Made by a program: the position numbers and the translations under genes | In this document: positions 1 to 64,000 of the stretch, one piece after another | Position numbering within the stretch: the stretch's first letter is position 1 | Layout: every line of letters begins with the position of its first letter | Assembly (NCBI GenBank): GCA_031387085.1 | Contig: JANNCY010000141.1 | Location: 1,265 to 65,264, forward strand | Origin: Flavobacteriales bacterium | Lineage (GTDB): Bacteria; Bacteroidota; Bacteroidia; Flavobacteriales; Flavobacteriaceae | DNA: 64,000 bases | Direction of reading: 5' to 3' | Notes under the pieces: generated by a model | Seen by the model: the letters and a program-made list of their open reading frames with translations, nothing else | What the model was told of the DNA's origin: nothing | The model's database searches: none

Positions 1-449
1 GGAAAAATTTCGTCCTGCATCGGTAAATAAACACCAGCAGAATCGACCAGGTATATAATTGGTAAACGGTTTTCCATAGCAATTTCTTGCGCGCGAAGGT
101 TCTTTTTTCCTGTAATTGGAAACCAAGCACCCGCTTTAACAGTAGCATCATTAGCTACTACGATACATTGCTTTCCTTTTATATAGCCTATTTTTACCAC
201 CACACCAGCAGAGGGACAACCTCCGTGCTCGGCATACATGCCGTCTCCTGCAAATGTGCCAATTTCAATACTTTTGGATTTGGGGTCGAGGAGGTAATCA
301 ATGCGTTCTCGAGCGGTCATTTTGCCTTCGGCGTGTAATTTTTCGATTCGTTTTTCGCCACCACCAAGTTTTACTTTTGCAAAACGTTGCTTTAAATCGG
401 TTAGTAAAAGTTTATTGTGATCTTCGTTTTTATTGAAGTTTAAATCCAT
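1..449 (-). CDS. Acyl-CoA carboxylase carboxyltransferase (beta) subunit, N-terminal part; runs off the window edge
   Basis: Manual translation from ATG at 449: MDLNFNKNEDHNKLLLTDLKQRFAKVKLGGGEKRIEKLHAEGKMTARERIDYLLD...VVANDATVKAGAWFP...IYLVDSAGVYLP. GKMTARERI and LVDSAG are carboxyltransferase motifs. Not in the ORF track. Confidence 0.9.
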   Translation of the reverse strand, partial: MDLNFNKNEDHNKLLLTDLKQRFAKVKLGGGEKRIEKLHAEGKMTARERIDYLLDPKSKSIEIGTFAGDGMYAEHGGCPSAGVVVKIGYIKGKQCIVVANDATVKAGAWFPITGKKNLRAQEIAMENRLPIIYLVDSAGVYLPMQDEIF

Positions 450-579
450 AGCAAATTGCAGTTTTTAGGTGTGCTAATGTACAAAATCGTTTTTAAAAGA
501 AATAATCCTGGTTTTTAATTTACAACCAAAAAAATATCATTTTTTTAATTAAGTTAATATTCCCTTAACATTAGATAGG

Positions 580-587
580 TACATTTG
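580..587 (+). promoter_or_regulatory. Bacteroidota sigma-A -7 element (TACATTTG) for the DUF47-pit operon
   Basis: Exact TAnnTTTG match, ending 20 nt upstream of ATG 607. Confidence 0.7.
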
Positions 588-606
588 CCAAATTAAATCA
601 AACGAA

Positions 607-1251
607 ATGACATTAAACAGTATTTTTCAGTTTTTAGTACCAAAAGATAAAAAATTTTTCCCATTATTTGAACAGGCATCTGCAAATTTAATACTTCTAG
701 CAGAAACTTTGCACGAAGCAGTGAATGTACCAAAAGTGGAACGCGAAGAATATTTCAAAAAAATTGAAGAATTAGAAGCCATCATAGAGGAAATCACACA
801 TAAAACACATTTGGAATTAAGTAGGAATTTTATCACTCCTTTTGACAGAGAAGATATACACGCTTTAATAAAATCGATTGATAATGTTGCAGACAATATG
901 CATGGTGCAGCTAGTAGAATACGTTTGTATCAAGTAGATAAGATTACGAAATCGATTCGTAAATTAACAGAAATCAATTTGGAAGCATGTCAATTAATTG
1001 GTGAAGGTATTAGGCAATTGAAAGATATGAATAATATCAAAATGATTAAAGAGACTTGTAAAAAAATCAATAAACTGGAAAGTAAAGCAGATGTAGTTTT
1101 TGATAAAGCAGTAGCCGATATATTTGAAAATGAAACCGATGCTAAAAACATCATTAAATATAAAGAAGTCCTTTCTGCCCTTGAAATGGCGTCTGATAAA
1201 TGTAAAAGTGTTTCCAATGTTATGGAACAAATTTCAGTTAAACATTCATAA
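607..1251 (+). CDS. DUF47 family phosphate transport regulator (PhoU-like)
   Basis: 214 aa; ITPFDREDI and LESKADVV motifs; directly upstream of a PiT transporter, the usual arrangement. Confidence 0.9.
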   Translation: MTLNSIFQFLVPKDKKFFPLFEQASANLILLAETLHEAVNVPKVEREEYFKKIEELEAIIEEITHKTHLELSRNFITPFDREDIHALIKSIDNVADNMHGAASRIRLYQVDKITKSIRKLTEINLEACQLIGEGIRQLKDMNNIKMIKETCKKINKLESKADVVFDKAVADIFENETDAKNIIKYKEVLSALEMASDKCKSVSNVMEQISVKHS

Positions 1252-1275
1252 TAGTTTCAATTAAAAATCAACTTT

Positions 1276-2604
1276 ATGGATTTTACGTTATTAATTGTAA
1301 TTATTGCTCTTGCCCTTCTATTTGATTATATTAATGGCTTTCATGATGCTGCCAATTCGATAGCAACTATTGTGGCAACAAAAGTATTGACACCGTTTCA
1401 AGCTGTACTGTGGGCTGCATTTTTTAACTTTTTGGCGTATTGGGTTTTTGGGTTTGGAGTAGCAGATACTGTGGCTAAAACAGCCAATACCAGTAGCATT
1501 GATTTGATTGTTATTTTATCGGGAATAATAGCTGCAATTATATGGAATTTACTCACTTGGTGGAAGGGAATTCCTTCGTCATCATCACATACACTTATTG
1601 GAGGTTTTGCTGGTGCTGCTATAGCACACGGATTTACGGGTGTTACCGATGCCGAACATGCTGGTTTTAAAATTGTAAGTTGGTATAAAGCAGCTAAAGA
1701 AGGCGAGTTGTTGCCTTCGGGAGTAACAATTGTAATTTTGTTTATTGTGTTTGCTCCTCTATTAGGAATGATCATTTCGTATTTTATTTCTTTATGGATG
1801 ATGTATTCGTCGAAAAAGAATATTTATCCTAAAATAGTTACCGTAGTTTTGATGGTTTTGGTGATATGGTTTATGTCATCCGTGATGGTTTCGTATGAAG
1901 ATATTGAAAAACCTAGATTTGAAAGCCATTTTTGGAGTGTCATAACGGAAGCACATAACATAAAGTGGTTTCTAGTGGCAATTGTGTTTTTCAGTTTAGC
2001 CATTTTTAATCTTTTTTTTAGTCAATTTTCTACTGCTAATGCTGAAAAAGTATTAAAAAAAATGCAATTAATATCATCAGCGGCTTTTAGTTTAGGTCAT
2101 GGTGGAAACGATTCTCAAAAAGTAATGGGTATTATTGCAGCAGCGGTTGCCGTTTACATAAGAACCAACCCAAATATAAATATGTCTGCAGGATGGCTTG
2201 ATTTGAATGTAATTCTTCCTTCCGAAAAAGATGGGGTTGTAATTGATGGACATATGCCCAACTGGATTCCATTAACATGTTATAGTGTAATAGCCCTCGG
2301 AACTTTGAGTGGTGGTTGGAAAATTGTAAAAACAATGGGGTCTAAAATCACAAAAGTAACTGCTTTTGAAGGTGTCATAGCGGAATCAGCTGGAGCCTTA
2401 ACTTTGTTTATGACCGAGCATTTTAAAATCCCTGTTTCTACTACACATACTATAACAGGTTCTATTATTGGAGTAGGTGTTACCAAAAGAGTATCTGCGG
2501 TACGTTGGGGTGTAACAGTTAAACTTCTTTGGGCTTGGTTATTAACGATTCCTGTTTCTGCCCTATTAGCTGCTATGATCTATTGTTTTTTGAAGTTATT
2601 TTAA
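1276..2604 (+). CDS. Inorganic phosphate transporter, PiT family
   Basis: 442 aa membrane protein with both PiT signatures (GFHDAANSIAT, GHGGNDSQK) plus PSSSSH and PVSTTH. Confidence 0.95.
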   Translation: MDFTLLIVIIALALLFDYINGFHDAANSIATIVATKVLTPFQAVLWAAFFNFLAYWVFGFGVADTVAKTANTSSIDLIVILSGIIAAIIWNLLTWWKGIPSSSSHTLIGGFAGAAIAHGFTGVTDAEHAGFKIVSWYKAAKEGELLPSGVTIVILFIVFAPLLGMIISYFISLWMMYSSKKNIYPKIVTVVLMVLVIWFMSSVMVSYEDIEKPRFESHFWSVITEAHNIKWFLVAIVFFSLAIFNLFFSQFSTANAEKVLKKMQLISSAAFSLGHGGNDSQKVMGIIAAAVAVYIRTNPNINMSAGWLDLNVILPSEKDGVVIDGHMPNWIPLTCYSVIALGTLSGGWKIVKTMGSKITKVTAFEGVIAESAGALTLFMTEHFKIPVSTTHTITGSIIGVGVTKRVSAVRWGVTVKLLWAWLLTIPVSALLAAMIYCFLKLF

Positions 2605-2627
2605 AAAATTGAGATAGAAAAAATACG

Positions 2628-2664
2628 AACTCTTAAAAGATGAATTTCTTTTAGGAGTTTTTTT
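2628..2664 (+). terminator. Intrinsic terminator after the pit operon
   Basis: Stem AACTCTTAAAAGA / TCTTTTAGGAGTT followed by a T run. Confidence 0.7.
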
Positions 2665-2899
2665 CAACTATGGAAATTCAAAATCAAACTTGTCAGAAAC
2701 TTGCATCTTTACAATTTCACAAATTATCTTTTTGAACCTTATGTATCCATGTCACTATATACAGTAGATGACAAGCTTCCAATGTTAAGTTTTTAGTCAA
2801 AACGAAAACTTAACATTGGCGAATGTTATAATGTTGTAAGTTTGTTAATACAAAATTTACATTGAATTAACGTAAAATTTAAATTAACTAAATAACATT

Positions 2900-3367
2900 A
2901 TGATAAAGAGAAGAGTAACTGCTAATGTCAAAACACCAAATACAGCATCCACTGCACCAAAAGTGGATGAAACCAATCCAACTGAAACTACAAAACCAGA
3001 AACAGCTACTGATGAACCAAAAGTTGTAACAGTTGAAAAGCCTGTTGCGAAAACAACTCCAACTCCCAGAAGAAGACCTGTAGCAAAACCAGCTGTATCA
3101 ACAGAAGTTAAACCGGAAGAAGTTTCTAAAGAAGCGGTTTCCATTAATCCAGAAACACCAGAAACCATGAAAGACTCGGACAAAGAAAAAGCAAAAAAAG
3201 CGAAGGCAAAAGAAAAAGAGAAAAAGGAAAAAGCCAAGAAGAAAGAAAAAGCTAAAAAAGAGAAACAAAAAGAAAAGGACAAGGAAAAAAAGAAAAAAGC
3301 GAAAAAGAAAGAAAAAGCCAAAAAGGAAAAAGCTAAAAAGAAACAAAAATCCAAAAAGAAAAAATAA
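2900..3367 (+). CDS. Low-complexity Lys-rich protein (histone H1-like tail), function unknown
   Basis: 155 aa; T/P/E/K-rich N-terminal half; 39 of the last 61 residues are Lys; a hairpin plus T run follows at about 3378-3412. Confidence 0.75.
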   Translation: MIKRRVTANVKTPNTASTAPKVDETNPTETTKPETATDEPKVVTVEKPVAKTTPTPRRRPVAKPAVSTEVKPEEVSKEAVSINPETPETMKDSDKEKAKKAKAKEKEKKEKAKKKEKAKKEKQKEKDKEKKKKAKKKEKAKKEKAKKKQKSKKKK

Positions 3368-3471
3368 ATTTTGAAATAAAAAGCGGGTGTTACTACATCG
3401 GCTTTTTTTTTTATTTTAACAAACGTTGATTTTATATTCTCACTACATTTGCATTTATATCATTAGATCTT

Positions 3472-4239
3472 ATGAAAAAATACAGCTTGTTTCTCGTTGT
3501 ACTAATAAATATTTCCTTTTTGGGATTCGCTCAACTAAAAGAAGTTCCTTATACTGATGGCAATAATAAACTAATTGGATTTCTAGGAAAACCTTCAAAA
3601 GAGTTAAAAGACAAACCCGGAGTTTTAATTATTCATGCCTGGATGGGAATTGATGATCATGCCAAAGAAAGTGCTACTGATTTATCCAAGTTAGGTTATT
3701 ATACATTTGTTGCCGATATATTCGGAGTAGGAAATAAACCAACCAACACAAAAGAAGCGGGACAACAAGCCGGTTTTTACAAGAAAAATATTTTAGAATA
3801 CCAAAAACGTATTCAATTGGCATTGGATGAATTAGTAAAACAAGGTGCCAATCCCGACAAGATTATCGTAATGGGTTATTGTTTTGGTGGGACAGGAGCC
3901 ATTGAAGCAGCCAGAAGTAATATGAAAGTAAAAGGAATTGTTTCCTTCCATGGCGGATTAGGACGCGATGAAACCCGAACCATCAATCTAATTACTGCAA
4001 AGATATTGGTATTGCATGGTGCTGATGATTCGTATGTTCCCGAAGCAGAAGTCAAAGCCTTTCAAAACGAAATGCGCACCGCCAAAGCCGATTGGCAAAT
4101 GACTTACTATGCCAATTCAGTACATGCGTTTACCGATAAAAATGCAGGAAATGACAACAGCAAAGGAGCTGCCTATAATGAATTCGCCGATAAACGTTCG
4201 TGGCAAGCCTTGTTACAATTTTTAAAGGAAGTGATATAA
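3472..4239 (+). CDS. Dienelactone hydrolase family protein, secreted
   Basis: Signal peptide; GYCFGG nucleophile motif, LHGADD and H-AF; TACATTTG promoter at 3444-3451. Confidence 0.9.
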   Translation: MKKYSLFLVVLINISFLGFAQLKEVPYTDGNNKLIGFLGKPSKELKDKPGVLIIHAWMGIDDHAKESATDLSKLGYYTFVADIFGVGNKPTNTKEAGQQAGFYKKNILEYQKRIQLALDELVKQGANPDKIIVMGYCFGGTGAIEAARSNMKVKGIVSFHGGLGRDETRTINLITAKILVLHGADDSYVPEAEVKAFQNEMRTAKADWQMTYYANSVHAFTDKNAGNDNSKGAAYNEFADKRSWQALLQFLKEVI

Positions 4240-4242
4240 AAT

Positions 4243-4304
4243 ACAAAAGTCGATCTGGAGCGATCGACTATTGCGGTGAGGTGTAACTTCCTTTCGGAAT
4301 CCTC
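4243..4304 (-). ncRNA. Candidate small structured RNA; its 3' hairpin is probably also the prfB terminator
   Basis: TACATTTG at 4316-4309, then GAGGAUUCC-GAAA-GGAAGUUACACCUC, a linker, and an 8-bp stem AGUCGAUC/GAUCGACU followed by UUU. Confidence 0.4.
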
Positions 4305-4315
4305 GATGCAAATGT

Positions 4316-4397
4316 AGTTATAAGTTATGAATTATGAGTTATGAGTTAGGAATTATTTTAAGTAACTCATAATTCATAACTCCTAACTCATAACTCT
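4316..4397. repeat. Inverted heptamer array (AGTTATG)n ... (TAACTCA)n
   Basis: Five to six AGTTATG-like units at 4316-4357 and five TAACTCA-like units at 4363-4397; overlaps the prfB stop. Confidence 0.9.
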
Positions 4398-5483
4398 TTC
4401 TGTCCCATCATCATCAAATACGCTTTTAAAAATGCATCAATGTTACCGTTCATAACGCCGTCGACATCGCTGGTTTCTTTTCCAGTGCGGACGTCTTTGA
4501 CTAACTTATACGGTTGCATAACGTAGTTTCGTATTTGTGAACCCCACTCAATTTTCATTTTCCCAGCTTCAATATCAGCGCGTTGTGCCATTTGTTTTTT
4601 GAGTTCGATTTCATACAATTGCGATTTCAACATTTGCATGGCACGTTGTCGGTTGTCTTGTTGCGAACGCGTTTCTGAACACTGAATCTGAATTCCGGTT
4701 GGTTTGTGAAACAGTTGCACTTTCGTTTCTACTTTATTTACGTTTTGTCCACCAGCACCACTCGAACGCGAGGTAATGATTTCAATATCGGCAGGATTAA
4801 TATCAATCTCAATCGTATCATCCACCAAAGGATATACATATACTGATGCAAAAGAAGTATGTCGTTTCGCATTACTGTCAAACGGAGAAATCCGCACTAA
4901 TCGATGCACACCGTTTTCCCCTTTTAAATAACCAAACGCAAAATCGCCTTCAATTTCGAGCGTCACCGTTTTTATTCCGGCAACTTCGCCTTCCTGAAAG
5001 TTCAGTTCTTTAATTTTGTATTTCTGCTTTTCGGCCCACATCATGTACATCCGCATCAGCATCGACGCCCAATCGCAACTTTCGGTTCCGCCAGCACCAG
5101 CAGTAATTTGGATCACAGCACTCAGATTGTCACCTTCCTCCGAAAGCATGTTTCGAAACTCCAAATCCTCAATATGATTATTCGTCAATTCATATTGGTC
5201 ATCGAGTTCGGTTTCGGTGGCATCGCCGTCTTTAAAAAATTCATAGGTAATTTGAAGTTCTTCCGCAAAAGCGTTTCCTTTCTCAAAATCTTCGACCCAT
5301 TTTTTCTTCGAGCGAAGGTTTCTTACTAGGATTTCGGCTTCACGGGCGTTGTTCCAAAAGTCGGGAGCAAAGGTTTTTTCTTCTTCGTTAGTTATTTCGA
5401 TAAGCTTGGCATCAATGTCAAAGATACCTCCTCAACGCACCAAGGCGCTCTACAATACCTTTAATTTGTTCGGTATTTGTCAT
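4388..5483 (-). CDS. prfB: Peptide chain release factor 2, translated via a programmed +1 frameshift
   Basis: ATG at 5483 gives [21 protein letters not shown], then CTT TGA C (5423-5417). The +1 frame continues [15 protein letters not shown]... to the SPF anticodon-mimic and GGQ motifs. AGGAGGT lies at 5432-5426. The track ORF 4388..5188 is only the downstream part. Confidence 0.97.
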
Positions 5484-5510
5484 AAATTAATGTAGTTTTG
5501 TATTATTAGT

Positions 5511-5596
5511 TGAAGCTAATCCTGCTTTACACTGCAATCTTTTTTTCGGTTAAAAACCTCAAAAAAGGATTTACGTTGCAATCAGGGCTAGGCATC
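5511..5596 (-). repeat. Flavo-1-like palindromic intergenic element, copy 1
   Basis: tgaagctaatcctgctttacactgcaatcttttt...aaaaaaggatttacgttgcaatcagggctaggcatc; homologous ends to 60141-60238. The family name is from recall of the Flavo-1 motif and was not searched. Confidence 0.6.
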
Positions 5597-5624
5597 ATGC
5601 AAAAATAGAACATCTATTCATTAT

Positions 5625-6644
5625 ATGGAAATAAATTTAATCAGTGATACGGTAACTAAACCAAGTAACGAAATGTTGCAGTTCATGTTCAACGCCAAAG
5701 TAGGCGATGACGTATTCAAACAAGATCCAACAGTAAACGAATTTGAAGCCATCGTTGCCGACTTATTCGGAATGGAAGCCGCGTTGTTTTTCCCAACAGG
5801 AACGATGACAAACCAAACCGCAATAAAATTACACACCAATCCGGGTGATCAGATTATTTGCGATAAATGGGCACATGTACATTTGTACGAATCAGGTGGA
5901 GCATCTGCAAATAGTGGCGTAAACTTTAATTTACTCGACGGACATCGCGGAATGATAACTGCCGAACAAGTTAAAAACGGCATCAACGATCCTGAGTTTT
6001 ATCACGCGCCATTATCAAAATTAGTTTGTGTAGAAAACACCACTAATAAAGGTGGCGGAGCGTGTTACGATTTGGAAGAATTGCGAAAAATAAAACAAGT
6101 TTGTTCCGAAAATAATTTGAAATACCATTTAGATGGAGCACGTTTGTGGAATGCCTTAGTTGCAAAAAAACAACATCCAAAGCAATTTGGCGAATTGTTC
6201 GACACGATTTCGGTTTGTTTTTCCAAAGGATTAGGCGCGCCGATTGGTTCTGTTTTAGTCGGAAATGAAGAGACAATTAAACGCGCGATGCGCATCCGAA
6301 AAATATTTGGTGGGAATTTGCGTCAGTCAGGATATTTGGCTGCAGCCGGAATTTACGCACTAAAAAACAACATTAACCGTTTAGAAGATGATCACCGTCG
6401 CGCTAAAGAATTGGGCGAAGTATTGCAAAGTTTAGCATGGATTGAAAAAGTAGAGCCAATCGAAACCAATATTTTGATTTTCAATATCAAATCCAATTTA
6501 AACGAAAAGGAAACCATTGAAAAATTAAAGCAAAAAGGTATTCATATTAGTTCAATGGGACAAGGTAAACTGCGTATCGTTACACATTTAGATTACAAAG
6601 AAGTAATGCACGATTATGTGAGAGAGACGCTTCAGAAATTTTAA
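5625..6644 (+). CDS. ltaE: Low-specificity L-threonine aldolase
   Basis: SDTVT, GDDV...DPTV, PTGTMTNQ, LDGARLWNA and CFSKGLGAPIGS (PLP lysine) motifs. Confidence 0.9.
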   Translation: MEINLISDTVTKPSNEMLQFMFNAKVGDDVFKQDPTVNEFEAIVADLFGMEAALFFPTGTMTNQTAIKLHTNPGDQIICDKWAHVHLYESGGASANSGVNFNLLDGHRGMITAEQVKNGINDPEFYHAPLSKLVCVENTTNKGGGACYDLEELRKIKQVCSENNLKYHLDGARLWNALVAKKQHPKQFGELFDTISVCFSKGLGAPIGSVLVGNEETIKRAMRIRKIFGGNLRQSGYLAAAGIYALKNNINRLEDDHRRAKELGEVLQSLAWIEKVEPIETNILIFNIKSNLNEKETIEKLKQKGIHISSMGQGKLRIVTHLDYKEVMHDYVRETLQKF

Positions 6645-6657
6645 AAAAAATGGTTAT

Positions 6658-6759
6658 TGCACAGAGCGCACAGAGAATTTGCACCGAGATTACGTCGTAT
6701 GTTATGTCCTCTGATTAAAAAGTTTAATCGTTCTCTGTGCATCCTCCGTGTTCTCTGTG
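6658..6759. repeat. 9-bp-period CACAGAG/CTCTGTG inverted element, copy 1
   Basis: TGCACAGAGCGCACAGAG at 6658-6675 is identical to 61165-61182; inverted CTCTGTG/CTCCGTG units at 6731-6759. Confidence 0.85.
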
Positions 6760-6791
6760 TAAATAAAAATTTAATTGGTTAAATCAATTTT

Positions 6792-8924
6792 ATGAAAAAT
6801 CGAATTATTTTATTGCTGCCCTGTCTTATTTTTGCGACTGGATATACTCAAAATCAAAAAATAAAAATGCAAGAAATTACCATTCCGCCATCGGCAAAGA
6901 AAATTCCACATCCAATAACAAACCACGGAAACACTAGAGTTGACGATTACTATTGGTTAAACGATCGCGAAAATCTAGAAGTGATAGATTATCTAAATAA
7001 AGAAAACGAATACTATCAAAAAGAAACGGCGCATACCGAAACATTTCAAAAGCAATTGTTTGAAGAAATGAAATCCCGAATTAAGGAAGACGACCAATCG
7101 GTTCCTTATTTGTACAATGGCTATTATTACATCACGCGTTTTGAAACGGGAAAAGACTATCCGATCTATTCCAGAAAAAAGGGAACTTTAGATGCTAAAG
7201 AAGAAATTCTATTCGACTGTAACGAAATGGCAAAGGGACATTCGTATTTTCAATTGGGTGGATTAAGCATAAGTGATGACAGTAAATGGGCAGCTTTTAG
7301 TGTCGATTTAGTTTCAAGAAGACAATATACGTTACATTTTAAAAATTTAGAAACTGGAGAAATTTCAACATCAAAAATAGAAAACACTACTGGTGGTGCT
7401 ACTTGGGCAAATGATAATAAAACGATTTTTTACAGTAAAAAAGACGAAGTTACGTTGCGATCAGACAAGATTTACAAACACAAATTGGCTACTGATAGCA
7501 AAGACGATAAATTGGTTTACTTCGAAAAAGATGAAACGTATAACGTTGATGTCAACAAATCAAAGTCTAAAAAGTACATTATTATTGCTTCTGAAAGTAC
7601 ATTGACAAGCGAATACCAAATTCTTTTAGCCGATACTCCAGACCAAAATTTTACTGTTTTTCAAAAAAGAACACGCGGATTGGAATATTCGATTTCTCAT
7701 TTTGAAGATCATTTTTACATTGTTACCAATAAAGACAAGGCGGACAATTTTAAAATAATGAAAACACCAGAAACGAAGACTGCAAAGGAAAATTGGACTG
7801 ATTTGATTCCACATCGCAAAGACGTTTTAATAGAAGATATTGATATTTTTAAAAATTATTTAGTCGTTTCAGAACGTTCGAATGGTTTGAACAAAATTCG
7901 GATTATGCCATGGAAAGGAGACGACTATTACCTTCCATTTGAAATTGAAACCTATACGTGTAACACGACAACCAATGTTGATTTTGACACCGAAATCCTT
8001 CGCTATGCTTATCAATCAATGGCGACGCCGCCTTCTGTAATTGATTTTAACATGCGAACGAAAGAAAAAACTGTCTTAAAAGAAGTGGAAGTTCTTGGCG
8101 GAAAATTTGACAAAAATAATTATAGTGAAGAACGTATTTGGGCCACAGCTACCGATGGAACCAAAATTCCTATTTCGATGGTGCATCGAAAAGGAATAAA
8201 AAAAGACAGTAATAATCCATTTTTATTATATGCTTACGGCTCGTATGGTTATTCTATGGATACATCGTTTAGCTCGACAGTTTTAAGTTTATTAGACAGA
8301 GGATTTATTTTTGGAATTGCCCATATCCGCGGTGGAGAAGATTTAGGACGTCAATGGTACGAAGACGGAAAATTATTAAAAAAGAAAAATACGTTTACCG
8401 ATTTTATCGATTGTTCGAAGTTTGTAATTTCTGAAAAATACACTTCTGCAGCGCATCTTTATGCCGAAGGCGGTTCGGCTGGAGGTTTATTAATGGGAGC
8501 AATTGTAAATATGGCTCCTGAAATTTATAACGGAATCATCGCACAAGTTCCCTTTGTAGATGTGGTAACAACAATGTTAGATGAAACGATTCCGCTAACG
8601 ACAGGAGAGTATGATGAGTGGGGAAATCCAAACGAAAAAAAATACTACGATTATATGTTGTCGTATTCACCCTATGATAATGTGGTCGCTAAAAATTATC
8701 CGAACATGTATGTCTCAACCGGTTTACACGATTCACAAGTACAATATTGGGAACCAGCAAAATGGGTAGCTAAATTAAGAGATTTAAAAACCAATTCAAA
8801 TCAACTTTTTTTAAATACTAATATGGATTCTGGTCATGGTGGTGCTTCGGGAAGGTTTGAAGCGCTTAAGGAATTAGCGAAAGAATTCAGTTTTTTATTA
8901 GATTTAGAAAGAATTGAAAAGTAA
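6792..8924 (+). CDS. ptrB: Oligopeptidase B (S9A prolyl oligopeptidase family)
   Basis: DDYYWL N-terminus, GGSAGG catalytic Ser, DSQV Asp and GHGGASGR His; signal peptide. Confidence 0.92.
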   Translation: MKNRIILLLPCLIFATGYTQNQKIKMQEITIPPSAKKIPHPITNHGNTRVDDYYWLNDRENLEVIDYLNKENEYYQKETAHTETFQKQLFEEMKSRIKEDDQSVPYLYNGYYYITRFETGKDYPIYSRKKGTLDAKEEILFDCNEMAKGHSYFQLGGLSISDDSKWAAFSVDLVSRRQYTLHFKNLETGEISTSKIENTTGGATWANDNKTIFYSKKDEVTLRSDKIYKHKLATDSKDDKLVYFEKDETYNVDVNKSKSKKYIIIASESTLTSEYQILLADTPDQNFTVFQKRTRGLEYSISHFEDHFYIVTNKDKADNFKIMKTPETKTAKENWTDLIPHRKDVLIEDIDIFKNYLVVSERSNGLNKIRIMPWKGDDYYLPFEIETYTCNTTTNVDFDTEILRYAYQSMATPPSVIDFNMRTKEKTVLKEVEVLGGKFDKNNYSEERIWATATDGTKIPISMVHRKGIKKDSNNPFLLYAYGSYGYSMDTSFSSTVLSLLDRGFIFGIAHIRGGEDLGRQWYEDGKLLKKKNTFTDFIDCSKFVISEKYTSAAHLYAEGGSAGGLLMGAIVNMAPEIYNGIIAQVPFVDVVTTMLDETIPLTTGEYDEWGNPNEKKYYDYMLSYSPYDNVVAKNYPNMYVSTGLHDSQVQYWEPAKWVAKLRDLKTNSNQLFLNTNMDSGHGGASGRFEALKELAKEFSFLLDLERIEK

Positions 8925-9003
8925 TTAAATTTTTTTACTTAAATTTGCAAGGATTTGAGGTTAATAAATAGAAGTTTTTTTTACCTTGATTAACTATTTT
9001 TTT

Positions 9004-10044
9004 ATGAAAGAAGAAATAAAAGCGTACAATAATGTCTTGGAATTAATAGGAAATACGCCTATTATAAAACTTAACAAAGTTACTGAAGATTTAAAAGGAA
9101 ATTTTTATGCTAAAGTAGAAGCATTTAATCCGGGTCATTCAACAAAAGACAGAATTGCTTTATACATTATCGAAGAAGCAGAAAAACAAGGCATCTTATC
9201 CCCAGGAGACACCATCATCGAAACCACATCTGGAAACACTGGATTTAGTATTGCCATGGTTAGTATTATTAAAGGATACAACTGTATTTTAGCGGTAAGT
9301 TCCAAATCGTCAAAAGATAAAATTGATATGTTGCGTAGTCTTGGTGCAAAAGTTTATGTTTGTCCGGCACACGTAACTGCCGATGATGAGCGTTCGTACT
9401 ATAATGTAGCCAAACGTTTGCATGAAGAAACCAAAGGTTCAGTGTATATCAATCAGTATTTCAATCAATTAAATATTGACGCGCATTATATGACAACTGG
9501 TCCCGAAATTTGGGAGCAAACGCAAGGAAAAATTACACATTTAGTTTGTTGTAGCGGAACAGGTGGAACCATTTCGGGAGCTGCGAAATACTTAAAAGAA
9601 CAAAATCCAAAGATTAGAATTTTAGGAGTTGATGCTTTTGGTTCGGTATTAAAAAAGTACCATGAAACAAAAGAGTTCGATAACAAAGAAATTTATCCTT
9701 ACCGAATTGAAGGTTTAGGAAAGAACTTAATTCCAACTGCAACCGATTTCGATATCATCGACAAATTCATGAAAGTTACCGATGAAGAAAGTGCTCACGC
9801 TACTAGAGAATTGGTACGAAAAGAAGGATTGTTTGTGGGCTATACTTCGGGAGCTGTTTTACAAGCAATAAAACAATATGCAGAAGAGGGAGAGTTTAAT
9901 GAAAACAGTAATGTAATTGCAATTTTCCCAGATCATGGTTCGCGATACATGAGCAAAGTTTTTAGTGATGATTGGATGAACGAACAAGGATTTTTTGATA
10001 GCATTAATGCAGAAGAAGTTCAGAAAATTGAATTTATAAAATAG
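9004..10044 (+). CDS. PLP-dependent cysteine synthase / cystathionine beta-synthase family protein
   Basis: [22 protein letters not shown] and GTGGT motifs. ATG 9004 is preferred over the track's TTG 8986. TAAATTTG promoter at 8940-8947. Confidence 0.88.
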
Positions 10045-10219
10045 ACACGCTGCGCTTTTAGAAACGCCCTTCGGGCTTTAGATACGCTTCGCTTTTAGAT
10101 TGTTAGATATAAAAAAACTCCGAATATATTATTCGGAGTTTTTTTATTTATGTAGTCGGAAAATCTAACAATCCAAAAGCCGTACGCGCTTCCAAGAGCG
10201 AAGCGAATCTAACGATCTA
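10042..10219. repeat. 8-bp-period TTTTAGAT/AATCTAAC inverted array with GC-rich inserts, flanking a bidirectional terminator
   Basis: Left arm TTTAGA units are separated by ACGCTGCGCT, ACGCCCTTCGGGC and ACGCTTCGCT; the right arm has AATCTAAC units with an AGAGCGAAGCG insert. Confidence 0.75.
10111..10145. terminator. Bidirectional intrinsic terminator
   Basis: A7-CTCCGAATA-TAT-TATTCGGAG-T7 between convergent genes. Confidence 0.9.
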
Positions 10220-10927
10220 TTCCTCCATCGTATGATACACGTTCATCACGTCATCATCTTCTTCCATTTTTTCAATTAGCTTTTCAACGTCTGCCATTTC
10301 GGTCTCGGATAATTTTTTGGTTATTTGTGGAATACGTTCAAATCCAGATGATAAAATTTCAATATTGCGACTTTCCAATTCTTTCTGAATGGCGCCAAAA
10401 CTTCCGAAAGGAGCGTAGATCAAAATGCCGTCTTCATCAGCAAAAATTTCTTCTGCACCAAAATCGATGAACTCCAACTCCAATTCTTCAATATCAACAT
10501 TGTTATTCGGAATTCGGAAATTACACGTATGATCAAACATAAACTCAACAGAACCCTGCGTTCCCATCGTTCCGTTGCATTTATTAAAATAGCTTCTCAC
10601 GTTTGCAACCGTTCTGTTATTATTGTCGGTAGCCGTTTCAATTAAAAGTGCAATTCCGTGTGGTGCATAACCTTCAAATAATACTTCTTTGTAATTCGCA
10701 GTATCTTTATCAGTCGCTTTTTTAATGGCACGTTCTACGTTTTCTTTTGGCATGTTTGCCGCTTTGGCATTTTGCATTACGGCTCTTAAACGTGAATTGG
10801 CTTCCGGATTCGGACCGCCTTCTTTCACTGCCATTACAATATCTTTTCCAATACGTGTAAACGCTTTGGCCATTGCCGACCAACGTTTCATCTTTCTTCC
10901 TTTTCTAAATTCAAATGCTCTTCCCAT
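10217..10927 (-). CDS. YebC/PmpR family protein
   Basis: MGRAFE...GGPNPEANSRLR, NMPKENVERAI, EGYAPHG and TDNNNRT motifs; TATTTTTG promoter at 11004-10997. Confidence 0.95.
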   Translation of the reverse strand: MGRAFEFRKGRKMKRWSAMAKAFTRIGKDIVMAVKEGGPNPEANSRLRAVMQNAKAANMPKENVERAIKKATDKDTANYKEVLFEGYAPHGIALLIETATDNNNRTVANVRSYFNKCNGTMGTQGSVEFMFDHTCNFRIPNNNVDIEELELEFIDFGAEEIFADEDGILIYAPFGSFGAIQKELESRNIEILSSGFERIPQITKKLSETEMADVEKLIEKMEEDDDVMNVYHTMEE

Positions 10928-11045
10928 TTCTGTGTCTAACCTTACTAACTCAGGTTTATTTTTATTGGTTTAAACTTCTTTTACTTATTTGTGGTACAAA
11001 AATAAGTTATAATTCTTTTTTTACAAAGCTAATTTTAATTTCAAA

Positions 11046-12080
11046 TTATTCGTTGGGAACATGGTTTGAAATAAAAGCATCACCAACAGAATTCCAATTG
11101 TTTATCACGGTGTTTTTTTCCTGAAAATTAACATCGCCCAATTTGTTAAAATTGGAAACTTCTTTATTTATCTGCTTTACCATGGCATTAAAATTAGTTA
11201 CTTCTTCTTTGGTTCGATCACTTTCTGATTTTGATTCCATTGTTTTTTTTGCGTTTTCAAATTTGTCATTTAGCATTAAGAAGCTTACTACATTTGGAAC
11301 GTATTCTTTTGCTTGTTTTCTATAATATTCCAACGTTTTTTTGGTAGCATTGAGTATAGCAGCATCGCCATTGTACGGTTGGATAGTTTTTAATTTTGCC
11401 AAGCCTTCATCTGCATATTGTATAAGTGCATTTGCATTTTGCTGAATAGTACCTAAATCCCCTTTTTCAATAGCTTTTGATAAATTACCATCTGTGAAAT
11501 TTACCTTAAAGAAAATCAGATATAAAGCAGTATGATAATCAAATACTTCGTTAGAAATTTTAATTTTTTTACTCAGTTCACTGTCTGTATCCGATAATCT
11601 GATATTGTATTTTTGGGCAAAGGCCTTAAACGCCGTATTTGCTTTTTCGTTTTCTGAATCTAATTTGTCATTCACCAAATCTCTCATCAGTAAATAGGCT
11701 TCCATATCGTCATAGGAGTTTTCTGCCACTTCCTGCATATTGATAATCTTGTCGTATTCTTCGTTTAGGTTTTTTTCACAAAAGTCAAAATATTGAATCA
11801 CCTGATCTTTATACTCTGTATCGCCGTTGTATCCATTTTTTAAATCACCAATTTTCTTTTTTGCAGATTGAATACTTTTAATTAATTGCTTTCTGGTAAC
11901 ATCAATTCTTCGGGCACTTTTTGAATGAGCAACAGCAGAAGTGTATTTCCAAGTACTTTTAGAAATGTTGGTTTGTTCTTTATTGATGTAGGACAGATAA
12001 TCGGTTGGTGTTTTGAAATCTTGCGCAAAACTTATTGCGTTCATTGCAAAAAGGAGTAGAAAGAGTAGTTTTAATTTCAT
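11046..12080 (-). CDS. Secreted helical hypothetical protein
   Basis: 344 aa with a Sec signal (…AISFAQ); no motif recognised; starts 2 nt after the S41 peptidase stop. Confidence 0.75.
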   Translation of the reverse strand: MKLKLLFLLLFAMNAISFAQDFKTPTDYLSYINKEQTNISKSTWKYTSAVAHSKSARRIDVTRKQLIKSIQSAKKKIGDLKNGYNGDTEYKDQVIQYFDFCEKNLNEEYDKIINMQEVAENSYDDMEAYLLMRDLVNDKLDSENEKANTAFKAFAQKYNIRLSDTDSELSKKIKISNEVFDYHTALYLIFFKVNFTDGNLSKAIEKGDLGTIQQNANALIQYADEGLAKLKTIQPYNGDAAILNATKKTLEYYRKQAKEYVPNVVSFLMLNDKFENAKKTMESKSESDRTKEEVTNFNAMVKQINKEVSNFNKLGDVNFQEKNTVINNWNSVGDAFISNHVPNE

Positions 12081-12082
12081 GT

Positions 12083-14104
12083 TTAGTTAATTAAATCATT
12101 AATAATATTTGCAGCTTCAATAATATGGATGTTAGTCTTTATAGCTTTTATTTTTTCGATGTTATTGCTTTTCAAATACTCATCAAATTGTTGGTATTCT
12201 ATATCTATTTTATTGCGTTCGACACTAATAGGAAATTCAATTTCTGATTTCGATTTAATATCCGACCATAGAGTATTTACTTTATTTACTTCGACAAAAA
12301 CATCAGAAAACTGAAGTACGATAGGAGGTAAATCAGTATCATACAACGTATTGATTTTAGTATTTAAATCAATAATCGTTTTTATGGTTTCATTTTCCTT
12401 AAGTCTGTTTTTACTGTTTTCAATTGATTTTGATTTTAATTCATTTGTTAGCACAGTATACCGCAATGTTGATTGTATTTCATCACTTTTTAATGCTGTT
12501 TTATTTGCGCTTTCCCTTGGCATTTGTTTGTCAAACAACAATGGAATTTCAATGTCGGGTGTAATACCAATAGTTTGATTGCTTTTTCCTGTAATTCTGT
12601 AAAATTTTTCGAGTGTAATTTTTATAAATTCACTAGGGTTTTTATCATCCGTCAATGGGAAAATACGTTGCATTGATGCTTTACCATAAGATTGATTTCC
12701 AACCACGATGGCGCGATTATAATCTTGCATGGCATTCGTAAAAAACTCACTTGCTGATGCAGAAAATCCATTAATTAATATGACTATTGGACCTGAATAA
12801 ATAGTACCTCGATTAGGATCTCTTATAGTTTCTTTTTGTTTTTCATGATTATCCATTATGGCTAAAGGTCCGATATCGATAAACAATCCCGCCATATTTA
12901 TGGCTTCATCCATAGAACCACCACCGTTATTTTCTAAATCGATTATTAAACCATCAATTTTATCTCCCTGAAGTTTGATTATTTCTTTTGCTAAATCATC
13001 ACTTACGTTGGTCTTTCCGTTTTCAAACTTCCCGTAAAAACTGGGAATTCGAATGTAACCCGATTTTTTATTGTCTTTCTCAATAATATAACTGTACAGA
13101 TTATTTTCGTAATCTTTCATTATTTTCTTAATCAAACTAACAGAATAGATTTCACCACTTTTTTTTCGCAATGTAAAATCAGCTTTTTTATAATCACTGG
13201 AGCTGATGATTTCCTCAATTTTTTTCATCGAAGAACAGGCAATTTCATATTCGTCATCATTAATGCTGATTTTTACAATCTGATCACCGATATCAATTTT
13301 TTTAGAAAAATAGGCCGAACTACCCGGAATTATTTCATCTACTGCGATTTCATCTTTTTCCGTAAGGGAAACATACATTCCAAAAGTTAAATTATCGGCG
13401 CTTACACCAGCTAAAAAAGCAGCTTTTTCATTTTCAGAAAAGTAATCGGTGTGTGGATCAAAATAAGAACAAAAGGAAGAAAATAATTTGGCTTCAAATT
13501 CCTTTCTTGTGAATTGTAATTCAGAAGATTTGCAACTGTACTTATCCAGAATTTTAATCTTGGATAGCTTCGCTAATTTTTCGAAATTAGTCACTATGGA
13601 ATCTTTATTTTTACTTATTTCCGCCACATCCTTTAAAACATCAAACAAAGCTCTTTTTTTATAAAGGTGTTTTAATTCCGTTTCATTTTTTAAAAAAGGA
13701 AATGATTTCTTCGAGAATATTACTTTTTCATCACTACTAAATAGGAACGGCTCTGCTTTTATACTTTCGATGATAGTAGCATAACGGTTAATTGCTTTGT
13801 TATAGGCCAGATAAAAATCATTTACAAAGCTACAATCTTTTTCAAGAAGGGAATTATCAATAGTATATTGATGCTTTTTTAATTCGTTGATTTCGGGTTC
13901 TAGAAACAATCGATTTTCTTCGTCGAGAACTTCTAAAAAAGTTTTAAAAACATAAACGGAGAGGCTGTCATCAACTGCTTTTGGTCGGTAATGTTGTTCC
14001 TGAAGTAAATTATTGATTCTTGTCAAGGTTTCACAAGTCGCTTTATCACTCTGAGCGAAAGTAAATAAAGGAAGGAAAGCAATTAATAAGAATTGTTTTT
14101 TCAA
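12083..14104 (-). CDS. Carboxy-terminal processing peptidase (S41A/Prc-like, PDZ)
   Basis: DPHTDYF, GYIRIPSFY, IIDLENNGGGS, SASASE and SYGKASMQ motifs. Confidence 0.9.
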   Translation of the reverse strand: MKKQFLLIAFLPLFTFAQSDKATCETLTRINNLLQEQHYRPKAVDDSLSVYVFKTFLEVLDEENRLFLEPEINELKKHQYTIDNSLLEKDCSFVNDFYLAYNKAINRYATIIESIKAEPFLFSSDEKVIFSKKSFPFLKNETELKHLYKKRALFDVLKDVAEISKNKDSIVTNFEKLAKLSKIKILDKYSCKSSELQFTRKEFEAKLFSSFCSYFDPHTDYFSENEKAAFLAGVSADNLTFGMYVSLTEKDEIAVDEIIPGSSAYFSKKIDIGDQIVKISINDDEYEIACSSMKKIEEIISSSDYKKADFTLRKKSGEIYSVSLIKKIMKDYENNLYSYIIEKDNKKSGYIRIPSFYGKFENGKTNVSDDLAKEIIKLQGDKIDGLIIDLENNGGGSMDEAINMAGLFIDIGPLAIMDNHEKQKETIRDPNRGTIYSGPIVILINGFSASASEFFTNAMQDYNRAIVVGNQSYGKASMQRIFPLTDDKNPSEFIKITLEKFYRITGKSNQTIGITPDIEIPLLFDKQMPRESANKTALKSDEIQSTLRYTVLTNELKSKSIENSKNRLKENETIKTIIDLNTKINTLYDTDLPPIVLQFSDVFVEVNKVNTLWSDIKSKSEIEFPISVERNKIDIEYQQFDEYLKSNNIEKIKAIKTNIHIIEAANIINDLIN

Positions 14105-14109
14105 GACGA

Positions 14110-15192
14110 TTATTTTTTATAAAACGGCAGTTTCACCACTTTAGCAGCTACTTTATTATTTCGTATTTGGATAAAAATGTCACTGTCAACAGCTGCGAAA
14201 TCGGTTTTTACATAACCCATTCCAATTCCTTTTCCAAGAGATGGCGCCATAGTTCCCGAAGTTACTATTCCAATGTTATTCCCATCAGCATCAACAATTT
14301 CATAATCGTGACGCGGAATTCCTCTTTCGGTTAATTCAAATCCGATTAATTTTTTGGTAACACCGGCTTCTTTTTGTTTTTTCAAATTCTCCCAATTGGT
14401 AAATTCTTTGGTGAATTTTGTTATCCAACCCAATCCAGCTTCAAGTGGCGAAGTGGTATCGTTAATATCATTTCCGTACAGGCAGAATCCCATTTCCAAA
14501 CGCAAGGTATCACGAGCTGCTAATCCGACAGGTTTTATTCCGAATGATTTTCCTGCTTCAAAAACTTTATTCCACACTTGTTCTACATCTGAATTCTTGC
14601 AATAAATTTCAAATCCACCTGAACCAGTATAACCCGTTGCAGAAATAATTACGTGTTCAATTCCGGCAAAATCGGCAACTTCAAAATGGTAATATTTAAT
14701 AGCAGACAAATCGATTGACGTTAACGATTGCATAGCTTCAACGGCTTTTGGACCTTGAATAGCAAGCAATGAATAGTCTTCTGAAATATTTCGCATTTCG
14801 GCACCAACAGTATTGTGTGATGAAATCCAATTCCAATCTTTATCAATATTGGAAGCATTTACTACCAATAAATATTGCTCTTCTTTAATTTTGTAAACGA
14901 TTAAATCATCTACAATTCCGCCTTCATTATTAGGAAGACACGAATATTGTGCTTTACCAATTTCCAATGTTGACGCATCGTTGGATGTCACTTTTTGAAT
15001 CAAATCCAATGCTGTTGCGCCAGATATTAAAAACTCGCCCATATGCGAAACATCAAAAACGCCAACGCTATTTCGAACCGTTTCATGTTCGGCATTTACG
15101 CCTTCGTATTGAACCGGCATATTGTAACCTGCAAACGGAACCATTTTTGCTCCCAAACTTTCGTGAATGTGAGTTAAAGCTGTATTTTTCAT
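14110..15192 (-). CDS. gcvT: Glycine cleavage system aminomethyltransferase T
   Basis: [28 protein letters not shown] and [13 protein letters not shown] motifs. Confidence 0.97.
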
Positions 15193-15379
15193 TGGTAAAA
15201 GATATAAAATTAAAGCGGTAAATTTATTTAAAAATTATTAAAATAATTAGTATAAATAGAATTATAAATGGCATTCTTATAATAAATTGGTTTCATTTTG
15301 TACTATTTGATAAAAGTTGTGTTTCTTTAACTAAAAAACTTTTTTCCCATTTGTCAAAAAAGTATATTTACAACTTTGC

Positions 15380-16543
15380 TTGAAATGGATTAATGTTATT
15401 AAAATGAATTCGGAAACACCTACAATACCTTCAGAAAAACCAACAAAAATTATTGAACCCCAACTCAATATTATTTTAACTACCGATGAAGATGATGAGC
15501 GACCCGTTTATATTTCGGGGAATTTTAATACTTGGATAACACAAGATAAGAAGTTTGAAATGGAAAAAGTAGGTCAAGGACTTTATCATTTTAAGTTTGA
15601 TGCTGATTTTGTATATCCCGACGAGATGCAGTATAAGTTTACCAGAGGCGATTGGAGTGAAGTTGAAATTGACAAATATGGCAATCGTACTGAAAATCGA
15701 ATTTGTAAGCAAAAAAATGGTGTAAAAAAAGAACATGTGGCAAAATGGCGTCACAATTGGCTTCCGTTTAAATCTAATTTTTTACCAAAAGTGCATTTGA
15801 TTTCGGAAGAATTTGAGATTCCACAGTTGAATAAAACACGAAGAGTTTGGGCATTATTGCCGCATGATTACGATTCTTCGTCTGAAAGTTATCCGGTTTT
15901 ATATCTTCAAGATGCACAGAATTTATTCAATGAAAAAGCCAAATTCGGCAATTGGGAAATTGATAAAAAGCTGGCTGTAATGGCAGAATACAACATCGGT
16001 AAAATTATTATTATTGCTGTTGAACATGCCGAAAAAGAACGCATTAAAGAATACAATGTGGGAAATACAGTTTTAGGAAGTGGGCAAGGAAAAAAATACA
16101 TTCGTTTTTTGACCGATACGTTAAAACCATTTATAGATGAAAATTTCAGGACCAAAACCGAACGAGAACACACCGGAATAGGAGGGAGTTCGATGGGTGG
16201 ATTGGTGAGTATTTTCTCTGGAATCATGTATCCAGAAGTATTTGGAAAATTGATGATCTTTTCGCCATCATTATGGGTGGTTCCAAAAATTAAATTGTCG
16301 ATTCTCGATATTGATGAAACGCAAGATACTCGAGTGTATTTATATGCTGGCGGAGATGAAAGCGCCACCATGGTTGAGCATGTTCAAACCTTTAAAAAGC
16401 GTTTGCATAAAAAAGATGTTTTCACCGATAAAATGAAAATTAGGTTGAGTATTAATATGGAAGGAAAACACAATGAAGTGTATTGGAGTGATGAATTTCC
16501 GAAAGCAATTGAATGGTTGTTTTTTAGCAATAAAGAAGAGTAA
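15380..16543 (+). CDS. Alpha/beta-hydrolase esterase with an N-terminal starch-binding (CBM20/CBM48-like) domain
   Basis: N-terminal VYISGNFNTW...YKFTRGDW; YPVLYLQDAQN and GGSSMGG esterase motifs. True start may be ATG 15404. Confidence 0.75.
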   Translation: MKWINVIKMNSETPTIPSEKPTKIIEPQLNIILTTDEDDERPVYISGNFNTWITQDKKFEMEKVGQGLYHFKFDADFVYPDEMQYKFTRGDWSEVEIDKYGNRTENRICKQKNGVKKEHVAKWRHNWLPFKSNFLPKVHLISEEFEIPQLNKTRRVWALLPHDYDSSSESYPVLYLQDAQNLFNEKAKFGNWEIDKKLAVMAEYNIGKIIIIAVEHAEKERIKEYNVGNTVLGSGQGKKYIRFLTDTLKPFIDENFRTKTEREHTGIGGSSMGGLVSIFSGIMYPEVFGKLMIFSPSLWVVPKIKLSILDIDETQDTRVYLYAGGDESATMVEHVQTFKKRLHKKDVFTDKMKIRLSINMEGKHNEVYWSDEFPKAIEWLFFSNKEE

Positions 16544-16559
16544 TATAAATTTTAAGTAA

Positions 16560-17972
16560 ATGAAAATTAATTATATAGAGACATTTATATCTAAAGATAG
16601 TTTAGTTATTATTCCGATAGAAGAAACAGAAAAGGAAGTTCAGTTTCAAGACATTGTAGTAACGTCAAAATTGTTTTCAGGTAAAAAAGATTCGCATTAC
16701 ATCATTGAAAAAAAAGGAACGCACTTTCTGTTTTTAGGTTTGGGAAAATCACCCGATTATAAAACGATTAAAACGTCTTTTAGAAGAACAGCATCTAAGC
16801 AAGGTCCTTATTTTGAAACCGCAGCAACAATTGTGTTTTCTAAAGATTTTACAAAAGATTTTGTGGAAGCTGCCATTTCCGGATTGGTTTTAGGAACCTA
16901 TAAATTAGGTCATTACAAAAAAGAAAAAGAGGTTCATTCTTTATCCAATGCCGATTTTAGTTTGACAATTGTCAGTAATTCCGATTTAAAAAGCGCCGTT
17001 GAAAAGGGAATCAAAATCGCTTCTGCGCAATTACAAACCTATAAATTGGTCGATTTACCTTCGAATAAAGTTACGCCAAGCTACCTGTCCAATTGGGCAA
17101 TAACGATGGGAAACAAATATGATTTTTCTGTTGAAGTCTTTGATAGAGCGAAATCTAATGCTTTTGGGTTGGATGCTTTTCTGGCAGTTGGTCAAGGAAG
17201 TGTGCAAGAACCGCAATTCATTATCATGGATTACCATCCAGCCAATGCGAATAAACACGTTGGTTTAGTTGGAAAAGGAATCACTTTTGACACCGGCGGA
17301 TTGAACATCAAAGTAGCCGGAATGGTACACATGAAATGCGATATGGCTGGAGGTGCTGCCGTATTGGGTGCGATGCAATTGATAGCCGATTTGAAATTAC
17401 CACACCGCGTGACTGCGATTGTACCAGCTTGTGAGAATTCGGTTGATGCCAAGTCTTTTGTGCCAAGCGATGTGATTCAGAGTTACCACGGAAGTTCTAT
17501 CGAAATTATTGATACCGATGCCGAAGGACGATTAATTCTTGCCGATGGTTTGTCGTATTTAATCAAAAATTACAATCCAGAAACGGTTATCGATATTGCC
17601 ACTTTAACAGGAAGTAGTGTCGCTACTTTGGGTTATGAATGTGGTGCTTTGTTTACCAATAATGACAATTTATCCAAAAAATTACAACAGTCTGGTGATG
17701 CTATTGGGGAACGTTTATGGCAATTGCCTTTGTGGGATGCTTATAAATCGGATATTGATAGTGAAATTGCAGATGTTAAAAACTATTCAGGAAAGCCAGT
17801 AGCCGGAGCGATTTCTGCTGCTAAATTCTTAGAACATTTTACCGACAATCATTCGGCTTGGGCACATCTTGATGTTGCTGGAGTTTCTTTTGTAGATGAT
17901 GAATTTGCAAAAACCAAACATGCTTCGGCATTCGGAGTGCATTTAATTACTAAATTTATTGAAAATCTATAG
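16560..17972 (+). CDS. M17 leucyl aminopeptidase family protein
   Basis: VGKGITFDTGG, MKCDMAGGA, TDAEGRLILAD and WAHLDVAG motifs. Confidence 0.93.
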   Translation: MKINYIETFISKDSLVIIPIEETEKEVQFQDIVVTSKLFSGKKDSHYIIEKKGTHFLFLGLGKSPDYKTIKTSFRRTASKQGPYFETAATIVFSKDFTKDFVEAAISGLVLGTYKLGHYKKEKEVHSLSNADFSLTIVSNSDLKSAVEKGIKIASAQLQTYKLVDLPSNKVTPSYLSNWAITMGNKYDFSVEVFDRAKSNAFGLDAFLAVGQGSVQEPQFIIMDYHPANANKHVGLVGKGITFDTGGLNIKVAGMVHMKCDMAGGAAVLGAMQLIADLKLPHRVTAIVPACENSVDAKSFVPSDVIQSYHGSSIEIIDTDAEGRLILADGLSYLIKNYNPETVIDIATLTGSSVATLGYECGALFTNNDNLSKKLQQSGDAIGERLWQLPLWDAYKSDIDSEIADVKNYSGKPVAGAISAAKFLEHFTDNHSAWAHLDVAGVSFVDDEFAKTKHASAFGVHLITKFIENL

Positions 17973-17975
17973 CGT

Positions 17976-19193
17976 ATGGAAAGTCAAATCAAAAACTACA
18001 TCTGTGTTTCCAATTATTTTAAAGGAAATGATTTTTTAATTAATCTCAAAAAATTAGGCAATCGCGTGTATTTAATTACGTCGGAAAAACTGCGCGATAA
18101 ACCATGGGCTTTTGATTATATTGATGAGATATTTTTTATGCCCGGTCAAGATGTCGATTGGAATTTAGACGATTTACTTAACGGTGTGGCTGGATTAATG
18201 CGTCATAAAAAGATTGATGGTATCATAGCGTTGGATGATTTTGATGTGGAAAAAGCAACTTACCTTCGAGAAAATCTTCGTATGCCAGGAATGGGACAAA
18301 CCACAGGTCGTTACTTTAGAGATAAATTGGCGATGCGTATGAAAGCAAAAGAGGAAGGTGTTCCAATTCCGGCTTTTAGTTCTTTGTTTAATGATGAAGA
18401 GATCAATCATTTTGCTGATAATGTTACTGCACCTTGGGTTTTGAAACCGCGTTCTGAAGCTTCAGCATCTGGAATTATGAAAGTGCATTCTAAAGAAGAT
18501 CTTTGGCAAAAAATCCATGAATTGGGAGATAATCGTATTAAATATTTAGTAGAACAATTCAAACCCGGAGCGGTGTATCATTGCGATGGCATCAATTGGA
18601 AAGGAAAAGTGTTGTTTAGTTTAACATCACAATATCTAGCAACTCCGATGGAAATTTCACAAGGTGGAGGTATTTTTAGAAGTGCCAACATTCCGTATGA
18701 TTCCGCTGATGATAAAGCGATTAAAAAAGTCAACGAGCAAGTAATGAAAGCATTCGGAATGCAACATGGAGCGACGCATACCGAATTTATCAAATGCAAT
18801 GAAGACGGGAAAATTTACTTCTTAGAAACCGCATCAAGAGTAGGAGGTGCACATCTTGCCGAAATGGTGGAAGCCGCATCGAATATCAATTTATGGGGAG
18901 AATGGGCAAAAGTAGAAGATGCTTTAGCAAGAGGAATCGAATACAAATTACCCAAAACTAAAAAAGGTTTTGCCGGAATAGTCTTGACTTTATCCAAATT
19001 TGAAAATCCGGATTTAACTGGTTTTAATGATTCAGAAGTTTGTTTTAGTGTTCCTTTGGCTTATCATGCTGGATTGATTGTAAAATGTGATGATAATTCA
19101 CGAGTTCGCGAATTATTAGATGATTATGCAGATCGTTTGGTTCGTGATTTTGCGACTTCTGCACAGCAAGTTGAAGTTAAAAAGTTGCATTGA
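17976..19193 (+). CDS. ATP-grasp ligase of unknown substrate
   Basis: FRDKLAMR, PWVLKPRSEASASG, LVEQF and THTEF...FLETASRVGG motifs. Confidence 0.85.
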   Translation: MESQIKNYICVSNYFKGNDFLINLKKLGNRVYLITSEKLRDKPWAFDYIDEIFFMPGQDVDWNLDDLLNGVAGLMRHKKIDGIIALDDFDVEKATYLRENLRMPGMGQTTGRYFRDKLAMRMKAKEEGVPIPAFSSLFNDEEINHFADNVTAPWVLKPRSEASASGIMKVHSKEDLWQKIHELGDNRIKYLVEQFKPGAVYHCDGINWKGKVLFSLTSQYLATPMEISQGGGIFRSANIPYDSADDKAIKKVNEQVMKAFGMQHGATHTEFIKCNEDGKIYFLETASRVGGAHLAEMVEAASNINLWGEWAKVEDALARGIEYKLPKTKKGFAGIVLTLSKFENPDLTGFNDSEVCFSVPLAYHAGLIVKCDDNSRVRELLDDYADRLVRDFATSAQQVEVKKLH

Positions 19194-19575
19194 TTGTGAT
19201 TTTGGAAGCTTGCTAAAATCTGGTCCGTCTTTAATAAAATTTTATATTAACTGTAAAGCTATATATGGAAATATTAATGATTCTGATATCAGTGATGATG
19301 TTTATTGTAAAGTTGTAAATTTTGAAATTGCATTACGAATGCATGCAAATAATGACAGTCTACTTAATAATCAAGAGGATTTAATTGATGTAATTAATAA
19401 ATTATGCTCCTTTAAAAATCTTCCACAAACTGAAACTGATAAATTACAGAAAGGAAGAGTTTTTTTAAACATGATAAAGCATAACAAAAAACAATTTCCA
19501 TCTTGGGCTGAAGGAATAAAATCTTTTGAAGAAGCATATGAAATCTTAATGAAAAACAAATTTAATATACTATAA
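19194..19575 (+). pseudogene. 5'-truncated hypothetical ORF, first cassette-like unit
   Basis: About 127 protein-like codons with no convincing start of their own; the track ORF start at 19120 lies inside the ATP-grasp gene in another frame. Followed by an attC-like repeat. Confidence 0.5.
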
Positions 19576-19591
19576 CATTTAGAATAACTGA

Positions 19592-19725
19592 TGGTAACAG
19601 CGGTTACATTCAATTGCTACGACTTATAGTAATGGAAAAATAAATTTTCCATTACTTCGTATTTTCCTGCGGAAAATACTCGCGTCTAAAAGCCGCAATG
19701 GAAATGTAGCCGCAAAACGTTGTGC
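19592..19725 (+). mobile_element. attC-like palindromic cassette-junction element 1
   Basis: TGGTAAC-A-GCGGTTACATTCAATTGC ... GCAATGGAAATGTAGCCGC-AAAAC-GTTGTGC. Internal hairpins AGTAATGGAAAA/TTTTCCATTACT and GTATTTTCC/GGAAAATAC. Confidence 0.65.
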
Positions 19726-19797
19726 GTCATTTTCCATGACTGAAAACTGAAAAGCAATAAACAAATAGAAATCTAAATAAACTTAATTTAAATCATT

Positions 19798-21096
19798 ATG
19801 AGCACAATTAAAATTAATAGCCGAAAAAACATTTTTATTCTATTATTTTTTTTCTTTTTTCTGGGTGCAAATGCACAGACCGTAAGCACATTGGCAGGAA
19901 GCGGTACAAATGGTTTTGCTAACGGCACGGGAACTACAGCACAATTTAGTTATCCTTATGGGGTGGCTTTAGATGCTGCTGGAAATATTTACGTAGCGGA
20001 TAGAAGTAATAATCGCATCCGGAAAATTACGACTAATGGGGTGGTAACCACCTTAGCTGGGTCTGGCATAGCAGGTTTTGCTAATGGCACGGGGACCGCT
20101 GCACAATTTAACTTACCAATTGGCGTGGCGACTGATGCTTTGGGGAATGTTTATGTAACGGATATGGCAAATAATCGTATCCGAAAAATTACTGCTACTG
20201 GGGTGGTAACCACCTTGGCTGGTTCTAGTATAGCGGGTTCTGCTGATGGAACGGGGGCGTCGGCACAATTTGCCAATCCTGGGGGCATAGCTGTAGATGT
20301 TGCTGGGACTGTTTATGTAGCGGATTCTTCTACTAATCGCATCCGGAAAATTACGGCTGCAGGGGTGGTAAGCACCTTGGCAGGAAGTACCCCAGGTTAT
20401 GCCGACGGCACAGGGACCTCAGCACAATTTTTGTATCCTTGTGGCGTGGCTTTAGATGCTGTCGGGAATATATTTATAGAAGATTCCGGTAATAATCGCA
20501 TCCGCAAAATCACAGCTGCAGGGGTGGTAAGTACCTTGGCGGGAAGTACTTCTGGTTATTCAGATGGTACGGGAACGGCTGCACAGTTTTACGTGCCTTG
20601 TGGTGTGGCTGCAGATGCTGCTGGGAATGTTTATGTAGCGGAAAATGGTAATAATCGTGTCCGAAAAATTACGGCAGCAGGGGTTGTAACCACTCTTGCA
20701 GGAAGTGGTGCTCAAGGGTTCACTGACGGCGAAGGAACTGCAGCACAATTTTACTGGCCTTATGGCGTGACTATTGATGCTGTCGGGAATATATTTATAG
20801 GAGATTCAGGTAATCATCGCATCCGTAAAATTTCGGGTGTTTTAGGAACTGCCAGTTATTCTCATAATCAAATATCAGTTTATCCAATCCCCACCACATC
20901 TATAATTAATATTGATTTAGAAGATATTACAGTTACCAAAACTATAATATTTGACCTGAATGGAAGGGTCGTACAATCTGAAAATATTGTTGATAATAGA
21001 AGCAATCTTAATATTAACCACCTTGCCAATGGGATTTATTTGATGCAAATAATTACGGATAAAGGAATGATTACTAAAAAGATAGTTAAGAATTAG
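19798..21096 (+). CDS. Secreted NHL-repeat six-bladed beta-propeller with a T9SS type A C-terminal sorting domain
   Basis: Signal peptide; six ~53-aa repeats (V.TLAGS...GTG..AQF..P.G.A.D..GN.Y.AD..N.RIRKI); C-terminal ISVYPIPT...IFDLNGRVV...GIYLMQI...KKIVKN. Confidence 0.9.
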   Translation: MSTIKINSRKNIFILLFFFFFLGANAQTVSTLAGSGTNGFANGTGTTAQFSYPYGVALDAAGNIYVADRSNNRIRKITTNGVVTTLAGSGIAGFANGTGTAAQFNLPIGVATDALGNVYVTDMANNRIRKITATGVVTTLAGSSIAGSADGTGASAQFANPGGIAVDVAGTVYVADSSTNRIRKITAAGVVSTLAGSTPGYADGTGTSAQFLYPCGVALDAVGNIFIEDSGNNRIRKITAAGVVSTLAGSTSGYSDGTGTAAQFYVPCGVAADAAGNVYVAENGNNRVRKITAAGVVTTLAGSGAQGFTDGEGTAAQFYWPYGVTIDAVGNIFIGDSGNHRIRKISGVLGTASYSHNQISVYPIPTTSIINIDLEDITVTKTIIFDLNGRVVQSENIVDNRSNLNINHLANGIYLMQIITDKGMITKKIVKN

Positions 21097-21111
21097 AAGA
21101 TGACAAACAAC

Positions 21112-21242
21112 GCCCAACTTCTACTTCCTGCATTAGGGTTTTGGGCAAACACCGATATTTGTCTTATGTTTATTTATTTGAGTGATTAATTGAGATTTAG
21201 TGTATACTTTTCCCCATATGAGGAAGCAGTAATCCGTTGCTA
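21112..21242 (+). mobile_element. attC-like palindromic cassette-junction element 2
   Basis: GCCCAAC (fits RYYYAAC)-TTCTACTTCCT ... AGGAAGCAGTAA-TCC-GTTGCTA; 131 bp; begins 16 nt after the NHL stop. Confidence 0.55.
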
Positions 21243-21274
21243 GAAACCCTCCGAAAAACAAAAAATAAAAACGA

Positions 21275-21797
21275 ATGGAGCATATAATCACAAAAAGAAT
21301 GACCTTAGACGACTTGGAAAAGTTGCAAAAAATAGGGCGAAAAACTTTTGAAGAAACGTTTTCAGAATCAAACTCTGAAGAAAACATGATAAACTACCTT
21401 GAAGAAGGATTTCCAAAGAAAAAATAACCGCAGAATTGAATGATAAAAACTCAGAGTTTTACTTTGCTGCATTGGAAAAAGAAATAATAGGATATTTGAA
21501 AGTCAATTTTGCAGAATCACAAACCGAACTGAAAAACAGTAAAGCTCTAGAAATCGAGAGAATCTATGTTTTAAAAGACTTTCATGGAAAAAGCGTCGGA
21601 CAATTACTGTACGATATAGTAATCGAGGTTGCTAAACAAAAAGATTCCGAATATGTTTGGTAGGTGTTTGGGAAGAAAATCCAAGAGCGATAAGTTTTTA
21701 CAAGAAAAATGGCTTTGTAGAATTTGATAAGCATATTTTAAAATTGAGCGACGATGAACAAACATACATAATGATGAAATTGAAACTGGAAGACTAA
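21275..21797 (+). pseudogene. GNAT N-acetyltransferase (PaiA/spermidine acetyltransferase-like), broken by two single-base deletions
   Basis: MEHIITKRMTLDDLEKLQKIGRKTFEETF...EEGF, shift at about 21410-21413, then ...LEIERIYVLKDFHGKSVGQLL...YVW, shift at 21660/21661, then GVWEENPRAISFYKKNGFVEFDKH...KLED*. 523 nt equals 525 minus 2. Confidence 0.88.
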
Positions 21798-21806
21798 AAA
21801 GGTAGC

Positions 21807-21848
21807 CACTAATAGCGGTTATAATCTATTGCTAGTGTTGTGTTAGTG
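21807..21848 (+). mobile_element. Short or internally deleted attC-like element 3
   Basis: CACTAAT-AGCGGTTATAATCTATTGCTA...GTTAGTG. The left arm is homologous to element 1 (AACAGCGGTTACATTCAATTGCTA); the ends are 6/7 complementary. Confidence 0.5.
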
Positions 21849-21864
21849 ATTTTGTTTTGAAGTT

Positions 21865-23055
21865 TTATTTCTCAAACATTCCAACGGTCCCGCCAACCCA
21901 ATCCTTGTCTTTGTTGAATTTTACGCCAATCATTTCACCACGACTCAAACGCACTAAATTAGTCACTAGAGTAGGAGATGGTGCGTCCTTTTTCCAAACG
22001 GCTAATAAGCGCACTTCTGCTTTAACTTTTCCGTCGGGTGATTGAATTACCGGTTTGTAATTGACTTTTTTCTGAAGTATATACAAGTCTTTTTCGGTAA
22101 CTGCTTCAATATCTTCTCGTTTCACATGAAAAATAACGCCTGTTCCCGAAAAAGAAAACAACGGTTTTAAAACATAATTTTCCAAATCGGATGGAATTTC
22201 TTTTAAATCGCTCAAAAGGGTCGTTTCGATAAAGTATTTTCCTTTTATGTACGGTAAAATAAATTTACTAATTCTGAAAAACCAATTCGGATGACCTGCC
22301 CATTCTACATCCAAATCATCGGAAAAATCGAAGTTTAAATTTAAGTCGGTTCGTAAATCCAATTCGTCAAAAATCACACGGTTGTAAATGCGTTTGATTT
22401 GGATTTCATATCCGTCAGCATTTGTATAAAATAATTGTTTTCCACTTTTGATTACCTGAGTAACACAAACAACTGGAATTCCAAAATCGCGTTCACAGTA
22501 GTTAAAATCAATTTGCGTATTTTGCTTTTCTGGTTCTATTTCCATTAGAATAACATTTTCTTTTGGAAGGTGATTGCAAATAGCATCTTCAACAATTTGC
22601 AAATAATCATCTTTAGAAATTCCATTAAAAAATGGCGTCAAATCCGATAGAAAAGGATAATGCTTCACAAATTTCTCAGCCAAATTGTATTGAAAATTAT
22701 ACAAAGAAGGAAAGCCCTGCACTTCAATTAGTTTTGGAATAATATCTCCGTTTTCTTCACAAATTCCGAAATCAATAGCTAAAAAAGTAGTGTGATTGTC
22801 TTCATTGGGTACTTTTCGGTTGAGTTCTAACGCTTTGTTGGTTAACGATAAAAAATCGTCTCTTTTAATAAAATTAATAACTTCATTACTCGCTTCAATT
22901 AATTGGGTTTTTAAGGAATCTGGAATAAAAAACGGTGTTTCTCCAATCCTAAAAGTTACTTTATAATCAAAGTCGGAAGTAATATCATCGATAAATGCTT
23001 CGTATTTATCAGTTGAAAAATTATCGTTGAAAAGTGCTCTGTATTTTTGATTCAT
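21865..23055 (-). CDS. Putative ATP-grasp-like amide ligase (glutathionylspermidine-synthase / circularly permuted ATP-grasp-like)
   Basis: DFGI...KLIEVQGFPSL, WAGHPNWFFRISK, YVLKPLFSFSGTGV and YILQKKVNY resemble ATP-grasp elements; assignment is tentative. Confidence 0.6.
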   Translation of the reverse strand: MNQKYRALFNDNFSTDKYEAFIDDITSDFDYKVTFRIGETPFFIPDSLKTQLIEASNEVINFIKRDDFLSLTNKALELNRKVPNEDNHTTFLAIDFGICEENGDIIPKLIEVQGFPSLYNFQYNLAEKFVKHYPFLSDLTPFFNGISKDDYLQIVEDAICNHLPKENVILMEIEPEKQNTQIDFNYCERDFGIPVVCVTQVIKSGKQLFYTNADGYEIQIKRIYNRVIFDELDLRTDLNLNFDFSDDLDVEWAGHPNWFFRISKFILPYIKGKYFIETTLLSDLKEIPSDLENYVLKPLFSFSGTGVIFHVKREDIEAVTEKDLYILQKKVNYKPVIQSPDGKVKAEVRLLAVWKKDAPSPTLVTNLVRLSRGEMIGVKFNKDKDWVGGTVGMFEK

Positions 23056-23070
23056 ACTATTTTATTTTAC

Positions 23071-23108
23071 CACAAAAGGCACAAAAAATTTTCTTATTGT
23101 GCCTTTTG
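23071..23108. repeat. 9-bp-period CACAAAAG inverted element
   Basis: CAAAAGGCACAA (23073-23084) and TTGTGCCTTTTG (23097-23108) form a 12-bp perfect inverted repeat. Confidence 0.7.
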
Positions 23109-23145
23109 ATTGCTTTATTTTATTGTTGTTGAATACGTTTCAATA

Positions 23146-23976
23146 TTAATTGGACAACATTTTTTTATGTTTCATCAAATCATTAATAGCAATTCTTAAA
23201 AAATTCGGAATGATTGTTTCGTTGGTTTTGAAGATTTTTTCTTCATCCAATAAATCTTCCAACATATTTCTAAATTTCGTTTTGCCTTTCATCGCAATAA
23301 TCTTTTCTCGGCGTTCCTTATTTTTTAAGTTGGCGATAAAACTCATGGGATCGGCTTCGGGATGAAATTGAACACCAACAAAATACTCATTAAAACGAAC
23401 TCCCATAATGGCACGTTCGTAATCGCCTCTGTGATTTCTTATTTTTTCGAGGGAAATAATTTGCGCTCCTTTTTTCTTAAAGATACTTAACTTTGGCTGC
23501 ACCACTTGATAATCACGACTGTCAATAGCGTAAAACGGATTTGGCAAACCTTCAAAAATAGGATCGTTCATTCCGGCTTCTGTTTTATGCATGGTCATAA
23601 CGCCAAAAGATGTTGATTTACGTTTAGTAATTTGAGCTAATCCAAAGTGATAACACGCCATTTGAAAGGAATGACATATAAATAATACGTGTTTTTTTAT
23701 TTTATTTTTGGAATTCCAATCCGACAATTGATCAATAAAATCATAGTATTTTAAATCCCAATTTCCGTTTCCTTCAAGCGGATTTCCTGGTCCGCCTGTA
23801 GAAATATAAATATCAAATTTTTCAATATTTGGAAACTGACTTTTTCCCCTCACATCAAAAATTTGAAAAGTAACTATTTGGTTAAATTTATTTATAATAT
23901 CGAGTATACAACGCATACCTTGATTAGGCTCGCCATCGTACATGTCTAAAATTGCTATTCGAATTTGATTGCTCAT
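23146..23976 (-). CDS. Class I glutamine amidotransferase-like protein
   Basis: STGGPGNP oxyanion strand, FICHSFQ nucleophilic Cys and QFHPE His-Glu; TACATTTG promoter at 24003-23996. Confidence 0.88.
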   Translation of the reverse strand: MSNQIRIAILDMYDGEPNQGMRCILDIINKFNQIVTFQIFDVRGKSQFPNIEKFDIYISTGGPGNPLEGNGNWDLKYYDFIDQLSDWNSKNKIKKHVLFICHSFQMACYHFGLAQITKRKSTSFGVMTMHKTEAGMNDPIFEGLPNPFYAIDSRDYQVVQPKLSIFKKKGAQIISLEKIRNHRGDYERAIMGVRFNEYFVGVQFHPEADPMSFIANLKNKERREKIIAMKGKTKFRNMLEDLLDEEKIFKTNETIIPNFLRIAINDLMKHKKMLSN

Positions 23977-24064
23977 TATTTATAATTTGGTAACACAAAT
24001 GTAACCTTTTAAAAATCCAACTAGTAGTTTTCTATGTTCAGTTATTAATAATTTCATTAACAAT

Positions 24065-25174
24065 TTAGAGTCCTTTTACAAACTCACTAGTAATCAAATC
24101 AACTACTTTGGTTAAGTCGTTTGTTTTTTCAAAAACAGCTAATTGTTTGTCGGCACCCGTTCCTTCTTTTAAAATCGTATGCACATAATTGATTTGTTCT
24201 CTGCTTCCTAATTCATCAACAACATCTTCAATAAAATCGAGCAATTCTAAAATTAATGATTTGGTTTCGACTTCTTTTTGCAGACCAAAATCAATCATAT
24301 TACCTTCAATTCCGTAACGTGCCGCTCTGAATTTGTTTTCTTTTATCAAAGCAATTCGATACATATTAAAGCTGGTATTGGACGTATTTAAACGGTATAA
24401 TTTAGCTACAATTGCCTGAATAATAGCTACAATACACATGGCTTCATCCACCGTTAAGCTCATGTCGCAAATGCGAAATTCAATGGTGTCATAAAAAGGA
24501 TGCAAACGTAAATCCCACCAAATTTTCTTCGGATTATCAATACAATTGGTTTTCACCAACGTATCTAAATAATTGTCATACGATTGTACGCTATCAAAAT
24601 ATTCGGGTAAACCTGTTCTAGGAAATTTGTCAAACACTTTGGTTCTAAACGATTTATAACCTGTATTTCGTCCTTCCCAAAAAGGGGAATTAGAAGACAA
24701 AGCAAAAATATGTGGCAAAAAATAACACGCCTGATTCATCAATTGCAAACCAATATCGCGATTCTCGATTCCGACATGACAATGCATTCCGAAAATTAAA
24801 TTCGAACGAGCAGCATCTTGCAATTCATTAACAATCATGTGGTAACGCGGATCATCTGTAATTGGCTGATCTTGCCAACGAGAGAAAGGATGCGTTCCGG
24901 CACCGCCAACTACCAAGCCTTGTTTATCGGCCAATTCTACGATTTTACTTCTCAGAAATCGAAGCTCACTGTTGGCTTCAGCAACATTTTGACAAATATT
25001 AGTTCCAACTTCCACCACCGATTGGTGCATTTCCGCCTTCACTTGTTCGTTCAGAATAACTTTAGCGCCATCAACAATTTTTGATAAATGCGAACGCAAA
25101 TCACGAGTTTGCGGGTCGATAATTTGGTATTCTTCTTCTACACCGAGGGTGAATACAGGTAATTTTTTTGACAT
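24065..25174 (-). CDS. Carboxylate-amine ligase, YbdK/GCS2 (glutamate-cysteine ligase 2) family
   Basis: TLGVEEEYQ, HQSVVEVGT, GTHPF, FGMHCHVG, SSNSPFW, WWDLRLHPFYDTIEFRICD and ENKFRAARYG motifs. Confidence 0.93.
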   Translation of the reverse strand: MSKKLPVFTLGVEEEYQIIDPQTRDLRSHLSKIVDGAKVILNEQVKAEMHQSVVEVGTNICQNVAEANSELRFLRSKIVELADKQGLVVGGAGTHPFSRWQDQPITDDPRYHMIVNELQDAARSNLIFGMHCHVGIENRDIGLQLMNQACYFLPHIFALSSNSPFWEGRNTGYKSFRTKVFDKFPRTGLPEYFDSVQSYDNYLDTLVKTNCIDNPKKIWWDLRLHPFYDTIEFRICDMSLTVDEAMCIVAIIQAIVAKLYRLNTSNTSFNMYRIALIKENKFRAARYGIEGNMIDFGLQKEVETKSLILELLDFIEDVVDELGSREQINYVHTILKEGTGADKQLAVFEKTNDLTKVVDLITSEFVKGL

Positions 25175-25186
25175 AATACTTATTTT

Positions 25187-25292
25187 TAGTGTTCAGTGCT
25201 CAGTGCTCAGTGTTCAGTTTGTTTAAATTAAATAACACCTATTAATTTCTATTTGGTAATTATTATAATTGATTACTGAACACTGCCAACTA
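25187..25292. repeat. Inverted heptamer array (CAGTGCT)n ... (ACTGAAC)n
   Basis: TAGTGTT CAGTGCT CAGTGCT CAGTGTT CAGTT at 25187-25219; ACTGAAC ACTGCCA ACTA at 25275-25292. Confidence 0.8.
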
Positions 25293-26231
25293 TTTTGCAG
25301 CATCTTTAATAAATGTTCCCCAAGTCAAATTCATTTGTCCAGGTTTTTGTTTTTTAGCAGCAGCAATTGCCATTTTAGCTGCAGCTTCTACAACCCATTC
25401 GAAATTTTCTGGACCAACAGAAGTGAATTCGGCATCGGGAGCTGGATTTCCAAAATCAATAGCATATGGAATTCCGTCACGAACGGCAAACTCTACCGTA
25501 TTGAAATCATATCCCAATCCTTGACAAAGACGAATCGTATAGTCTTTTACTGTTGCTAATAATTTCTTGTCGGTTGGTGGTCCGTCTAAAACATAACGTA
25601 AATGATGTGGATTTCGTGGTTCGTATTGCATGATATGAACGTCTTTTCCGCCAAGACAATACACCCTGAAATATTCGGTAAACACAATTTCTTCCTGCAA
25701 CATCATTACAAGTTGTCCGGTTTCTCTATGTTTTTCCCAAAATTCTTCTTTGTTTTCCAATCGGTACACACTTTTCCATCCACCACCAGCATAGGGTTTC
25801 ATGTAGGCAGGAAATCCGATATAATCGAAAATTCCTTCCCAATCCATTGGAAATTTTAAATTTCGAAACGATTTGGAAGTAGTATCTGTTGGATGTTCTG
25901 CAGAAGGAAGAATCACCGTATTTGGTAACGGAACTCCTAAAGTATCCGCCAATGCATTATTGAAAAACTTATCATCGGCACTCCACCAAAACGGATTATT
26001 GATGACGTTGGTTCCAGTTAAAGCTGCATTTTTTAAATACGCTCTGTAAAACGGAACATCTTGTGAAATTCGATCGATGATTACAGCATATTCACCACCT
26101 TTGTTTTGGACTACTTTGTCGATAGAAACGGCTTCTGCAATTATTCCTTTTTCATTTTTTGAATTGACTCTTTCTATAAATGCGTAGGGAAAGGTGTCTT
26201 CCATTCCGAACAATATTCCGATTTTTTTCAT
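25290..26231 (-). CDS. RimK/glutathione-synthase-type ATP-grasp ligase
   Basis: INNPFWWSADDKF, FPAYMKPYAGGGWKSV, LQEEI and DFNTVEF...AIDFGNP motifs. Confidence 0.85.
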   Translation of the reverse strand: MKKIGILFGMEDTFPYAFIERVNSKNEKGIIAEAVSIDKVVQNKGGEYAVIIDRISQDVPFYRAYLKNAALTGTNVINNPFWWSADDKFFNNALADTLGVPLPNTVILPSAEHPTDTTSKSFRNLKFPMDWEGIFDYIGFPAYMKPYAGGGWKSVYRLENKEEFWEKHRETGQLVMMLQEEIVFTEYFRVYCLGGKDVHIMQYEPRNPHHLRYVLDGPPTDKKLLATVKDYTIRLCQGLGYDFNTVEFAVRDGIPYAIDFGNPAPDAEFTSVGPENFEWVVEAAAKMAIAAAKKQKPGQMNLTWGTFIKDAAK

Positions 26232-26259
26232 TTTGTAAGCTTTAGTATTTAGACTTATT

Positions 26260-26970
26260 TTAAAATTTAATTTTTGATAAATAGTGAGGAAACATTTCCT
26301 TCCAAACCGGCCAATCGTGTTGTTTATCCTGTCGGATGTCTAACCAATGTGGAATGTTTCGTTGTGATAAAATCGAACTGAGTTTTAAATTGGCATCCAA
26401 ACAAATATCCCAATTGGAAGTTCCCAATACAATATCCATTTTCCAAATTTCTGGATCATTTGCACCTTGAATAAAATCTTCTGGACTGTTGAAATACACA
26501 TCATTGTCCCAATAACCATCCATAAAACTTTTGATGGAAAATGAACCACTCATCGAAAACAAATGACTAACATAACCTGGATGACGAAAGGCAAAATTCA
26601 ACGCTTGATATCCTCCAAAACTACAACCTGCCACCGCTACTTTTCCAGCACCAGTATTGTTTCGAACCCGTTCGACAATTTCGTGACAAATCATTTTATC
26701 GTACCAGGTGTGATTTTTTATTCGTTGTGCCGGATGAATTTTTTTGTTGTAAAAACTATCTTTATCAATACTACCAGGACAATATATCTGAATCAATCCT
26801 TGCTCAATATACCATCTTGCACTTTCGATAAGGCCTTGATCTTTATTTTCATGATAACTTCCCATAGAAGTAGGAAATAATATGACTGGGTAGCCAGCAT
26901 GTCCAAAAACGAGCATCTCGATTTCTTTATCTAAATTTGGTGAATACCATTTGAAATGTTCTTCTTTCAT
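26260..26970 (-). CDS. Putative esterase (alpha/beta hydrolase)
   Basis: FGHAGYPVILFPT, AGCSFGG nucleophile elbow and HDWPVW catalytic His. Confidence 0.85.
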   Translation of the reverse strand: MKEEHFKWYSPNLDKEIEMLVFGHAGYPVILFPTSMGSYHENKDQGLIESARWYIEQGLIQIYCPGSIDKDSFYNKKIHPAQRIKNHTWYDKMICHEIVERVRNNTGAGKVAVAGCSFGGYQALNFAFRHPGYVSHLFSMSGSFSIKSFMDGYWDNDVYFNSPEDFIQGANDPEIWKMDIVLGTSNWDICLDANLKLSSILSQRNIPHWLDIRQDKQHDWPVWKEMFPHYLSKIKF

Positions 26971-27213
26971 AAAAAACTTTTATTTTAACAATTATAGTGA
27001 AAAAATCAATAATAAATTAAAAAAAGACTAGTAATACTAAATTAATTTTGATATTTCAAATAATTCAAATGAATATTGACAACAATTTAATAAACCTTCT
27101 TTTTTTTGACACTAAACCGCATTATATCTAACTTTTTAGGCAATGAAATAGACAAGTAAAGTACGTATTTGCAACATTTAGTTTTAAAAATTGTAACTTT
27201 ATAAGAAAAAGCA

Positions 27214-28059
27214 ATGTTTTCAACGATTAAAATAACGAAAGACTATATTCAGAGTTTGTACCAACCCATACAAAAAGACAGCCATAAAGGAATTCAAGGT
27301 CACGTTTTGTTAATTGGTGGGAGTTATGGAAAAATGGGCTCGGTTTGTTTATCAAGTAAAGCAGCTTTGCGAAGTGGTTGCGGATTGGTAACCGCTTTTA
27401 TTCCGGGATGTGGTTATGAAATTATACAGATTGCTGTTCCGGAAGCAATGGTCCTATCGGATAAAAATAACACTGTGATTACTAGAATACAATACGATTT
27501 TACACCGAATGCGATTGGTATCGGAATGGGAATGGGACAAAACTCGCAAACTCAAAAAGCGCTTTATGATTTTTTAAAAACGAATGCTGTTACATTGATT
27601 ATTGATGCTGATGCTTTAAACATTTTATCACAAAACAAAGAATGGATTTCATTACTAAGCAATAAGACAATTCTAACGCCTCACAAAAAAGAACTGGAAC
27701 GTTTAATTGGTACTTGGAAAAACGATGAAGAAAAGTTAGAAAAAGTAATCAAATTTTCCTCTGAAAATAATTTGATAATTGTCATTAAAGGCGCGCCAAC
27801 ATTACTAGTATATAAGAGTACAATCTATGAAAACACTACTGGAAATCAAGCCTTGGCCACTGCAGGAAGTGGCGATGTGTTAACCGGAATAATTACCAGT
27901 TTGGTAGCACAAAATTATGAACCTTTAAATGCGGCGATTTTGGGAGTGTACCTTCAAGGATTGACCGCCGATATCGCTTTGCCTGAAACAGGATATGAAT
28001 CGTTTATCGCTTCTGACATCATCAGTTATTTAGGAAAAGCTTTTTTAAGTCTACGCTAA
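27214..28059 (+). CDS. nnrD: ADP-dependent NAD(P)H-hydrate dehydratase (YjeF C-terminal domain only)
   Basis: [29 protein letters not shown] and [11 protein letters not shown] motifs. Confidence 0.9.
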
Positions 28060-29343
28060 ATTCAAAAAGTCTTTTAACTCGCTATACGTTTTAATTTTAG
28101 TGCTAATTTTATCCTTGTTCAAAACACTTTCAATCTGTTGTGGAATCGGTAATTTTATCTTCAATGTCGGCTCCACAATATCCAAAAATTTAATCGGATG
28201 AGCGGTTTCTAAAAAGACACCAATGGCATTTTGATGGTTTAGCATTTCACACTTTAATCCTAAATAACCAACGGTACCGTGAGGTTCAGCAATATAGTTG
28301 GAGTTGGTGTAAATATTTTGCATTTCAAAAAGCGTCTCTTCGTCGGTGAAACTATAAGAGGTAAAATCGTTGGAAAACGCATTCAAATCGTTATTATACA
28401 TTTCCTGAATGCGGATAAAATTACTCGGATTCCCAACATCCATTGCATTGGAGATGGTTGCAACAGAAGGCTTCGCTTCGTAAATTCCTTTTTCTAAAAA
28501 TTTCGGAACGGTATCATTGGCATTCGTCGATGCTACAAAATGCGCAATCGGCAAACCTAATTTTTTGGCAATCACTCCGGCGCAAATATTTCCGAAATTA
28601 CCACTCGGACAGGAAACGATTAAAGGCTTGTTGTGTTTTTTGAGTTCTTTATACGCAAAGAAAAAGTAGAACATTTGTGGCAACCATCGTGCGATATTTA
28701 TCGAATTGGCCGAAGTTAAGTTTTTGTGTTGTAAATCGGCATCAAGAAAAGCCATTTTAACCATGTCCTGGCAATCGTCGAAAACACCATCAACTTCGAG
28801 TGCTTTGATGTTTTGTCCCAAAGTAGTAAGCTGCCGCTCTTGAATGTCGCTCACTTTTCCGGAAGGATAAAGAATAATTACTTCTACGCCTTTAACTCCC
28901 AAAAAACCACTGGCTACAGCACCTCCGGTATCACCAGAAGTAGCTACTAAAACGGTATTTTTAACTTCTTTATCTTTGTTGAAATAGGCCAAACATCTTG
29001 ACATCCATCGGGCACCAACATCTTTGAAAGCCATAGTGGGTCCGTGAAATAATTCTAGCGAATAAATGTTGTCATCGACTTTCACTAACGGAAAATCGAA
29101 TGATAAGGTTGCTGCCAAAATTTGTCTTAGCTCTGCTTCCGGAATTTCAGTTCCAACGAATTGTTTGATGGCTTCAAAAGCAATTTCAACATTCAATAAA
29201 TTTTCGATGTTGTCAAAAAATGATTGTGGTAATTTAGAAATGGTTTCTGGAAAATACAAACCTCTATCAGGAGCTAATCCTTGAATAACGGCTTCTTGGA
29301 AAGAAACTTTGTGACTTTTATTATTTAAACTGTAATACTTCAT
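28051..29343 (-). CDS. thrC: Threonine synthase
   Basis: [38 protein letters not shown] and PSGNFGN motifs. Confidence 0.97.
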
Positions 29344-29374
29344 TTGTTATCTATTTACTTCAAACTTCTTACAT

Positions 29375-30295
29375 CTACATTACATTTGTTCCTTGCGGAT
29401 TTATTTTGGATACATGAATATCGAAAGCAATTCCGGTATTCAAATAACTTTCACTCATCGCATAAGCTACTTTTTTAGCTGCTTCTTGCCCTTTACACAA
29501 GGCGAAGATGGACGGTCCGGCACCCGATATTCCTGAGCCTAACGCTCCATTTACTAGTGCGGCATTTTTTACTTCATCAAAATTGGGAATTAACTGTTTC
29601 CGCAAAGGTTCAATAATTACGTCTTGCAAGGAACGTCCAATTAATTCGTAATCGCTGGTGTAAATTCCGGCGATCAATCCGCCTAAATTGCCCCATTGGG
29701 TGATGGCCGATTTTAAAGAAATCATTGGTGATAAAACGGCTCTAGAATCCGAAGTTTTGACTTCAATATGCGGATGCAAAACTACGGCATACAGTTCACT
29801 TGGACTGTCCATTCGAATGACTTCTAACGGATTGTAGCCACGAACTAAAGTAAATCCGCCTAATAGGCAAGGAGCGACGTTGTCTGCATGTTCACTACCA
29901 CTGGCAATGACTTCACCTTTCATGGCAAAATCGACCAATTCGTGCTTGGTAAATGGTTTTCCTAGTAATTCGTTGATTCCGAAAACAGCTCCGGCCGCAC
30001 TGGCTGACGAACTGCCAATACCACTTCCTGCTTTTATTTTTTTGTGGATTTCAATCTCAAATCCGTAATCGATATTTACCTTTTGTAGTAAAGCTAAAGC
30101 AGCAACTCCAGCTACATTCTTTTCAGTTTCTAACGGTAGATCGGCACCGGTAATCTTCGTTATCCGGATGCCTTTTTCTGAAGACTTCCGGATGATCATT
30201 TCATCACCGATAGTTTCGAGACATAATCCCATTACATCGAAACCGCAATTGAGATTGGCGATGGTAGCTGGACAGAATATTTTTATTTCGTTCAT
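29375..30295 (-). CDS. thrB: Homoserine kinase
   Basis: PATIANLNCGFD, GSGIGSSSAS, HADNVAP and ISGAGPS motifs. Confidence 0.97.
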   Translation of the reverse strand: MNEIKIFCPATIANLNCGFDVMGLCLETIGDEMIIRKSSEKGIRITKITGADLPLETEKNVAGVAALALLQKVNIDYGFEIEIHKKIKAGSGIGSSSASAAGAVFGINELLGKPFTKHELVDFAMKGEVIASGSEHADNVAPCLLGGFTLVRGYNPLEVIRMDSPSELYAVVLHPHIEVKTSDSRAVLSPMISLKSAITQWGNLGGLIAGIYTSDYELIGRSLQDVIIEPLRKQLIPNFDEVKNAALVNGALGSGISGAGPSIFALCKGQEAAKKVAYAMSESYLNTGIAFDIHVSKINPQGTNVM

Positions 30296-30319
30296 TTTTT
30301 GATTAGCTGAGTAATTGAA

Positions 30320-32767
30320 TTAAACGTTTCCGATTCGGATAACATCGGCGAAAATTCCAGAAGCAGTTACTGCTGCTCCGGCTCCAGCTCCTTTAATTAA
30401 CAAAGGTTGATCGACATATCGGTCGGTATAAAACTGAACGATATTATCTTTTCCTTCTAAATTGTAAAACGGACTGTCGGAAGGAATGAATTGCAATCCG
30501 ACGCTGGCTTTACCGTTTTCAAAAGAAGCTACAAATTTTAAGCGGCTTTCTTTTTGTTTGGCTTCCGCTAAAAGATTTTCAAAATGTGCAGCATGTTTGG
30601 TTAGCGATTTAAAAAAATCGTCATTACTGGTGGTATTCATACATGCGGAAGGAAGGAATGAATTATTGGTAATATCTTCAATTTCCATTTGATAACCGCT
30701 TTCACGAATTAAAATTAAAATCTTTCTGGCTACATCAACTCCACTTAAATCAATTTTCGGGTCAGGTTCTGTAAATCCTTGTACGCCAGCTTCTTTTACA
30801 ACATCGTGAAAGTTATAAGTATCGCTGAAATTATTAAAAATAAAATTCAAGCTTCCCGATAAAACGGCATTGATACGGTTGACTTTATCTCCAGACGCAA
30901 TAAGGTGTTTTAACGTGTCGATAATTGGCAATCCGGCACCAACATTGGTTTCAAATAAGAAAGGCGCATTGTACTTTCGTGATAACGATTTTAAGTTCTT
31001 GTAATTTTCATATTGTGAGGAACAGGCAATTTTATTACAGGTTACCACAGCAATATTTTGCTTTAGAAATTGATCGTAAATCGATGCAATAGCTTCGTTG
31101 GCCGTAATATCTACAAAAATACTATTCCGTAAATTAAGTCCTTTGGCACGGGCAATAAAATCGCTTACGTTGGCCGTTTCTCCATTATCTAATGATGTTT
31201 TCCAATCTTTTAACGACATTCCTTCTTCATCAAAAAACATTTTTCTGGAATTGGATAAGGCGATGACACGCAAATTAATTTTCAAGTTTTCTTTCAAGAA
31301 TTTCTTTTGCTGGTTGATTTGGTCGATGAATTTCTCACCAACATTTCCAACGCCCATAACGAATAAATTTAATTGTTTGGTATTGTCTTCAAAGAAACGT
31401 TCGTGTAATGTGTTTAGTGCTTTTTTGACATCTTTCTCATTAATAACAACAGAAATATTTCGTTCCGAAGCACCTTGTGCAATAGCGCGAATATTCACAT
31501 TATTCTTTCCTAAAGTGCTGAACATTTTCCCACTCAAACCTTGATGATTTTTCATGCTTTCGCCCACTAATGCTACTATACATAAGTCCTTCTCAACGAT
31601 GCAAGGATCTATTTTATTTTGTGCAATTTCGATTTCAAAAGTGGTGTCGATAGCGCTTTTTGCTTTATCGGCATCCTGATTTAGAATTCCGATGCAAATC
31701 GAATGCTCTGAAGAAGCTTGCGTAATGAAAATCACATTGATATTGTGCTGCGACAATACTTCGAATAAACGTTTCGAAGAACCTGCAACACCAATCATTC
31801 CCGAACCTTCTAATGTCAATAAAGAAATCCCATCAATATGCGTAATCCCTTTGATTGGATTAGTATGGGCTTCAGGAGTGCTGGATATTAAGGTACCATA
31901 CGCTTCAGGTTCAAACGTATTTTTTATCCAAATTGGAATATTGGCTTTCAGTACAGGTTGAATAGTCGGCGGATACAGTACTTTCGCTCCGAAATGCGAT
32001 AACTCCATCGCTTCTTGGTACGAAATCGATTCGATAGGTTGGGCTTGTTTGACAATTTTCGGATTAGCAGTGAACATTCCGTTGACGTCGGTCCAAATTT
32101 CTAAAGAAGATGCATTCACACCATTGGCAATAATCGCAGCCGTATAATCGGAACCGCCACGTCCTAGTGTTGTAGAATTCCCATCTACATCAGCAGCAAT
32201 AAATCCGGGTAATAAAACCACTTGCGATTTATTAGTGTCGAAGTAATCACCGATTAGCTTATTGGTGATTTCAAAATCGACTGCCGCTTTACCAAAATTA
32301 GAATTGGTTTTAATTAAATCGCGACTGTCTTTAAAATTGCTATTCGGAATGGTTTGTTGTAAAGCAGTTGCTATAATTTGCGACGACAACAATTCGCCAA
32401 ATCCTGCAATAGCATCGGCAGTTCTAGGCGATAGTTCTCCCAATAAATAACAACCATCCAATAAGGTTTGCAATTGGTTGATTTGACTGTTCACTTTTAT
32501 AAGCAATTGATTTTGATTGGCATTATCGACCAAACTCGCAATCGCTTCAAAATGTTTTTGCTTGAGCTCTTCGATGTTGTCTTTGTACGTCTCGTTTTTA
32601 GAAGCTGCATTTTTAGAAGCATTAATCAACATATCGGTCACGCCACTTAATGCCGAAACCACGACAGCTAATTTATTTTGAATTGCTTTTTGATTAACGA
32701 TTTCGAGAACCAATTTAATATTTTGTGCATTGGCAACCGAAGTTCCGCCAAATTTTAATACGATCAT
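30320..32767 (-). CDS. thrA: Bifunctional aspartate kinase / homoserine dehydrogenase I
   Basis: VLKFGGTSV, TLGRGGSDYTA, ACT domains, GVGNVG and FETNVGAGLP motifs. Confidence 0.97.
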   Translation of the reverse strand: MIVLKFGGTSVANAQNIKLVLEIVNQKAIQNKLAVVVSALSGVTDMLINASKNAASKNETYKDNIEELKQKHFEAIASLVDNANQNQLLIKVNSQINQLQTLLDGCYLLGELSPRTADAIAGFGELLSSQIIATALQQTIPNSNFKDSRDLIKTNSNFGKAAVDFEITNKLIGDYFDTNKSQVVLLPGFIAADVDGNSTTLGRGGSDYTAAIIANGVNASSLEIWTDVNGMFTANPKIVKQAQPIESISYQEAMELSHFGAKVLYPPTIQPVLKANIPIWIKNTFEPEAYGTLISSTPEAHTNPIKGITHIDGISLLTLEGSGMIGVAGSSKRLFEVLSQHNINVIFITQASSEHSICIGILNQDADKAKSAIDTTFEIEIAQNKIDPCIVEKDLCIVALVGESMKNHQGLSGKMFSTLGKNNVNIRAIAQGASERNISVVINEKDVKKALNTLHERFFEDNTKQLNLFVMGVGNVGEKFIDQINQQKKFLKENLKINLRVIALSNSRKMFFDEEGMSLKDWKTSLDNGETANVSDFIARAKGLNLRNSIFVDITANEAIASIYDQFLKQNIAVVTCNKIACSSQYENYKNLKSLSRKYNAPFLFETNVGAGLPIIDTLKHLIASGDKVNRINAVLSGSLNFIFNNFSDTYNFHDVVKEAGVQGFTEPDPKIDLSGVDVARKILILIRESGYQMEIEDITNNSFLPSACMNTTSNDDFFKSLTKHAAHFENLLAEAKQKESRLKFVASFENGKASVGLQFIPSDSPFYNLEGKDNIVQFYTDRYVDQPLLIKGAGAGAAVTASGIFADVIRIGNV

Positions 32768-32844
32768 TTTGTAAATTTTTATTGAATATCAAGATTTTTT
32801 CTCTTTCTTTCGAAAGAACATATAGAAGGGATTATATGTGAAAA

Positions 32845-32952
32845 TTATACCCCAAACGGGGTTGTAGTTGTAGTTGATGTAGTGCCAACGAAGGTTGCAA
32901 CCAAAGATTTGGTTGTGAATAAAGACAATATACTATTTGTTTTATTAAGCAT
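32845..32952 (-). CDS. Putative thr operon leader peptide, 35 aa
   Basis: MLNKTNSILSLFTTKSLVATFVGTTSTTTTTPFGV*; 11 Thr, 7 of them in the 8 codons 24-31; upstream of thrA; promoter TACTTTTG at 32966-32959. Confidence 0.8.
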   Translation of the reverse strand: MLNKTNSILSLFTTKSLVATFVGTTSTTTTTPFGV

Positions 32953-33163
32953 ACATTTCAAAAGTAGCATTTTTTAGTTAGTAAAAAAATAAACGCAGTA
33001 TTTTTGTGAATATCACAACATTATGCGGATAAAATAGTTGCTTTATTTTCATCTCTACCTTAATTACAGTCAAAATTTATAGAATTCTCAATAAAATAGC
33101 GGAAGAAATAGTTGCTTTTTAACAATTGTTTGCGGAATTTTGAAGACATTTTTTATCAATTCA

Positions 33164-34669
33164 ATGGAAACAATACATTATATAAGTTCAGAATTACTGC
33201 AATTAGAGACATTGCAAGAAATCATTTCACAAAATCAATCTATTGCACTTTCGGAAGAAGCTAAAATCAATATTCAGAAATGTCGTGATTATTTGGACAA
33301 AAAAATGGCGAATGATGGAGAACCGATTTACGGAATTAACACTGGATTTGGTTCACTGTGTAATGTTAAAATATCCAACGAAAACTTATCACAACTTCAG
33401 GAAAACTTAGTTAAATCGCATGCGTGCGGAACAGGTGATGTGGTTCCGAATGAAATTGTAAAAATCATGTTGTTGCTGAAAATCCAATCATTGAGTTACG
33501 GACATTCTGGCGTTCAATTACAAACCGTAGAACGATTGGTTGATTTTTATAATAATGATGTATTACCTATAATTTATACACAAGGTTCGTTAGGAGCAAG
33601 TGGCGATTTGGCTCCACTAGCCCATTTATCATTGCCACTTTTAGGAGAAGGAGAAGTTTTTTTCGAAGGTGAAAAAGTATATTCGTTTGTCGTATTGAAG
33701 AAGTTCAATTGGCAACCTATCGTACTGCAATCCAAAGAAGGTTTGGCTTTATTAAACGGAACACAGTTCATGAGTGCTTATGGATGTTATATCCTATTAA
33801 AAGCGATGAAATATTCGTATTTGGCGGATGTGATTTCTGCTATTTCATTGGAAGGATTTGATGGCAGAATAGAGCCATTTGATGAATTGATTCATTTTAT
33901 ACGACCGCATAAAGGACAAATAGTGACCGCGCAACGCATGAAGCAATTGTTGCAAGACAGTGAAATAATCGCGCAGAAGAAAGAACATGTTCAGGATCCG
34001 TATTCGTTTCGTTGTATTCCGCAAGTGCACGGCGCTTCGAAAGACACGATTGATTATGTGAAAAAAGTATTCAAAACCGAGATCAATTCGGTTACCGACA
34101 ATCCTAATATATTTAGAGAAAGTGATGTAATTATTTCAGGCGGGAATTTTCACGGACAGCCTTTGGCTTTAGCTTTGGATTTCTTAGGAATTGCATTGGC
34201 TGAATTGGGAAGTATCTCTGAAAGAAGAACCTACCAATTGATTTCCGGTTTGCGAGGTTTACCCGCATTCTTGGTTGATAATCCGGGATTGAATTCGGGG
34301 TTTATGATTCCGCAATACACTGCAGCCAGCATCGCAAGTCAGAACAAACAATTGGCTACTCCAGCGAGTATTGACAGTATTGTTTCGAGCAACGGACAAG
34401 AAGACCATGTGAGTATGGGTGCCAATGCGGCGACAAAGTGTTTGAAAATAATGGAAAATATTGAACGTATTTTGGCAATTGAATTAATGAATGCTTCTCA
34501 GGCGATTGAATTTAGAAAACCGTTACAATCAAGTAATTTTATTGAAATGTTTTTGAAATCGTATCGGGAAGTCGTTCCGTTTGTAAAAGAGGATCGCATT
34601 TTACATTATGATATTGAAAACTCGGTTGCGTTTTTGAATAGTTTTTTGATAGATGAGACGGTTTTATAA
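33164..34669 (+). CDS. hutH: Histidine ammonia-lyase
   Basis: YGINTGFG, GSLGASGDL (ASG MIO), KEGLALLNGT, QDPYSFRC and GGNFHGQP motifs. ATG 33164 is preferred. Confidence 0.97.
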   Translation: METIHYISSELLQLETLQEIISQNQSIALSEEAKINIQKCRDYLDKKMANDGEPIYGINTGFGSLCNVKISNENLSQLQENLVKSHACGTGDVVPNEIVKIMLLLKIQSLSYGHSGVQLQTVERLVDFYNNDVLPIIYTQGSLGASGDLAPLAHLSLPLLGEGEVFFEGEKVYSFVVLKKFNWQPIVLQSKEGLALLNGTQFMSAYGCYILLKAMKYSYLADVISAISLEGFDGRIEPFDELIHFIRPHKGQIVTAQRMKQLLQDSEIIAQKKEHVQDPYSFRCIPQVHGASKDTIDYVKKVFKTEINSVTDNPNIFRESDVIISGGNFHGQPLALALDFLGIALAELGSISERRTYQLISGLRGLPAFLVDNPGLNSGFMIPQYTAASIASQNKQLATPASIDSIVSSNGQEDHVSMGANAATKCLKIMENIERILAIELMNASQAIEFRKPLQSSNFIEMFLKSYREVVPFVKEDRILHYDIENSVAFLNSFLIDETVL

Positions 34670-35023
34670 AAACAAACTCAACAATCCTAAGAAAGCTGGA
34701 ATGCTTTGGACATATAGTATTCGTTTAGAAACCGTAACTGCGCCATAAATTCCGGCTATCAATACACAAGTAAGAAAAAAAACTGCCACGTTTTTACTCC
34801 ACATAACATCCGAAATATACAACGACCAAATCAATCCAAAAGCCAAAAAGCCGTTATACAATCCTTGATTGGCAGCCATAACTTTGGTCTTTTCGAACAT
34901 ATCGGCTGGAATGGTTTTGAAAACTTTTCTACCATGTGTTGTCCATACAAACATTTCCAACCATAAAATATAAAGGTGAATGAATGCAACAAATCCGATG
35001 ATAATTTGAGAAATTAATGTCAT
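34664..35023 (-). CDS. DUF1304 family membrane protein
   Basis: HLYILWLEM and ANQGLYNGFLA motifs. Confidence 0.85.
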   Translation of the reverse strand: MTLISQIIIGFVAFIHLYILWLEMFVWTTHGRKVFKTIPADMFEKTKVMAANQGLYNGFLAFGLIWSLYISDVMWSKNVAVFFLTCVLIAGIYGAVTVSKRILYVQSIPAFLGLLSLFL

Positions 35024-35025
35024 AG

Positions 35026-35607
35026 CTAGTCGTTTTCGTTAAATATCCTTTCAATTCTTTTATCGGGAACTAACCACATCAGCGCAACAAAAATATAAAT
35101 AGCTCCAGCAACAACTGGGTAATAATTTGCAAAAACAATAGCAATAAAATACAAAATAGGAGATGATTTTCCTTTGTAATCTTTACCTAAAGCTCTAGCC
35201 AGTAAGGAATCTTTGCCGTGGTGTTTTAAAATTACGTTTTGTAAAATAAAATACGCAACGCCATTCATAAACAAAATTACGCCGTACATCATCATTGGAA
35301 AAGGAGCAAAGTGATTTTCGCCAATTAAGGCAGTTACAAAGGGAATCAGCGACAACCAAAATAGCAAATGTAAATTGGCCCAAAGAATGCTTCCGTTGAC
35401 ACGCTTTACCGTATGCATCATGTGATGGTGGTTGTTCCAGTATATTCCGATGTAGATAAAACTTAAAATGTAACTAAAAAATTTAGGTAGCATAGGGCGT
35501 AAAGCTTCCCAATCAATTCCTTCCGGAACTTTAAACTCCAATACCATAATCGTTATGATAATAGCTAAAACGCCGTCACTAAAAGCTTCCAATCTATTTT
35601 TATTCGT
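35026..35607 (-). CDS. TMEM175 family K+ channel (DUF1211); expected start codon reads ACG
   Basis: ACG AAT AAA AAT AGA TTG GAA GCT TTT AGT GAC gives (T/M)NKNRLEAFSDGV; RxxxFSD, IIITIMVLE, YWNNHH and LIPF motifs. Confidence 0.85.
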   Translation of the reverse strand, partial: TNKNRLEAFSDGVLAIIITIMVLEFKVPEGIDWEALRPMLPKFFSYILSFIYIGIYWNNHHHMMHTVKRVNGSILWANLHLLFWLSLIPFVTALIGENHFAPFPMMMYGVILFMNGVAYFILQNVILKHHGKDSLLARALGKDYKGKSSPILYFIAIVFANYYPVVAGAIYIFVALMWLVPDKRIERIFNEND

Positions 35608-35611
35608 ACGC

Positions 35612-36127
35612 TTAACTGTTTAGAGTTCCCAAAGTTTTATGGATTTTTCGCTTGTGGGTTGTTCTTTTCAACGTTTTGTCTCCCGAAATTACGCTGATAT
35701 TGCCGTCAATTTCCATCATGGCTAATTTGACTTCTTTATAGGTTTCAACACCGTGTTCTCGAATTACTTCGTCTAATTCGTCGGAAGAAATTTCCAATTT
35801 ACTCAATATTTTGAAATCTATTTTCCCGTCGTGAATTAAAATTTTTGGCTTGTCTTGAATAAAGTCACTCATTGATTTAAACCGATACATTACTTTCTTC
35901 AAAAAATAATTTAGGCAAAAGAGCGCCAATGCAGCTACCAATCCGCCGTAGAGCGAAGTATTATTTCCAACCATCGCGTTTTGAACAGAGTTGCTAATCA
36001 ATAAAATCAGAATGACATCGGCAGTATTGAGTTGCGAAAGTTCTTTTTTGCCAAATATACGCAGGGCGATTACCATAAAGAGGTAAACGGCAACACTTCG
36101 AATAACAATATCTAAATAGGGATTCAT
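35612..36127 (-). CDS. DUF421 / YetF family membrane protein
   Basis: LRIFGKKELSQL..AD, PKILIHDGKI and MEIDGNISVI motifs. Confidence 0.85.
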   Translation of the reverse strand: MNPYLDIVIRSVAVYLFMVIALRIFGKKELSQLNTADVILILLISNSVQNAMVGNNTSLYGGLVAALALFCLNYFLKKVMYRFKSMSDFIQDKPKILIHDGKIDFKILSKLEISSDELDEVIREHGVETYKEVKLAMMEIDGNISVISGDKTLKRTTHKRKIHKTLGTLNS

Positions 36128-36129
36128 TA

Positions 36130-37506
36130 TTAATGCAGTTTGCGTTTAATATTATTTTCGATAGCCATAATCATTTCTCCGGCTATGTCCTTATTTGTAG
36201 CTCCTTCAATTCCCTCTAATCCTGGTGATGAATTGACTTCCAATAATAAAGGCCCTTTAGACGAGCGAATGATATCAACCCCAGCCACCTTTAAATCCAT
36301 TGCTTTAGCCGCTTTTATTGCCATTTTTTTCTCTTCGGTTGTTGGTTTAACAACCGAAGCAGTTCCACCCATATGAATGTTAGCTCTGAATTCTCCGGGA
36401 GCAGCTTCTCGTTGCATTGATGCTACTACTTTTCCGTCTACAACAAATAATCGGAGGTCTTTCCCGTCGGCTTCTTTTATAAACTCCTGAACTAAAATAT
36501 TGGCATTTAGACTTTTGAAAGCGTTAATTACGGATTCGGCTGCTTTTTTGGTTTCTGCTAAAACAACACCCTTGCCCTGAGTTCCTTCTAATAACTTGAC
36601 AATTAATGGCGGACCACCAACCATTTTAATCAAATCATCAGTATCTAAAGGAGAATTTGCAAATCCAGTGGTTGGAATATCGACCCCGTTTCTTAATAAT
36701 AACTGAAGAGAAAATAATTTATCACGGGATTGCGTAATGGCGGCAGCCGAATTCAAACAATAAATTTTCATTGCTTCAAATTGCCTAGTCAACGCACATC
36801 CGTAAAATGTGATACTCGGACGAATTCTAGGAATTACGGCATCAAAATTGTCTAAAACTTTACCTCCTCGATAGTGAATTTCGGGATTGTTTGCATCTAA
36901 TTTCATGTAACATTCCTTTATGTTAAGAAAGTGCATTTCATGTCCACGCATCTCACCTGCTTCCATAATTCTACGGTTACTATACAAATCAGGATTGCTA
37001 GCCAAAAGGCCAATTCGTAATCCTGAATTTTTAACTTCATAATTTACATATAGCTCTTTTAAGTTTTCCATTGAAGCTTGTCCAAGTAAGTATTGTTTCT
37101 CGGGATCGACTAATATTCTGCCGCTCATTGCTTCACGTCCTAAAAGCATTCGAAAACCCATTGAATCTCGATTAGTCAAAGTCATTTCTATAGCCCAGGA
37201 ATCAGTACCAATTTTTAAATTTGTTTGGATAACGTAGCGTTGTTCTCTATATCCGCTGGAACTTTTTACAACTCGCTTGTCAATCAATAAAGCTTCGCAA
37301 TGAATTACGGTTTTTAGATTATTCTGAATTGGATTGATGTCAAATTTTACCCAATTGATTCCTTCCTTACGGAAAGGGGCAATATTTATGGCATGTAAAG
37401 CCGAGGTTTTCGCACCTGAATCTACTCGTGCTTTTATAGCAGGAATGCCGAGTTCGGGAAAGGAACACCATTCTTCTGAACCTAATATAATTTTGTTTTG
37501 AGGCAT
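36130..37506 (-). CDS. rimK: RimK alpha-L-glutamate ligase fused to an N-terminal retropepsin-like protease domain
   Basis: N-terminal [10 protein letters not shown] and MLLGR; C-terminal [31 protein letters not shown] and EVNSSPG motifs. Confidence 0.92.
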
Positions 37507-37518
37507 ATTTTAAAAATG

Positions 37519-37567
37519 AAAAACCACGAATTCTCGATAAAAATAACTAGTATTCGGGAATTCGTGG
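37519..37567 (-). terminator. Intrinsic terminator after clpC
   Basis: Stem CCACGAATTCTCGA / TCGGGAATTCGTGG; T5 follows on the minus strand. Confidence 0.7.
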
Positions 37568-37585
37568 CTAAAATTTAATTAGAGT

Positions 37586-40129
37586 TTACTTCGTTGGCTT
37601 TTCTGTTTTTTTAACTTTCACAGTTAATTCGTCAGAACCATCTTCGATATCCATAAAAATTTCATCACCAGAATGGATTTTAGAGGTGATGATTTCTTCT
37701 GCTAAAGTATCTTCAACATATTTCTGAATGGCTCTTTTTAGTGGACGCGCACCGAATTGTCTATCAAAACCTTTCTCGGCGATATACGCTTTTGCTTTGT
37801 CCGATAAGTTCAATTTGTATCCTAATTCCGCCACACGAGCGTATAACTTTTTCAATTCGATTTCGATAATCAAATCGATATCGTGTTTTTCCAAGGCATT
37901 GAAAACAATAACATCATCAATTCTATTTAAGAATTCAGGAGCAAAAGTTTTCTTAAGGGCATTTTCGATAATGCTTTTTGAATTGTCATCGGCTTGTGCT
38001 ACTTTAGCAGCAGTACCGAATCCAACACCTTGACCAAAATCTTTCAACTGACGTGCTCCAACATTGGAAGTCATGATGATGATAGTATTTTTAAAATCGA
38101 TCTTACGGCCCAAACTGTCCGTTAAATATCCATCATCTAAGACTTGTAATAACATATTAAAAACATCGGGATGTGCTTTTTCAATTTCGTCTAAAAGCAC
38201 GACGCAATAAGGTTTTCGTCTAACTTTTTCAGTCAATTGTCCACCTTCTTCATAACCTACATATCCTGGAGGCGCACCCACTAAACGGGAAATGGCAAAT
38301 TTCTCCATGTATTCACTCATGTCGATACGGATAAGTGCATCTTCCGAATCAAACAATTCTTTTGCCAATACTTTTGCCAATTGGGTTTTACCAACTCCGG
38401 TTTGTCCTAGGAAAATAAAGGAACCAATTGGACGATTCGGATCTTTCAATCCAGCGCGGTTTCGTTGGATAGAACGAGCGATTTTTAAAACAGCCTCGTT
38501 TTGTCCAACTACTTTATTTTGAATAAGTTCAGGTAGATTAGCTAATTTATTGCTTTCCGTTTGAGCGATACGATTTACAGGAATTCCGGTCATCATCGAA
38601 ACCACATCGGCAACGTTGTCTTCGGTGACTTGAATACGATTACTTTTAGAATCTTCTTCCCATTGTTCTTGTGCAATGGATAAGTCTTTTTCTAAACGTT
38701 TTTCATCATCGCGAAGTTTTGCCGCTTCTTCATATTTCTGTCTTTTTACAACTGAATTTTTTAGTTCACGAACTTCTTCCAATTGACGTTCTAAATCCAA
38801 AATCTGCTTCGGAACATCAATATTAGTTATATGAACTCGAGAACCTGCTTCGTCTAAAGCATCAATTGCTTTGTCTGGTAAAAAACGTTCCGACATATAG
38901 CGATTGGTTAGCTTTACACAAGCTTCAATAGCTTCATCAGTATACGTAACATTGTGATGATCTTCGTATTTATTTTTGATGTTATTTAAGATGATGATTG
39001 TTTCATCAACAGATGTTGGTTCAACAATTACCTTTTGAAAACGTCTTTCTAAAGCGCCGTCTTTTTCAATATATTGGCGATATTCATCTAGTGTAGTAGC
39101 TCCAATACATTGTATTTCGCCTCTAGCTAAAGCAGGCTTGAACATATTGGAGGCATCAAGTGAGCCTGTAGCGCCACCAGCTCCAACAATGGTATGAATT
39201 TCATCAATAAAAAGAATAATATCGTCGTTCTTTTCTAATTCATTCATTACGGCTTTCATTCGCTCTTCAAATTGTCCACGGTATTTTGTACCAGCAACTA
39301 AGCTGGCTAAATCCAGTGTAACAACTCGTTTGTTAAACAGAATTCTTGAAACTTTCTTTTGGATAATTCGCAAGGCTAAACCTTCCGCAATTGCAGATTT
39401 ACCCACCCCAGGTTCACCAATTAAAAGAGGATTGTTTTTCTTTCTTCGACTTAAAATTTGTGAAACCCTTTCAATTTCTTTTTCGCGACCAACAACAGGG
39501 TCTAGTTTTCCTTCTTCCGCCATTTCCGTTAAATCACGACCAAAATTATCTAAGACAGGTGTCTTTGATTTTTTATTGGATTTATTTGCTGGATTATTAA
39601 AGTTACCTTCTTTAGTGCTGTCATCTTGTCCTGAATCTTCATTAAAAGATTCGTTTTTTGGTAGATTTTCTAAAAAATCATCTTCGTTTGGTGTCATATT
39701 TAAATATTGGTCTTTGGCCAAATCATAATCAATTTTTAATTTATTGAGCAATTTGGTCGTTGGGTCATTTTCATTTCTCAAGATGCATAAAAGCAAATGA
39801 GCTGTACTTATTGAGGAACTTTGGAAAACTTTTGCTTCCAGAAAAGTAGTCTTTAGAGCTCTTTCTGCTTGACGCGTCAAGTGCAAATTTTTCTTATCGT
39901 TATTAGTATCAATGTTGGGATTGGCCGGACTTAATATTTCAACTTTCTTTCTCAAATGATCTAAATCAACCGAAAGATTGTTTAAAATAGTAATTGCCTT
40001 ACCATTTCCATCTCTTAAAATACCAAGCATAAGATGCTCTGTGCCAATAAAGTCATGTCCTAGTCGAAGGGCTTCTTCTTTACTGTAAGTGATTACATCT
40101 TTGACTCTTGGTGAAAAATTATCATCCAT
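37586..40129 (-). CDS. clpC: ATP-dependent Clp protease ATP-binding subunit ClpC
   Basis: Clp N-terminal repeats, two AAA+ modules ([16 protein letters not shown]) and a short UVR-type middle domain. Confidence 0.95.
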
Positions 40130-40390
40130 ATAATGTAGGTATTATGATTGTAAATTTAGTGAATTTCGTTCTCTAAACAAAAACTATTCCTTACTAAATG
40201 CGCTGTCAGTAAATTGACAAAAAAATAGTCATATAAAATAGTACTGCTTACTACTATTTATTAACCAAATAACAACACAAATTTGTTAATAAATCATTGA
40301 AATTACACTACAAAAATTCTTTTAAAAACAGCAAAAAGACGTATATTGCACGTTTTGAATTTAAACTAATATTTATAATAAATTAAGCAT

Positions 40391-42961
40391 ATGTCTGACG
40401 GAGAAAAGTTAATTCCAATTAACATTGAAGACGAAATGAAATCAGCATACATCGATTATTCGATGTCTGTTATTGTATCAAGAGCATTGCCTGACGTACG
40501 TGATGGTTTAAAACCGGTTCACAGAAGAGTACTTTACGGAATGTATGATTTAGGAGTTTTTTCGAATAAAGCACACAAGAAATCAGCGAGAATTGTTGGA
40601 GAAGTTTTAGGTAAGTACCATCCACACGGTGATACATCAGTTTATGATGCGATGGTTCGTATGGCACAAGAATGGAGTTTACGTTATCTTTTAATCGACG
40701 GCCAAGGAAATTTCGGATCTGTTGATGGCGATAGTCCAGCTGCCATGCGATACACAGAAGCCCGAATGAAAAAAATGTCGGAAGACATTATGGCAGATAT
40801 CGACAAAGAAACGGTTGATTTTAAATTAAACTTTGACGATACTTTATACGAGCCAACTGTAATGCCTACAAGGGTTCCGAATTTATTAATTAATGGAGCG
40901 TCTGGAATTGCAGTCGGAATGGCAACCAACATGGCACCACACAACATCACCGAAGTTATCGATGGAACGCTTGCCTATATCGATAATGAAGAAATAGAAA
41001 TCGACGAATTGATGAACCATATCAAAGCTCCCGATTTTCCAACAGGAGGTGTAATTTATGGTTATGAAGGTGTTCGTGAAGCATTCAAAACAGGTCGTGG
41101 ACGAATCGTGATGAGAGCTAAAGTTGGTTTTGAAGAAGTGGATGGAAGGGAATCAATTATTGTAACTGAAATTCCATACCAAGTCAATAAAGCTGAAATG
41201 ATCAAAAAAACAGCGGATTTGGTCAATGATAAAAAAATCGAAGGAATTGCTAATATCCGCGATGAATCGGATAGAAATGGAATGCGGATTGTTTATATCC
41301 TTAAACGTGATGCAGTTGCCAATGTCGTATTAAATACATTGTACAAATTCACACAATTACAATCTTCTTTTAGTGTTAATAATATTGCATTGGTAAAAGG
41401 AAGACCTCAGATGTTAAATCTGAAAGATTTGATTCACTATTTCGTTGAACACCGTCATGAAGTGGTGGTAAGAAGAGCACAATTTGATTTAAGGAAAGCC
41501 GAAGAAAGAGCTCACATTTTAGAAGGATTAATCATAGCTTCGGATAATATTGATGAAGTAATTAAATTAATTCGTGCCTCTAAAGATGGTGACGAAGCAA
41601 GAACGAAATTAATAGAACGATTTAATTTATCCGAAATGCAAGCGCGTGCCATTGTAGAAATGCGTTTGCGTCAGTTAACTGGACTTGAACAAGACAAATT
41701 ACGAGCAGAGTATGCTGAAATAATGAAGTTAATTCAATATTTGAAAGACTTATTGGCGAGTAAAGAAATGCGAATGCAAGTGATTAAAGATGAATTGGCT
41801 GAAATTAGAGATAAATACGGCGATGCCCGTCGTTCAACTATTGAATATGCTGGTGGAGATGTAAGTATTGAAGATTTAATTGCTGATGAGAATGTGGTAA
41901 TTACCATTTCTCATGCTGGATATATCAAACGTACTTCTTTATCGGAATATAAAACACAGAATAGAGGAGGGGTTGGACAAAAAAGTGCTGCAACTAGAGA
42001 TCAGGATTTCTTAGAGCATTTGTTTGTCGCCACCAATCACAATTATCTTTTAATATTTACACAAAAAGGAAAATGTTTCTGGATGCGTGTGTATGAAATT
42101 CCGGAAGGAAGTAAAACCAGTAAAGGAAGAGCACTTCAAAATCTTATTAATATCGAAAGTGACGATAAAGTAAAAGCGTTCATTTGTACTAAAGATTTAA
42201 AAGACGAAGATTACATCAAGAGTCACTATGTAATTATGGCGACCAAACAAGGTCAAGTAAAGAAAACCTCTTTAGAGAAATATTCACGTCCTAGAGTCAA
42301 TGGTGTTGCTGCTATTACCATTAAAGACGATGATGAATTATTAGAAGCCAAATTAACTAATGGTGAAAGTCAAGTGTTAATTGCTGTGAAGTCTGGTAAA
42401 CTAGTTCGTTTTGAAGAAGGAAAAACACGTCCGATGGGAAGAACTGCTTCTGGAGTGCGAGGAATTACTTTACAAGATGCTAACGACGAAGTTATCGGCA
42501 TGGTTTCTGTTAACGACATGGAAAGTGAAATTCTTGTTGTTGCTGAAAACGGTTACGGAAAACGTTCTTCAATTGATGAATACCGAATCACAAATCGTGG
42601 AGGTAAAGGAGTTAAAACGTTAAACATTACAGAAAAAACAGGAAAATTAATTTCCATCAATAGCGTTACAGATGCCGATGATTTAATGATTATCAACAAA
42701 TCGGGATTAACAATAAGAATGGAAGTTTCTGATTTGCGTGTTATGGGAAGAGCAACGCAAGGTGTTCGATTGATAAACATCAAAGAAAACGATTCGATTG
42801 CTGCTGTAACCAAAGTGATGAAAGAAGATGAAGTTGATGAAGTGGAATTGGATGAAAATGGTGATGTAATTGTTTATCAAATTGCGGATGATGCCGATGA
42901 AATAATTCTAGATTCAGAATCCGAAGACACCATTGAAAACGCTGAGGAAGAACAAGAATAA
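40391..42961 (+). CDS. gyrA: DNA gyrase subunit A
   Basis: HPHGD, AAMRYTE (catalytic Tyr), GyrA-box QNRGGVG and an acidic tail. Confidence 0.98.
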
Positions 42962-43063
42962 AAAATTAAATTAACCAACTATAAAAGCCATTTATCCTAA
43001 TAATTATTATTTAAGATACTATGGCTTTTTTATTTCAAATATTACAAATCAAATACAATTATT

Positions 43064-44380
43064 ATGAAAATTAATAAACTAATTATTGCCGGTGCTATAT
43101 TTATTTCTATCGCGTCGTATGCTCAAAAAGACGAGTTAAAAACATTAAAGAAAATTTATTCAAAAGAAACGCCATCTCCTGATGATGTGAAAGAATTTAA
43201 AGAGATTCTCGTAAAATTAGAACCTCTTGCAAAAGAAGAAGCAGACAAGGTATATCTAAATTATTATAAAGCAGTTTCACCTCAAATTGAAATGGCTTCG
43301 TTAGGAACAAATGTCGCTCCAAGTTTTGCTCAAATGCAAAAGTTTTTTTCACCTAAAGCAATTGCCGATATAACTTCTGGTTATCTAGCAACATTAGATT
43401 ACGAAGCAAAAACAGGAAAAAAAGTGTTTACCGATGATATTAACGAAGATATTCCTGTTATTAATAATGTCCTTGTAAATGTTGCTATTTCTCTTGGAAA
43501 AGCAAAAAAAGACAAAGAAGCATCGGATGTTTTATATTCTGCTTACCAATTAAATAAAAAAGATCAGGAAAAGTTGTTTTATGCTGCTAGTTACGCGGTT
43601 AACGGTAAAGACTTTGACAGCGCTTTAAAATATTATCAAGAGTTAAAAGCGTTGAATTATTCTGGTGAGGGAACTTTGTATTATGCTACAAATAAAACAG
43701 GTGGTGCTGAAGAATCGTTTGCCACAAAAAACCAAAGAGATATCTTTATTAAAGCAGGAACACATGAAAAACCACGAGAGGAAAAAATCAGTTCCAAAAG
43801 AGGGGAAATCTATAGAAATATTGCGCTTATTCTTGTAGACAAAGGCAGAACTGAAGAAGCAAAAACAGCCTACGCCGATGCAATAAAAGCCAATCCAAAT
43901 GATAACTCCTTATTAATTAATGAAGCCAATTTATATTTAACGTTAAAAGAATATGATACATATACACGATTAGTAAATGAAGCATTGGCTAAAGAACCGA
44001 ATAATCCGGTTTTGTATTTTAATTTAGGAGTCGTAAGTGGTGAATCGAATAAAGTTGATATTGCTGAAGGATATTATAAAAAAGCAATCGAAATTGACCC
44101 CAACTATTTTAATGCCTACCTAAATTTAGCAGAAATAAAAATGCGAAGCGACCAAAAATATGTCGATGAAATTAACAAATTAGGGACATCCGATAAAGAT
44201 TTAAAAAGATATGAAGTTTTAAAAATCGATAGAAACAAAAATTTCATGCTCATTTTACCAATTCTAGAAAAAGCTGTAGAACTTAAACCTGAAAATGAAG
44301 ACGCTAAAAAAACATTATTAAGTGTTTATCGTGCATTAGAAATGACCGACAAAGCGAAAGAGTTGAAAGCAAAAATGTAA
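43064..44380 (+). CDS. Secreted tetratricopeptide-repeat protein
   Basis: Signal peptide; TPR-like repeats (LYFNLGVV...AEGYYKKAIEIDPNYFNAYLNLA). Confidence 0.85.
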   Translation: MKINKLIIAGAIFISIASYAQKDELKTLKKIYSKETPSPDDVKEFKEILVKLEPLAKEEADKVYLNYYKAVSPQIEMASLGTNVAPSFAQMQKFFSPKAIADITSGYLATLDYEAKTGKKVFTDDINEDIPVINNVLVNVAISLGKAKKDKEASDVLYSAYQLNKKDQEKLFYAASYAVNGKDFDSALKYYQELKALNYSGEGTLYYATNKTGGAEESFATKNQRDIFIKAGTHEKPREEKISSKRGEIYRNIALILVDKGRTEEAKTAYADAIKANPNDNSLLINEANLYLTLKEYDTYTRLVNEALAKEPNNPVLYFNLGVVSGESNKVDIAEGYYKKAIEIDPNYFNAYLNLAEIKMRSDQKYVDEINKLGTSDKDLKRYEVLKIDRNKNFMLILPILEKAVELKPENEDAKKTLLSVYRALEMTDKAKELKAKM

Positions 44381-44394
44381 TCCAATTTCAAAAT

Positions 44395-44430
44395 AAAAAA
44401 ATGCTCACCTAAGAAGTGAGAATTTTTTTT
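44395..44430. terminator. Bidirectional terminator between the TPR and NlpC/P60 genes
   Basis: A run - CTCAC / GTGAG stem - T run. Confidence 0.6.
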
Positions 44431-45190
44431 ATATAATCTTTTTGATAACTCTCAATCGATGTGTATGTCTGTTTTGCTCAGCGTTATAGATTCCCAAATG
44501 ATCCAATCGATCAATTCGCACTTTACCACTTGCGTGGATGATGTAATTGTTTTCCAAAATAATTCCGACGTGAATAATTTTCCCTTCTTCATTGTCAAAA
44601 AAAGCCAAATCACCTGGTTCACTTTCTTCAATAAAACTCAATACTTCGCCTTGGCTCGACTGTTGTGAAGCATCGCGGAGCAATTTATAACCATTTAATT
44701 TGTAAACCATCTGCGTAAATCCAGAGCAATCAATTCCAAATGGCGTTTTCCCACCCCATAAATAAGGTGAATTCAAATACAAAAAGGAAGTTGTTACAAT
44801 GTCTTTTTTAGATTTTACACCACTCACTCTCAAACCTTCAAAATCATAATTTTCACTGTTGATATCACTGTGATGTAAAAAAGACAACGACGCACCAATA
44901 GTAATCGGAAGCAACGCATTGTTGGGAGCAATAATGTATTCTACTAAATCCGAATTCAGAATTACCGCTTCTTTCGATAAGGTGTAAAAATTTTCTTCCG
45001 AAATCGATTGGAATTGTTTGCTGTCTATCCAACCTTCATATTCGTCATATTGTAATTTAATCTTCGTCCATTGTTTAGCGGTTTCTACAATCTCGAAATG
45101 TTCACCAAACAACACTTGAGAAACGATTTCGCTTCTGTCATTCGGTTCTAAACGCAAAGGAATTATAGATAAATTACAAATACCAAACAT
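44429..45190 (-). CDS. NlpC/P60 (C40) peptidase with an N-terminal SH3-like domain
   Basis: SEIVSQVLFGE, PYLWGG, DCSG, HVGI and IHAS motifs. Confidence 0.92.
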   Translation of the reverse strand: MFGICNLSIIPLRLEPNDRSEIVSQVLFGEHFEIVETAKQWTKIKLQYDEYEGWIDSKQFQSISEENFYTLSKEAVILNSDLVEYIIAPNNALLPITIGASLSFLHHSDINSENYDFEGLRVSGVKSKKDIVTTSFLYLNSPYLWGGKTPFGIDCSGFTQMVYKLNGYKLLRDASQQSSQGEVLSFIEESEPGDLAFFDNEEGKIIHVGIILENNYIIHASGKVRIDRLDHLGIYNAEQNRHTHRLRVIKKII

Positions 45191-45193
45191 TCA

Positions 45194-45262
45194 AATTGAA
45201 TTGATAATTGATAATTGATAATTTTATTAATTATTAATTGTCAATTGTTAATTATTAATTAT
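45194..45262. repeat. Inverted heptamer array (AATTGAT)n ... (ATTAATT/GTCAATT)n
   Basis: Three exact AATTGAT units at 45199-45219 and five inverted-type units at 45226-45260. Confidence 0.75.
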
Positions 45263-46441
45263 TTACGCTTTTTCAATCACTATTGCCGAAGCACCACCTC
45301 CACCATTACATATTGCTGCAGCACCAATTTTTGCATTGTTCTGATGTAATATATTAATCAAAGTCACTACGATTCTCGCACCCGAACATCCAAGAGGATG
45401 ACCTAATGAAACCGCACCACCATTAACATTTACTTTCGCACTATCTATTCCTAAAATTTTGGCATTGGCCAAGCCAACCACTGAAAAAGCTTCGTTGAAC
45501 TCAAAATAATCAACATCAGACAGCGATAAACCAGCTTTAGTTAATGCTTTTGGCAATGCTTTCGCCGGAGCAGTCGTAAACCATTTTGGTTCTTGTGCTG
45601 CATCAGCGTATGATTTAATATAAGCCAAGGGTTTCAATCCCATTGCAATGGCTTTTTCTTCACTCATTAATATTACCGCAGCAGCACCATCATTTATAGT
45701 TGACGCATTAGCAGCGGTAACGGTTCCATCTTTTGTGAAAGCGGGATTTAAACTCGGAATTCTATCCAACTTTACATTACTGTATTCTTCGTCTTTAGTG
45801 ACCATAATCGGGTCACCTTTTCGTTGTGGAACGGCAACCGGAACTATTTCCGCATCAAACTTCCCTGCATCCCAAGCTTTAGCAGAACGCTCATACGATT
45901 GAATTGCGAAAGCATCTTGTTCTTCACGCGATATTTTATATTCCGATGCACATAAATCAGCAGAAACACCCATAGCATTGTTGTCGTAAGCATCCACTAA
46001 TCCATCTTTTTGCATTCCGTCTTGCATCGATGTTGGTCCAAATTTAACACCATTTCGTAAATGAACGTAATGTGGAATTAAACTCATGTTTTCCATACCA
46101 CCAGCGACGACAATTTCGGCATCACCATTCATAATAGCTTGAGCTCCAAACATAATCGATTTCATTCCAGAGGCACACACTTTATTGACAGTAGTACAGA
46201 CAACATCATTTGATAAACCAGCATAAAGTGCTGCTTGCCTTGCGGGTGCTTGACCTACACCAGCTTGAACTACATTCCCCATGAATACTTCATCTACCAA
46301 TTTAGGATCTAAATTAATTTTATCTAAAGCTCCTTTTATAGCTGCAGCACCAAGTTGTGAAGCAGGAACAGTTGATAATGATCCCATAAAACTTCCGATT
46401 GGAGTTCGTACAGCAGAAACTATAACTACCTTTTTGTTCAT
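45263..46441 (-). CDS. Acetyl-CoA C-acyltransferase (thiolase)
   Basis: NKVCASG, NEAF, GHPLGCSG and CNGGGG motifs; TAAATTTG promoter at 46477-46470. Confidence 0.95.
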   Translation of the reverse strand: MNKKVVIVSAVRTPIGSFMGSLSTVPASQLGAAAIKGALDKINLDPKLVDEVFMGNVVQAGVGQAPARQAALYAGLSNDVVCTTVNKVCASGMKSIMFGAQAIMNGDAEIVVAGGMENMSLIPHYVHLRNGVKFGPTSMQDGMQKDGLVDAYDNNAMGVSADLCASEYKISREEQDAFAIQSYERSAKAWDAGKFDAEIVPVAVPQRKGDPIMVTKDEEYSNVKLDRIPSLNPAFTKDGTVTAANASTINDGAAAVILMSEEKAIAMGLKPLAYIKSYADAAQEPKWFTTAPAKALPKALTKAGLSLSDVDYFEFNEAFSVVGLANAKILGIDSAKVNVNGGAVSLGHPLGCSGARIVVTLINILHQNNAKIGAAAICNGGGGASAIVIEKA

Positions 46442-46546
46442 TTCAAATATTTGTTAAATTATTCGGTTGCAAATTTAGTATTTTTTCAGCAAATTTGGTT
46501 TTTCGGATCATCTTTATTTGTATATCATACAAAAAGCATTTAAAAC

Positions 46547-46579
46547 AAAAAAACCTTCTTTTTCAAGAAGGTTTTTTTT
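46547..46579 (-). terminator. Terminator of the tRNA operon
   Basis: AAAAAAACCTTCTT-tttc-AAGAAGGTTTTTTTT. Confidence 0.85.
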
Positions 46580-46598
46580 AAATTGCAGAATTCATTCG

Positions 46599-46672
<74 letters not shown>

Positions 46673-46705
46673 ATTTTTGTTTTAAAACTTAATGGAAAGT
46701 TTATT

Positions 46706-46719
46706 GGGGTGGCAGGATT
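46706..46719 (-). repeat. 14-bp duplicate of the tRNA-Pro 3' end
   Basis: GGGGTGGCAGGATT is identical at 46706-46719 and 46836-46849. Confidence 0.8.
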
Positions 46720-46833
46720 ATTTCATGATCCTGTTAAGGTTTGTTGTAAATTAAAGCAAAGCTTCAATTTAAATAAACCTTTACGTTTTTTTATGAAAAT
46801 GAATTTTCTAAAAAACCTCCACGCTTTATTTTG

Positions 46834-46908
46834 TCGGGGTGGCAGGATTCGAACCTGCGGCCTCCTGCTCCCAAAGCAGGCGCGATAACCGGGCTACGCT
46901 ACACCCCG
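46834..46908 (-). tRNA. tRNA-Pro(TGG)
   Basis: CGGGGTGTAGCGTAGCCCGGTTATCGCGCCTGCTTTGGGAGCAGGAGGCCGCAGGTTCGAATCCTGCCACCCCGA. Confidence 0.97.
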
Positions 46909-46921
46909 AAGACAAAAAAAG

Positions 46922-47008
46922 CGGAGAGTAAGGGATTCGAACCCTTGGTACAGTTTCCCATACGCATGTTTAGCAAACATGTCCTTTCGGCCACTCAGGC
47001 AACTCTCC
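46922..47008 (-). tRNA. tRNA-Ser(GCT)
   Basis: GGAGAGTTGCCTGAGTGGCCGAAAGGACATGTTTGCTAAACATG... with a long variable arm and GTTCGAATC; promoter TACATTTG at 47059-47052. Confidence 0.97.
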
Positions 47009-47250
47009 AAATTCAATATATAATATAAGAACTTTTCTCTTTAAGCGGTTGCAAATGTAATGTTTGATTATAATATTTACAACTATTTAGTTTGTTTTTT
47101 TTAAGTATCACAATCAAATAAAAAGAATGACTTAGTAATCAAATATATACAGTTATTTCTAAATTTTATTTTTGTTCACAATTGGAAAAGTTCTGCTTAC
47201 TGTCTTACAAAAATCCTTTTTATTTCTTATATTGTCCTAAATTTACAACA

Positions 47251-47937
47251 ATGAAAAAATACACATTCCTCACTTCGCTTTTTTTTCTTTTAGTTCTTAT
47301 TAGTTGTAAAGCAACAGATCCTTCCAAAAGGAAAGAGGCGTTAAAAAGCAACTATTTAAAAGGTAATTCGATTGCCTTGGAAAATGTAAACGACACCACA
47401 TTCGTTAACTTAAAAAGTGCCAGTAAGGATTTCATCGTAGATATGAAGTATGCTACAAACGATAATTTCATGAAACAAGTGGTGTATGATTGTGATGAAT
47501 GTTACTTGCGATATAAAACGATAAAACAATTAATGGAAGCCAATGCCGATTTTTTAAAATTGGGTTACCGTATAAAAATATTTGATTGTTATCGACCTTT
47601 AGATATCCAAAAAAAAATGTGGGAAATAGTTCCCAATGCCGATTATGTAGCCGATCCCAAAAGAGGTTCCGTACACAATAGAGGAGGAGCAATCGACATT
47701 ACTTTAGTGGATAAAGACGGTAAAGAACTCGATATGGGAACAGCATTTGATTTTTTCGGAGTAGAAGCAAGGCATGATTACCAAAATCTTTCGGACGATG
47801 TAAAGAAAAACAGAGCGCTTTTAAAAGAAACGATGCTCAAACACAACTTCAAATCTTTTGATTCCGAATGGTGGCATTATAATTTAACAGCCGGATTGTA
47901 CGATAAAATTGCCAATTTTAAATGGGAATGTAATTAA
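47251..47937 (+). CDS. D-alanyl-D-alanine dipeptidase (M15D, VanX/DdpX-like) lipoprotein
   Basis: Lipobox LISC; IFDCYRP, SVHNRGGAIDIT, DMGTAFD and EWWHY motifs. ATG 47251 is preferred. Confidence 0.92.
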   Translation: MKKYTFLTSLFFLLVLISCKATDPSKRKEALKSNYLKGNSIALENVNDTTFVNLKSASKDFIVDMKYATNDNFMKQVVYDCDECYLRYKTIKQLMEANADFLKLGYRIKIFDCYRPLDIQKKMWEIVPNADYVADPKRGSVHNRGGAIDITLVDKDGKELDMGTAFDFFGVEARHDYQNLSDDVKKNRALLKETMLKHNFKSFDSEWWHYNLTAGLYDKIANFKWECN

Positions 47938-48500
47938 TCAATGATGCATTTCAAATAGTTTACAAAATAGGCATCAGGATGGTACGTTTGGTTGTCGATT
48001 TCTGAAATCAAATCATTCTTGATAATATAATCCACTGTATCGGTTGTATACTTAATCCGCATCAAAACTATTGGCGAGTTTTGTAACGATTCTAAAGTAT
48101 CTTTCATAAAAAGAAAATATCCCAATAAAATTCGGTTATTTACATTCGCATTTTTAATAGCTTCCCCACATGTTTCACTGTCAATTGCAACTAGTGTGAT
48201 TATTTTATTGTCACTTAACTGTAGAAATACTTTTGAAGTTTTATCAAAACATTTTGCCGGAATAAAATCATTACTTTTCTGAATTAGTTGCACTTTTAAA
48301 GAAGGCAATCCATCGGCATTTACCAATGAAAAAAATACTGTAGCTTGTGTATTGCCAAAGGTTCTTTCATGCATTATATATTCTTTCGTCGCTTTATAGG
48401 TCCCCAAACTATCGCTAACGTTGGTGTTGTATTCGCAATTTTTCTGAGCAAAACTCAAGCAACATTGTAAGCAAAAAATTAGTACAATTATCTTTTTCAT
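47934..48500 (-). CDS. Secreted hypothetical protein
   Basis: Signal peptide ending SFAQ; no motif recognised. Confidence 0.75.
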   Translation of the reverse strand: MKKIIVLIFCLQCCLSFAQKNCEYNTNVSDSLGTYKATKEYIMHERTFGNTQATVFFSLVNADGLPSLKVQLIQKSNDFIPAKCFDKTSKVFLQLSDNKIITLVAIDSETCGEAIKNANVNNRILLGYFLFMKDTLESLQNSPIVLMRIKYTTDTVDYIIKNDLISEIDNQTYHPDAYFVNYLKCIID

Positions 48501-49684
48501 TTACTATTTATTTTAGTGCAAAGTAATACAATTTTACTGTCATTAATGGTAGTTGTGAAAAAACTGTATTGATTTCCACCTTCTTTAATATTCCATTTTT
48601 TTCTGATGTTTTCTACCGTTTCCGGAAAATTTCTGGTAGTAATATTCGATTTTTCGTTTTTGAAATTACTTTTCATAGTGCCATTTGAATATTCGAATTG
48701 CGAATTAATTTCGAAGATTCTTCCTGGAAAATCCACCAATTGATCTGAAGTATACAAATGCGAATGAAGATGCAGTTTTTTTAAAGAAAATGCCTTTCCG
48801 ATTTCAGAAAATCCACCCGATTTCATAATGGCACTATTGGGTTCGTAAAGGTATTTTTTGGGTAAGCTATAATCAGAAATTACGTTGGCGTTGTATTCAA
48901 ATTCGAAAGTTTCCGTTTTATTTTTATTGAAATTAACCGTTTTGATCGTAATCGAATTTTCATAGTGATTTTCAATTTCCCAAAGCAATTCCTTAACTTC
49001 ATTCTCAACAGCAATTAGATGAATTGTTTTTACAAATTGTAATTCGCTTAAACCAGCGGTAATATCTAATATCGGAGCTGTTTTTATCAAAATGTTATTG
49101 GAATATTTAAAATAGGTTTCCAATAATTCGGGCACATTTGGCAAACAATCTTTAAGCATAAATACTTTGCCTTTTGAATCATTCCGCCGCGACGGATCAA
49201 TATACATCCAGTCGAATTTTTCGTTTAGTTTTTTTAAAACCTCCAAACTGTCTTCGGCAAAACATTTCAGATTTGTGGTACCAAACGAATTAAAATTATG
49301 AGCCACTATTTCAGATAGTTCGGCATTGATTTCACAATGATAAACCGATTTCATTTTTTTTGAAAAATAGTAATCATCCACACCAAAACCTCCTGTTAAA
49401 TCAATTAATGATTCACCGTTGACTAATGTTGCTTTGTATTGTGCTGTAATTTCTGAAGAAGTTTGTTCTAATGAAATTTTACTAGGATAAATAATATTTG
49501 AAGTAGTAAACCAAGTGGGTAATTTGTCTTTACTTTTTGTGCGGAGTTCAATCTGATTTAAAATAATTTTAAAATCAATAGAAGGAAATGGATTTTTTTG
49601 AAATGCCAATTTTGAAATATCCGAACCCGTTTTTTCAATAATATAATTTTGAATTAGTGGTTGAAGAAGTTCAGAAATAGACAT
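48497..49684 (-). CDS. Class I SAM-dependent methyltransferase with a THUMP-like C-terminal region
   Basis: LEQTSS, LIDLTGGFGVD (motif I), YIDPSRR and YLYEPNSAIMKSG motifs. Confidence 0.85.
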   Translation of the reverse strand: MSISELLQPLIQNYIIEKTGSDISKLAFQKNPFPSIDFKIILNQIELRTKSKDKLPTWFTTSNIIYPSKISLEQTSSEITAQYKATLVNGESLIDLTGGFGVDDYYFSKKMKSVYHCEINAELSEIVAHNFNSFGTTNLKCFAEDSLEVLKKLNEKFDWMYIDPSRRNDSKGKVFMLKDCLPNVPELLETYFKYSNNILIKTAPILDITAGLSELQFVKTIHLIAVENEVKELLWEIENHYENSITIKTVNFNKNKTETFEFEYNANVISDYSLPKKYLYEPNSAIMKSGGFSEIGKAFSLKKLHLHSHLYTSDQLVDFPGRIFEINSQFEYSNGTMKSNFKNEKSNITTRNFPETVENIRKKWNIKEGGNQYSFFTTTINDSKIVLLCTKINSK

Positions 49685-49692
49685 TTTAAAAA

Positions 49693-50781
49693 TTAAATAT
49701 TTTTTGTTAAGACTTTAATGATTTTATTTTCTGGAAAAAATTCTTTTCCAATGACTTTAAAAATGGTGAAGAAAGGCACAGCGATTATCATTCCTGTAAT
49801 TCCAAATAATAATCCGGCGATGAGTATCACCAAGAAAATTTCTAACGGATGCGAATTCACACTTTTAGAAAATATTAGTGGTGAGGAAAAATTATTATCA
49901 ATCAACTGAACAATAAAAAATCCAATTAATACATAAATTGTCGTTGGTAAAGTATCGGTTTGAAAATCACCATTTAAATTACTCAACATAGTTAATACGG
50001 CAGCAATAACAGATGCGATTAATGGTCCGATGTATGGAACGATATTCAAAATTGCGCACAAAAAAGCAATAACAAACGCATTCTCAACTCCGAATATCAG
50101 TAATACAATTAAATACAATATGCAAATAATGACGAGTTGTATAAGCAAACCAATAAAATAACGCGTCAATAGCAATCGAATTTTATCTACTGAATTTAAT
50201 ATTTGTTGCTCTTGGTTATCAGGCAATATTTTTTTCATTCCGATAATAAAACTTACTTTGTCTTTCAGAAAAAAGAAGCTGATGAAAAAAGTCGCAGCTA
50301 TTCCAATACCCAAGCTGCTAATAGTTCCGATAACGGAATTGAAAAAATCGGTAAAAAAATTAAAATTCAGTTTCGAAGTAATGTCACCTTGACTTACCAT
50401 TTTTGTTGCATCAATATTGTGATCCGCTAAGTAGGTGTTAAATTGATTGTATAACTCAATACAACGATTTTCAATCGATTTAGTGTCGAGAAGTGATAAG
50501 TTATTGCCTTGTGAAATGATGAGCGGAACAAACAACGAAACCAAACCAACAATCAATAGCAAAAAGAAAAACAAAGTCGTAATTACAGCTAGGGTATTTG
50601 GAAATTTCAATTTACGTCTTAAAAATTCCACAATCGGATTGGCAATAAGTGAAAAAATCACAGCAATTATAATGTAGAGAATAACCGTTTGGATAGCGTA
50701 TATGAAATACAAAAACAAGCTAATTAGAACCAAAATCCCAATTGCTTTTAAGATGCCATACGCTATCGTTTTTGAAGTCAT
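49693..50781 (-). CDS. AI-2E family transporter (PerM/UPF0118)
   Basis: Multi-pass membrane protein; NIVPYIGP, QLIDNN..SP, HPLEI and GMIIAVP motifs. Confidence 0.9.
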   Translation of the reverse strand: MTSKTIAYGILKAIGILVLISLFLYFIYAIQTVILYIIIAVIFSLIANPIVEFLRRKLKFPNTLAVITTLFFFLLLIVGLVSLFVPLIISQGNNLSLLDTKSIENRCIELYNQFNTYLADHNIDATKMVSQGDITSKLNFNFFTDFFNSVIGTISSLGIGIAATFFISFFFLKDKVSFIIGMKKILPDNQEQQILNSVDKIRLLLTRYFIGLLIQLVIICILYLIVLLIFGVENAFVIAFLCAILNIVPYIGPLIASVIAAVLTMLSNLNGDFQTDTLPTTIYVLIGFFIVQLIDNNFSSPLIFSKSVNSHPLEIFLVILIAGLLFGITGMIIAVPFFTIFKVIGKEFFPENKIIKVLTKNI

Positions 50782-50785
50782 TTCG

Positions 50786-51424
50786 TTAATTATTAAAGAT
50801 GTAATTTAGAATATTGGCCCCCATTTTCAAGGCTTTTTCTCTAACATCTTTGGGGTCATTATGAACGTCAGGATCTTCCCAGCCATCACCTAAATCACAT
50901 TCGTATGTATACAATAAAACCAAACGGCTTTCAATGAAAATTCCAAATGCTTGTGGACGTTTTCCATCGTGTTCGTGAATTTTCGGCAAACCGTTAGCAA
51001 ATAAATTAGGCTTTTGAAAAATAGGGTGATTGGCTGGAATTTCAACCAAATCATTGTTTGGGAATAGTTTTTTTATTTCCTTCCGTATAAATTCATCCAT
51101 TCCATAATTATCATCCATGTGAAGAAAACCGCCAGACATCATGTAATTTCTAAGATTCGTTTGATCGGCTGCGCTAAAAACCACATTTCCGTGTCCAGTC
51201 ATGTGAACAAAAGGATACGATAACAAATCAGGACTGCTCGGCTCAACTGTTGCAGGTTTCGACTTTATGGTCGTATTTATAGTTTGATTGCTGTATTTAA
51301 TTAAATTGGGAAGCGAAGTTGGATTGGCGTACCAATCGCCACCACCATTGTATTTTAGCAACGCAATTTCTTGTGAAAAACAGTTGGTTGCGATGAATGC
51401 TACGATAAAAATTAGTTTTTTCAT
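50786..51424 (-). CDS. DUF4159 domain protein
   Basis: GGGDWYANP, PFVHMTGHG, GGFLHMDDNY and DLGDGWE motifs. Confidence 0.85.
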   Translation of the reverse strand: MKKLIFIVAFIATNCFSQEIALLKYNGGGDWYANPTSLPNLIKYSNQTINTTIKSKPATVEPSSPDLLSYPFVHMTGHGNVVFSAADQTNLRNYMMSGGFLHMDDNYGMDEFIRKEIKKLFPNNDLVEIPANHPIFQKPNLFANGLPKIHEHDGKRPQAFGIFIESRLVLLYTYECDLGDGWEDPDVHNDPKDVREKALKMGANILNYIFNN

Positions 51425-52134
51425 TAGTTGGTTTCATTACTAAATACAACACTATGACAAGCTACAATTGCGGCTGTTTCTGTTCGAAGTCTTGTATCTC
51501 CCAAAGTTACTGGAATATATTTGTTTTGCAAAGCGGATTGAATTTCTTTAACAGAAAAATCGCCTTCCGGACCAATTAAAAGTGTTACATTTTGATTTGG
51601 AATTAGGGTATTTTTGAATGATTTTTTTTCCAATTCTTCACAATGAGCAATGTATTTTTGTCCAGTTATTTCTTTTTTTACAAAATCTTTAAACGCTATT
51701 GGGTCGTTAAATTGTGGTAAATAATACTGATTGGATTGCTTCATTGCAGAAAGAAGAATCTTATCAAATCGATCTCGTTTGATTATTCTCCTTTCGGAAT
51801 GATCACAAATTATTGGCGTTATTTCGTGAATACCTATTTCAGTTGCTTTTTCTATAAACCATTCATAGCGTTCGTTCATTTTGGTTGGTGCAACGACTAA
51901 ATGAAAATGGTAGTTGGAAGGTTTTTGTTCTTCAAAAGAAATGATGTTGCAGGTACATTTACTGTCGGATGCTAAAGCAATCTCTGTTTTAAATAAAAAA
52001 CCTAAACCGTTAGTAACAAATAGTATGTCGCTTTCTTTTTTACGCAATACTTTAATAATATGCTTGCTTTCTTCTTTATCAAATGAAAAAGAAGTAGAAG
52101 TTGGATTGATATCTTTAAAATAGAATAATTGCAT
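51424..52134 (-). CDS. rsmE: 16S rRNA m3U1498 methyltransferase
   Basis: HIIKVLR, EKATEIG, SAMKQS, IGPEGDF and LGDTRLRTETA motifs. Confidence 0.95.
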   Translation of the reverse strand: MQLFYFKDINPTSTSFSFDKEESKHIIKVLRKKESDILFVTNGLGFLFKTEIALASDSKCTCNIISFEEQKPSNYHFHLVVAPTKMNERYEWFIEKATEIGIHEITPIICDHSERRIIKRDRFDKILLSAMKQSNQYYLPQFNDPIAFKDFVKKEITGQKYIAHCEELEKKSFKNTLIPNQNVTLLIGPEGDFSVKEIQSALQNKYIPVTLGDTRLRTETAAIVACHSVVFSNETN

Positions 52135-52143
52135 CGTATAACT

Positions 52144-53172
52144 TTAAAAATCAATTCTTGGTTTAGAAATTACTGTTGCATCATTAAACTGATTACTCAG
52201 GTACTTTTGATAACCAACAATACCAATCATGGCGGCGTTATCGGTAGTATACTCAAATTTCGGAATAAATGTTTTCCAACCGTATTTATTTTCGGCTTCT
52301 TTTAAGGTAGCTCTAATTCCAGAATTGGCTGAAACGCCACCACCAATCGCGATTTGCTTTATTCCCGTTTGCGCAACTGCCAACAGTAATTTATCCATTA
52401 ATATTTCAATAATAGTATGTTGGATAGAAGCACAAATATCTGCCTTATTTTCTTCTATAAAATTTGGATTTTGAGTAACATTTTTCTGTATAAAATAGAG
52501 GATTTGTGTTTTTAATCCCGAGAAACTGAAATTCAATCCCGAAATTTTTGGTTTAGTAAAAGTATACTTTTTTGGATTTCCTTCTTTCGCTAATCGATCA
52601 ATTAAAGGTCCACCTGGATAAGGCAATCCCAATATTTTTGCACTTTTATCAAATGCTTCTCCAACAGCATCGTCAGTGGTTTCTCCGATAATTTCCATAT
52701 CAAAAAAATCTTTCACCATAACGATTTGTGTATGACCACCCGAAATCGTCAATGCTAAAAAAGGAAACGTTGGTTTGTCATATCCTTCTTCTTTTATAAA
52801 ATGTGCTAAAATGTGACCATGCATATGATTCACAGCAATTAATGGAATGTTTAATCCGAGTGCCAACGATTTTGCAAAAGACGATCCAACCAAAAGCGAA
52901 CCCATTAATCCAGGCCCCTGAGTGAATGCAATGGCGTTCAATTGACTTTTATCGATATTGGCTTTACGCAAAGCTACTTCAACAACCGGAACGATATTGT
53001 GTAAATGCGCTCTGGAGGCTAATTCTGGCACAACGCCACCAAACTCATTGTGAATGGTTTGGTTGGCTACAATATTTGAGACCACAGTATCGTTTATTAA
53101 AATAGCTGCAGCAGTGTCATCACACGAACTTTCAATAGCTAAAATAAAAATATCCTTCAAAGCGTTAGGCAT
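52144..53172 (-). CDS. tsaD: tRNA N6-adenosine threonylcarbamoyltransferase
   Basis: IESSCDDT, GGVVPELASRAH, NHMHGH, SGGHT, GEAFDK, SFSGLKT and TDNAAMIG motifs. ATG 53172 is preferred over the track start. Confidence 0.96.
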   Translation of the reverse strand: MPNALKDIFILAIESSCDDTAAAILINDTVVSNIVANQTIHNEFGGVVPELASRAHLHNIVPVVEVALRKANIDKSQLNAIAFTQGPGLMGSLLVGSSFAKSLALGLNIPLIAVNHMHGHILAHFIKEEGYDKPTFPFLALTISGGHTQIVMVKDFFDMEIIGETTDDAVGEAFDKSAKILGLPYPGGPLIDRLAKEGNPKKYTFTKPKISGLNFSFSGLKTQILYFIQKNVTQNPNFIEENKADICASIQHTIIEILMDKLLLAVAQTGIKQIAIGGGVSANSGIRATLKEAENKYGWKTFIPKFEYTTDNAAMIGIVGYQKYLSNQFNDATVISKPRIDF

Positions 53173-53273
53173 AATTATTGAATAAAATTTGAATTCCCGT
53201 TTTAAAACGATTAATTTTACAAAGATTACAAAAGTAACTATTTTCAAGGTTTCTTATTCAAAGCCAAAAAAAT

Positions 53274-56200
53274 TTGGAAGAAAAAAAAACAAATACCGGT
53301 TTTAAAAAATTTAGGAAAATAGTTTTTCGTACTTTTCTAGTACTCATTTTACTTTTATTATTGCTCGGTATTGCCTTATCATTACCTTCTGTTCAAACCA
53401 AATTAGCACATTATTTTACGGAGAAATTCAACAAAGATTTTGGAACTGATATTTATATCGATCAAGTAAAAGTTACTGTGTTTGGTGGTGTTCAGCTTAA
53501 AAAAGTAATGATAAAAGACAATCATAAAGACACGCTTATTTATTCGAATAGAATAACTACGAGTATCCTTGATGCGAAAAAGTTAGTTGATGGAAACTTA
53601 ATTTTCGGAAATATAGCGGCCAACGATCTAACACTGAATATTAAAACCTATAAAAACGAAAAAGAGTCCAATTTAGATAAGTTTATAGCTGCTTTTGATG
53701 ACGGAAAAAAATCGTCAGGAAAGTTTTTAATGACCTCGAATAAAATTACTTTAAAAGATAGCCGATTTATAAAAATTGACGAAAACGCAACAACTCAAAA
53801 AGAAGTTGATTTTTCTAAACTTAATGCGACAGTTACCAATTTTAAAATAAAAGGACCAGTGGTAACTACTTCTATTGATAAAATGTCTTTTCAAGATCAT
53901 CGCGGGCTTTTTGTTGAAGATTTTAAAACAAAATTTACGTATACCAAAAAGAATATTCGATTGGAAGAATTGGATTTAAAAACGACTTCTTCTGAATTTA
54001 AAGGGGATGTTGTACTTAATTACAATATGGATAATCACGACTTTTCTGATTTTAATAACAGAGTTGTATTCGATATTAAGGCCAAAGCAGCAGCTATAGC
54101 AACAAACGATATTAGGTATTTTAATAAAGAATTAGCACCACATCAGAAGTTTTATTTTAGTGGAAAAATCTACGGAACTTTAAATGATTTTGCTGTTAAG
54201 GATTTAAATCTCCTCGACAATAATAACTCTCAAATTATTGGAGATGTACATTTTAAAAATTTGCTTGCCAAAAAAGGGAAAGGAAATTTTTATATGAAAG
54301 GGTCTTTCAATAAAGTAGCGTCTAGTTATCAAAATCTGACAAAATTATTACCGAATGTTTTGGGTAAAAAACTACCTACCTCCTTAAAAAAATTAGGACA
54401 ATTTAATTTGGTCGGCAATGCAGAAATTACAGCAAAATCAATTGATGCCGATTTTAAATTGCAAACCAAATTAGGAAATGTAGCTTCTAAATTAGTGATG
54501 ACCAATATCGACAATATTGATAATGCTTCGTATGCTGGAACTATTCAACTGGATAATTTTGACGTTGGCGCTATCTTAAATCGAAGTGATATTGGAAGAA
54601 CTACCATGATTGCCGACGTTGATGGAAAAGGGTTTACACTTAAGTATTTAAATACTAAATTTTCAACCGATATAAAAAGTTTAAATTACAACGGCTATAA
54701 CTACAAAAATGTGGTAGCTGATGGAAGCTTTAAACAACCCATATTCAAAGGAAAAGTGAATGTGAATGATCCGAATTTATTTTTAGATTTTGAAGGTTTA
54801 CTCGATTTAAGTAAAAAAGAAAACAGGTATGATTTTCACGCGAATGTTGATTATGCCAATCTGAAAAATCTGAATATAATCAATGATTCCATAGCCATTT
54901 TTAAAGGCGATGTTGTCATGAAGGTCTACGGAAATTCATTAAACAATATGAAAGGAAATGTAGTACTTACCAATGCTTCTTATCAAAATAAGAAAGATCA
55001 ATATTTCTTTGACAAGTTGGAAGTAAATTCGACTTTTGATCAAGACAATGTTCATAAAATCACACTGAATTCTATTGATGGAATTAATGGCGAAATCGAA
55101 GGAAAATTTGATTTCAACCAAATTTATAAAATGGTTCAAAATTCTTTGGGTAGTTTGTATACCAATTACAAACCCAATTTGATAAGAAAAGGACAGTATT
55201 TTAAATTCAAGTTTGACAATTTTGATAATATCGTTGAAATTCTAAATACCGACATTTCATTAGCAGATGACGCTGTTTTAAGTGGAAAAATAAATGCAGA
55301 TGATAATGACTTTAAACTCAATTTTACAACAAAAAATGTAAAGGCATTTAACACCGAATTTGATAAAGTGCAAATTCAAGTCGATAATAAAAATCCGTTG
55401 TACAACACCTATATCCAAATGGATAGTATCAAAACCAAGCAATATAAAATACGAGATTTTTCATTAATTAACGTCACATCTAAAGATACTTTAAACTTTA
55501 GAACAGAGTTTAAAGGAGGCCCAAAAGGGAATGATTTTTACAATTTAAATTTATACCACACCATAAATAAGGAGAACAAAAACGTTATCGGATTTAATAA
55601 ATCAGAGTTGATGTTCAAAGATTTTATGTGGTACCTAAATGAAAAAAACGACGATAAAAACAAAATCGTTTTTGACAAAGATTTTAAGAATTTCAAATTT
55701 GATGATTTTGTTGTTTCCCATGAAAATCAATCGGTAAGCCTAAATGGTGAAATTAATGGTAAGGCCAATAAAGATTTAAAATTAACCTTTAACGGAGTCA
55801 ATTTGAATAAAATAACGCCCGATGTTGCCAAGTTTAAATTTGATGGGAATGTCAATGGCGAAGTGTATTTAAAGCAAAATAATTCCGTTTACCAACCAAC
55901 TGCTTCACTTGTAATCAAAGATTTAGCGGTGAATGAAAATCAATTGGGTAATATGACTTTGAATATTGAAGGTGATTCTAATTTTTCAAGATTTAATATC
56001 AATTCGGTCATCGAAAATGAAAACTTTGAATCGTTTAAAGCGAATGGAAATCTGCAAATTGTAAACGAGCAAACCCTCATCGATTTGGATTTAAATTTCA
56101 AAAAATTCAATCTTGGGGTTTTAAGTAACCTTGGAGGCGATGTACTAAGTAATATCAGAGGATTTGCTTCCGGAAATGCGCGATTGAATGGAAATATTAA

Positions 56201-57803
56201 AGATATTGATTACAACGGTCGATTATTTGTTGACGGCGCCGGAGTAACGATACCGTATTTAAATGTCGATTATGAAATAAAAGCAAACTCTATTGTCGAT
56301 GTTACCAAAGATAAGTTCATAATAAAACATACTCAAATTACCGATACCAAATTCAAGACAGAAGGTAATTTAGAAGGGTATATTAAACACACCCAATTTA
56401 GTGATTGGAAACTAAATTTAAGTATTGATTCCAGACGTCTTTTAGCTTTAAATACCATAGACCATGAAGGAGCCGCTTATTTTGGTACCGCTTTTATAGA
56501 TGGAAGTGCTACGATTATTGGGCCAACATCAGAATTGGTTATTAATGTAAATGCAGAATCGGAGAAAGGAACCGATGTGAAAATTCCAATTAATGATGCC
56601 GTTGCAGTACAAGAAAATGAATACATCCATTTTAAAACGCCAAATGAGAAATACCATTTAGGAGATCAGACAAAAAAACCAGCTAATAAATACAGTGGGT
56701 TGCAAATGGACTTCGATTTAAAAATAACCAAAGATGCTAATATCGAAGTAATTCTTGATAGGGATTCTGGACATGGAATGAAAGGAATAGGAGAGGGTGG
56801 ACTACTATTCAGAATAAATACCTTAGGTGATTTTAATATGTGGGGCGATTTTATTGTTGAAAAAGGATCCTATAATTTTAAATATGGTGGTTTAGTTGAC
56901 AAAAAATTCGATGTGAAAAAAAATGGTTCCATCGCTTGGACAGGTGACCCATTAAACGCCGTTTTGAATTTAGAAGCCGTTTATAAAACAAGTGCAAATC
57001 CTGCTGTATTAATTGACAATGCTTCTTTTAATAAAAAAATACCTGTAGAAGTGAGTATCGATTTAAAAGGAACTTTAAACAATCCAGAACCCGATTTTAA
57101 TATCGAATTTCCCAATGTAAGTTCCGTTTTAAAATCAGAAATCGAAACCAAATTAAGTGATAGAGATACACGACAAACGCAAGCATTGTACTTACTGTCA
57201 ACAGGAGGTTTTTTAAGTTCCGATGGATTGAGTCAATCGCAATACACCAATTTTGCATTCGAAAAAATCGGAGTGCTGTTCTCTGATATCCTTAATGGTA
57301 AAAACGATAAATTCGATTTGACTGTCGATTATACACAACGCGATAGACGACAAGGCTACGAAACAGACGGTAGAGTATTAGCAACTATATCAACTAAAAT
57401 CAGTGATCGCCTAACTTTTAATGGGCAAGTTGGTGTTCCTGTCGGAGGCATATCAGAAACCGCTATTGTTGGAAATTTCGAATTGGAGTATCGCGTAAAT
57501 GAAGATGGAACATTAAATCTTAGGGTATTTAATAAAGAAAATGAAATTAATTATATAGGTCAAGGTGTTGGATATACGCAAGGAATCGGAATTAATTACG
57601 AAGTCGATTTTGATACTTTTAAAGAATTAATAAATAAAATCTTTACCAAACATAAAATTGATACGGTAAAAAACACAACTACTCCTAATGACGATTCCGA
57701 ACCTATTGATGACGGAATTAAATTTACGGAACCAGAGAAAAATGAAAAGAAAACCGACGAAAATCTAAAACCCAATCAAGATGCTAAACCTACTGATGAA
57801 TAA
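53274..57803 (+). CDS. tamB: Translocation and assembly module TamB (DUF490) family protein
   Basis: 1509 aa; N-terminal membrane anchor, long beta-rich body and C-terminal DUF490-like region (GSYNFKYGG, GDPLNAVLNLEAVY, GVGYTQGIGINY). Confidence 0.8.
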   Translation: MEEKKTNTGFKKFRKIVFRTFLVLILLLLLLGIALSLPSVQTKLAHYFTEKFNKDFGTDIYIDQVKVTVFGGVQLKKVMIKDNHKDTLIYSNRITTSILDAKKLVDGNLIFGNIAANDLTLNIKTYKNEKESNLDKFIAAFDDGKKSSGKFLMTSNKITLKDSRFIKIDENATTQKEVDFSKLNATVTNFKIKGPVVTTSIDKMSFQDHRGLFVEDFKTKFTYTKKNIRLEELDLKTTSSEFKGDVVLNYNMDNHDFSDFNNRVVFDIKAKAAAIATNDIRYFNKELAPHQKFYFSGKIYGTLNDFAVKDLNLLDNNNSQIIGDVHFKNLLAKKGKGNFYMKGSFNKVASSYQNLTKLLPNVLGKKLPTSLKKLGQFNLVGNAEITAKSIDADFKLQTKLGNVASKLVMTNIDNIDNASYAGTIQLDNFDVGAILNRSDIGRTTMIADVDGKGFTLKYLNTKFSTDIKSLNYNGYNYKNVVADGSFKQPIFKGKVNVNDPNLFLDFEGLLDLSKKENRYDFHANVDYANLKNLNIINDSIAIFKGDVVMKVYGNSLNNMKGNVVLTNASYQNKKDQYFFDKLEVNSTFDQDNVHKITLNSIDGINGEIEGKFDFNQIYKMVQNSLGSLYTNYKPNLIRKGQYFKFKFDNFDNIVEILNTDISLADDAVLSGKINADDNDFKLNFTTKNVKAFNTEFDKVQIQVDNKNPLYNTYIQMDSIKTKQYKIRDFSLINVTSKDTLNFRTEFKGGPKGNDFYNLNLYHTINKENKNVIGFNKSELMFKDFMWYLNEKNDDKNKIVFDKDFKNFKFDDFVVSHENQSVSLNGEINGKANKDLKLTFNGVNLNKITPDVAKFKFDGNVNGEVYLKQNNSVYQPTASLVIKDLAVNENQLGNMTLNIEGDSNFSRFNINSVIENENFESFKANGNLQIVNEQTLIDLDLNFKKFNLGVLSNLGGDVLSNIRGFASGNARLNGNIKDIDYNGRLFVDGAGVTIPYLNVDYEIKANSIVDVTKDKFIIKHTQITDTKFKTEGNLEGYIKHTQFSDWKLNLSIDSRRLLALNTIDHEGAAYFGTAFIDGSATIIGPTSELVINVNAESEKGTDVKIPINDAVAVQENEYIHFKTPNEKYHLGDQTKKPANKYSGLQMDFDLKITKDANIEVILDRDSGHGMKGIGEGGLLFRINTLGDFNMWGDFIVEKGSYNFKYGGLVDKKFDVKKNGSIAWTGDPLNAVLNLEAVYKTSANPAVLIDNASFNKKIPVEVSIDLKGTLNNPEPDFNIEFPNVSSVLKSEIETKLSDRDTRQTQALYLLSTGGFLSSDGLSQSQYTNFAFEKIGVLFSDILNGKNDKFDLTVDYTQRDRRQGYETDGRVLATISTKISDRLTFNGQVGVPVGGISETAIVGNFELEYRVNEDGTLNLRVFNKENEINYIGQGVGYTQGIGINYEVDFDTFKELINKIFTKHKIDTVKNTTTPNDDSEPIDDGIKFTEPEKNEKKTDENLKPNQDAKPTDE

Positions 57804-57991
57804 TTTCTATCTTCAATTATAAAAACATCCTTATTATATAGGTAGGTGTAGAATAAAGAGTGTGTTTTTCACTCATAACCTATAAACTTATCAACGAAAA
57901 CGTTTGAATTTTACTACTATTACTAAATTAGTAATAATACTACCTCTTTTATACCACATCTTTATTAATTTTACATTTTTAATTCCAAATA

Positions 57992-58978
57992 ATGTCTAAA
58001 TCTATTAAAAAAATTGGCGTTTTAACTTCTGGAGGAGATTCTCCTGGAATGAATGCCGCCATTCGTTCCGTTGTTCGAACTTGCGCCTATCATGCTATTG
58101 ATTGTGTCGGAATTTACAGAGGATATCAAGGAATGATCGAAGGCGACTTCAAAGAAATGGGCGCGCGTTCTGTAAACAATATTGTAAATAAAGGAGGAAC
58201 CATTTTAAAATCGGCTCGTTCTAAAGAATTCATGTCGACAGAAGGTCGTAAAAAAGCTTACGATAATTTAATAAAAGCAGGAATTGATGCATTAGTAGTT
58301 ATAGGTGGTGACGGTACTTTTACAGGTGCCGAAATATTCAACAACGAATACAATTTTCCAGTAATGGGAATTCCTGGAACTATCGACAATGATATTTTCG
58401 GAACCAGTCATACACTCGGATTTGACACCGCTCTCAACACAGTGGTAGAATGTATCGATAAAATTCGCGATACTGCCAGTTCACACAACCGCCTTTTTCT
58501 TGTTGAAGTGATGGGACGTGATGCCGGTCACATTGCACTTAATGCAGGTATCGGAGCAGGAGCAGAGGAAATACTCATCCCAGAAGAACACTTAGGGTTA
58601 GATCGACTAATCGAATCACTAAGAAGAAGTAAAGCTTCAGGTAAATCATCAAGTATTGTTGTTATTGCTGAAGGTGATAAAATCGGCAAAAATGTTTTCG
58701 AATTAAAAGATTACATCGAAGAAAATTTTCCAGAATATGATATTCGAGTTTCCGTATTAGGTCACATGCAAAGAGGTGGTTCACCATCGTGCTTTGATCG
58801 CGTACTTGCTTCACGATTGGGAGTAAAAGCAGTCGAATCGTTATTGGAAGGAAAATCCAATTTTATGGTAGGAATGCTAAATGATAAAGTTGCCCTAACA
58901 CCATTAGAACAAGCGATTAAAGGACACTCTGAAATCGATAAGGAATTGTTACGAGTATCCGATATCATGTCAACATAA
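57992..58978 (+). CDS. pfkA: ATP-dependent 6-phosphofructokinase
   Basis: TSGGDSPGMN, GGDGT, PGTIDND, EVMGR and LGHMQRGG motifs. Confidence 0.98.
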   Translation: MSKSIKKIGVLTSGGDSPGMNAAIRSVVRTCAYHAIDCVGIYRGYQGMIEGDFKEMGARSVNNIVNKGGTILKSARSKEFMSTEGRKKAYDNLIKAGIDALVVIGGDGTFTGAEIFNNEYNFPVMGIPGTIDNDIFGTSHTLGFDTALNTVVECIDKIRDTASSHNRLFLVEVMGRDAGHIALNAGIGAGAEEILIPEEHLGLDRLIESLRRSKASGKSSSIVVIAEGDKIGKNVFELKDYIEENFPEYDIRVSVLGHMQRGGSPSCFDRVLASRLGVKAVESLLEGKSNFMVGMLNDKVALTPLEQAIKGHSEIDKELLRVSDIMST

Positions 58979-58983
58979 AATGA

Positions 58984-59069
58984 ATTTGGTTATTTGCTTC
59001 GCCTGTTCGCTATCGCTCGGGTGTTGATTTGGTAATTTGATATCAAATAACAAATAACCAAATAACCAT
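58984..59069. repeat. 8-bp-period ATTTGGTT/CAAATAAC inverted array with a GC-rich insert
   Basis: ATTTGGTT ATTT-[GCTTCGCCTGTTCGCTATCGCTCGGG]-...ATTTGGTA ATTTGATA / TCAAATAA CAAATAA CCAAATAA CCA. Confidence 0.75.
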
Positions 59070-59081
59070 ATTAACAAATAA

Positions 59082-60098
<1,017 letters not shown>

Positions 60099-60112
60099 TT
60101 TTATATATTTAC

Positions 60113-60141
60113 AAAATCCCATAATTAATGTGGGATTTTTT
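60113..60141 (+). terminator. Intrinsic terminator after gap
   Basis: AAAATCCCA / TGGGATTTT stem plus T run. Confidence 0.8.
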
Positions 60142-60238
60142 GAAGCTATTTCCCGCTTTCCGCTATATTTTTACATCTGACAGGTTTTAAAAACCTGTCA
60201 GGTGTAAAAGATACCGCTGCAATCGGGGCTAGGGCATC
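60141..60238 (-). repeat. Flavo-1-like element, copy 2, with a REP-like CTGACAGG palindrome as its central stem
   Basis: tgaagctatttcccgctttccgctatattttt-[acatCTGACAGGTTTT AAAAACCTGTCAGgtgt]-aaaagataccgctgcaatcggggctagggcatc. Confidence 0.65.
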
Positions 60239-60257
60239 TCAATAAAATACAACGATA

Positions 60258-60300
60258 ATCTAAAAGGTCTAACAATCTAAGAAGTCTAAAAATCTAAAAA
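60258..60300 (+). repeat. ~8-bp-period TCTAA tandem array (single arm)
   Basis: Five (A/G)TCTAA units immediately before ATG 60301; same unit type as the right arm at 10162-10219. Confidence 0.65.
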
Positions 60301-61152
60301 ATGAAATTACTAGTAGATAGCGGTTCAACAAAAGCCGACTGGATTGCCATAGACGATTCAGGAAAAGTGCTTTTTACCACACAAACCCTCGGATTAAATC
60401 CTGAAGTACTCAATAAAGAGGAAATTATCAATCGTCTCGAAGATAAATTTGATATTTCGCATAACAAAGATAAAGCGTCTCATCTTTTCTTTTACGGAGC
60501 AGGATGTGGAACCGACAGAATGAAAAATTTTCTCACGGAAGTTTTTCAAAAGTATTTTACAAAAGCAACGGTTGTTGTTCACGAAGATACATATGCAGCG
60601 GTTTATGCCACCACTCCTAAAGACGAACAAGCTATCGTTTGCATTTTAGGAACAGGTTCCAATTGTAGTTATTTCGACGGAAAAGTGTTGCATCAAAAAG
60701 TACAATCGCTGGGCTATATCGCCATGGATGATTGCTCAGGAAATCGTTTCGGTCGTCACTTACTACGCGGCTATTATTTCAATACTATGCCTGCCGAATT
60801 GGCAAAAGAATTTGAAGAAGAATACAATCTTGATCCCGATTATATCAAAAACAATTTGTACAAAGAACCCAACCCAAATGCGTATTTGGCCACTTTTGCA
60901 AAGTTCTTAATCAAGCACAAAGACACTCCTTTTTGCAAAACGATTATCAAAGCCGAAATGAAAGATTTTATCGAAAATTATATAATGCAATTCGATAATT
61001 GTAAAGATGTACTGGTCCATTTTGTCGGTTCTATCGCTTTTTACTTAAAAGACGAATTGGAAACTGCTTTAGAAGAATATGACATTAAAATAGGTAATGT
61101 ACTCCGAAGACCTATAGACGGGTTAATACAATACCATATTTTAAATAAATAA
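60301..61152 (+). CDS. BadF/BadG/BcrA/BcrD-type ATPase; N-acetylglucosamine-kinase-like sugar kinase
   Basis: VDSGSTKADW, FYGAGC, ILGTGSN and FVGSIA (ASKHA motifs). Confidence 0.85.
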   Translation: MKLLVDSGSTKADWIAIDDSGKVLFTTQTLGLNPEVLNKEEIINRLEDKFDISHNKDKASHLFFYGAGCGTDRMKNFLTEVFQKYFTKATVVVHEDTYAAVYATTPKDEQAIVCILGTGSNCSYFDGKVLHQKVQSLGYIAMDDCSGNRFGRHLLRGYYFNTMPAELAKEFEEEYNLDPDYIKNNLYKEPNPNAYLATFAKFLIKHKDTPFCKTIIKAEMKDFIENYIMQFDNCKDVLVHFVGSIAFYLKDELETALEEYDIKIGNVLRRPIDGLIQYHILNK

Positions 61153-61164
61153 TGCAAAAACTAA

Positions 61165-61276
61165 TGCACAGAGCGCACAGAGGAATTGCCCAGAGATCCA
61201 CAGACGATTTACTATCTCATAATCCGGTGATTACAATCTACGAAATAATCTCCGTGCCTTCTCTGTGAACTCTGTG
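61165..61276. repeat. 9-bp-period CACAGAG/CTCTGTG inverted element, copy 2
   Basis: Same 18-mer as 6658-6675; further CAGAG/CACAGAC units; inverted CTCCGTG, CTCTGTG and CTCTGTG at 61250-61276. Confidence 0.85.
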
Positions 61277-61291
61277 CAAAAAAATAATAAT

Positions 61292-61348
61292 CTTTGCGAA
61301 CTTTGCGCTGTCATCCTGAGCTTGTCGAAGGACTTTGCGCTCTTTGCG
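61292..61348 (+). repeat. CTTTGCG 9-bp-period array interrupted by a REP-like GTCATCCTGAGCTTGTCGAAGGA
   Basis: CTTTGCG at 61292, 61301, 61333 and 61342; insert at 61310-61332. Confidence 0.75.
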
Positions 61349-61363
61349 GTTAAATAAAAAACC

Positions 61364-61738
61364 ATGGAAATAGCAATAATAGCCCACGACGGAAAAAAGG
61401 CAGACATCGTTCAGTTTTTAAACAAAAACAAGGACTTGCTTTCTAAAGAAAACATAAAGCTTATCGCCACAGGAACTACAGGTGGCAGAGCAGAAAAAGC
61501 CGGATTTAAAGTCAAGAAAATGTTGTCCGGACCCTTAGGTGGTGATGCTCAAATTGCAGCGCGTGTAGCGGAAGGAAAAACAAAAATGGTATTGTTCTTT
61601 AAAGATCCGAATTCGAGTCACGCACACGAAGCCGATATTAATATGCTCATTCGCATTTGCGATGTGCATAACGTTCCATTGGCGACTAATGAAGCTACGG
61701 CTCAGTTGTTACTTTTGGGATTGGATGAAATGAAGTAA
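61364..61738 (+). CDS. mgsA: Methylglyoxal synthase
   Basis: IAHDGKK, ATGTTG, SGPLGGDAQI, FFKDP, HEADI and PLATN motifs. Confidence 0.93.
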   Translation: MEIAIIAHDGKKADIVQFLNKNKDLLSKENIKLIATGTTGGRAEKAGFKVKKMLSGPLGGDAQIAARVAEGKTKMVLFFKDPNSSHAHEADINMLIRICDVHNVPLATNEATAQLLLLGLDEMK

Positions 61739-61743
61739 AAAAC

Positions 61744-62124
61744 CTACTTCACAGCAATCATCGAAATTTCTACATTCACTCCTTTTGGCAAACCTGCTAC
61801 TTGAACAGTTTCTCTTGCTGGTGCCGTTTTTTCATCAAAATAAGTTCCGTAAACGGAATTAATTCTGGTAAAATCATTCATATCCATTATAAAAATGGTT
61901 GTTTTTACCACATTTTCAAAAGTCATATCAGCCGCTTCAAGAACCGCTTTCATGTTTTCCATGACTTGTTTGGTTTCGGTTTCGATGTTGTCCAATACCA
62001 ATTCCATTGTACTCGGATTTAAAGCAATCTGACCTGAAGTATACAATGTATCTCCAATCAAAACCGCTTGATTGTAGGGTCCGATTGGCGCTGGCGCTTT
62101 ATCTGTGATGATTATTTTTTTCAT
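61744..62124 (-). CDS. RidA/Rid family reactive-imine deaminase
   Basis: APAPIGPYNQA, SGQI, PARETVQVAGLP and VEIS motifs. Confidence 0.93.
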   Translation of the reverse strand: MKKIIITDKAPAPIGPYNQAVLIGDTLYTSGQIALNPSTMELVLDNIETETKQVMENMKAVLEAADMTFENVVKTTIFIMDMNDFTRINSVYGTYFDEKTAPARETVQVAGLPKGVNVEISMIAVK

Positions 62125-62147
62125 AGCAACTAAATTTAACTTCGTAG

Positions 62148-64000
62148 TTATCGCAATTGTTTATCAGGCTGCGAACGTTTGTCCCATTTAATATCACTCA
62201 GCACACCCGATTTAATTCCGATAAAGAATCCCCAATACGTATAATTTCCAAAAGGAACCCAGTTAAAATCCATTCGCCAGCTCAACAAATCGCGTTCAAA
62301 ACGCAGTTGCGTAAAAGTAACTCCTTTTTGAACAAAATCGTAACCTGTTGAAATTCCGACTTTCCATTTGGGAGTCAATGTTGTATTAGCAGAAATCATC
62401 AACGAATTGCTCGTTATTTTATTTTCTCGATTGTTATTTCCATACGTAATTGAATACGCCATAGTCAAATCCCATGGCAATTTCGATTTATAAAAACCAA
62501 TAAATTCCTCGTCTTCATCACTTTCTTCAAACTGACTATCGCGCCGGTCACTCAAATCGGTATTGGTTCCGAATAAGTCGTCTGTTCTTCCTCCGTTTCG
62601 AGCTCCTTGAGAATTTTCTTTTTCTTTTTTATCCTTATCCTTCTTATCAAAATCAGAACTTACTAAAGAAAAATTCATCGTCATATTGGCACTTGTCATC
62701 CGAAATAAACTTCCGCCATTGTCAATGTTGAAGGTATCCATTCGTCTACCATTATTATCAATAGAATACGGATCGAGTGTCGTAGCAAAATTGATATTCA
62801 TTTTTTGTTTGAACAATTGTGTTCCTCCGCTAATTCGCAACGGAGCCCAACGCAATGAATCGGCAGCCATATCGTAACTTGTTGAAAAGTTTAAATTGTT
62901 CAATAACATTATTTTCTTTGGTTCCGTTTTGGTTGAATCGCGGTCGGTCACTTTGGCTTCAAAAGTATTGCTCAAACTAAATCCAACATTGTTAGAATAA
63001 TTATTACTAGGCGCACCAAAAACACCACCTTCAAATCGAGTATATTCTTTAATCATAGTGCCACTTCCATCCGAATCATACGTATCATAATACTTACTAA
63101 AACTCGGTGCATAACTATGTGAAACAGAAGGACGCATGACATGTCGAATGGATTTTATTCTCTTTTTTTCTCCAAAATTAAAGGTTCCGTAAATGGTGGT
63201 TCCTAAGCTATTAGAAAGCGAATAGGTTCTATATGCATCAAATCCACCAACATCGGTATTAACTACTTGATTTAAAGTAGAATCGTAGGTTTTATTTACC
63301 GTTTTAAATTGCCAAACTTCTCTGTAATTAAAGGAAGTCGATGCACTTAAATATTTCAATATTTTAAAATTCGTACTCAACGGAATCGTATGTTCAAATC
63401 CAGTTAAAGCTTGTTTGAACATTTCCTTTTTGAAAAATAAGGAATCGGTTGTAGCAATTCTATTTTCTCCTCTTAAATTGTATTGTAAATTGATGTTTTT
63501 AAAGAATCCCTTTTTAACGCCGTCTCTCGGTGCAAACGGAAAAATTCGTTCAATACTGGCTTGCAATGTAGGAAGCGTCATATTGATTTGTTCGGTTTGT
63601 GTATTTTGGGAATGTGTTGCAGATATCGATAAATTAGCTTGCGGAACCGTATTAAAAGTTTTCGAATAGGAAATAGAAGAACTCAGCGTGTTATTAAGAT
63701 TGGAACCAACATTCACCTGATTTAATGACTGCTGAAAGTATTTACTGCTTCCTAAGTTCACCGATGCCGAGAACCGCGAATTTGGATTCGATTTAGGATC
63801 TTTAGAATGCGACCATTGAATGTTGTAAATTTTGGTTTTGGAGTAATCCGGAAATCCACGTTCGCTATTAATCAAATCTTCATATCTAAAATTAACAGTA
63901 CCATTGTATTTATATCTTTTGGCGTAATTGGATTCAAAACGCAACGCATAACTGCCATTGGTATAATAATCGCCTAAAACAGCGAGGTCGTAATTATCAC
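62148..64000 (-). CDS. lptD: Putative LPS-assembly outer-membrane protein LptD, C-terminal part; runs off the window edge
   Basis: The frame stays open to 64000 (…DNYDLAVLGDYYTNGSYALRFESNY…); beta-barrel character; ends RDLLSWRMDFNWVPFG...FFIGIKSGVLSDIK. Confidence 0.8.
   Translation of the reverse strand, partial: DNYDLAVLGDYYTNGSYALRFESNYAKRYKYNGTVNFRYEDLINSERGFPDYSKTKIYNIQWSHSKDPKSNPNSRFSASVNLGSSKYFQQSLNQVNVGSNLNNTLSSSISYSKTFNTVPQANLSISATHSQNTQTEQINMTLPTLQASIERIFPFAPRDGVKKGFFKNINLQYNLRGENRIATTDSLFFKKEMFKQALTGFEHTIPLSTNFKILKYLSASTSFNYREVWQFKTVNKTYDSTLNQVVNTDVGGFDAYRTYSLSNSLGTTIYGTFNFGEKKRIKSIRHVMRPSVSHSYAPSFSKYYDTYDSDGSGTMIKEYTRFEGGVFGAPSNNYSNNVGFSLSNTFEAKVTDRDSTKTEPKKIMLLNNLNFSTSYDMAADSLRWAPLRISGGTQLFKQKMNINFATTLDPYSIDNNGRRMDTFNIDNGGSLFRMTSANMTMNFSLVSSDFDKKDKDKKEKENSQGARNGGRTDDLFGTNTDLSDRRDSQFEESDEDEEFIGFYKSKLPWDLTMAYSITYGNNNRENKITSNSLMISANTTLTPKWKVGISTGYDFVQKGVTFTQLRFERDLLSWRMDFNWVPFGNYTYWGFFIGIKSGVLSDIKWDKRSQPDKQLR

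Follow-up and report, generated by a model that had tools for sequence, protein, structure and literature searches.

The segment at positions 19194-21864 of the window (the whole 64-kb stretch of DNA that was analyzed) is very probably a decayed array of three gene cassettes that lacks a recombinase and belongs to an integron-like system of Bacteroidota; a description of such a cassette system was not found in the literature. Comparison with relatives identifies the segment as an insert of 2671 bp between the stop codons of two conserved flanking genes. The insert is missing in the nearest relatives (L002-L004, 88-91% amino acid identity), where the two stop codons are separated by 1, 19, and 3 bp, and co-occurring contigs from runs X5-X7 show an empty site, with the joins 19153>21863 and 19170>21861. 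The content of the locus accordingly differs between related strains, the comparison for which an earlier note, made from the sequence alone, had called. Because only 1-19 bp separate the stop codons at the empty sites, a dif site or an IMEX at the junction was rejected. The ATP-grasp gene on the left is a conserved neighbor of the 396-aa gene on the right in about 50 of the 80 loci; no Pfam match was found for the latter gene. Elsewhere in the window, Rfam families are represented by Flavo-1 RNAs and tRNAs only. The features of the insert and its flanks are as follows.

17976-19193, plus strand: ATP-grasp ligase gene (Pfam ATP-grasp_4), the conserved left flank, with the stop codon abutting the insert
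19194-19575, plus strand: cassette 1 remnant, a 5′-truncated ORF for the last 125 residues (C-terminal part) of a 196-200-aa family
19196-19204, plus strand: 9-nt direct repeat GTGATTTTG, left copy, read from the sequence
19591-19726, plus strand: element 1, an intact attC-like site (fold z, alignment, covariation, copies elsewhere)
19591-19598, plus strand: element 1 R'' box, ATGGTAAC
19599, plus strand: element 1 spacer A
19600-19617, plus strand: element 1 left arm
19628-19656 and 19659-19679, plus strand: element 1 inner hairpins
19695-19713, plus strand: element 1 right arm
19714-19718, plus strand: element 1 spacer AAAAC
19719-19726, plus strand: element 1 R' box, GTTGTGCG
19720-21237, plus strand: cassette 2, NHL/T9SS gene (ORF 19798-21096, intact) with its own site
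21111-21243, plus strand: element 2, an attC-like site that is eroded (passes a strict scan for the plan, with a score at the threshold)
21111-21118, plus strand: element 2 R'' box, CGCCCAAC
near 21121-21129 and 21221-21229, plus strand: element 2 imperfect stem, preceded by the spacer TT
21230-21235, plus strand: element 2 spacer TAATCC
21236-21243, plus strand: element 2 R' box, GTTGCTAG
21275-21797, plus strand: cassette 3 cargo, a GNAT acetyltransferase pseudogene with two 1-nt deletions
21806-21843, plus strand: element 3, a truncated half-site (head and left arm; interior and right arm lost)
21806-21813, plus strand: element 3 head, CCACTAAT, AAC mutated to AAT, followed by the spacer A
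21815-21832, plus strand: element 3 left arm, followed by GTTGTGT at 21837-21843
21847-21855, plus strand: right copy of GTGATTTTG, 10 nt before the stop codon of the convergent gene
21865-23055, minus strand: 396-aa gene, the conserved, convergent right flank and first gene of a GATase/GCS2 cluster

Alignment and Pfam searches bear out the three ORFs noticed initially, a decapitated one, an NHL-T9SS one and a GNAT pseudogene. The ORF at 19198-19575 gives an ungapped alignment with residues 72-196 of a Bacteroidota family of hypothetical proteins (196-200 aa) and therefore is missing the 71 N-terminal residues, with the break 4 nt past the ATP-grasp stop codon; the original start and anything upstream of it are lost, and on its left side the insert ends in a truncation rather than a site junction. 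The second ORF encodes NHL repeats and a Por_Secre_tail domain (T9SS C-terminal sorting) and looks, from the sequence, like the sole functional gene of the insert. The GNAT gene is split over three frames by the deletions near 21421-21427 and near 21660; reading through the frameshifts gives a product with 76-86% identity to a GNAT family of Flavobacterium (174 aa). Two further observations of the earlier note also held: no TAnnTTTG promoter precedes the NHL or GNAT ORFs on the plus strand, and the three elements lie close behind the stop codons, at distances of 16, 15, and 9 nt. The copies of GTGATTTTG bracket the insert, with a chance probability of about 0.03 that is a rough estimate rather than a computed value, and the repeat possibly represents the microhomology of a deletion or an illegitimate join.

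The elements of the window share the plan xxxxxAAC-N1-2-stem...stem-N5-6-GTTxxxxx, with the boxes GGTAAC/GTTGTG and CCCAAC/GTTGCT. The initial description of three palindromes running from AAC to GTT applies in full to element 1, whereas erosion has affected element 2 and only half a site is left of element 3. Element 1 consists of an outer stem of 18/19 nt and two inner hairpins, and its fold (z = -6.1 on the plus strand and -5.9 on the minus strand) is equalled by no shuffle. Element 2 folds no better than shuffles (z +1.2 and +0.4) and retains only an imperfect stem of about 10 bp, at the correct offsets; placing it on the minus strand, where the scan score is higher, was rejected because the direction of the ORFs and the cassette rule described below fit the plus strand only. 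The left arm of element 3 is 84% identical to that of element 1, and the motif common to the two arms, already pointed out in the earlier note, occurs exactly twice in the 64 kb with zero occurrences expected. A head-only site like element 3 is also present at position 7491 of L087.

The same plan is found behind co-oriented ORFs in other Bacteroidota, namely in L096 (Ga0606457_003), a 12-ORF array that contains the closest GNAT homolog, in Flavobacterium sp. SUN052, and on a Chryseobacterium plasmid. In strain SUN052, two cassettes that run in the opposite orientation, along with an attI-like site, occupy the ATP-grasp/396-aa junction itself; the Chryseobacterium plasmid includes ORF-less units, and sites on it have been invaded by a group II intron and an IS110-family element. 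The plasmid of Chryseobacterium oryzae adds nothing because its array is disrupted by IS91. Gapless and loose stem scans either produced a background of 572 and then 35 matches per 1.5 Mb or missed bulged stems, and a covariance model derived from mini-elements detected only the right halves of sites with long interiors; a stricter scan for the plan was usable. In the alignment of element 1 with 12 relatives, TAACA is invariant and CGTT is present in 12 of the 13 sites; AAC is found in all 13 and GTT in 12, with T preceding AAC and A or G following GTT. The spacers are 1 and 5 nt in 12 of the 13 aligned sites, compared with 2 and 6 nt in element 2 of the window, so that the unequal arm spacing first noticed in element 1 is real and a trait of the family. 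Compensatory changes affect 12 of the 12 stem pairs, and the stems are 87.8% paired, against 60.7% in shuffles (0 of 500 reach the observed value) and 25-34% in slid controls, a percentage that is partly circular because the scan that picked the sites required a stem. The sites are 126-133 nt long, and up to 182 nt across the family, with stems of 18-23 nt and conserved, branched interiors, some of which include a Bacteroidota promoter consensus; single-nucleotide bulges (arms of 18 vs. 19 nt in element 1, a bulged G in L089) do not occupy a constant position.

The sites are located directly behind stop codons, and the first inner hairpin of element 1 with its T-run scores as an intrinsic terminator; elements 2 and 3 do not match a terminator, and terminator matches in the region are at the shuffle expectation. 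The elements could thus be gene-specific terminators or 3′-UTR RNA structures that are inherited with the genes and are unrelated to recombination. This explanation appears highly improbable: a terminator has no need of TAACA and CGTT kept invariant at set distances beyond the stem, of 5-nt boxes that complement the first bases of the upstream cassette, of ORF-less units, or of an adjoining recombinase. Rfam searches with gathering and E-value thresholds yielded no match in the insert.

The complementarity in question connects each site with the start of its own cassette, in that the 5 nt following GTT, where the cassette starts, are reverse-complementary to the 5 nt that precede AAC in the cassette's own site. 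This rule holds at 4/5 positions or better in 14 of the 19 neighboring site pairs, and 72 of the 95 variable positions match, compared with 40.9 +/- 4.4 upon permutation (the observed total is reached in 0 of 100,000 permutations). In the window, the start of the NHL cassette, GTTGTGCG, and the reverse complement of its own R'' box, CGCCCAAC, agree at 7 of 8 positions, which bears out the cassette rule noticed for this unit in the earlier note, and the rule extends across independent arrays: five further cassettes, all on the Chryseobacterium plasmid, conform to it (8/8 in four of them and 7/8 in one), whereas the first cassette of that plasmid does not. The failures include the pair of elements 2 and 3 (2/5) and 4 of the 6 pairs in L096. 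This signature indicates that cassettes would be excised as circles, with the crossover at G|TT.

The homolog of the cassette 1 ORF in F. chuncheonense (L089) is a full gene with a site of the same kind downstream, the head of which is GGTAACAGCGGTT, and it starts at GTTACCAG, which is reverse-complementary to its own CTGGTAAC. Similarly, the closest intact homolog of the GNAT gene (86%) belongs to the L096 cassette array, where the GNAT cassette starts with GTTAGTGG; the head of element 3 is reverse-complementary to this start at 7 of 8 positions. To judge from these two sequence comparisons, a gene and its site move as a unit. Not every member of the GNAT family is carried on a cassette, given that in F. 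capsici the gene is part of an ordinary operon.

The earlier note had tied its reading to the elements being repeated, and they are indeed not single-copy, in that elements 1 and 2 recur on metagenome contigs. A full copy of element 1 with 92% identity matches the window up to TAAC and GTT, where the match stops exactly, and further copies have differing, mutually complementary arms. The core of element 2 (21132-21216) has metagenome relatives with perfect 12-bp arms, CTGCTTCCTGCA/TGCAGGAAGCAG, that end in GTTAGCGG, and relatives of this element are found with other flanks too. Occurrence in several metagenome contexts, together with the excess depth in run X7 and the size of elements 1 and 2 (imperfect palindromes of about 130 nt, as in ERIC- or MITE-type repeats), could suggest REP/REPIN- or MITE-like palindromes that spread alone, next to strain-specific ORFs that only by coincidence resemble an array. 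The rest of the evidence makes such an origin very unlikely. The two copies of the arm in the 64-kb window are both inside the insert, BLAST, nhmmer, and regular-expression searches of 80 Flavobacterium loci (1.5 Mb) with element 1 yielded chance matches only, and an exact-pattern scan of JGI metagenomes for the common arm returned four matches, all due to chance (coding or unrelated DNA). The boundaries at which the X2 copy departs from the window show no target-site duplication. Furthermore, the sites are always in the direction of the ORF and right after the stop codon, the same gene retains the same site across species, and the complementarity between head and start has no role in a transposition model.

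Consistent with the initial description of an array without an integrase, tblastn detected no recombinase of the Xer/IntI family in the 64-kb window, and none was detected in 1.5 Mb of the loci of relatives; none was linked to sites of the Flavobacterium type (window, L089, L046, L096). Five recombinase loci were examined (L086, L093, L094, L095, and L100), and each of them combines a recombinase with an attI-like site and cassettes. Four of these begin with a Xer-type tyrosine recombinase of about 385 aa, without the IntI-specific insertion, and continue with an attI-like site composed of a hairpin and TATAAGCTA|GTT, followed by cassettes that obey the rule. The recombinase is transcribed toward the cassettes, is closest to XerA, XerD, and XerC, and aligns continuously to XerA, with 15 aa where VchIntIA has 57; its score of 197.5 against TIGR02249 (cut-off 265) is below the IntI cut-offs. 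These platforms fit the possibility, raised in the earlier note, of a recombinase other than IntI.

They also bear on the interpretation of the insert as a remnant of a classical integron (CALIN), with ordinary attC sites and a true IntI elsewhere in the genome. The sites have the inverse core boxes of attC (RYYYAAC ... GTTRRRY), with Y before AAC and R after GTT, and the co-oriented ORFs, the cassette rule, the element lengths of 126-133 nt, and the density of three sites in 2.3 kb, set against the minimum of two attC sites within 4 kb by which IntegronFinder calls a CALIN, would all suit a CALIN; integrons in the broad sense have been reported in Bacteroidota (PMC8618304, PMC9024848). However, the spacers of 1 and 5 nt in 12 of 13 sites differ from the canonical 5-6 nt in both arms (PMC5027507), a geometry unlike that of every attC shown to work, and lengths of up to 182 nt, stems of 18-23 nt, branched conserved interiors, and the conserved A after AAC and C before GTT are likewise unlike attC. 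In addition, the recombinase at four of the five loci lacks the IntI-specific insertion, and the only complete integron that IntegronFinder 2.0 reports in Bacteroidetes proper is in Salinibacter (PMC9024848). A classical remnant is therefore unlikely.

The integron-like cassette system proposed here shares with integrons and CALIN the general architecture, that is, co-oriented ORFs, mostly without a promoter of their own, each with an imperfect palindrome that extends from AAC to GTT. Also shared are the complementarity between the start of a cassette and the head of the cassette's own site, which implies a G|TT crossover and a circular intermediate, variable site sequence with conserved structure, ORF-less cassettes, integrase-less arrays, and an attI-like site adjoining the recombinase in complete platforms. 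It differs from integrons in the type and direction of transcription of the recombinase and in the promoter consensus inside some sites. IS1111-attC elements and group IIC-attC introns insert in integron sites much as the IS110-family element and the group II intron do on the Chryseobacterium plasmid. Xer enzymes can recombine single-stranded DNA when its hairpin fold imitates a duplex site, as in CTX-phage-type integration at dif and in the case of archaeal XerA, and the candidate enzyme is closest to this group; unlike in CTX-phage-type integration, there is no dif-like 28-bp site, and the sites are serial cassette sites rather than a phage attachment site. The pdif modules of Acinetobacter plasmids are gene modules in rows, bounded by Xer sites and without a dedicated integron integrase. 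The resemblance to pdif lies in rows of gene modules between sites for a Xer-type recombinase, but pdif sites are short XerC/XerD duplexes in alternating orientation, whereas the sites described here are structured, 90-180 nt long and in a single orientation, and follow the head-start rule.

Under the proposed mechanism, a cassette would be the unit TTxxxxx - ORF(s) - xxxxxAAC - N1 - stem ... stem - N5 - G, excised as a circle and inserted by a tyrosine recombinase, probably a Xer-type enzyme, that cuts at G|TT. The site would work as a folded strand or a cruciform; the complementarity between head and start matters only if the ends pair in the circular cassette. The array in the window may have come by such recombination and later lost its left part and the right half of its last site, as well as the stem quality of element 2 and the GNAT reading frame; further mobility would require a recombinase from elsewhere in the genome. 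Assembled contigs, which hide rare variants, show no circles, single-cassette deletions or reorderings at the locus. Of the Bacteroidota cassette-shuffling system envisaged in the earlier note, the sites, the rule, and the related platforms are substantiated; the array at this locus is decayed.

Integrons are the textbook gene-capture system and are considered very rare in Bacteroidetes. There is about an even chance that Flavobacteriia and other Bacteroidota have their own widespread Xer-type platform, with folded sites, an asymmetric 1/5-nt spacer and, in some sites, promoters for the next cassette; in that case, either the integron principle was invented independently or a relative of the ancestor of IntI integrons has survived. 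If this is the case, Flavobacteriia, along with fish-associated Chryseobacterium plasmids, would harbor a large unrecognized pool of mobile genes; the system would bear on the evolution of IntI from Xer-like recombinases, would tell essential features of attC from lineage-specific ones, and would offer a second structure-specific system of recombination with which Bacteroidota could be engineered. The presence of a complete platform on the plasmid of a cultured Chryseobacterium isolate makes the system directly testable; one strain that carries a full platform is Chryseobacterium sp. SNU WT5. For the window itself, the cassette reading would account for the strain-specific insert and for the origin of the NHL/T9SS surface protein.

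The source of the window is an uncultured Flavobacterium from freshwater sediment; the metagenome runs that contain the stretch are sediment samples, and two copies of the Flavo-1 RNA place it in the Flavobacteria. A 3.8-kb contig is the one record with an exact match to its ATP-grasp protein. The insert analyzed here occupies the 2671 bp between the stop codons of an ATP-grasp ligase gene and a convergent gene for a 396-aa protein, and includes three co-oriented reading frames, each followed by a palindromic, attC-like element.

Features of the window
5514-5593 and 60145-60234, minus strand: Flavo-1 RNA (RF01705), 71 and 62 bits
17976-19193, plus strand: ATP-grasp ligase gene, left flank
19196-19204 and 21847-21855: 9-nt direct repeat GTGATTTTG bracketing the insert
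19198-19575, plus strand: truncated ORF of cassette 1, gapless alignment to residues 72-196 of a hypothetical family
19591-19726, plus strand: element 1, ATGGTAAC-A-(18-nt arm)-two hairpins-(19-nt arm)-AAAAC-GTTGTGCG
21111-21243, plus strand: element 2, CGCCCAAC-TT-(imperfect ~10-bp stem)-TAATCC-GTTGCTAG
21806-21843, plus strand: element 3, head and left arm, then GTTGTGT
21865-23055, minus strand: convergent 396-aa gene, right flank
46599-47008, minus strand: cluster of three tRNA genes

In a comparison set of 80 loci encoding ATP-grasp relatives (one genome per species), the two flanking genes lie side by side and converge in about 50. The three nearest relatives (88-91% amino acid identity) have 1, 19 and 3 bp between the two stop codons; in about 32 species, the gap measures ~550-740 bp and holds a conserved 180-aa ORF, and in others it reaches 3 kb and contains unrelated genes. 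The window's three insert genes are present in none of these gaps in the 80 fetched loci, and contigs of co-occurring relatives from three metagenome runs show the empty site, with joints from 19153 to 21863 or from 19170 to 21861. The direct repeat bracketing the insert may be a trace of microhomology-mediated deletion or joining. The junction (19193/21865; loci L002-L081) is a variable spot across Flavobacterium, down to 1-30 bp in some species; gaps that lack cassette sites carry, for example, T9SS proteins of ~910 aa, an M1 peptidase, or a 476-aa ORF alongside a GNAT gene. Elsewhere in the window, one stem scan picked up an intergenic inverted repeat (61159-61351, minus strand; CAAAGAGCGCAAAG... 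/ ...CTCTGTGCGCTCTGTG), probably a separate Flavobacterium repeat family; the gaps of L051 and L054 contain comparable repeats of the GCAAAG type.

The first ORF belongs to a hypothetical family of 196-200 aa confined to Bacteroidota; the window copy has lost 71 N-terminal residues, the break falling exactly at the junction. The second is intact, and its product combines NHL repeats with a type IX secretion sorting domain and an N-terminus resembling a signal peptide. Two single-base deletions break the third, a GNAT gene, whose read-through product shares 76-86% identity with a Flavobacterium GNAT family of 174 aa. As the earlier note had claimed, no Bacteroidota -7 box (TAnnTTTG) precedes the NHL or GNAT ORFs. 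Homologs of the cassette-1 ORF also occur in islands bordered by tRNA genes (L089, ~9700-9790; L092, ~14615-14722), and the L092 island, with its tRNA and SAM_5-type integrase, indicates that this family travels in tRNA-associated islands too.

Element 1 folds as DNA with z = -6.1 and -5.9 on the two strands, and no shuffled sequence folds equally well. The head and left arm of element 3 are 84% identical to their counterparts in element 1, and the arm motif common to both occurs at these two places only in the 64 kb, with none expected. Element 2 folds no better than shuffles and clears a strict scan for the site plan just at the threshold score. No Rfam family matches any of the three. Metagenome contigs aligned to element 1 revealed further copies. 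A 224-nt contig carries a full copy, 92% identical, in which similarity to the window starts exactly at TAAC (19595) and stops exactly at GTT (19721). High-depth contigs (22-39x vs ~3x for the flanks) keep the interior of element 1 and have different arms that are mutually complementary, for example ...TTTGCAAAATCGC on the left and GCGATTTGAGCAAAGCCGC-ATTCC-GTTAGCAA on the right, and others match in the left arm only. The core of element 2 is found elsewhere with perfect 12-bp arms and the end ...TGAGAC-GTTAGCGG.

Through homologs of the truncated ORF, sites of the same plan were reached in other Bacteroidota. Such a site follows the homolog in a 3.7-Mb Bacteroidota genome (L086), a metagenome contig (L087) and Flavobacterium chuncheonense (L089), the last with a head identical to that in the window (CTGGTAAC-A-GCGGTT). 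In 13 aligned sites of 88-182 nt, TAACA at the left is invariant, CGTT at the right is present in 12, and the spacers are 1 nt and 5 nt in 12. When the site ends were aligned alone, all 12 stem pairs showed compensatory changes and 87.8% of cells were paired, vs 60.7% in shuffles (0/500 reach the observed value) and 25-34% with the partner slid, figures to be read with the caveat that most sites came from a scan requiring a stem. A 12.5-kb locus (L096; JGI Ga0606457_003) holds at least 12 co-oriented small ORFs with element 1-like sites between them; the array continues beyond this stretch of a 238-kb contig on either side, and no platform was seen within it.

These arrays follow a cassette rule: read as its reverse complement, the 5-nt stretch behind GTT at the start of a unit gives the 5 nt before AAC in the unit's own site, which lies hundreds to thousands of bases downstream.

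Cassette starts and heads of their own sites
L086: start GTTAGGTG, head CACCTAAC
L087: start GTTAGCAG, head CTGCTAAC
L093: start GTTAGTAG, head CTACTAAC, spanning 6.2 kb and five ORFs
L094: start GTTACCTG, head CAGGTAAC
L095: start GTTAGGGG, head CCCCTAAC
L089: start GTTACCAG, head CTGGTAAC

Matches fall at 72 of the 95 positions compared in 19 adjacent pairs, vs 40.9 +/- 4.4 after permutation (0/100,000 permutations reach the observed value). The claim that the NHL unit of the window obeys the rule was borne out (start GTTGTGCG vs own head CGCCCAAC, 7/8). The pair of elements 2 and 3 does not (2/5); the head of element 3, CCACTAAT, is complementary (7/8) to GTTAGTGG, the start of the cassette of the closest GNAT homolog, in L096. 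Such complementarity is expected if the unit exists as a circle whose ends pair at the base of the folded site, and strand exchange takes place at G|TT, the same logic as in integron cassettes. A mechanism acting on duplex DNA only would not need this pairing.

Six recombinase loci were examined: L086; three that encode close homologs of its enzyme, namely L095 and, from a single genome, L093 and L094; and the Chryseobacterium plasmids L100 and L101, found by tblastn. The array of L086 opens with a 388-aa tyrosine recombinase. In five of the six, the recombinase is followed by a hairpin with (G)TATAAGCTA or ATATAAACAA and GTTxxxxx, and then by co-oriented cassettes ending in sites, which obey the rule, the opening cassette of L100 excepted. 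The locus without this order is the C. oryzae plasmid (L101), its array being disrupted by IS91. The clearest platform is the plasmid of Chryseobacterium sp. SNU WT5 (L100, NZ_CP041688.1), with at least six cassettes (rule matches 8/8, 8/8, 8/8, 8/8 and 7/8) carrying Crp/Fnr regulators, RidA, a metallophosphoesterase, a GLPGLI protein, SRPBCC and a repeated ORF-less unit. Two site heads are followed immediately by insertions (13203-14800 and 15664-17666), one an IS110-family element and the other a group II intron whose ltrA lies on the opposite strand. The ORF-less cassette of ~200 nt (GTTGGGAA...TTCCCAAC...) is present in two full copies, and its start alone at two more sites.

The platform recombinase can be aligned with archaeal XerA over its whole length and scores below the NCBIfam integron-integrase cut-offs; at the place where Vibrio IntI has 57 residues it has 15, and thus lacks the IntI-specific domain. 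An Xer-type tyrosine recombinase is likely to be the enzyme of these cassette sites. This is a very large family in Bacteroidota, with at least 8000 clusters at E < 1e-30. Neither the window nor the 80 Flavobacterium loci encode a member, and none tied to Flavobacterium-type sites was found. Upstream of the recombinase, a conserved leader of ~200 nt with GC-rich repeats and an inverted repeat, TTGCTACAAATAATAGCAA, is shared by two genomes with different preceding core genes (L086, 3213-3430; L093, 9796-10000).

Among the ~50 gaps between the ATP-grasp and 396-aa genes, cassette sites were found only in the window and in Flavobacterium sp. SUN052 (L046). The latter gap contains an attI-like site, ...TATTATAA/GTTAGCTG, and two cassettes, each with its site and each matching the rule at 7/8, oriented opposite to the window array, the final site adjoining the ATP-grasp stop.

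We read the window insert as a fossil cassette array. On this reading, the first cassette is missing its 5′ end and, with it, whatever preceded it (platform, attI-like site); the stem of element 2 has decayed and a few of its spacer bases have probably gone; the GNAT gene is frameshifted; and of the last site, head and left arm are all that is left. No loss or reordering of single cassettes at this locus was seen in assembled contigs, which cannot reveal rare forms.

The system shares its logic with integrons and integrase-less attC clusters. Its sites differ in spacer geometry from canonical attC, with 5-6 unpaired bases per arm (PMC5027507), and also in length and in their conserved, branched interior; its recombinase lacks the IntI insertion and is co-oriented with the cassettes. 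IntegronFinder 2.0 reported a single complete integron for Bacteroidetes proper (PMC9024848), and literature searches turned up no account of a cassette system in Flavobacteriia or of one with an Xer-type enzyme, although some such sites may already have been counted as attC in large MAG surveys. On these grounds, we set the system outside the integron family, as a variant of a known logic. Site interiors in L086 (~6740-6775) and L087 (~6735-6770 and ~7760-7795) also contain TTTG-N19-20-TATCTTTG (with TATCTTTA instead in one of these three sites), which agrees with the -33/-7 promoter consensus of Bacteroidota and is directed at the next cassette; element 1 of the window has no good match. If these promoters are functional, every site would drive the downstream cassette, unlike the promoterless cassettes of classical integrons.

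What the first reader, a model, noticed from the sequence alone, without database searches (positions are those of the whole stretch)
32795..32966. Uncalled Thr-rich leader peptide and an atypical attenuator upstream of thrABC
Seen: promoter TACTTTTG (32966-32959) with ATG only 7 nt downstream, so the transcript is nearly leaderless. The 35-codon ORF ends GTTSTTTTTPFGV*. Hairpins lie inside the ORF: CAACCAAA-TC-TTTGGTTG, CAAC-CTTC-GTTG and ACCCC-GTTT-GGGGT followed by ATAATTTT. After the stop come a C-rich, G-poor tract and TTCTTTCGAAAGAA. There is no Ile run, unlike E. coli thrL. Established: ribosome-mediated attenuation by cognate-codon leaders. Inference: Thr-sensing control in which a ribosome stalled on the Thr run masks the CCCC/GGGG stem, or Rho-dependent control; either geometry differs from enterobacterial thrL.
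Basis: partly seen in the sequence, partly recalled or inferred. Interest (0 to 1): 0.65.

Follow-up and report, generated by a model that had tools for sequence, protein, structure and literature searches.

The report
Atypical threonine leader peptide before thrABC
A tiny, uncalled, threonine-codon-rich gene at the very start of the thrABC transcript of this Flavobacterium is real and conserved across most of its family; it almost certainly lets ribosome speed report threonine supply, but the RNA behind it is not the textbook terminator switch.

Summary
On the minus strand a Bacteroidetes -7 box (32966-32959) is followed 6 nt later by a 35-codon ORF (32952-32845). Seven of the eight codons before its Pro codon are Thr. 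The ORF ends inside or next to the hairpin ACCCC-GUUU-GGGGU (P2), 78 nt before thrA.

This is a conserved family. It is present in 72 of 80 closest thrA loci and in at least 50 of 60 randomly drawn Flavobacteriaceae genera. It also occurs in other Bacteroidota families. The ORF shows a coding signature: 86 of 87 indels are multiples of 3.

Thr/Ile codons pile up at positions -1 to -3, where a stalled ribosome must cover the 5' arm of P2. The stop codon always lies in or within 2 codons after P2.

Rfam has no match, and I found no description in the literature I could search.

The same genome's trp and his leaders have longer 5' UTRs and strong terminators. The thr leader has only a 1-2 nt 5' UTR and no canonical terminator. 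P2 looks like a weak terminator only within Flavobacterium.

My best reading is that a stalled ribosome keeps P2 from forming, or shields C-rich RNA, and so prevents factor-dependent (probably Rho) premature termination. The output step is inferred, not shown.

The parts
33002..33013 (-). Conserved upstream promoter motif ATATTCACAAAA. It may be a regulator site and is not part of the RNA element.
   Evidence: The motif A[AT]ATTC[AG][CT]AAAA lies 47-48 nt upstream of the -7 box in 47 of 100 Flavobacterium thr-leader promoters.
32959..32966 (-). Bacteroidetes -7 promoter element TACTTTTG
   Evidence: a TAnn[T/A]TTG box is found in 100 of 105 relatives. The spacing to the ATG is 6 nt in 51 of them and 4-11 nt in 85. 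In F. johnsoniae the TSS lies 4-5 nt after this element (PMC6847099).
32845..32952 (-). Leader ORF of 35 codons plus stop (MLNKTNSILSLFTTKSLVATFVGTTSTTTTTPFGV*). The predicted 5' UTR is 1-2 nt.
   Evidence: Coding signature. Conservation.
32898..32915 (-). P1 hairpin inside the ORF (CAACCAAA-TC-TTTGGTTG)
   Evidence: All 6 of its pairs show compensatory changes and 89.7% of cells are paired. The P1 region has a mean z of -0.72 over 69 genera.
32860..32883 (-). Regulatory codon run: ACT ACA TCA ACT ACA ACT ACA ACC (T T S T T T T T)
   Evidence: Thr/Ile positional profile. Thr makes up 29.6% of leader codons, and ACG is used 4.3% of the time against 15.1% genome-wide.
32849..32862 (-). P2 hairpin ACCCC-GTTT-GGGGT. 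Its 5' arm is the last Thr codon plus the Pro codon. The stop codon follows 1 codon after the 3' arm.
   Evidence: Across 79 genera the stem is 4-9 bp with mean dG -8.6, the outer pairs covary, and one genome has the arms swapped. The stop always lies 5-20 nt after the first C.
32841..32848 (-). ATAATTTT, the A/U-rich tail after P2. It contains the TAA stop.
   Evidence: The U run is conserved in Flavobacterium but absent in most other genera.
32829..32839 (-). E box ACATATAATCC: a conserved (C)AUAU motif plus C-rich motif 6-10 nt after P2
   Evidence: It is invariant or nearly so in 73 sequences. It is kept as (C/U)AUAU..(U)CC in other genera and families. In this genome it occurs only here, apart from one chance hit.
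32818..32839 (-). Local helix ACATATA / TATATGT that pairs the E box with the segment before P3
   Evidence: Predicted. The partner 'ATG' is conserved in the close clade. Covariation was not testable because the E box is invariant.
32802..32818 (-). P3 hairpin (TTCTTTC-GA-AAGAAAG), followed by an A-rich tract rather than a U-rich one
   Evidence: 4 of 5 pairs show compensatory changes and 94.8% of cells are paired. The P3 region has a mean z of -1.12 over 69 genera.
28051..32767 (-). Regulated operon thrA (30320-32767), thrB (29375-30295), thrC (28051-29343)
   Evidence: NCBIfam hits NF006959 (1044 bits), NF002288 (403 bits) and TIGR00260 (277 bits).

Best explanation
This is a ribosome-mediated sensor of charged tRNA-Thr (tRNA-Thr plus tRNA-Ile in many relatives) that controls thrABC.

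Transcription starts 1-2 nt before the leader AUG, so a ribosome loads on the nascent 5' end. The last sense codons of the leader are Thr codons, and they run into the 5' arm of the small G-C hairpin P2. The stop codon lies in or just after P2.

When Thr-tRNA is scarce, the ribosome dwells on the last three to four Thr codons. It then covers the CCCC arm, so P2 cannot form, and the ribosome stays parked on the C-rich leader RNA. When Thr-tRNA is plentiful, the ribosome runs to the stop and leaves. P2 then forms, and the C-rich, G-poor leader and E-box RNA are left bare.

I propose that the bare state leads to premature termination before or early in thrA. The agent would be a factor-dependent route, most likely Rho, with P2 and P3 acting as pause or spacer hairpins between C-rich segments. 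In Flavobacterium the weak P2 plus U-run may help. The parked ribosome would prevent this termination.

Shown here: the ORF, its coding constraint, the codon placement, the conserved hairpins, and the lack of a canonical terminator.
Inferred: translation of the ORF, the sign of regulation, and the Rho step.
For: Leader ORF and its coding constraint:
- Sequence and ORFs.
- 86 of 87 indels in the ORF are multiples of 3, and third codon positions are the most variable.
- Thr makes up 29.6% of leader codons.

Conservation:
- 72 of 80 closest thrA loci carry it.
- 17 of 22 pattern hits across 250 genera lie upstream of thrA.
- At least 50 of 60 random genera carry it.
- Other families in the class and phylum carry it too.

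Codon placement:
- Thr/Ile occupy 100%, 90%, 75% and 51% of positions -1 to -4. Stalls at these positions put the 5' arm of P2 inside the ribosome.

P2 is a conserved structure:
- The stop codon lies in its loop or within 2 codons after it.
- The outer pairs covary, and one genome has the arms swapped.
- P1 and P3 covary.

No canonical terminator:
- P2 qualifies by lenient criteria in 64 of 88 Flavobacterium sequences but only 9 of 67 other genera.
- Any other terminator-like site before thrA is found in 7 of 88 and 1 of 67.
- The trp and his leaders of the same genome have 9-bp G-C stems or strong stems followed by U7 or U6.

Rut-like composition:
- After P2, C is 16.7% and G is 8.2%, and C exceeds G in 95% of 155 sequences.
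- YC dinucleotides number 3.76 per 30 nt against 1.92 in background.
- The best 78-nt window of the leader (C 22, G 8) is in the top 0.9% of genome windows.
- Rho is encoded in the genome (640 bits).

Precedents exist for uORF-controlled Rho attenuation: tnaC, speFL, cruR, mgtL (PMC12360218).

Near-leaderless start:
- Spacing data.
- TSS 4-5 nt after the -7 element in F. johnsoniae.
Against: - There are no expression data.
- The C>G and YC excess is only about 1 SD above background upstream regions. This window's own post-P2 skew is at the 80th percentile.
- Thr codons (ACN) supply C but few YC dinucleotides.
- The strict conservation of the E box (ACAUAUAAUCC) is more than a rut site should need and remains unexplained.
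- Rho dependence in Flavobacteriia has not been shown for any attenuator that I could find.
- The roles of P1 and P3 are guesses.
Confidence: 0.45

Rival explanations
1. P2 plus the AUAAUUUU tail is a weak intrinsic terminator, and a ribosome stalled on the last Thr codons masks its 5' arm directly. No antiterminator helix is needed.
For: - P2 is the only terminator-like site in the 700-nt region.
- It meets lenient terminator criteria in 64 of 88 Flavobacterium leaders.
- Thr/Ile codons concentrate where a stalled ribosome covers the 5' arm.
- In some other families P2 is 7-8 bp and is followed by ACUUUUU.
Against: - Sites this weak occur at chance frequency (14 found against 14.3 expected per 20 kb).
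- The U run is missing in 58 of 67 other genera that keep everything else.
- Geometry argues against it. A ribosome following the polymerase under Thr sufficiency would also cover the 5' arm at the moment of decision. That leaves no OFF state, or regulation of the wrong sign, unless the polymerase pauses for long after P2 (inference from known footprint sizes).
- The trp and his attenuators of the same genome use far stronger terminators.
Confidence: 0.2
2. A classical three-segment switch. CCCC:GGGG (1:2) competes with GGGGUAUA:UAUAAUCC (2:3). That in turn competes with the E-box helix ACAUAUA:UAUAUGU (3:4). The 3:4 helix followed by UCUUUC would be the negative element.
For: - Constrained folds pair the freed GGGG with the E box when the CCCC arm is masked.
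- Unpaired probability of positions +12 to +21 drops by 0.1-0.19.
- In this window 2:3 and 3:4 share the AUAUA bases.
Against: - GGGG:E-box duplexes are no more stable than with shuffled targets (mean z = +0.33 over 72 genera).
- P3 and the thrA start are unaffected by masking.
- The genome with swapped P2 arms keeps the E box although its freed arm (CCCGU) cannot pair with it.
- Most Flavobacteriaceae genera have no G-rich partner or U tract after the E box.
Confidence: 0.1
3. Post-transcriptional control. The A/U-rich single-stranded E box between two hairpins is an endonuclease site (RNase E/G or Y type). A parked ribosome protects it and so stabilises thrABC mRNA.
For: - The E box is A/U-rich (80% A+U in the first 14 nt after P2).
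- It is flanked by conserved hairpins.
- It is conserved beyond what pairing explains.
- A mechanism with a long time window avoids the sign problem of co-transcriptional models (inference).
Against: - No cleavage data exist.
- Cleavage would leave P3 near the new 5' end, and that usually stabilises rather than destabilises the downstream RNA (general knowledge).
- No known consensus site was tested.
Confidence: 0.1
4. The ORF is not a sensor. The Thr-codon run and hairpins are an RNA element or chance features, and thrABC is controlled elsewhere, for example by a protein at the conserved upstream motif.
For: - A conserved motif lies 47-48 nt upstream of the -7 box.
- It persists in species that lost the leader.
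- Several Flavobacterium species lack the leader altogether.
Against: - Reading-frame constraint holds in 86 of 87 indels.
- Cognate codon enrichment sits at fixed positions across 68 genera.
- The start codon lies at a fixed distance from the promoter.
- The element is tied exclusively to thrA.
Confidence: 0.05

Closest known systems
Enterobacterial thr operon leader thrL (Rfam Thr_leader, RF00506)
   Same: - A short ORF rich in Thr codons (Thr plus Ile in many relatives) directly upstream of thrABC.
- The expected logic is negative feedback through ribosome speed.
   Different: - No sequence or structure match, even at E <= 10.
- The 5' UTR is only 1-2 nt.
- The regulatory codons abut and enter the first conserved hairpin after them.
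- The stop codon lies in or next to that hairpin.
- There is no conserved antiterminator and no strong terminator.
Bacteroid-trp leader (Rfam RF01692) and the His leader of the same genome
   Same: - Leader-peptide elements upstream of amino-acid biosynthesis operons in the same organism.
- Driven by the same type of promoter.
   Different: - Both have 17-18 nt 5' UTRs.
- Both end in canonical terminators: GGGCUUGUC/GACAAGCCC plus U7 for trp, and CCGUCU/AGACGG plus U6 for his.
- The thr leader has neither feature.
uORF-controlled Rho-dependent attenuators (tnaC, speFL, cruR, mgtL/corL; review PMC12360218)
   Same: - A ribosome held on a short uORF shields or hides C-rich RNA next to the uORF end.
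- No intrinsic terminator is needed.
- A hairpin can sit between C-rich segments.
   Different: - Those systems sense a small molecule or ion through the nascent peptide or through Pro codons.
- Here the signal would be hungry cognate codons of a biosynthetic operon.
- Rho dependence is not shown here.
Leaderless polycysteine sORF attenuators of mycobacteria
   Same: - A leaderless short ORF with a run of cognate codons controls downstream biosynthesis genes.
- There is no textbook terminator switch.
   Different: - A different phylum and a different amino acid.
- The downstream RNA architecture is unrelated.
- The comparison rests on memory only.
pyrBI / pyrE attenuators of E. coli (general knowledge)
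   Same: The leader ORF runs into a hairpin, so ribosome position decides directly whether the hairpin forms.
   Different: - There, a closely following ribosome prevents termination, and the signal is polymerase speed (UTP).
- Applied here, that logic would give the wrong sign for threonine feedback.

Membership tests
Rfam Thr_leader (RF00506) | Match to the covariance model | tested here: not met
   No RF00506 hit on 32300-33400, even at E <= 10 with permissive filters.
Rfam Thr_leader (RF00506) | Leader ORF with interspersed Thr and Ile codons upstream of thrA | tested here: met
   In this window 7 of the 8 codons before Pro are Thr and there is no Ile run. Relatives mix Thr and Ile, for example ...TTISTTTITTP* and ...IIISTIITPFGV*.
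Rfam Thr_leader (RF00506) | Strong terminator hairpin plus U tract downstream of the stop, with a competing antiterminator | tested here: not met
   P2 is the only terminator-like site and is no better than chance sites. No other such site lies before thrA in 81 of 88 Flavobacterium and 66 of 67 other-genus sequences. The 3' arm of P1 varies while the CCCC arm is invariant, so no conserved 2:3 pairing exists.
Ribosome-mediated leader-peptide attenuators (generic class) | Short ORF enriched in codons cognate to the operon's end product, under reading-frame constraint | tested here: met
   Thr makes up 29.6% of codons. 86 of 87 indels are multiples of 3 and third positions are the most variable.
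Ribosome-mediated leader-peptide attenuators (generic class) | Ribosome position changes a conserved RNA structure | tested here: met
   The 5' arm of P2 is made of the last sense codons, and the stop lies in or within 2 codons after P2 in all 155 leaders. This is geometry only; no probing data exist.
Ribosome-mediated leader-peptide attenuators (generic class) | Translation of the ORF and amino-acid-dependent read-through | not testable with these tools
I found no published data for this leader.
uORF-dependent Rho attenuators | C-rich, G-poor, poorly structured RNA (rut) at or next to the uORF | tested here: inconclusive
   C is 16.7% against G 8.2% after P2, and C exceeds G in 95% of leaders. 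The skew is only about 1 SD above background. YC dinucleotides number 3.76 against 1.92 per 30 nt. The best 78-nt window is in the top 0.9% of the genome.
uORF-dependent Rho attenuators | Rho present; termination sensitive to Rho inhibition | tested here: inconclusive
   The rho gene is found (TIGR00767, 640 bits). Sensitivity to Rho inhibition is not testable here.
Leaderless mRNAs | Transcription start at or within a few nt of the AUG | tested here: inconclusive
   6 nt lie between the -7 box and the ATG here and in 51 of 100 relatives. In F. johnsoniae the TSS is 4-5 nt after the box. That predicts a 1-2 nt 5' UTR, but the TSS has not been mapped.

The most novel reading that the evidence does not exclude
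Flavobacteriaceae and several other Bacteroidota families share an undescribed class of amino-acid attenuator. It consists of a near-leaderless Thr/Ile leader ORF whose last codons and stop codon are built into a small hairpin. It controls thrABC without an intrinsic terminator: a starved, parked ribosome blocks Rho (or another factor) from acting on the C-rich leader. If so, it would be the first biosynthetic-operon leader peptide to work by ribosome shielding of a factor-dependent terminator. It would also offer an entry point to Rho biology in Bacteroidota.
Probability: 0.3. Interest if true: 0.75.

Novelty: new variant of a known kind. Interest (0 to 1): 0.6.

Why it matters
- Leader-peptide attenuation is a textbook mechanism, but it is defined almost entirely from Proteobacteria.
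- This leader is conserved across at least 83% of sampled Flavobacteriaceae genera and beyond.
- It is absent from Rfam 15 and from the literature I could search. It breaks two textbook rules: it has almost no 5' UTR, and it lacks a terminator/antiterminator pair.
- The same genome keeps textbook trp and his attenuators, so the difference is specific to thr and not a quirk of the organism.
- The leader is a well-defined candidate for a new RNA family.
- It also makes one question directly testable in F. johnsoniae: how does a ribosome signal to RNA polymerase in bacteria that ignore Shine-Dalgarno sequences, and does Rho carry that signal?

Tried and rejected
1. An Rfam scan of the region at E <= 10 found nothing relevant.
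2. An alifold helix UGUUG:CAACA into the Thr run is only 80% paired and has almost no covariation.
3. A classical antiterminator between the 3' arm of P1 and the CCCC arm is rejected. P1 covaries freely while the CCCC arm is invariant.
4. A GGGG:E-box (2:3) switch is no better than shuffled controls. It is also incompatible with the genome that has swapped P2 arms.
5. Sequestration of the thrA start is rejected. Masking the 5' arm of P2 leaves unpaired probabilities around the thrA AUG unchanged, and the distance from P3 to thrA varies from about 40 to 130 nt.
6. A second small ORF starting at the conserved AUG before P3 is rejected. It is absent in the other Flavobacterium clade and in other genera. 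The AUG is better explained by pairing with the CAU of the E box.
7. The E box as a shared expression platform is rejected. It occurs only here in the genome, and the P2 plus E-box pattern hits only thrA leaders in 250 genera.
9. The supplements of the F. johnsoniae and F. psychrophilum transcriptome papers hold nothing on a thr leader.

Full report
**What is there**

All features lie on the minus strand.
- A Bacteroidetes -7 promoter element TACTTTTG sits at 32966-32959.
- After 6 nt comes an ATG at 32952. It opens a 35-codon ORF, MLNKTNSILSLFTTKSLVATFVGTTSTTTTTPFGV*, with its stop at 32847-32845.
- The 41-aa ORF listed mechanically starts at an ATG that overlaps the -7 box, so it is not the real start.
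- Downstream lie thrA (aspartokinase-homoserine dehydrogenase I, NF006959, 1044 bits), thrB and thrC. hutH is transcribed divergently.
- The 216-nt leader folds better than dinucleotide shuffles (z = -2.8).
- No Rfam 15 family matches, including Thr_leader, even at E <= 10.

**The ORF is real and conserved**

The genus is Flavobacterium, judging from the record titles.
- Among same-genus thrA orthologues, 15 of 17 carry a Thr-rich or Thr/Ile-rich ORF that ends over a CCCC-N3-5-GGGG hairpin.
- 72 of the 80 closest thrA loci carry it.
- A pattern for the hairpin plus the following ACATAT hit 22 of 250 genera of the family, against 5 for the reversed control. Of these hits, 17 lie 65-185 nt upstream of thrA.
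- I then fetched the thrA upstream region from 60 genera without regard to the pattern. At least 50 of them have the leader.
- It also occurs in other families of the class and phylum.

An alignment of 73 sequences shows a coding signature.
- 86 of 87 internal gaps in the ORF part are multiples of three, against 13 of 284 downstream.
- Third codon positions are the most variable.
- Thr makes up 29.6% of leader codons. ACG is avoided: 4.3% against 15.1% genome-wide.
- This window has no Ile run, but many relatives interleave Ile with Thr, as E. coli thrL does.

**Architecture, 5' to 3'**

- **Near-leaderless start.** The -7 box lies 6 nt before the ATG in 51 of 100 relatives, and 4-11 nt before it in 85. 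In F. johnsoniae the transcription start lies 4-5 nt after this element, and 87% of mRNAs have leaders longer than 10 nt (PMC6847099). The leader ORF should therefore have a 1-2 nt 5' UTR. Such short UTRs are rare in this phylum: 5.5% of mRNAs are leaderless in F. psychrophilum, and 3.7% of 5' UTRs are shorter than 10 nt in B. thetaiotaomicron.
- **P1.** This hairpin lies inside the ORF, and all six of its pairs show compensatory changes.
- **The Thr/Ile run.**
- **P2.** Its 5' arm consists of the last Thr codon plus the Pro (or Leu) codon.
  - Across 79 genera the stem is 4-9 bp with a mean dG of -8.6 kcal/mol.
  - The inner three pairs are C-G and the outer pairs covary.
  - One genome has the arms swapped (ACGGG-GUAA-CCCGU).
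  - The stop codon is always in the loop, fused to the 3' arm (GGGGUAA), or one to two codons later.
- **Spacer and E box.** An A/U-rich spacer is followed by the E box (ACAUAUAAUCC here; (C/U)AUAU..UCC elsewhere), which begins 6-10 nt after P2.
- **P3.** This hairpin has compensatory changes in 4 of 5 pairs. It is followed by A-rich, not U-rich, sequence.
- **thrA.** A variable A-rich stretch then leads to thrA.

**Where the hungry codons sit**

Positions are counted back from the Pro/Leu codon in 68 genera. Thr/Ile occupy 100%, 90%, 75% and 51% of positions -1 to -4. They occupy 62-65% of positions -5 to -7, and the share falls to 10-41% further upstream.

Standard ribosome footprints reach about 10-12 nt beyond the first base of the A-site codon. 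This figure is established knowledge, not measured here. On that basis a stall at positions -1 to -4 places the 5' arm of P2 inside the ribosome.

**What the output is not**

- **No canonical terminator.**
  - Under the same lenient criteria as the scanning tool, P2 itself qualifies in 64 of 88 Flavobacterium leaders but in only 9 of 67 leaders from other genera.
  - Any other terminator-like site between P2 and thrA is found in 7 of 88 and 1 of 67.
  - In this window, sites as weak as P2 occur at the chance rate (14 found against 14.3 expected in 20 kb).
  - By contrast, the same genome has a Bacteroid-trp leader (RF01692, 70 bits; MNNTLNNTWWWNSLRQTS*; 17-nt 5' UTR) ending in GGGCUUGUC-AAUCAC-GACAAGCCC plus U7.
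  - It also has a His leader (MNTISTQLHHHHSCKQAS*) with a strong terminator before hisG.
  - This organism therefore does use textbook attenuators, and the thr leader is a different design.
- **No conserved antiterminator upstream.** The 3' arm of P1 varies freely while the CCCC arm never does.
- **A downstream 2:3 pairing (GGGG with the E box) is not supported.**
  - It appears in constrained folds.
  - It is no more stable than with shuffled targets (mean z = +0.33).
  - It cannot form in the arm-swapped genome, which nevertheless keeps the E box.
- **The thrA start is not sequestered.** Masking the arm changes neither P3 nor the accessibility of the thrA start.

**Why simple masking of a P2 terminator is unsatisfying**

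This section is inference. A ribosome translating normally also melts P2, and it cannot be further back than a starved ribosome. If P2 acted on the polymerase only at the instant the hairpin emerges, there would be no OFF state. Alternatively the sign would be that of pyrBI, with more read-through when translation is fast. That is the wrong direction for threonine feedback.

What differs between the two states is duration. The ribosome either passes transiently and is released at the stop, or it stays parked. A mechanism with a longer time window fits this difference better.

**Best-supported mechanism**

A parked ribosome on the last Thr codons keeps P2 open and occupies the C-rich leader. 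This prevents factor-dependent premature termination, most likely by Rho. After normal translation the leader is bare, P2 re-forms, and Rho can load on the C-rich, G-poor segments that flank the hairpins.

Supporting but not decisive evidence:
- After P2, C is 16.7% and G is 8.2%, and C exceeds G in 95% of 155 leaders. Background upstream regions have a skew of 0.08 +/- 0.24, against 0.34 here.
- YC dinucleotides number 3.76 per 30 nt against 1.92 in background.
- The best 78-nt window of this leader (C 22, G 8) is in the top 0.9% of genome windows.
- rho is present.
- uORF-controlled Rho attenuators are well documented elsewhere: tnaC, speFL, cruR with a rut inside the uORF, and mgtL (PMC12360218).
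- In Flavobacterium, including this window, the U run after P2 may add a weak intrinsic component.

I put 0.85 on the sensing half and about 0.45 on the whole statement including the output.

**What remains unexplained**

- The near-invariance of the E box is more than either a rut site or the tested pairings require.
- Its fixed position 6-10 nt after P2 would suit a hairpin-dependent pause or release site. I could not test that.
- The roles of P1 and P3 are unknown.

**Known or new**

- Leader-peptide attenuation in flavobacteria has been noted for ilvE, hisG, trp and aromatic operons of F. psychrophilum (PMC9723704 and its supplement). Bacteroid-trp is in Rfam.
- I found no description of a thr leader in Bacteroidota.
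- From memory, Vitreschak et al. 2004 reported some attenuators in Bacteroidetes/Chlorobi. I could not read that paper, so prior mention cannot be excluded.
- Earlier notes of this scan describe the same kind of leader in another Flavobacterium, in Chitinophagales and in Cytophagales, also without a classic terminator. These are unchecked AI notes. I re-derived the family-wide and cross-family distribution independently here.

**Limits**

- All statements on the TSS, translation, sign of regulation and Rho are inference.

Noticed in passing
window 33002-33013 (-): The motif A[AT]ATTC[AG][CT]AAAA lies exactly 47-48 nt upstream of the -7 box in 47 of 100 Flavobacterium thr-leader promoters. It also stands upstream of thrA in species that lost the leader. 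It may be a regulator binding site.
   Followed up: partly
G000:C102:9229-9354 (-) = L201:1501-1626 (-); G000:C177 + strand, from 1248: The same genome carries a Bacteroid-trp leader (RF01692, 70 bits) and a His leader (MNTISTQLHHHHSCKQAS*). Both have 17-18 nt 5' UTRs and strong canonical terminators.
   Followed up: yes
L208 (G396:C1:54757-55149): One same-class genome has the P2 arms swapped (ACGGG-GUAA-CCCGU). The stop codon is still in the loop and the E box (CCAUAUUCCC) is kept. This acts as a natural compensatory mutant of the hairpin.
   Followed up: partly
L229 (G293:C17:24228-24617); L212 (G305:C96:924590-924982): Other Bacteroidota families have Thr-run leaders (for example MLNIITTTTVTTTTTTTQMTG*) followed by canonical terminators with U7 tracts. 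Both designs therefore coexist in the phylum.
   Followed up: no
L063, L119; L004/L099, L017, L078, L085, L086, L097, L100: Some close Flavobacterium relatives have decayed leaders: the Thr run and the CCCC arm are lost while remnants of the E box and P3 are kept. Others have no leader at all upstream of an intact thrA.
   Followed up: no
L059 (CALPIE020000158.1) and L114 (CALQCV020000003.1): Records titled 'MAG: Bifidobacterium breve' and 'MAG: Candidatus Nitrotoga sp. CP45' carry a Flavobacterium-type thrA (87% and 76% identity) with this leader. The bins are probably mislabelled or contaminated.
   Followed up: no
L022-L026 and unlisted matches: Many relatives have a second aspartokinase-homoserine dehydrogenase paralogue (about 40% identity, about 810 aa). 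It lies directly after a gene ending ...HGHDAFLIEF..., which suggests a methionine-pathway context. It lacks the thr leader.
   Followed up: no
window 32818-32789 (-): A 10-codon ORF (AUG UUC UUU CGA AAG AAA GAG AAA AAA UCU UGA) overlaps P3. It is not conserved outside the closest clade and is probably a by-product of the E-box helix.
   Followed up: partly
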